IMG/VR virus record: IMGVR_UViG_2534681674_000022
Span: 1-20,098 of that record
Reading direction: 5' to 3' (one strand)
Origin: a virus
Taxonomy: Duplodnaviria; Heunggongvirae; Uroviricota; Caudoviricetes
DNA length: 20,098 bases
Part shown: piece after piece, positions 1 to 20,098 of the stretch
How the letters are laid out: each line of letters starts with the position of its first letter
How positions within the stretch are numbered: the stretch's first letter is position 1
The notes under the pieces: model-generated
What the model saw: the letters and a program-made list of their open reading frames with translations, nothing else
Told to the model about the DNA's origin: nothing
The model's database searches: none
Program-made: the position numbers and the translations under genes

Positions 1-8906: not shown

Positions 8907-8932
8907 AGCCGGGTTACTCCCGGCTTTTTTTC
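8907..8932 (+). terminator. Intrinsic terminator on the plus strand
   Basis: AGCCGGG-ttact-CCCGGCT followed by TTTTTTT. Confidence 0.55.
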
Positions 8933-9215
8933 ACCGCTGCCAACCAATAACCTGAAATAACCCCATTTTCGGGTGATACCAGCGAGTCCCTCGCGGTTCT
9001 GCTTCCTCCATAACCCGATAAAAAGCAGCCATAAACGGTTCCACAGCAACAATTGCGCGACGTGACAACAATCCGTCCGGCGTCATGAACTCATGGGTGT
9101 CTGTAGGAATTTGATAGGCGTTCACCAGATTGCGGCATTTATCATCTGACAAACCGGTTTTTGCTTTCAGTTAGCGTCATTGAAACAGTTTCTCATGGTC
9201 ATTGATGGAGAAGGT

Positions 9216-9617
9216 ATGAAGGATAGGATCGTCGAAATACTACAATACACCCTGAAAAAAGATTCTGGATCTGACTTTCATCAGATCATGCATGAAGTCA
9301 GTGTTCCACTTCATACCCGGAACGGTATCGATGTGGTTGCGTACGGAAACTCTCTGCAGGATGCTGACAGCTACTACCTCATACGGGCTTTTGAAAGTGA
9401 AGAACAGATGAAAAGCGTTCTTGATGATTTCTATGCGAGTGCGGGTTGGCGCAGTGGCCCACGAGAAGCAATCATCAGTCGAATTGAAGTAAGCCTTAAG
9501 TCAGTATTGACGCTTCCGCAAAATGCTGTGAATGAGTTGAGGAAAAAAAATGACAAGAACAGAAATAGTAAAGGCAGTGAACCGCCCCGGTTTTCCTGGA
9601 GAGTGTTTTATCTGTGA
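9216..9617 (+). CDS. Hypothetical small protein with its 3' end replaced by IS629 sequence
   Basis: ATG at 9216 preceded by GGAGAAGG. From 9578 the reading frame continues into the IS end (last 13 codons are IS-derived). Confidence 0.4.
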   Translation: MKDRIVEILQYTLKKDSGSDFHQIMHEVSVPLHTRNGIDVVAYGNSLQDADSYYLIRAFESEEQMKSVLDDFYASAGWRSGPREAIISRIEVSLKSVLTLPQNAVNELRKKNDKNRNSKGSEPPRFSWRVFYL

Positions 9618-9619
9618 AC

Positions 9620-10507
9620 TCAGGCTGCCAGATCATCGTTTCTGATGGAAGCATAATAAGCTTTTTCTGCTTCTGCCGGAGGGATATGACCCAGCCTTCC
9701 CAGCAATCGTCGATTGTTATACCAGTCCACCCACGTGAGTGTGGCCAGTTCCACTTCTGCACGGTTTTTCCAGCTCTTACGGTGTATTACCTCCGCTTTG
9801 TAAAGACCATTGATGCTCTCCGCCATCGCGTTGTCATACGAGTCACCTGTACTCCCTGTTGATGCCAGCAGTTTTGCTTCTTTTAGTCGCTCCGTATAGG
9901 CCAGTGATACATACTGAGAACCTTTATCACTGTGATGGACTGTGCCGGACGGCCGACGGGCCCACAACGCCTGCTCCAGTGCATCCAGCACGAATGTCGT
10001 TTCCATAGACGATGAGACTCGCCACCCCACGATACATCCGGCAAACACATCAATGATGAACGCCACATAGACGAAGCCCTGCCATGTGCTGACGTAAGTA
10101 AAATCAGCCACCCACAGCTGGTCAGGACGTTCTGCCACGAACTGACGGTTTACGCGGTCGCCTGCGGAAACGGCTTTCCGGCTGACGGTAGTACGGACCT
10201 TTTTACCCCGGAGAACACCGGCAAGTCCCATAACCGCCATGAGGCGCGCCACTGTACATCTGGCCACCCTGATACCTTCGCGTAACAACTGGCGCCAGAC
10301 TTTACGCACACCGTACACCTGATGATTTTCATCGTATACGCGCTGTATCTCTCTCTTCAGCCAGTCATCGCGCTGAGCACGGGCACTGCGTTTATCAGGA
10401 TGATGTCGCTGTTGCTGACAGTGGTAATACGTTGACGGGGCAATATGCAGTTCACTGCATACCGGTCCGACCCCGTACTGCTCACGCAGCTTATCCAGCA
10501 GCGGCAT
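9620..10507 (-). CDS. IS629 OrfB, 295 aa, intact
   Basis: Full-length DDE transposase ORF in the -1 frame relative to OrfA. Confidence 0.9.
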   Translation of the reverse strand: MPLLDKLREQYGVGPVCSELHIAPSTYYHCQQQRHHPDKRSARAQRDDWLKREIQRVYDENHQVYGVRKVWRQLLREGIRVARCTVARLMAVMGLAGVLRGKKVRTTVSRKAVSAGDRVNRQFVAERPDQLWVADFTYVSTWQGFVYVAFIIDVFAGCIVGWRVSSSMETTFVLDALEQALWARRPSGTVHHSDKGSQYVSLAYTERLKEAKLLASTGSTGDSYDNAMAESINGLYKAEVIHRKSWKNRAEVELATLTWVDWYNNRRLLGRLGHIPPAEAEKAYYASIRNDDLAA

Positions 10508-10833
10508 TATTTTTTCCAGAGGCGGTCGAACTCCGCCTTCGCAAAATAAGCGGAAGCCTGGCGAAGGATATCGTTACTGCGGCGCAGTTCACGATTTTCA
10601 CGTTCCAGCTCTTTCAGACGCTGACGTTCAGCGGTGGTGAGTCCACCATCACCACTCCCGGTATCCCGCTCATGCTGACGAACCCACACACGCAGAGTCT
10701 CTGGTGTACAGCCAATCTTTGGGGCAATGGAACAAATTGCCGCCCATTGTGAGTCATATTCGCCCTGACTTTCCAGAACCATACGAACTGCCCGTTGACG
10801 GACCTCGGGGGAAAAACGTGTATTTTTAGTCAT
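10507..10833 (-). CDS. IS629 OrfA, 108 aa, intact
   Basis: Identical translation to OrfA of copy 2. Confidence 0.9.
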
Positions 10834-11043
10834 CCTGTTTACCTCTTTCTCAGGGAGTTTAGTCTCCAGGATTCCCGGGGCGGTTCAGTTGTCAATCTGT
10901 TTGGCAGAAGGTGAGGGAGTTCCTGGTTACTGTACGAATTGCGTACAATTGATGGGTATTGTTGATGCACCTAGTTCTTGTATTGTTTACTATAATTATT
11001 GAGGTAAATTTTCGTGCCTGTATTACTCAGAGGGGATTCAAAA

Positions 11044-11640
11044 ATGGCTGTAATTCCAATGTCTTACTCCCCTGCTACTGTAGCTCGTCGTTTTTCGATA
11101 CTGGATGGAGTAACTATTCAGGGCGTGCTTTACCAGATCATCTGGGATCCAAAGACTCCGTTCGCTGCGGTAATCGAAGCTGCACCTTCTGTTATTGATG
11201 GTGATATTCGCCATAAAGTTGTTGCCACTCTGGAGCTTCAGCGTCGCTCACAGCTTGAAGGGGTGTTTGTCCGGAAATTCTGGGAAGAGCAGGACGTCGC
11301 TCAGATTGAAGGGATTGTTGTTGATGGGGCTGTACGTGATGTTGGCCTTGCGACGTTTGTATATGAAACGGTAGCCACAAAAGCGGGCGTTATACTATTA
11401 AGTGATAACGAGCAATATGAAGGAGGTAAAGCCCTCTGGCAGCATATAGCGCGTCGTTCAACGAATCTGAAAGTGTTTATTTTAGATACTGATTCCGCAC
11501 GGTATTATCCGTTTGATGGCGATCGGATCTGCTATGACGGGGAAAGTATTCCTGAATCAGAAATCTGGAGTGAACATCCTGATCGAAATAAACACGGTGT
11601 TGTTCTTGTGGCCGAATCTGTTAATGGAAAAGCCGCATAA
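11044..11640 (+). CDS. Hypothetical protein, 198 aa, unknown function
   Basis: ATG at 11044 with AGGGGA ribosome-binding site 7 nt upstream; a perfect TATAAT at 10991-10996. No recognisable motif; RDVGLA could be a GNAT-like motif A but this is weak. Confidence 0.45.
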   Translation: MAVIPMSYSPATVARRFSILDGVTIQGVLYQIIWDPKTPFAAVIEAAPSVIDGDIRHKVVATLELQRRSQLEGVFVRKFWEEQDVAQIEGIVVDGAVRDVGLATFVYETVATKAGVILLSDNEQYEGGKALWQHIARRSTNLKVFILDTDSARYYPFDGDRICYDGESIPESEIWSEHPDRNKHGVVLVAESVNGKAA

Positions 11641-11700
11641 TTTGCCAGCCGCATCGTATTCTTGGAACTCTGACAGACCTGAGAGTTGGCAGAATAAACG

Positions 11701-11724
11701 GGGGATAACAGCTCGGTTATCCCC
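11701..11724 (-). terminator. Hairpin between convergent genes, likely terminator for the 568-aa gene
   Basis: GGGGATAAC-agctcg-GTTATCCCC (9-bp perfect stem) directly after the stop at 11733; followed on the minus strand by GTTTATTCT. Confidence 0.5.
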
Positions 11725-11732
11725 TCAGAACT

Positions 11733-13439
11733 CTACTGCTCGATCACGCATTTGCTCCATAAAGGTTGGATCGCATGTCGATCTTTGCTGTAGGGGAATC
11801 TTTTATTTTTTTTCTTCTGTTCCATCAGTAATGTGTCGATTTCGTCGTTGACAATGCGCGTCACAGCGTGACGATAACGGTTTAGCGATGTATCACTGAT
11901 ATCCTGAGGCAGGCATAAACTGGTATCGGTTTTGATGCGTTCATTTATGCCATCTTTAACTTTCCATTTCAGACCATCAGGAACCCCTTCCTGCAAATCA
12001 TAGGCTTTCAGTCCCGCAAGTCGTACAACAACGTCAATCTTCTCTGTTCGTATTGTTTTATTACTTACCAACAAAACTTTATTAGTTTCATACCATTTTT
12101 CAAATGATTCCAGCCGTTTTACTGCATTTATGATGTTATTCCTAATTCCAGAAAATTCAATAGAATCTGTGTATTTCATTTTCTTTTCTTCAGCATTAGG
12201 GGCTATTCCAGGATAGTCAATATCATTCTTTACAGACTCCAGATATGCATATTGCAGGCAGCCTGAAAGATGAATTGCTGCATCCTGCAGAGTATTAGTG
12301 CGAATCAATCTAAGGAGTTCATCTCGTTGTATGGTTATCTGACAATAATCCCTTTCCCATGCGGTCGTATTCTCGGTTTTTTCATCTTTATCCGGAGTAA
12401 CTGTTGCGAATTTCCATGTGTACTGGATGAAATCTGTTGGTTTAAAATATGCCATGCTTGTTTTTACCCAACCGCAGATTTCAGCTGCATAAATATGGAC
12501 ATAAATATTGTACATTGTCTTTATTTCATGCTGACTGGCGACTGAGAACATATTTTTTACGAATTCTGTACATCCGATTATCGATAGTCGTTCTCTCAGT
12601 CTGTGCACATCTTCAGTATCTGACTTCCTGCAGTCCCAGGGCCATTTGTTCTTATTCTCAAAACAGGAAAGCCATTCTGGAATATTTTGCTTATACTGGT
12701 AGAATTCGTTGACCGCCAGACCAATGGTTATGGCAAGTATTGTTGATTCATCTATTTCATGATACTGCTTCAGGTGTGCCAGCAACTCTGAGGTGCAGGA
12801 GTGCGCAACAGACAGATCCTGATGGCAATACCCCTGCCGGGCTTCTGCTGGAATTGGTGAACTCCAGGCTTTACATTCAGTCAGAATATTAAATAAATCA
12901 TCTCCTACAAACTTTGCCAGTTCAGGTGTTTTCCAGGTTCTTGGTCCCAGGCTGAAAAAGTCTGGTGTTGTCTGTACCTCTTGCATCGCTCCCCAGCTTT
13001 TCAGGCTGATATTTCCTTCATCAAAGCCATTGTATAAATGGCACATAACATTAAGCGCATTAGTAAGAGCAGTGGGTTGAGACGATGTAGATGCGCCAAG
13101 AGCAAAATTTTCTTTTCTTTGTTTGTTAAAAATTTTCTGGAGCTCTGTATTATCACGCAATGCCAAGAGAACTTTGTGCTGTTCTTCAAACCAGGGGCGA
13201 TATTCTGGATCCTGATATAGCTGACGTGCCTTAAAAATGAGCAAAAGGAGTTGTTCGGAAACAGCCTCATATATGCCAGGGAATGGGCGGGATTCTCCGG
13301 ATAAAATACGATAGTACTGATTTTGTTGCATAGTCTGATTTACCATTATGTAAGAAGGTTTCCTTTTGCCGCATACCGGATACTGGCAGTTAAAATCGAT
13401 GTTATCTCCTGAAAGGATACGTTGATACTGAGTCTGCAT
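11733..13439 (-). CDS. Large orphan protein, 568 aa, unknown function, low-GC gene
   Basis: Long uninterrupted ORF in an AT-rich island. N-terminal tandem peptide repeat QYQRILSGD / QYYRILSGE. No family recognised by eye; start codon uncertain (no clear ribosome-binding site at the first ATG). Confidence 0.6.
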   Translation of the reverse strand: MQTQYQRILSGDNIDFNCQYPVCGKRKPSYIMVNQTMQQNQYYRILSGESRPFPGIYEAVSEQLLLLIFKARQLYQDPEYRPWFEEQHKVLLALRDNTELQKIFNKQRKENFALGASTSSQPTALTNALNVMCHLYNGFDEGNISLKSWGAMQEVQTTPDFFSLGPRTWKTPELAKFVGDDLFNILTECKAWSSPIPAEARQGYCHQDLSVAHSCTSELLAHLKQYHEIDESTILAITIGLAVNEFYQYKQNIPEWLSCFENKNKWPWDCRKSDTEDVHRLRERLSIIGCTEFVKNMFSVASQHEIKTMYNIYVHIYAAEICGWVKTSMAYFKPTDFIQYTWKFATVTPDKDEKTENTTAWERDYCQITIQRDELLRLIRTNTLQDAAIHLSGCLQYAYLESVKNDIDYPGIAPNAEEKKMKYTDSIEFSGIRNNIINAVKRLESFEKWYETNKVLLVSNKTIRTEKIDVVVRLAGLKAYDLQEGVPDGLKWKVKDGINERIKTDTSLCLPQDISDTSLNRYRHAVTRIVNDEIDTLLMEQKKKNKRFPYSKDRHAIQPLWSKCVIEQ

Positions 13440-13680
13440 CTACTAATAAAACGGATGCCTGCCGTGTTTTCGGGGTGATACAGGGTATACCTGAGAATGC
13501 ATCTATTATTACGATAATTTTCCTCCAGCGTGTTGTAACAATTATAACACCCGTCAGATCTCCTTCTTATTCCTCCTCCTGAATATTCCGATCTGTTGAA
13601 GCTGTTGTTGTCATTTCAATGACAGGTAAAATGCCTGGCTCTCTTTCCCTCCTATTGTGAATAGTAAAAACTAATTTATT

Positions 13681-13700
13681 TTTGTGATCTTGGTCACAAA
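13681..13700. promoter_or_regulatory. Palindromic operator candidate in a divergent promoter region
   Basis: TTTGTGA-tcttgg-TCACAAA (7-bp perfect inverted arms) in the 635-bp AT-rich region between the 568-aa gene and alpA. Confidence 0.3.
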
Positions 13701-14075
13701 TTTAACCCCCTCCTTCTCTTCTTTACTATCACTGTCAGAAGTTTATCTGAGCATAACATGAAGTCGATACTAGATTCATTTTGTGTCATTGTCAACAGTG
13801 AAAACCACTTCTTGGCTTAAAATCATTGTTTGTAATGTGCATTATTGGTTGTTTTGTTGCTAATCAACACATATTGACCTATGAGTTGGCTTGTGAGTCA
13901 AGTATTGTTTTATTTGTCTTAACTTGACTTGATTTGTTTTCGTATGTACCTTGCTGTCCATGGGTGTTCTGTGAGCAATATGACAACGGAATCTCCACTA
14001 TGGATTGTCCAGGAAATTCAGTCATTTCATGCTCACAACTGAGATAAGAATCATTGATATATCAGGAGGGCCGTC

Positions 14076-14303
14076 ATGTGGGTTCCATTAACAGATGAGC
14101 AACGTTCAGTAATTTTGAAAGCCTATGGGACTGAGGGTGACAGACTGGTACGTGAAAAGGAACGAAAAGAGATCACCTCAATTTCCCGTTCACAAGCCTG
14201 GAAACTTGAACGAGAGGGAAACTACCCACCGCGTAAGACTATCGGAAAGAAATCTTGTGGCTGGTTACTAAGTGACCTTCTCTGGTGGATTCAGACCAGA
14301 TGA
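14076..14303 (+). CDS. alpA: AlpA-family phage/integrative-element transcriptional regulator, 75 aa
   Basis: AGGAGG ribosome-binding site 6 nt upstream. C-terminal motif ITSISRSQAWKLEREGNYPPRKTIGKKSCGWLLSDLLWWI matches the AlpA helix-turn-helix signature. Confidence 0.7.
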   Translation: MWVPLTDEQRSVILKAYGTEGDRLVREKERKEITSISRSQAWKLEREGNYPPRKTIGKKSCGWLLSDLLWWIQTR

Positions 14304-14398
14304 ACTGTTTGTATTTTCAGTCTGAATAGCAGCTATTTTCGCTATTGTAGCGGAAATTGCTGCAACTTTACTAACCCATTAATGAAAATGGAGGCTTT

Positions 14399-15847
14399 AT
14401 GTGCTTACTAGCACCAGAAAATCCTTATCCGATATATGCACTACCACCGCTGGTGAGAAATGCAATAATTGAAACTCAACAAAATACACAGGCTCCTTTG
14501 GCTATGGTGGCGACATCCGCATTAACAGCGATGTCAATTGCCTGTCAGAATCAGATTGACGTGTGCAGACCTGGAAATTTACGTGGGCCCGTTAATATTT
14601 ACTCTCTGATTCTGGCTGATTCCGGTGAAAGGAAAACGACCGTGGATAAAGTGTTTATGAAAGCATTTTATCTCAGGGATGAAGCCCTGGCGGAAGAATA
14701 CGCGAAACTGGTTGAGAATTACAGTACAGAAAAGGAAATATGGGAGCAAAAACAAAAAGCGCTGGAATCAAAATTTCATAAAGAGATTCGTGCCGGTAAA
14801 GATTACAAGGCAACAGAATCAGAGCTTGAAACGCATCTGAATAACTCTCCTGTTCCGCCGCAGATACGTCGAACAATTTTTAATGATACAACGATAGAGG
14901 GAATGTTAAAATATTACTCCGATAGCAATCGTTCTTTTGCTCTTGTATCCAGTGAAGGGGGAGTAATTTTTGACAGCCGGGCCATGAGTAAACTGGGAAT
15001 TATTAACACTTTGTGGGATGGAGGTTCTCTTTTCATCGACAGGAAATCATCTCCCGGAATTAATTTGAAGGAGCCAAGACTGACGATGTCGGCGATGATT
15101 CAGCCTGATGTTTACCACAAAGGTTTTTGTACGCGAAAAAAAGAACTTGTGAAAACGTCAGGACATCATGCAAGGTTTTTGATGTGTCAACCAACATCAA
15201 TGCAGGGGACAAGGATAATAACCGGAGATAATTATTCATCACAGTATCAGGAGTTATTTGATAAGAGGATCAATGAACTTATTGATGAAAGTCTGGCGAT
15301 GAGTGGTGAACGACGTTGCCTTCACTTTTCTCCTCAGGCTGCCAGAATCTGGACGGATTATTACAATGATGTGGAATCGAAACTGGGGGGATTGGGGCCT
15401 TTAAGACATTGTCGGGAATATGCTGCCAAAAATGCAGAGTATATGGCAAGACTGGCAGGACTTATTTACCATTCGAGCGGTGAAGAGGGGGAGATTTCCC
15501 CTTACACTGCAGAAATGGCGAGAGAATTAGCAATATGGTACGGTAATGAGTATATGCGGTTGTCTAATCCGTTAACTTTTGACAACACTGCTCTGACCGT
15601 ACCTGTGCGACTCATTCCAGAGGAGCTTGAACTTTTCAACTGGATAAAAAGCTATTGCATTGAGAAGGGGATCCTCTGTATGAAAAAAATGACATTTTAT
15701 AGCGTGGTCCGAACCGTTTCCGGAAAAAGGATAAAATCAACTGGTTACTGGATTTACTGTATGAACAAAACAGAGTTGTACCGGTTATTGAGGGAAAAAC
15801 GTTGTGTGTCGCACCTAACTTTGACCTCTGAACGACTTAATCGTTGA
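14399..15847 (+). CDS. YfjI-like protein (DUF3987 family) typical of CP4-57-like elements, 482 aa
   Basis: GGAGG ribosome-binding site. Position immediately after alpA and size match CP4-57 yfjI. Family assignment is from memory, not from a search. Confidence 0.4.
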   Translation: MCLLAPENPYPIYALPPLVRNAIIETQQNTQAPLAMVATSALTAMSIACQNQIDVCRPGNLRGPVNIYSLILADSGERKTTVDKVFMKAFYLRDEALAEEYAKLVENYSTEKEIWEQKQKALESKFHKEIRAGKDYKATESELETHLNNSPVPPQIRRTIFNDTTIEGMLKYYSDSNRSFALVSSEGGVIFDSRAMSKLGIINTLWDGGSLFIDRKSSPGINLKEPRLTMSAMIQPDVYHKGFCTRKKELVKTSGHHARFLMCQPTSMQGTRIITGDNYSSQYQELFDKRINELIDESLAMSGERRCLHFSPQAARIWTDYYNDVESKLGGLGPLRHCREYAAKNAEYMARLAGLIYHSSGEEGEISPYTAEMARELAIWYGNEYMRLSNPLTFDNTALTVPVRLIPEELELFNWIKSYCIEKGILCMKKMTFYSVVRTVSGKRIKSTGYWIYCMNKTELYRLLREKRCVSHLTLTSERLNR

Positions 15848-15858
15848 GTAACATATAG

Positions 15859-15883
15859 TCTCCTCCGTTACTTGCGGAGGAGA
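15859..15883 (+). other. Stable hairpin directly after the DUF3987 gene stop
   Basis: TCTCCTCCG-ttacttg-CGGAGGAGA (9-bp perfect stem), not followed by a clean T-tract. Confidence 0.35.
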
Positions 15884-16079
15884 TTAATGCCATGACCATG
15901 TCAGTGTTGTATTACAGAACTTTGGTACAGGTCAGTCAGTAAATATAACTGGTGTAACTACTATTTACTATTGGATAGAGTGTTGTACAGGATATTGCTG
16001 GCTTTGGCCTTAGATAAGGAGGGCACTTCATTGTTTTCGTATTCAATAAATAATTAAGGTTAATTAGTATTATTAGTGG

Positions 16080-16400
16080 AAGTTATGTTATCTGTTATGT
16101 TGTCTCTTTTTATCGTAATGTCACTCCTCTTTATGCTGAGTATTCTGTATGTGCGTAATGCGTCTATCCCCATATACTACAGTGTGGTGGTGTATGGAGT
16201 TTAGTTATGTGTAAATTATGTTACTACACTCATAGCGTAATATTGAGAAAGTTAATCCACTGAATGTATGTCTGGTTTGTATTTAACACTAGTTACGTAC
16301 CAGAACACTATTAGAGTATATTGTCTTTAGTTCGTATGTTATATCTCCGTTACAGTTTATAAGTATGGGTAAATATAATATTTTCTGTATGAAATAATCT
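16080..16400. repeat. AT-rich non-coding region with iteron-like GTATG/TTATG reiterations (candidate replication origin)
   Basis: At least 6 GTATG and 4 TTATG occurrences in about 320 bp (for example GTTATGTTATCTGTTATGTT at 16083). About 950 bp with no convincing ORF, upstream of the HUH Rep gene. Confidence 0.4.
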
Positions 16401-16641
16401 TCTTATTGTGAGGTTAAATATCTGTAGGCTCTCTCTGCAGAGTCTCTGTTTTTACTTAATGGTTCGGCAATATTAATAGCGATGTTGCCTGTGGCTATTC
16501 GATAGCTGACTTTTGTGAAGATCAGATTACTTCCTGTAAGTGATTGAATGGTACTTCCTTAAACTTAATTCTATGAGGTGTGTTTTTGCCATTGTAATTC
16601 TTACTGGTCCTCTGTTTAAGAGAGCCTCACTGTATTCTGAA

Positions 16642-16669
16642 GTATTACCTCATTGTAATGAGGTAATAC
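16642..16669. promoter_or_regulatory. Perfect 12-bp inverted repeat with 4-bp spacer (operator or origin hairpin candidate)
   Basis: GTATTACCTCAT-tgta-ATGAGGTAATAC, about 130 bp upstream of the Rep ATG. Confidence 0.45.
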
Positions 16670-16799
16670 CAAACAGTTTTATCAGGTTGTCTGTGCTGCT
16701 GGTTACCTCGTTTATTAATGCCGCGGTACGGCGTTTCTGTACTCTCAGTATTTATGTAATTCCACTTTCCTGTCAGTTTTATAAAGTAAGGACTATAAA

Positions 16800-17363
16800 A
16801 TGTATAATGCTAATCCCAATTACGAAATGGACTTCATGATTCTGAAAGACGTGAATGAACACATGGAAGGTCTGTTTCAACGTTTTTCTAAACTGTTACC
16901 TTTCAGAATTGATTTTGCCTACAGGAAAGACACGCCCAGTTTTGGTCATTCCTGTAGGCACAGTATGTGTATTGAAATGCACCGCTTACTTAGTGAAACC
17001 CAAACGATGCTGGCGGGATATTACTGGGTAATGGAATATACGTCAAACAAGGGACTTCATATTCATTTTATCGGCTACCTGGATGGGCAACGTCACAACA
17101 AATCTTATCGGATATCCAGGCAACTGGGAGATATCTGGAGGCGGATCACGGAAGGGGAGGGTTATTTTCACCTGTGCAGGGCTAAAGACAAATACCCGGT
17201 GCGTATCGATCACGTAATTCACTATAGTGATAAATCTGCGGTAGACGACTTACGTTACGCCCTTAGCTATCTGGCCAAACAGGATCAGAAAGAACACGGT
17301 ATTATTCTGAGGCGTAGCAGGCTTCCCGAAAAAAGCAACCGGGGCCGACCACGACATAACTGA
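16800..17363 (+). CDS. HUH-type replication initiator (inovirus Gp2 / YfjJ-like family), 187 aa
   Basis: AAGGA ribosome-binding site 7 nt upstream. HUH motif in GLHIHFIGY and a downstream Tyr-rich motif YALSYLAK. Confidence 0.5.
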   Translation: MYNANPNYEMDFMILKDVNEHMEGLFQRFSKLLPFRIDFAYRKDTPSFGHSCRHSMCIEMHRLLSETQTMLAGYYWVMEYTSNKGLHIHFIGYLDGQRHNKSYRISRQLGDIWRRITEGEGYFHLCRAKDKYPVRIDHVIHYSDKSAVDDLRYALSYLAKQDQKEHGIILRRSRLPEKSNRGRPRHN

Positions 17364-17517
17364 ATTACAGCTGTATTAGGTATTAGAATTAAGTTTCTGT
17401 AAGTTGTTGGGAGGTGCTTGAGTTAATAGGCAGAAGAGGGCGGGGCGCTTTGTCATCAGTGTAGGGGACCCGAATTTCTGCCGTGGTGCCTCAGTGGATC
17501 AGATACAGGTAACGAAT

Positions 17518-20098: not shown

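Follow-up and report, generated by a model that had tools for sequence, protein, structure and literature searches.

The third of four IS629 copies in the window (the whole stretch of DNA that we analyzed, 20,098 nucleotides) lacks a target-site duplication, most likely because an initially normal insertion was followed by a one-sided, nonreciprocal deletion of about 5 kb beside the IRL end of the element. We consider this account probable rather than secure. The window corresponds to bases 1-20098 of an 801-kb draft contig (AEZJ02000017.1, assembly GCA_000194215.2; identified by exact protein matches) from a Shiga-toxin E. coli genome. To the left of this element, which we call copy 3, lies a degraded lambdoid prophage (PerC, a SASA esterase, three tRNAs, an AraC-like regulator, Ash, and an ORF named for NIPSNAP). 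To the right lies an SpLE1-like integrative element (ORFs of 198 and 568 amino acids, AlpA, YfjI, a YfjJ-like gene, and iee).

Copy 3 is a complete IS629 without a target-site duplication

The features at and around copy 3 are as follows. L001 and L002 are loci of 2013C-4974, the closest complete relative by flank identity (an O5:H9 ST342 EHEC); L027, L028, and L029 are long contigs from sister strains.

9216-9617, plus strand: small prophage ORF with the RefSeq name NIPSNAP family protein (alternative start at 9180); compared with the L002 CDS at 10317-10685
9550-9577, plus strand: 5' stub of the DUF6387 gene, 28 nt; the L002 CDS at 10651-11082 aligns as far as the junction, and the remainder is missing
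9575-9577: CAG, the kept copy of the original 3-bp target duplication; its partner, the reverse complement of IRL joined to CAGTGACTAAATGG, is in L027, L028, and L029
9578-10887, minus strand: complete IS629 copy 3 (IS3 family), 1310 bp, from end alignments and inverted-repeat pairs I1, I2, and I10
9578-9602: terminal inverted repeat IRR, TGAACCGCCCCGGTTTTCCTGGAGA, abutting the prophage flank
9620-10507, minus strand: orfB of IS629, 295 amino acids, the DDE transposase part; matches NF033516 (IS3 family transposase) with 312 bits
10436-10552, minus strand: ALIL pseudoknot, the programmed -1 frameshift signal between orfA and orfB; matches Rfam RF01497 with 120.9 bits
10507-10833, minus strand: orfA of IS629, 108 amino acids, from the ORF list; matches the N-terminal part of NF033516
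10863-10887: terminal inverted repeat IRL, the reverse complement of TGAACCGCCCCGGGAATCCTGGAGA, intact and abutting the integrase remnant
10888-10890: GTT, the secondary joint and putative distal end of the deletion, and the first triplet of the retained integrase tail
10888-10914, plus strand: tail of the tyrosine integrase gene of the SpLE1-like island, its last 27 nt (8 codons and the stop of a 438-amino-acid protein)

Copy 3 is a bona fide IS629, because it has orfA and orfB, a match to the IS3-family transposase, the ALIL pseudoknot, and 99.6% identity over 1310 nt to the element that is annotated as IS629 in phage JLK-2012. It resembles the described IS629 (isoforms IS1203 and IS1203v, from EHEC and Shigella) in its length of 1310 bp, its repeats that begin with TGAACCGCCCC, its orfA/orfB organization, and its -1 frameshift with ALIL. 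Its imperfect 25-bp terminal repeats agree with each other at 22 positions (pair I10). Identity is 95.6% both to the annotated IS629 of VT2-Sakai and to IS1203v. By the subtypes defined in PMC3271280, copy 3 belongs to the O55:H7/Shigella-like subtype, unlike the Sakai O157 copies.

We set the ends of copy 3 by aligning the ends of the IS copies within the window. At these ends the flanks are CAG (9575-9577) and GTT (10888-10890), with no direct repeat of 3 or 4 bp, as the preliminary description had reported. That description also allowed that ends misplaced by a few bases might hide a duplication, and moving the boundaries by up to 6 nt did not bring out a genuine one. The only repeat that appeared was CAG/CAGT (9575-9578 and 10886-10889), and for it to be flanking sequence, the last bases of the IS itself (T at one end, CA at the other) would have to be counted as flank; with this many shifts, chance alone would give about 0.7 matching 4-mers. 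We excluded it as a true duplication: copies that do have duplications define the IS ends as TGAACC...GGTTCA (copy 2, with GTT/GTT, and the copy in the integrase of 2013C-4974, with TGG/TGG), and it is also contradicted by the uninterrupted sites of relatives, in which ...GGCAG is followed by TGACTAA and ...AATAAT by GTTGTC. The native triplet just past the left break is TGA, which is also how the IS begins, so the left break can be placed no more finely than 9577-9580. Copies 2 and 3 differ at just two positions, too few for a mosaic check to reveal a recombinant IS.

IS629 typically yields duplications of 3-4 bp. Copy 2 and the reconstructed ancestral insertion at CAG conform to this, and copy 3 as it now stands does not. 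Rump et al. found duplications of 3-4 bp at 21 of 47 IS629 sites in four O157 genomes and none at the other 26 (PMC3271280).

The left junction

2013C-4974 and OkiPb01713 have prophage DNA that matches the left flank at 100% identity and is uninterrupted, with ...AAAGGCAG running directly into TGACTAAATGG. The insertion site lies where the small prophage ORF overlaps the DUF6387 gene. The preliminary description had proposed a search for partner junctions, and for the CAG flank the partner was found: L027, L028, and L029 all have the complementary half-junction, GGCGGTTCA joined to CAGTGACTAAATGG (that is, the reverse complement of IRL followed by CAG and TGACTAAATGG), and it is also where many draft contigs stop. 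L028 additionally has IRR joined to CTGCCTTTAC, which is the reverse complement of the left junction in the window. The left junction is thus what a one-sided deletion would leave, a simple-insertion junction whose other half persists in relatives, with both halves present in L028. Since the missing half-junction is present in sister strains, the comparison shows that the left junction is that of the original insertion and that copy 3 first inserted normally, with a CAG duplication. The left junction of the window and ypjCB are both present in BvCmsKSP099, which counts against the deletion proposed below.

The right junction and the position of the island

On the right, the intact IRL end is joined directly to GTTGTCAATC..., the last 27 nt of the 438-amino-acid island integrase gene. 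Position 10888 of the window aligns to position 8203 of L001, where the integrase CDS ends at 8229. The uninterrupted integrase sequence, AATAAT followed by GTTGTCAATC, occurs at 15 loci. Judged from these alignments, the right junction is a secondary event. Among the Logan run assemblies, at least 24 have the junction between the reverse complement of IRL and GTT, as do at least 9 NCBI assemblies; neither the left nor the right junction of the window is present in 5426 complete E. coli genomes.

The island occupies different places in different relatives. In 2013C-4974 and OkiPb01713 it is at ileX, beside nfeF, 0.56-0.58 Mb from the prophage. In L027 it is at ileY, immediately past ypjCB and on the same strand, with the integrase 5.3 kb downstream. 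At least 23 complete genomes have this adjacency of ypjCB and the integrase, with the island at ileY. The new flank of copy 3 is therefore nearby and on the same strand in L027 (5335 bp between the two points) but not in 2013C-4974 or OkiPb01713. Relative to glaH, the block from ebgA through nfeF to the island has opposite orientations in OkiPb01713 (L005 and L003) and 2013C-4974 (L001 and L002); therefore, one of these relatives has undergone a large chromosomal inversion, one end of which lies in the island or close to it.

IS629 has repeatedly inserted into the island integrase gene. The same GTT is hit, in the opposite orientation, in SRR13081126 (L021). There is also a copy at a TGG site with a duplication (2013C-4974, L001) and one at another site (L007). 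In UTME-3 (L046), an IS629 lies in the integrase 7 bp downstream of the GTT, without a duplication; this was the one apparent match to a junction between the integrase and IRL in the complete genomes, and with the 7-bp offset it is not a junction at GTT.

A probable deletion beside the IRL end

Copy 3 inserted with a 3-bp CAG duplication into the degraded lambdoid prophage, beside ypjCB and ileY. In the account that we favor, the ancestor had the SpLE1-like element at ileY, on the same strand and about 4 kb further downstream. The DNA adjacent to IRL would later have been lost, which would have brought the IRL terminus up against GTT in the integrase gene of that element, with 27 nt left before the stop codon.

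This second step is reconstructed from sister strain L027, which shares with the window the right junction of copy 1, both junctions of copy 2, and the insertion at the CAG site. Its order is IS, CAG-DUF6387, ypjCB, att, integrase, and then the same island, at 99.98% identity. Removing positions 9999-15333 of L027 (5335 bp) reproduces the joint in the window base for base, so a single IS-adjacent deletion of 5335 bp suffices. The lost segment, so measured in the coordinates of L027, would have held DUF6387 from codon 10, a remnant of the ypjA autotransporter gene, ypjCB, the tRNA-Ile att half-site, and integrase codons 1-430. L027 itself is not the ancestor; it has undergone an inversion of its own and has lost 938 bp. 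We found no full-flank match to DUF6387 or ypjCB on the 801-kb source contig, a result that is weakened by differences in gene calling. We infer that these genes and the body of the integrase are absent from the source genome.

The event looks nonreciprocal. None of the 5426 complete E. coli genomes has the integrase, up to GTT, joined to IRR. The integrase protein of 431 amino acids that such a junction would encode (...TGNNV, with its stop codon from the TGA of the IS) was found in just one contig (SRR13081126) among about 15 billion proteins, and there the gene is joined to IRL, not IRR. These negative results come from exact-sequence look-ups, in which a single changed residue would be enough to hide an integrase. 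Partial ORFs at contig edges are missing from the protein-cluster index (a 46-amino-acid control was absent), so its negatives are uninformative for such products.

At the joint there is no microhomology: the bases before the break are TTCA versus TAAT, and those after it are CAGT versus GTTG. The joint thus looks as if it was made by the transposase rather than by microhomology-mediated end joining. The most likely route, as read from the joint, would be that the IS629 transposase carried out an aberrant strand transfer within the same molecule, in which the IRL end attacked a nearby target; the resolution may have been aided by the IS-excision enhancer, IEE. We favor this route because the IS end is exact, the microhomology is zero, and the same GTT was targeted in another strain. 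Homologous recombination with a directly repeated IS629 at GTT, since lost, would give the same product.

Alternatives to the proposed deletion

The preliminary description had attributed the missing duplication to recombination, inversion, or adjacent deletion after insertion. The evidence supports an IS-associated event and, among these, favors the deletion over an inversion, although our choice between the two is reached by inference. The main rival, a reciprocal inversion of about 0.43-0.58 Mb, is unlikely in our view. It would have exchanged flanks by homologous recombination between two inverted IS629 copies, one in the prophage near ileY, at CAG, and the other at GTT in the integrase of an island at ileX. 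The geometry is the required one in 2013C-4974, where the two flanks are 0.58 Mb apart on opposite strands; OkiPb01713 attests to large inversions around the island region in this group; and L027 and L028 give a demonstrated case of recombination between inverted copies, namely 2 and 3. If the source strain resembled 2013C-4974 and OkiPb01713 in having the island at ileX, then the deletion is impossible and an inversion is needed. However, an inversion also predicts a second chimeric IS, with the integrase ending in ...AATAATGTT joined to TGAACCGCCCCGGTTTTCC at one end and GGCGGTTCA joined to CAGTGACTAAATGG at the other. As the IS starts with TGA, every genome of the lineage would then retain a complete integrase ORF of 431 amino acids. 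The partner that encodes this ORF, the integrase up to GTT joined to IRR, was not found in the 33 or more assemblies that have the right junction of the window, and the sole 431-amino-acid case is joined to IRL, which an inversion cannot yield. The full chimeric copy (integrase-GTT joined to IRR, with the reverse complement of IRL joined to CAG-DUF6387 at its other end) was found in 0 complete genomes, none of which has an IS629 at GTT in the needed orientation either, and the only contig with a truncated integrase has IRL. Also, a simpler one-step route is available from the arrangement in L027. We rejected an inversion with copy 1, 2, or 4 of the window as the partner, as their flanking triplets are incompatible.

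The contig of SRR13081126 raises another question, since the same GTT is joined to IRL on both sides: in the window, the reverse complement of IRL is joined to the GTT tail, and in SRR13081126, the integrase up to GTT is joined to IRL. This might reflect transposition with two IRL ends (a composite or an IS dimer) that brought a prophage fragment of 8 kb into the island, or else a sharp hot spot for IS629 at the 3' end of the SpLE1 integrase gene; we think that either is very unlikely. In its specific form, in which the segment bounded by the inverted copies 1 (or 2) and 3 moved into GTT as a unit with their IRL ends outward, the two members of a GTT duplication would enclose the entire block, the left one falling outside the contig, before its first base. 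The contig start does cut copy 1, which hides its outer flank in the source strain. Nevertheless, in the relatives L028 and L029 that outer flank consists of prophage sequence and shows the matching GTA duplication, copy 2 lies in prophage DNA between the two members of a separate GTT duplication, and the integrase-GTT junction to IRL is known from one sample versus at least 24 samples with the junction of the window. Two-IRL-end transposition is also not the usual reaction of the IS3 family, and we give this form hardly any credence. An assembly artefact seems just as far-fetched. It would have wrongly joined two IS629 copies, each with its own duplication, across the 1.3-kb repeat. The linkage of CAG, IS, and GTT across this repeat is known from one draft assembly (AEZJ02000017.1), a contig that itself begins inside an IS629, and every other assembly breaks within the IS. 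But the same contig separates four IS copies with individual sequence differences, and even if the linkage were wrong, the junction of IRL to the GTT tail would still lack a partner: the integrase-GTT junction to IRR was found nowhere that we searched.

Genes at the two joints

According to the preliminary description, the plus-strand ORF ending at 9617 takes its last codons from the IS and is truncated. It does end inside the IS, with an AGT codon that straddles the junction, then 12 full IS codons and a stop. "Truncated" overstates the change, though: the ORF loses one codon, and its product lengthens from 122 amino acids in the native form (WP_096859246.1) to 133 in the window, as the final codon (Asp) and the stop are replaced by 12 IS-encoded residues. 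A profile search gave this ORF, in spite of its NIPSNAP name, no Pfam or NCBIfam match of its own. On the alignments to relatives, the genes that are really destroyed at copy 3 are the overlapping DUF6387 gene and the integrase gene of the SpLE1-like island. Because only 27 nt of the integrase gene remain, the island is unable to excise via its own integrase.

Other IS629 copies and the surrounding prophage

The other three copies in the window are as follows.

1-1229: IS629 copy 1, cut by the start of the contig
2576-3884: IS629 copy 2, 1309 bp, with a clean GTT/GTT duplication
19703-20098: IS629 copy 4, which starts at 19703 and is cut by the end of the window

Copy 2 has a 1-bp deletion at IS position 1004 that shortens orfB to 239 amino acids, so copy 2 is probably nonautonomous, to go by its reading frame. 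At exactly this left position, 2013C-4974 has an IS629 of a different subtype that points the other way. The segment of 5.7 kb between copies 2 and 3 is flipped in two sister strains (3933-9998 of L027 and 2836-9998 of L028, compared with 2576-9737 of the window), and this flip demonstrably arose by homologous recombination between these inverted copies. The 938-bp deletion in L027 is beside the IRR end and has CAG/CAG microhomology, unlike the right joint in the window. Fragments of IS ends adjoin a full copy in L028 (160 nt) and L029 (102 nt).

Copy 4, flanked by CAT and AGC, is likewise without a duplication. It replaces 5.1 kb of the Sakai SpLE1, from the 3' end of iee through ISEc8 and IS600 to the 5' part of traT. 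The iee ORF (17518-19728, 737 codons) is identical at 729 of 731 positions to Sakai ECs_1305, the IS-excision enhancer, which promotes IS629 excision; copy 4 truncates it at codon 729 of 786. The junction of copy 4 was not found in 2013C-4974, where the IS is 48 nt further on and of another subtype. One-sided losses like the one at copy 3 recur nearby, at copy 4 and in the events of L027 and L029.

Within the prophage, the SASA/DUF6645 esterase (4042-5891) has 616 amino acids in relatives and is split here into ORFs of 157 and 455 amino acids, which is probably a pseudogene, going by these lengths. ARAGORN identified three tRNA genes at 6972-7223 (Arg-TCT, Arg-TCG, and Met-CAT). In relatives, RefSeq annotates the tRNA with the CAT anticodon as tRNA-Ile (the lysidine-type tRNA-Ile2).

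Relation to known IS629 rearrangements

According to a later bioRxiv review (10.1101/2023.06.07.543989), Kusumoto et al. 2011 (PMID 21224843) described deletions beside IS629 in EHEC that depend on both IEE and the transposase. The event at copy 3 resembles the IS629-adjacent deletions of EHEC in that one IS end keeps its original flank and the DNA beside the other end is lost. It is also alike in its setting, a prophage or integrative element with iee on the same island. It differs from the IEE-type deletions in that the joint has no microhomology and the IS is wholly retained. Since iee is truncated by another IS629, any role of IEE must predate that insertion. Work by Ooka and colleagues in Genome Research in 2009 reportedly covers IS629-adjacent genomic deletions, or IEE-promoted deletions, in EHEC. 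"Sloppy" transfers have also been described for IS629. In EHEC chromosomes, inverted IS or prophage repeats can recombine homologously and produce inversions (e.g., PMC7430833); these likewise give chimeric flanks, but the reciprocal of the right junction of copy 3 was not found.

Overall, the event at copy 3 is real but ordinary, of a known kind, and mechanistically it offers nothing new. If transposition with two IRL ends or a hot spot were the true explanation, it would have occurred in a strain whose iee was itself disrupted by IS629. The right junction marks a lineage (at least 33 assemblies) and can be used in annotation and strain typing. The event fused an SpLE1-like island to a degraded prophage. 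It would also have removed the integrase from this island, which bears iee, urease genes, and an eptA-like gene, and this loss probably fixes the island in place.

Follow-up and report, generated by a model that had tools for sequence, protein, structure and literature searches.

The two convergent genes that lie between an insertion sequence and alpA in IMG/VR record IMGVR_UViG_2534681674_000022 (positions 1 to 20,098, the whole 20,098-nt stretch analysed here and referred to as the window) are best explained as two independent accessory (cargo) genes that are neighbours in the integrase-proximal slot of a CP4-57-like integrative island that has decayed. We put the probability of this explanation, in which a 198-aa protein would be GNAT-like and a 537-aa protein would be gated by CRP and have a role in conflict, at about 0.5. 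The features concerned are:

9578-10887, minus strand: IS3-family copy (self-BLAST of the window; orfA/orfB ORFs at 10507-10833 and 9620-10507)
10888-10914, plus strand: last 27 bp of a P4/CP4-57-type tyrosine integrase gene, the remainder of which is gone
11044-11640, plus strand: 198-aa gene, encoding a GNAT-fold acyltransferase-like protein (phrog_7522)
11701-11724, no strand assigned: G+C-rich hairpin GGGGATAAC...GTTATCCCC that separates the convergent genes and is probably a terminator (terminator-like scan; sequence read directly)
11733-13346, minus strand: 537-aa gene (RefSeq start at 13346; homologue alignment)
13347-13439, minus strand: in-frame upstream extension that makes the 568-aa ORF, outside homologue coverage
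13347-14075, no strand assigned: divergent control region of 729 bp, AT-rich, without any ORF of at least 50 aa, between the 537-aa gene and alpA
13683-13698, no strand assigned: palindrome TGTGATCTTGGTCACA, TGTGA-N6-TCACA, a perfect match to the CRP consensus
14076-14303, plus strand: alpA, AlpA-type HTH excisionase/regulator (annotation; phrog_2790, E 2.7e-23)

The initial annotation had described convergent ORFs of 198 and 568 aa. Both are present, at 11044-11640 on the plus strand and, as longest ORF, at 11733-13439 on the minus strand, but the large gene encodes 537 aa. Aligned homologues, one over-called Proteus protein excepted, begin at ATG 13346, which is almost certainly the true start and is also the one that gives the 537 aa of RefSeq; the extension upstream of it is most likely a 5' untranslated leader rather than coding sequence. 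A nucleotide-level duplication of the 5' end was looked for as the cause of the 568-aa ORF and was not found. For the small gene GTG 11014, which would give 208 aa, is an unlikely start, since ATG 11044 has a GGTGA Shine-Dalgarno sequence 7 nt upstream, homology to the thrW loci begins at 11041 and RefSeq uses the same ATG, although longer forms are called in many assemblies. Both ORFs are real genes under purifying selection, with dN/dS values of 0.04-0.16 in the small gene and 0.23-0.52 in the large one. Both are accessory rather than core, being carried by about 12-15% of complete E. coli genomes.

The window contains four IS3 copies according to self-BLAST, and the one at 9578-10887 truncates the island integrase and, on the left, joins the island to prophage DNA that is unrelated to it; window positions 1-9580 and 9578-19703 map to different chromosomal places. 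Homology of the window to two loci with an intact integrase (L018 and L001) starts at 10888, and the annotated end of that integrase, locus position 11015, corresponds to window position 10914. Downstream, alpA heads the rightward module of the island, consisting of alpA, yfjI, a Gp2-type gene and a primase-helicase gene, an order that matches that of K-12 CP4-57. A P4-type integrase, AlpA, YfjI (DUF3987) and a YfjJ/Gp2-type gene are found in the order by which we define a CP4-57-like island; this assignment is based on PHROG matches and on two annotations, one of strain 2013C-4974, whose locus is identical, and one of K-12 CP4-57. The island is decayed: of the integrase only 27 bp are left in the window, yfjI carries an annotated frameshift, and an IS interrupts the primase gene.

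The placement given in the initial annotation, with an IS on the left and the alpA regulatory region on the right, agrees with these borders, and its proposal of a cargo slot is borne out as well: the genes occupy an accessory slot of a mobile island, the order int, 198-aa gene, 537-aa gene, alpA is found repeatedly in E. coli and E. albertii, and the corresponding int-alpA slot of K-12 CP4-57 is occupied by an unrelated gene, yfjH. In Proteus mirabilis a PvuRts1I-like type IV restriction gene shares the slot. The position between integrase and AlpA regulator is the same as that of the cargo of CP4-57-type elements and of the hotspots of P4-like satellites, PIMEs and ICEs, and the slots of these related elements have variable contents, among them restriction and other conflict genes. 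The 537-aa protein differs from the cargo of CP4-57 in that it is unrelated to YfjH; homology of its family to K-12 YfjH or to a Vibrio luxR-like neighbour was rejected at an hhalign probability of 0.2%. The AT-richness that had been remarked upon for the large gene is real (40.7% GC) but modest, being the same as that of the remaining island; the 198-aa gene has 46.2%, the IS 53.3%, the intergenic region 38.1% and yfjI 42.2% GC.

That the two genes form a working pair, as the initial annotation supposed, is not supported by their distributions or by the decoupling of their alleles in E. coli. Of 5426 E. coli genomes, 806 carry the 198-aa gene, with 129 of its copies on plasmids, and 690 carry the 537-aa gene, which is almost never found on plasmids and has no homologue among 50,697 phage records. 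Homologues of the 537-aa gene that lack the 198-aa neighbour are found in Vibrio, Aeromonas, Proteus, Atlantibacter, Citrobacter and Siccibacter. Within E. coli, 198-aa alleles that are 99-100% identical pair with 537-aa alleles that are only 58% identical, and dS amounts to 0.4-1.2 for the 537-aa gene, which tracks alpA, and to at most 0.23 for the 198-aa gene, which tracks int. As judged from these comparisons the two genes are probably not a working pair.

The absence of any recognisable motif that had been reported for both proteins is confirmed for the large one only; the 198-aa protein has a GNAT alpha/beta core fold and a GNAT motif A. This motif is the Q/R-x-x-G-x-G/A pyrophosphate-binding loop that follows strand beta4; in the 198-aa protein it reads R98-D-V-G101-L-A103, the R-x-x-G-x-A form of the acyl-CoA pyrophosphate-binding loop, and residues R98, D99, G101, L102 and A103 are invariant among 18 homologues of 67-96% identity. 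The match to Pfam Acetyltransf_1 (E 0.059, 14.1 bits) does not reach the gathering cut-off of 20.7, a departure from the GNAT superfamily to which the 66 N-terminal residues held in common with phage P1 PmgF can be added. Sub-threshold GNAT matches were obtained for 12 of the 18 homologues, with a best E-value of 0.021, and the family has no match among PDB sequences. Motif and predicted structure together suggest a divergent, GNAT-fold acyltransferase-like protein with a putative acyltransferase activity. GNATs of mobile elements include phage Mu Mom and the AtaT/TacT toxins. Unlike the latter, which have an adjacent small antitoxin gene, the 198-aa gene has no adjacent co-transcribed small antitoxin gene, whether RHH or other: upstream, a gap of 129 bp separates it from the end of the integrase gene and the IS, and downstream follows the convergent 537-aa gene.

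Residues 4-66 of the 198-aa protein are 45% identical to P1 PmgF (pairwise E 6e-16). The PmgF family, phrog_7349, matches only the N-terminal third (E 1.3e-11) and phrog_7522 the entire protein (E 8e-128). PmgF, a protein of 98 aa described as 'putative morphogenetic function', corresponds to the N-terminal part only and lacks the region with the acyl-CoA motif. In the P1-like phages SJ46 and RCS47 the gene that follows bplB, where P1 has pmgF, encodes a full-length homologue (89% identical); in these phages and in 673R5 the 198-aa gene occurs alone and replaces P1 pmgF. It also stands alone, beside an anti-restriction gene, in the leading region of an F-like plasmid. A second homologue search, made from the family alignment, gave near-identical sequences among the matches listed and added no diversity. 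Literature searches on pmgF and on leading-region acetyltransferases yielded nothing relevant, and no publication naming either of the RefSeq accessions of the two proteins was found.

The 537-aa protein belongs to a rare orphan family without detectable relatives, with 41 clusters among 1.84 billion proteins. It is soluble and mainly alpha-helical, its structure is predicted with confidence, and the polar residues E31, Q32, R41, D109, R170, Y173, H175, D450, S484 and R490 are invariant in the family. Neither the protein nor 23 family members and C-terminal fragments match Pfam, NCBIfam, PHROGs or PADLOC; a profile search against PDB sequences gave a chance match only (E 0.28), and Foldseek of the model against BFVD gave nothing at an E-value of 0.001 or better. 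Judged by the model, the protein apparently has a new fold. In some lineages of other genera the homologue is accompanied by a divergently transcribed gene encoding an acidic protein of 135-150 aa, which is absent from E. coli. For the acidic or Gly-rich partners that distant relatives have, tblastn found no counterpart in the window, consistent with the lack of sizeable ORFs in the control region, and a PADLOC search of the partner genes beside distant homologues found no real match.

In an alignment of four alleles, the control region varies from one island lineage to another, and it does so in parallel with the 537-aa gene and alpA on either side. It contains a promoter-like site on the minus strand at 13795-13767; an Rfam scan of 10800-14500 found no credible RNA element. 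The palindrome is 344 nt from the ATG of the 537-aa gene and about 385 nt from alpA, upstream of both, and is the only perfect TGTGA-N6-TCACA match in the window, where 0.01 would be expected by chance. Perfect or one-mismatch palindromes are found upstream of most sampled members of the family, across genera, at a distance of 311-383 nt in E. coli and of 20-25 nt in other genera. The arms are invariant, the spacer is variable and the flanks are A/T-rich. The palindrome was rejected as an RNA hairpin, the stem being weak and the arms being invariant rather than covarying. As in a cAMP-CRP operator, both half-sites are matched perfectly or with one mismatch, which points to CRP as the putative binding factor. 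The base preceding TGTGA is T in 10 of 12 sites; in the CRP consensus that position is A. What sets most genera apart from class I/II activating CRP sites is that the palindrome is centred just upstream of the start, a repressing position.

Homologues of the 537-aa gene are found in a variety of settings. In Vibrio the homologue lies between int and a luxR-like/alpA module in a PIME-like element (bioRxiv 10.64898/2026.01.12.698999); elsewhere it accompanies a type IV restriction gene in an island that adjoins smpB, the position of CP4-57 in K-12, lies between TraC and TraU in a conjugative transfer region, neighbours a umuC-like gene or the core genes cobB-nagK, or is carried by small chromosomal islets next to mnmE. 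Citrobacter, Siccibacter and Atlantibacter have the family in islets, and its E. coli hosts include river water, frog, pig and poultry isolates and strain MRE162. Roughly an eighth of complete E. coli genomes have the gene, among them STEC of serogroups O157, O121 and O111, from which the closest alleles come. At thrW two different alleles are intact despite an IS2-associated loss of everything upstream, the IS bordering them directly at -283 and -85 relative to the ATG, and these copies have neither alpA nor the palindrome. We conclude that the 537-aa gene is a horizontally mobile, self-contained cassette with its own control region.

The explanation that we favour would work as follows. The 198-aa gene travels in several kinds of mobile element, namely island integrase modules of E. 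coli, P1-like phage-plasmids and the F-like plasmid, and its product may use acetyl-CoA to acylate a target of the host or of a competitor to the benefit of the element, for instance in establishment or counter-defence. A palindrome-binding factor, most simply host cAMP-CRP, would gate expression of the 537-aa gene; in most genera a protein bound to the palindrome, immediately ahead of the ribosome-binding site, would repress. The 537-aa protein itself would serve in conflict between elements, as phage or mobile-element defence or as addiction, rather than in housekeeping of the island. Since neither protein has a match among the 5027 models of PADLOC-DB v2.0.0 (0 families at E-values up to 1), it is genomic association that makes a defence role for the 537-aa protein plausible. 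Only tentatively, and as something we hold to be possible at odds clearly below even, do we extend this to the family as a whole, which would then act in conflict or immunity as a module of one protein, previously unrecognised and with a new fold, joined in some lineages by an acidic partner, silenced by a CRP-type operator and spread as a cassette through integrative islands and through mobilizable and conjugative elements of Enterobacterales, Vibrionales and Aeromonadales.

An unlikely alternative, though the strongest competitor, is that the 537-aa protein acts on the island as regulator or sensor, itself binding TGTGA-N6-TCACA and controlling the divergent unit, which in E. coli is alpA and in other genera consists of small partner genes. 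The genes that face the 537-aa gene across a control region of 280-730 bp with the conserved palindrome vary but are always transcribed divergently from it, in E. coli the 537-aa gene co-diverges with alpA and the intergenic region, and we read the invariant S484 and R490 in a C-terminal helix as a pattern that resembles an HTH recognition helix. With its orientation relative to alpA, its long control region and alleles that diversify with the island lineage, the E. coli gene can be likened to the LuxR-family regulator of PIME1 and to Stl, the master repressor of SaPIs. In PIME1 elements a LuxR-family regulator is divergent from alpA and essential for excision (bioRxiv 10.64898/2026.01.12.698999). 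Unlike these regulators, however, the 537-aa protein has no detectable HTH, no HTH family being found at E-values up to 10 for full-length sequences and C-terminal fragments of 10 members, and in other genera it is located away from alpA, in unrelated elements and islets that have neither alpA nor integrase. Vibrio already has a separate luxR-like gene divergent from alpA, the thrW copies persist intact without their supposed targets, and the identity of the palindrome with the host CRP consensus offers a simpler explanation.

Somewhat less probable still is a two-component anti-phage system in which the GNAT protein would be effector or modifier and the 537-aa protein sensor, or the reverse. 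It would account for the nearly constant adjacency of the genes on E. coli chromosomes (about 728 places with the pair against 732 and 718 places of the single genes), in a fixed convergent arrangement and with alleles of 70-100% nucleotide identity, for their joint retention as sole remnant of the island at thrW, and for a slot that holds defence genes in related islands. Against it stand the decoupled alleles, the wide occurrence of each gene without the other and the shared failure to match PADLOC, and convergent transcription precludes co-expression as an operon. The initial annotation also considered a type III secretion effector of pathogenic E. coli, which appears very improbable for the 537-aa protein. 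Its closest alleles do come from STEC, the gene is AT-rich and horizontally acquired, and the small acidic neighbour in other genera superficially resembles an effector chaperone; this neighbour, however, is missing in E. coli, hosts of the family extend to environmental and animal isolates and to islets of other genera, the gene sits in conjugative or mobilizable elements, the conserved operator is of CRP type rather than part of a virulence regulon context, and no similarity to known effectors exists in PDB, Pfam or NCBIfam. Distribution and operator would instead fit a mobile cytoplasmic cargo cassette.

For the two independent cargo genes that we prefer, the consequences differ. The 198-aa protein offers a plausible acyltransferase identity for the long-unexplained 'pmgF' locus of P1, and its gene is a candidate establishment or counter-defence gene common to phage-plasmids, leading regions of conjugative plasmids and islands. 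Even if neither gene plays a part in conflict, treating the 'pair' as a two-gene system, in annotation or in experiments, would be inadvisable. The 537-aa protein is a good candidate for experiments, with a confident model that has no match, a conserved and testable control element and a frequent occurrence in E. coli. If it serves in defence or addiction, it would add a new protein family to the repertoire of integrase-proximal hotspots, and, if the proposed control is true, expression of a conflict gene would be tied to the cAMP-CRP state of the host.

The two convergent open reading frames described in the initial annotation were found at its coordinates, the larger one in its longest reading. 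They lie in a CP4-57-like island with the following features (window coordinates):

Features of the island and its surroundings
1-1231, 2576-3886, 9578-10887 and 19697-20098: four copies of an IS3-family element, 98-99.8% identical, two of them incomplete at the ends of the window
11044-11640 (+): small open reading frame, 198 aa
11733-13439 (-): large open reading frame, longest reading, 568 aa
13683-13698: perfect palindrome TGTGATCTTGGTCACA, the sole such site in the window, 0.01 expected by chance
14399-15847: yfjI-like gene (DUF3987; phrog_2373 "DNA helicase"), frameshifted in the identical RefSeq locus
17494-19731: 745-aa primase-helicase (NCBI name "TOTE conflict system archaeo-eukaryotic primase domain"), cut by IS3 at 19697

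STEC chromosomes carry DNA identical to the two-gene region, and RefSeq names the proteins of these loci WP_000268401 (198 aa) and WP_000248065 (537 aa), each a "hypothetical protein"; a literature search found no paper naming either accession. All but one of 31 aligned homologues of the large protein, the exception being an over-called Proteus protein, start at the second in-frame ATG, 13346. The large gene therefore encodes 537 aa, not the 568 aa first assigned, and 13347-13439 is most likely leader sequence. Neither protein has a hydrophobic segment, and both are predicted to be soluble. Purifying selection acts on both genes in E. coli (dN/dS is 0.04-0.16 in the smaller and 0.23-0.52 in the larger). 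The large gene had been called AT-rich, and its G+C content (40.7%) is indeed below that of the 198-aa gene (46.2%) and the IS (53.3%), but it is no outlier within its own island (38-44% in the remainder), so its AT-richness is that of the island.

The island is decayed. Strain 2013C-4974 has, in this order, nfeF, a P4-type integrase gene split by IS3, the 198-aa gene, the 537-aa gene (reverse), an AlpA-type HTH gene and, to its right, yfjI (frameshifted), an inovirus-Gp2-type gene, a primase-helicase pseudogene and IS3. This is the organisation of CP4-57 in K-12 (intA, yfjH in reverse, alpA, yfjI, yfjJ, abpBA), except that yfjH occupies the slot held here by the 198- and 537-aa genes. YfjH was considered as a relative of the 537-aa protein and rejected, the proteins being unrelated. 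In the window, the IS3 copy at 9578-10887 leaves only 27 bp of the integrase gene and fuses the island to prophage DNA of another chromosomal place. In the closest genomes, window 1-9580, a prophage region with TerB, ash and SASA esterase genes, and window 9578-19703 map to separate chromosomal places. No genome of the collection holds the window as a single piece, and therefore this strain carries an IS-mediated rearrangement at 9578-10887. With its integrase lost, its yfjI-like gene frameshifted and its primase-helicase cut, the island is therefore no longer able to excise or replicate.

In the 198-aa protein, for which no recognisable motif had been reported, R98-D-V-G101-L-A103 is invariant in the family alignment and corresponds to the R/Q-x-x-G-x-G/A acyl-CoA loop. 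Pfam yields only a sub-threshold Acetyltransf_1 match (E 0.059) over the motif A region, a match that 12 of the 18 members of the family share. Over its full length the protein matches phrog_7522, and the stretch from residue 4 to 66 shares 45% identity with PmgF of phage P1. Three P1-like phages, SJ46, RCS47 and 673R5, have 89%-identical homologues of the 198-aa protein in place of pmgF after bplB, and phage homologues of this type account for the 129 plasmid-borne copies in E. coli. A 31%-identical relative occurs in a Ralstonia jumbo phage. An F-like Enterobacter plasmid (L014 4882-7606) carries a 201-aa homologue (75% identical) beyond traM and an SLT gene, three genes from an Antirestrict-domain (ArdB/KlcA-type) gene; from the layout of F-like plasmids we take this to be the leading region, which enters the recipient first and in which anti-defence genes cluster. 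No antitoxin-like gene accompanies the 198-aa gene. We conclude that it encodes a predicted GNAT-like acyltransferase borne by mobile elements, a putative new and divergent member of the known GNAT superfamily. P1 pmgF itself (L002, NC_005856, 4995-5291; SJ46 counterpart L003 4965-5597) encodes 98 aa with a "putative morphogenetic function" and its match to the 198-210-aa GNAT-like protein that SJ46 and RCS47 have at the same position is confined to the N-terminal third of the latter; P1 PmgF may be a shortened version without the acyl-CoA motif.

For the 537-aa protein the reported lack of a motif held, with no family match in Pfam, NCBIfam, PHROG or PADLOC, and a profile search of PDB sequences found nothing. 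A word-index search gave 32 clusters, all gammaproteobacterial and about 500-560 aa, and when 1.84 billion representative proteins were searched exhaustively with a profile, only 41 clusters emerged, about fifteen of them full length and none fused to another domain. Scanning one genome per species by pattern, a method that undercounts, showed the family in E. albertii, Citrobacter murliniae, Siccibacter colletis, Proteus terrae, Atlantibacter and Phytobacter. Ten polar residues (E31, Q32, R41, D109, R170, Y173, H175, D450, S484 and R490) are invariant down to 20% identity. In none of the searched libraries is the family characterised, and the protein appears to have a new fold. A C-terminal helix-turn-helix was suspected; profile searches of C-terminal fragments gave no support.

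Neighbourhoods of the 537-aa family (partner-gene coordinates are those of each compared locus)
Clade A: E. coli, E. albertii; alpA, control region, 537-aa gene, 198-aa gene, int
Clade B: Vibrio, Aeromonas, Proteus, Siccibacter, IMG/VR contigs; 540-aa gene with divergent acidic 135-150-aa protein (L004 7245-7658, L008 7274-7720, L009 7203-7652, L036 5179-5631, L037 5234-5674)
Clade C: Atlantibacter, Citrobacter, Phytobacter; gene with divergent Gly/Ala-rich 107-aa and 88-aa proteins, islet beside mnmE (L005 7064-7669, L020 1974-2588, L022 350-964, L035 and L038 about 5040-5640)

The two-gene Clade B cassette occurs in a PIME-like mobilizable element, in an island adjoining smpB that also carries a PvuRts1I-like restriction gene, in a conjugative transfer region (where TraC and TraU flank it), beside a umuC-like gene and beside the core genes cobB-nagK. 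In Vibrio, Proteus, Aeromonas and Siccibacter alike, the acidic partner (pI about 4.1) runs divergently from the 540-aa homologue in every case, with 65-76% identity from genus to genus; it has no family match and no counterpart in E. coli, and could be an inhibitor, an antitoxin or a DNA mimic. The Gly/Ala-rich Clade C partner (104-107 aa) has a glycine-zipper or microcin-like composition. Leaders of the Clade B and C partner genes have sequence blocks in common, a G+C-rich hairpin and AAATAAATCAAATTA, the partner proteins being unrelated. This pattern fits a self-contained mobile cassette rather than a regulator dedicated to one island type.

Most sampled family members have TGTGA-N6-TCACA upstream, perfect or with one mismatch. 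Its distance to the ATG is 311-383 nt for E. coli alleles; in the other genera it is 20-25 nt, which puts the site directly before the ribosome-binding site. The arms are invariant, the spacer is variable and the potential RNA hairpin is weak; the palindrome is therefore a putative protein-binding DNA site. Its sequence equals the CRP consensus, and CRP is known from all host genera, thus making CRP the simplest candidate binder; the position of the site suggests repression. Alternatively, the 537-aa protein itself may bind it. A second copy with one mismatch, TGTGAGCAATATGACA, lies at 13970-13985, some 95 nt before alpA begins, and is not significant alone (the window has two sites that depart from the palindrome at one position or none, 0.78 expected). 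Among sigma-70-like sequences in the region, TTGACA-17-TAGTAT (13795-13767, minus strand) scores best, at 10/12; it is directed towards the 537-aa gene and, if used, would give a transcript with the palindrome and a leader of about 415 nt. Overall, promoter-like sites are not in excess in this region.

On E. coli chromosomes the 198- and 537-aa genes are nearly always neighbours, at 728 places, against 732 places for the former and 718 for the latter, and E. albertii has the same layout. Two different 198/537 alleles also lie directly after tRNA-Thr at thrW in E. coli (L011 9325-9720, L013 9325-9520) without an integrase; on the other side an IS2 end abuts 283 nt or 85 nt before the 537 start codon and has deleted the palindrome together with alpA and all remaining parts of the island. 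These truncations are independent and both end before the 537 frame, and survival of the genes, at two loci only, is suggestive of retention by selection. IS2 could also provide an outward promoter. The two genes initially annotated as a pair are nevertheless probably independent, since each is widespread alone, their alleles are decoupled and they converge on a hairpin (11701-11724) that separates them. All chromosomal copies of the 198-aa gene share at least 90% nucleotide identity, whereas 537 alleles are only 60-80% identical in 556 of 690 genomes, and loci with 99-100% identical 198-aa proteins hold 537-aa proteins 58% identical. Values of dS for the 537-aa gene (0.4-1.2) resemble those of alpA (0.5-1.7), and those of the 198-aa gene (at most 0.23) resemble integrase (0.12), which places a recombination boundary between the 198- and 537-aa genes. 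Their pairing is probably incidental, and a genuine two-gene system in E. coli is improbable.

Our main reading, at a probability of about 0.5, is of two independent cargo genes, in which the 198-aa protein would act as a GNAT-like acyltransferase serving mobile elements and the 537-aa orphan would be under CRP-operator control, with a probable conflict function. A defence role for the latter, suggested by association only, is tentative. That it regulates the island is rather unlikely: its divergent arrangement and its co-divergence with alpA would agree with this, but no HTH is detectable in it and its family is also found in other contexts. The type III effector proposed as an alternative to defence is highly improbable.

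Through the 198-aa GNAT-like protein, P1 pmgF gains a plausible identity. The 537-aa family is a well-defined unknown, frequent and experimentally tractable, and its conserved operator makes it directly testable.

Follow-up and report, generated by a model that had tools for sequence, protein, structure and literature searches.

A conserved 32-nt box upstream of a Gp2-like HUH nuclease gene on enterobacterial islands is a candidate nick site or promoter

Upstream of a gene for a Gp2-like HUH nuclease on an E. coli genomic island lies an AT-rich 32-nt box (AATTAAGGTTAATTAGTATTATTAGTGGAAGT, positions 16052-16083) that is, as judged from sequence alignments, conserved across genera far beyond neutral expectation, and that we regard as the best candidate for either the target site of this putative nickase, i.e. 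a replication origin, or the promoter of its gene. Defence islands integrating at tRNA genes are described in a preprint as encoding an integrase, AlpA and HUH Rep-like initiators, yet the literature that mentions the 'Rep-like' HUH gene does not define an origin (PMC12458937; bioRxiv 2024.08.29.610337), and for these islands the box offers a candidate. As a genus-spanning cis element linked to an HUH gene, it is a concrete candidate for a nick or control site, and its core, AATTWRGGTTAATTARTRTTAT, can be used as a sequence tag for locating such modules in unannotated DNA. Were the box a promoter only, the result would be an ordinary one.

The box was found in a stretch of 20,098 nucleotides, here called the window, in which the following features are relevant:

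14076-14303, + strand: gene for an AlpA-family regulator/excisionase, part of the island backbone (Pfam Phage_AlpA, E = 2e-13; the counterpart in ETEC6335 is an HTH regulator according to PGAP)
14399-15847, + strand: gene for a YfjI-family (DUF3987) putative DNA helicase (Pfam DUF3987, E = 3.5e-85; PHROG 2373 'DNA helicase', E = 5e-62)
15848-16040, no strand assigned: 3' flank inherited with yfjI, including a stem-loop at 15856-15886, outside the Gp2 module (allele alignment)
16052-16083, + strand: conserved box, candidate recognition or nick site of the Gp2-like HUH nuclease and/or promoter/operator
16082-16105, + strand: two tandem copies of a 12-mer (GTTATGTTATCT / GTTATGTTGTCT) that adjoin the box, putative 'bind' repeats specific to the lineage
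16106-16420, + strand: variable AT/GT-rich spacer holding most KTATG pentamers, indel-rich and dispensable (allele comparison)
16421-16452, + strand: terminator-like hairpin, then a T5 run (terminator scan)
16453-16799, + strand: leader that is inherited together with the Gp2-like gene within the E. coli/E. albertii lineage (allele alignment)
16642-16669, + strand: 28-bp palindrome, forming a hairpin whose basal stem (GTATTACC/GGTAATAC) is conserved and whose apex varies (56-locus comparison)
16750-16793, + strand: proximal leader with a -50 block, ATTTATGTAATT (AAAAATTACR in other genera), an anti-SD, TTTCCTG, at 16766-16772 and the SD, TAAGGAC, at 16787-16793
16800-17363, + strand: gene for the Gp2-like, domain-only HUH nuclease, 187 aa, with a C-terminal RGRPR AT-hook (motifs and predicted fold)

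The gene at the right-hand end had originally been predicted to encode an HUH Rep, and the protein bears this out. The residues H87xH89, Y153, Y157 and K160 are nearly or fully invariant among 25 homologues, the RGRPR AT-hook is invariant, and the confident AF2 model (mean pLDDT 90) resembles a Rep nuclease, its best specific fold matches being the nuclease domains of parvovirus NS1, AAV Rep, SIRV ORF119 and circovirus Rep. The protein corresponds to the C-terminal half only of longer family members (~360 aa). Among phages the only relative was a weak Acinetobacter match with 27% identity, a PDB sequence search returned nothing meaningful, NCBIfam and PADLOC hold no model for the protein, and a scan of genome contigs with a single protein query gave only two close relatives. 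With YfjJ of the K-12 element CP4-57, the protein has only the HUH motif in common.

The box consists of the core, 5-6 variable nucleotides and a purine-rich GRAGT segment, occurs once in the window and is located at the left edge of, or just outside, the interval that had been flagged (16080-16800). In every Gp2-like locus with enough upstream DNA it lies on the strand of the gene, 84-1159 nt upstream, including loci whose Gp2 proteins are down to 37% identical to that of the window. The match extends to 20-31 of the 32 positions in 11 other lineages, while the flanks of the distant lineages match at only 10-24 of 60 positions, which is the random level, and the box is the only distal upstream sequence common to E. 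coli and the Erwinia, Citrobacter, Yersinia, Limnobaculum, Rouxiella and metagenome loci (Gp2 identity 37-65%). Variants across lineages include AATTAAGG, AATTTGGG and AATTTAGG, with R16 and R18 as the variable purines of the core, and C. braakii has a degenerate copy at -154. The distance from box to ATG is fairly constant in the compact lineages (~125-190 nt) and amounts to ~270 nt in Citrobacter. Single-stranded DNA folds of 18 lineages gave no conserved hairpin around the box, the mean unpaired probability being ~0.5 throughout.

When metagenomes were searched in reverse, with the core alone as query, 120 loci were recovered. In all 78 loci with a Gp2 match the gene is co-oriented with the box, which it follows at a distance of 124-1159 nt, and a Gp2-like gene is present in 58 of the 68 metagenome loci having more than 1800 nt downstream; nine of the ten loci without the gene deviate at box position 1 and resemble chance matches. 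In viral contigs, a scan for the 17-mer core returned 76 matches that we rejected as essentially all due to chance, L041 alone being real. This contig, a piece of an E. coli island that IS1 has cut, is the sole viral contig with the extended box; a profile scan of the viral contigs for the box also returned one locus. No phage or plasmid with a characterised origin was found to share the box.

The YfjI/DUF3987 and Gp2-like genes are separated by 952 bp (15848-16799), a gap with a GC content of 35.2% vs ~42-45% in the flanking genes and no conserved ORF, which agrees with its original description as an AT-rich gap of ~950 bp without a convincing ORF. Two ORFs were considered as genes and rejected, namely a 39-aa hydrophobic one at 16085-16204, which is frameshifted, truncated or deleted in relatives, and a 99-aa one at 16540-16839, which has no Pfam match and is broken by 1-4-nt indels in relatives. 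Our best reading is that the gap is composite, with the left 190 bp belonging to yfjI and the sequence from ~16040 rightwards forming the cis-acting/leader region of the Gp2-like gene. The left part (15848-16040) is 87-89% identical among the E. coli alleles that keep yfjI; ETEC4070 (L009) and E. albertii (L003), which have another upstream gene, carry unrelated sequence in its place. The box is retained in both and in three further loci with a different upstream gene (L015, L017, L020), homology beginning ~15 nt before it; in these alignments the box tracks gp2, not yfjI. In all distant loci the Gp2-like gene is preceded by 350 bp or more of non-coding DNA. In the window, the 3' end of yfjI is shifted by a 1-nt deletion near 15682, which moves the stop from 15831 to 15847 as compared with ETEC6335.

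The module is present in 1585 of 5426 complete E. coli genomes (about 29%), and islands built on the integrase-AlpA-YfjI-Gp2 backbone carry Zorya, Druantia/ARMADA, TOTE, a KAP NTPase, urease/tellurite or toxin genes as cargo. In the island of the window the integrase has been lost to an IS3-family element, and for this reason the box site may be inactive there.

Abutting the box, GTTATGTT is duplicated in tandem at 16082-16105 (starts at 16082 and 16094; TRF score 41), and the duplication is preserved in the E. coli alleles; by itself, the 12-mer duplication of the window gives p ~0.1 in a periodicity test. In the P0021 sister lineage (L029 type), tandem arrays with 13/26-nt units begin 8 nt past the box (p < 0.01), and the Citrobacter sequence contains the box's 3' half in triplicate; in the compact Erwinia/Yersinia-type lineages no significant repeats were found beside the box. 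The original prediction had listed, besides the tandem repeat, at least ten copies of GTATG/TTATG, and in fact there are twelve (six GTATG and six TTATG), all on the + strand and none on the - strand, 11 of them inside 16083-16391, with irregular spacings of 11-68 nt. This count exceeds the 5.7 +/- 2.2 of shuffled sequences (p ~0.01), for a motif picked after looking, whereas the commonest k-mer compared with the commonest of each shuffle (k = 5-8) gave no excess in 16050-16420, in 16080-16800 or in the whole gap (p = 0.29-1.0). Half of the pentamers (6/12) fall inside a 165-bp segment, 16106-16270, that is deleted in JNQH-type alleles and in EDL933-type islands, the latter with a Gp2 gene 99-100% identical to that of the window, and other alleles have different indels. 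The proposal that the pentamers are iterons is not supported on these grounds, and an iteron-type theta origin is disfavoured by the missing k-mer excess, the irregular spacing and the loss of six of the twelve copies in EDL933-type alleles.

Closer to the gene, the perfect inverted repeat noted originally at ~130 bp before the Rep start is real, with arms of 13 + 13 nt (16642-16654 and 16657-16669) around a 2-nt centre, 28 bp in total, ending 131 bp before the ATG at 16800; arms of at least 13 nt occurred in 0 of 1000 dinucleotide shuffles, the largest being 10. Its proposed role as the origin hairpin of the HUH Rep was not supported by the comparison of loci, as only 3 of 56 related loci have the palindrome in perfect form and Erwinia, Yersinia, Citrobacter and other distant relatives have no homologous sequence there. 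In the other E. coli/E. albertii loci the hairpin is imperfect; altogether the 56 loci contain 21 sequence variants, every one of which folds to a hairpin, with the conserved half-sites 12 to 16 nt apart. RNAalifold analysis of 18 variants revealed no two-sided compensatory pairs and eight one-sided changes to G.U pairs (+ strand). An intrinsic terminator was also considered for the palindrome and rejected, the stem being AT-rich, CAAACAG following without a T-run and the terminator scan not reporting it. The palindrome is best read as a putative conserved leader hairpin that is perfect only in the allele type of the window, and it appears from the alleles compared that palindrome and short repeats are recent, lineage-specific features.

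The terminator-like hairpin is kept in related alleles of the E. coli lineage, with a compensatory stem change from CTGTAG/CTGCAG to GTGAGG/CCTCAC, and no terminator is predicted in the compact lineages. The leader at 16453-16799 is 88-99% identical across alleles vs 83-91% at gp2 third-codon positions; extra constraint on 16400-16799 was rejected, since identity is about that of the third-codon positions. Its indels are not multiples of three, its RNA folding signal is modest (z = -2.6 for the + and -1.9 for the - strand), and it has no counterpart in the compact lineages, where mostly ~125-190 bp lie between box and ATG. Additionally, 16080-16452 gave no signal of structured RNA (z = -0.9), and a scan with the Rfam 15 covariance models across 13400-17600 on both strands returned no match at E <= 1. 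Immediately before the gene, the -50 block and the anti-SD/SD complementarity recur in at least 15 lineages, with co-varying flanks (CTTCCT/AGGAAG, GTTCCTC/GAGGAAC, ATCTATC/GATAGAT and CCATGAA/TTCATGG); in the allele of the window this pairing comprises 4 bp only.

The reading that we favour, tentatively and somewhat short of calling it probable, is that the box and the adjacent lineage-specific tandem repeats are the cognate nic/bind site of the nickase, and that the rest of the region is mRNA leader. What the analysis shows is a conserved box linked to the gene, a protein with the motifs and fold described, and the repeat architecture, and from these we infer binding, nicking and replication at this site. 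The original proposal of a replication origin upstream of the HUH Rep would thereby stand in part, i.e. in the HUH gene and in a deeply conserved cis element with tandem repeats, and fall with regard to the palindrome and the pentamers. In pMV158/pT181-type plasmids, the nic regions are conserved within the family and the bind regions are replicon-specific, and the box (16052-16083) with the abutting repeats (16082-16105) would likewise be the functional core of a rolling-circle-type double-strand origin, composed of an invariant 'nic' and lineage-specific 'bind' repeats. In such a scheme, the integrase with AlpA would excise the island as a circle, Gp2 would dock through its C-terminal AT-hook on the AATTAA-GG-TTAATT of the box, an AATT-rich duplex site that suits an AT-hook, and the HUH/Tyr centre would cut the + strand in or beside TARTRTTAT (candidate cut segment TAGTATTAT). 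This motif resembles, at 8 of 9 positions and within AT-rich sequence, what we take to be the origin nonanucleotide of CRESS viruses (TAGTATTAC/TAATATTAC). The 3'-OH would then be extended by a helicase, either YfjI of the island or host Rep/UvrD, together with DNA polymerase III. The site may overlap the promoter of the gene and so allow autoregulation, as in geminiviruses. The other ~700 bp, in which the pentamers are scattered and the terminator-like hairpin, palindrome and SD-masking stem lie, would be an evolutionarily labile mRNA leader peculiar to the E. coli lineage, without origin components.

We counted for the origin reading the footprint of the box, its gene linkage and tracking of gp2, the HUH protein and the layout of a core plus repeats, as well as the lack of a predicted canonical + strand sigma-70 promoter at the box in the window, Erwinia and Citrobacter and the independent preprint account of HUH Rep-like initiators on these islands (PMC12458937). 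Counted against it were the absence of a conserved hairpin at the box (many, not all, HUH initiators nick in a hairpin loop) and of significant repeats beside it in the compact lineages, the fact that no phage or plasmid with a characterised origin was found to share the box, the limited CRESS-virus likeness (8 of 9 positions within AT-rich sequence), and the loss of the integrase from the island of the window. With somewhat greater reserve, we consider it possible that the box is the nick or recognition site of an uncharacterised clade of nuclease-only AT-hook HUH initiators on the tRNA-integrating defence and virulence islands of Enterobacterales. The excised islands would in that case be autonomous rolling-circle replicons, or would make ssDNA or concatemers for packaging by a helper phage, from an origin that has no hairpin at the nick site and is read partly by minor-groove contacts of the AT-hook.

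Rather unlikely in our estimate, though the most serious competitor, is that the box is no nick site and instead serves the Gp2 operon as a promoter into which an operator is embedded. The -10 hexamer would be TAGTAT or TATTAT, with the transcription start at the conserved GRAGT, a regulator (e.g. AlpA/MerR-like, Q-like, or Gp2 itself via its AT-hook) would recognise the spacer dyad AATTAA-GG-TTAATT, and the long leader with its terminator-like hairpin, palindrome hairpin and SD-masking stem would control a potentially toxic nuclease. Several observations that we also counted against the origin reading are as expected of a promoter. The box is upstream and on the same strand in 78/78 loci, at a near-constant ~-125 to -190 in the compact lineages; the variable positions of the core are the weakly constrained ones of a -10 hexamer, its T/A/T positions being invariant; the 5-6 variable nucleotides and GRAGT resemble a discriminator and start, with a spacing from box to GRAGT that fits a start site; and a + strand promoter using TATTAT is predicted at the Yersinia box. 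Further, in several lineages GRAGT supplies the 5' arm of a stem, the E. coli lineage has a terminator-like hairpin farther downstream, and the SD-masking stem implies a leader regulated at the RNA level. On the other hand, the -10-like TA-R-T-R-T is conserved and a -35 is not, no sigma-70 promoter is predicted on the + strand at the box of the window, Erwinia or Citrobacter, and promoter-like matches are no commoner than in shuffled sequences. If TATTAT were the -10, at least four lineages with TGTTAT would have lost the critical A. More than 20 invariant nucleotides across proteins of 25-100% identity exceed the contacts of sigma-70, the untranslated leader of 750-1150 nt in E. coli lineages would be unusually long, and the real promoter could be held by the second deeply conserved block, AAAAATTACR at ~-50.

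Improbable is the view that the interval has no dedicated function beyond an ordinary promoter and RBS, being decaying AT-rich DNA acquired horizontally, with conservation in E. coli due to recent common descent and a quasipalindrome perfected by template-switch mutation. The large indels in 16106-16420, the lack of an Rfam match and a leader identity close to that of the third-codon positions are consistent with this, as is the left arm of the palindrome, where a multi-base difference from the other alleles creates the perfect symmetry. Against it, the box is conserved across genera far beyond what neutrality allows, hairpin and terminator-like stem persist although their sequences turn over, and the distant loci all have their non-coding upstream DNA.

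We consider it very improbable that the gap is a theta origin of PICI/SaPI type served by the helicase-like YfjI upstream. In Gram-negative PICIs the origin is located directly 3' of pri-rep, with sets of iterons flanking an AT-rich segment, as validated for EcCICFT073 (PMC6092414), and the gap here follows alpA-yfjI, with two copies of AGTGTTGTA (15903, 15979) and the two of GTTATGTT (16082, 16094) flanking a stretch of ~80% AT at 16030-16080. However, the box tracks gp2 and persists without an adjacent DUF3987 gene, the box and everything to its right stay with gp2 where yfjI is missing or exchanged, the AGTGTTGTA pair is lost in other alleles and no k-mer is in excess, and a melting region need not be sequence-invariant across genera. 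The comparison with CP4-57-like elements that had been suggested originally gave a negative result, as alpA-yfjI-yfjJ of K-12 CP4-57 has only a 152-bp gap between yfjI and yfjJ, without the box. Least credible of all is a discrete product of 16080-16452, be it a ~370-nt ncRNA from the box to the terminator-like hairpin with strand-specific (G/U)UAUG or the 39-aa hydrophobic, toxin-like peptide of 16085-16204 (MLSVMLSLFIVMSLLFMLSILYVRNASIPIYYSVVVYGV), as the one-sided pentamers (12/12), the hairpin with its T5 run at 16421-16452 and the presence of the ORF in several alleles are outweighed by the partial deletion of the segment in EDL933-type alleles and its absence from compact lineages, by frameshifts or truncations of the ORF in many alleles and mostly non-synonymous substitutions between two alleles, by a folding z-score of -0.9 without an Rfam match, and by the hydrophobic ORFs that a T/G-rich strand is expected to yield.

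Among known systems, PICI/SaPI origins are similar in their position 3' of an alpA-helicase module, their satellite-like island, the AT-richness and the short repeats (PMC6092414). They differ in that the conserved element here is linked to a downstream HUH gene and that the repeats are few and lack statistical support. With the Ff phages (f1/M13) the region shares a long hairpin-bearing non-coding stretch just upstream of a gene annotated 'inovirus-type Gp2', but no phage in the collections has a close protein relative or the extended box. An Ff inovirus (+) origin was rejected, as the protein has no phage relatives bar the 27% Acinetobacter match and the extended box occurs in one viral contig only, and so was a likeness to the f1 origin through TAGTGGA, which the allele of the window presumably has in common with the f1 nick region, since this heptamer belongs to a part of the box that varies, and other lineages lack it. 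In lambda Q/QBE and Pseudomonas AlpA/ABE, a factor-loading site is embedded in the promoter and terminators follow; like these, the region has a conserved dyad just before a -10-like hexamer, a gene of the AlpA family in the module and a terminator-like leader hairpin, and unlike these it has no conserved -35, no pause-inducing element that we identified and, in the compact lineages, no predicted terminator.

The geminivirus, nanovirus and circovirus nonanucleotide, which we take to be TAATATT/AC or TAGTATT/AC, differs at one position from the TA(A/G)TATTAT of the box. Their intergenic regions also have lineage-specific short repeats beside an AT-rich core, their site lies in the Rep promoter region, so that origin and promoter could coincide here as well, and the Rep nuclease domains of circoviruses and parvoviruses are among the closest specific fold matches of the Gp2-like protein; the region in the window differs in having no stem-loop, a Rep co-oriented with the site, no fused SF3 helicase and a bacterial host. 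In comparison with the double-strand origins of pMV158/pT181/pC194-type plasmids, the candidate nick sequence lacks a conserved hairpin, resides on a chromosomal island instead of a plasmid and belongs to a 187-aa nuclease-only protein with an AT-hook, for which nicking would be a predicted activity. Like those origins, it combines an HUH gene beside a short family-invariant sequence with direct repeats that, where present, differ between lineages, and the site is located on the coding strand of the initiator gene.

The window is part of an Escherichia coli genomic island, and the non-coding gap at 15848-16799, between the yfjI gene and the gene for a Gp2-like HUH nuclease (gp2), matches a stretch of the ETEC6335 chromosome with 100% identity. 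There, an integrase gene is followed by two hypothetical genes, then by genes for an AlpA-like regulator and a YfjI-family protein, the gap (unannotated), and genes for an 'inovirus-type Gp2 protein' and a TOTE-type primase-polymerase/helicase. Of 5426 complete E. coli genomes, 1583-1585 contain the gap or the 400 bp at its 3' end, and none has it annotated. The main features are:

14076-14303: AlpA
14399-15847: YfjI/DUF3987, with a match to a phage 'DNA helicase' family
16421-16452, + strand: terminator-like hairpin and T5 run, mid-gap, kept in related E. coli-lineage alleles
16800-17363: Gp2-like protein
17340-17363: RGRPR motif, C-terminus of the Gp2-like protein
17494-19731: AEP and SF2 helicase
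1539-1642 of L029 (a related locus of a sister lineage): 13/26-nt repeat array

Because the cargo 3' of the Gp2-like gene varies by strain (TOTE, KAP NTPase, Zorya, enterotoxin, group II intron), this gene is a member of the conserved island backbone. Integrases, AlpA-like excisionases and HUH 'Rep-like' initiators are encoded by these tRNA-integrating defence islands, for which the origin was left undefined (2025 preprint, PMC12458937), and another preprint includes a Gp2-like protein in its core gene list for phage-transduced Pseudomonas islands. In the product of 17494-19731 (Pfam AEP-TOTE; PADLOC 'PrimPol', E = 2e-147), an archaeo-eukaryotic primase-polymerase is joined to an SF2 helicase. 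The gene is classed with conflict systems, but beside an HUH nickase its product could equally prime displaced single strands.

Gp2-like homologues with 37-65% identity were collected from Salmonella, Erwinia, Citrobacter, Yersinia, Limnobaculum, Rouxiella and metagenomes, and every locus with enough upstream sequence has at least 350 bp of non-coding DNA before gp2. The only distal block common to the upstream regions of other Enterobacterales genera and the window is the 32-nt AT-rich sequence AATTAAGGTTAATTAGTATTATTAGTGGAAGT (the box, window 16052-16083), which straddles the left boundary (16080) of the interval flagged as an origin in the original prediction and directly precedes its tandem 12-mers. 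In 11 other lineages, 20-31 of its 32 positions agree with the window, while 10-24 of the 60 nt on either side match in distant lineages; in C. braakii it is degenerate, with a 1-nt deletion, at -154. The consensus of the box reads AATTWRGGTTAATTARTRTTAT and, after 5-6 variable nt, GRAGT. In the reverse test, a metagenome scan with the 21-nt core alone retrieved 120 loci, and in all 78 with a tblastn hit the Gp2-like gene lies on the same strand, 124-1159 nt downstream. Where the sequence continues for more than 1800 nt beyond the core, 58 of 68 loci carry the gene. Nine of the ten gene-less loci look like chance hits, as their position 1 differs and their flanks are unrelated. The core AATTWRGGTTAATTARTRTTAT is thus usable as a sequence tag for Gp2-like HUH genes. 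The box tracks gp2, not yfjI: it is kept where the upstream gene differs or has diverged, and in alleles with different neighbours homology starts about 15 nt before it.

Repeats adjoin the box in some lineages. The sister lineage (L029 and its relatives L127, L217, L223 and L179; Gp2 ~64% identical) carries 13/26-nt arrays with a TGTAAnT core 8 nt after the box, and Citrobacter has three copies of the box's own 3' half, spaced 45-46 nt apart; these two account for the 9 of 45 sequence lineages significant at p < 0.01 in a periodicity test. Erwinia, Yersinia and the other compact lineages, in which the box is at about -125 to -190, gave no significant repeats next to it. The 2 x 12 nt repeat of the window is weak alone (p ~0.1), yet retained among E. 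coli alleles. The window leader also contains TGTAATTC twice (16593, 16755) and TGTAATG at the palindrome centre.

Much of what was originally described in the gap is present: it is AT-rich (952 bp, 35% GC), the tandem GTTATGTTATCT/GTTATGTTGTCT at 16082-16105 was detected by two tools, and the pentamers, claimed to number at least ten, comprise six GTATG and six TTATG, 11 of them within 16083-16391. All lie on the + strand because that strand is G+T-rich. Their proposed enrichment received no support once the choice of motif after inspection was allowed for: when the top real k-mer was compared with the top k-mer per shuffle, no excess was found for k = 5-8 in any sub-interval (p = 0.29-1.0), and the count of 12 KTATG (either pentamer) against 5.7 +/- 2.2 in shuffles (p ~0.01) is valid only for a motif picked post hoc. 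The iteron idea is thus partly supported, for the few bases adjoining the box alone, and unsupported for the scattered pentamers. A very hydrophobic 39-aa ORF (MLSVMLSLFIVMSLLFMLSILYVRNASIPIYYSVVVYGV, 16085-16204) begins directly after the box. Some alleles keep it whole, whereas others have it frameshifted, truncated or deleted, and it was rejected as a gene, being probably a by-product of the T/G-rich strand.

The palindrome at 16642-16669 is slightly longer than first described, with perfect 13+13 arms around a 2-nt centre; arms of at least 13 occurred in 0 of 1000 dinucleotide shuffles (largest arm 10). In regions extracted from 56 loci, all 21 variants fold to a hairpin; its basal stem, GTATTACC/GGTAATAC, hardly varies, and its apex does. 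These loci share the hairpin, but just 3 of the 56 have a perfect repeat, and other-genus upstream regions align neither to it nor to the pentamer region. The spacing of the conserved half-sites varies from 12 to 16 nt, as suits a hairpin better than a dimeric operator. RNAalifold detected no compensatory change on both sides of the stem, only eight on one side that give G.U pairs on the + strand. As no T-run follows the stem, an intrinsic terminator was rejected. Relative to other alleles (L004, L005 and L007), a clustered multi-base change in the left arm gives the perfect repeat, fitting the pattern expected of template-switch 'quasipalindrome correction'.

Across nine aligned alleles (E. 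coli, E. albertii, Escherichia sp.), the 3' 400 bp (16400-16799) are well conserved and the segment with most of the pentamers is indel-rich. The former is not unusually conserved: its allele identity (88-99%) is close to that of third-codon positions of gp2 (83-91%). EDL933-type islands lack 16106-16270, with 6 of the 12 pentamers, and their Gp2 gene is still 99-100% identical to that of the window. The hairpin at 16421-16452 shows a compensatory stem change in ETEC4070-type alleles (GTGAGG/CCTCAC), and folding z-scores are modest (-2.6 and -1.9 for the + and - strands of 16453-16799; -0.9 for 16080-16452). The flagged features are real, yet most of them are recent additions to a leader specific to E. 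coli.

Immediately 5' of the gp2 ATG lies an anti-SD segment that pairs with the gene's SD (window 16766-16793), with equivalents in L012, L015, L017, L020, L023-L026, L029, L142 and L146. The stem flanks co-vary between other genera (CTTCCT/AGGAAG, GTTCCTC/GAGGAAC, ATCTATC/GATAGAT, CCATGAA/TTCATGG), which suggests translational masking of the nuclease; the pairing in the window allele is weak, at only 4 bp. A second deeply conserved block, at about -50, reads AAAAATTACR in other genera and ATTTATGTAATT in the window.

The label 'HUH Rep-like nuclease' for the originally proposed 'HUH Rep' is justified by motif alignment, a confident AlphaFold model (pLDDT 90) and a profile search (34 clusters at E <= 1e-30, 1328 at E <= 1e-10), in which many matches are ~360 aa with the domain in the C-terminal half. 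The alignment of 25 homologues contains an RIDF block together with the motifs WVxE...HxH and Y153-x3-Y157-LAK, and all 25 proteins end in an invariant RGRPR, which we take to be an AT-hook; AT-hooks are not known to have been described in HUH initiators. No close phage relative was found in the phage collections searched, so 'Inovirus Gp2' is a distant family name only. The suggested comparison with CP4-57 of K-12 yielded no counterpart: its yfjI-yfjJ gap is 152 bp and lacks the box, and YfjJ has only the HUH motif in common with the Gp2-like protein.

The window contains several IS3-family copies (9620-10833, 25-1187, 2630-3675, 19757-20098; orfA 108 aa, orfB 295 aa). The island is degraded in this genome, as one copy sits where ETEC6335 has the island integrase, lost here, and another, starting just past 19731, cuts the TOTE primase-helicase from 786 to 745 aa. 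Additionally, a 1-nt deletion at ~15682 relative to ETEC6335 frameshifts the last ~50 codons of yfjI, moving the stop from 15831 to 15847 (482 vs 477 aa). Whatever its role, the box site is probably a relic in this window. In E. coli PEC41 (L010, 4001-4096), a lone 96-bp leader fragment (window 16431-16528, 91% identical) adjoins an IS3 remnant within a degraded prophage and looks like rearrangement debris.

We tentatively favour the box and its adjacent repeats as a candidate cognate nic/bind site of the Gp2-like nuclease, on account of the deep invariance, the lineage-specific repeats, the fit of an AT-hook to an AATT-rich duplex site, and the lack of a predicted canonical + strand promoter at the box in three of the four lineages examined. 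That no conserved hairpin was found at the box counts against it, as do a constant position upstream of and co-oriented with gp2, as a promoter would show, a TA-R-T-R-T pattern resembling a -10 element, a variable 5-6 nt and conserved GRAGT resembling a discriminator and start site, and a promoter predicted at the box in Yersinia. A promoter or operator is therefore a serious, though less likely, rival. Nick-site and promoter roles could also coincide, as in geminiviruses. Functionless, decaying DNA is an improbable account, conceivable only outside the box and the proximal leader. A PICI-type origin serving YfjI is very unlikely because the box is linked to gp2. The segment 16080-16452 is dispensable, which makes it very unlikely, too, that it encodes a discrete ncRNA or small toxin.

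The element worth testing is the box, 16052-16083. In pMV158/pT181-type plasmids and CRESS viruses, HUH nick regions are typically invariant across a family and the adjacent repeats lineage-specific. The proposed nic/bind site is similar on both counts, with more than 20 nt invariant while the Gp2-like family diverged to 25-40% identity, and with box-side repeats that differ by lineage.
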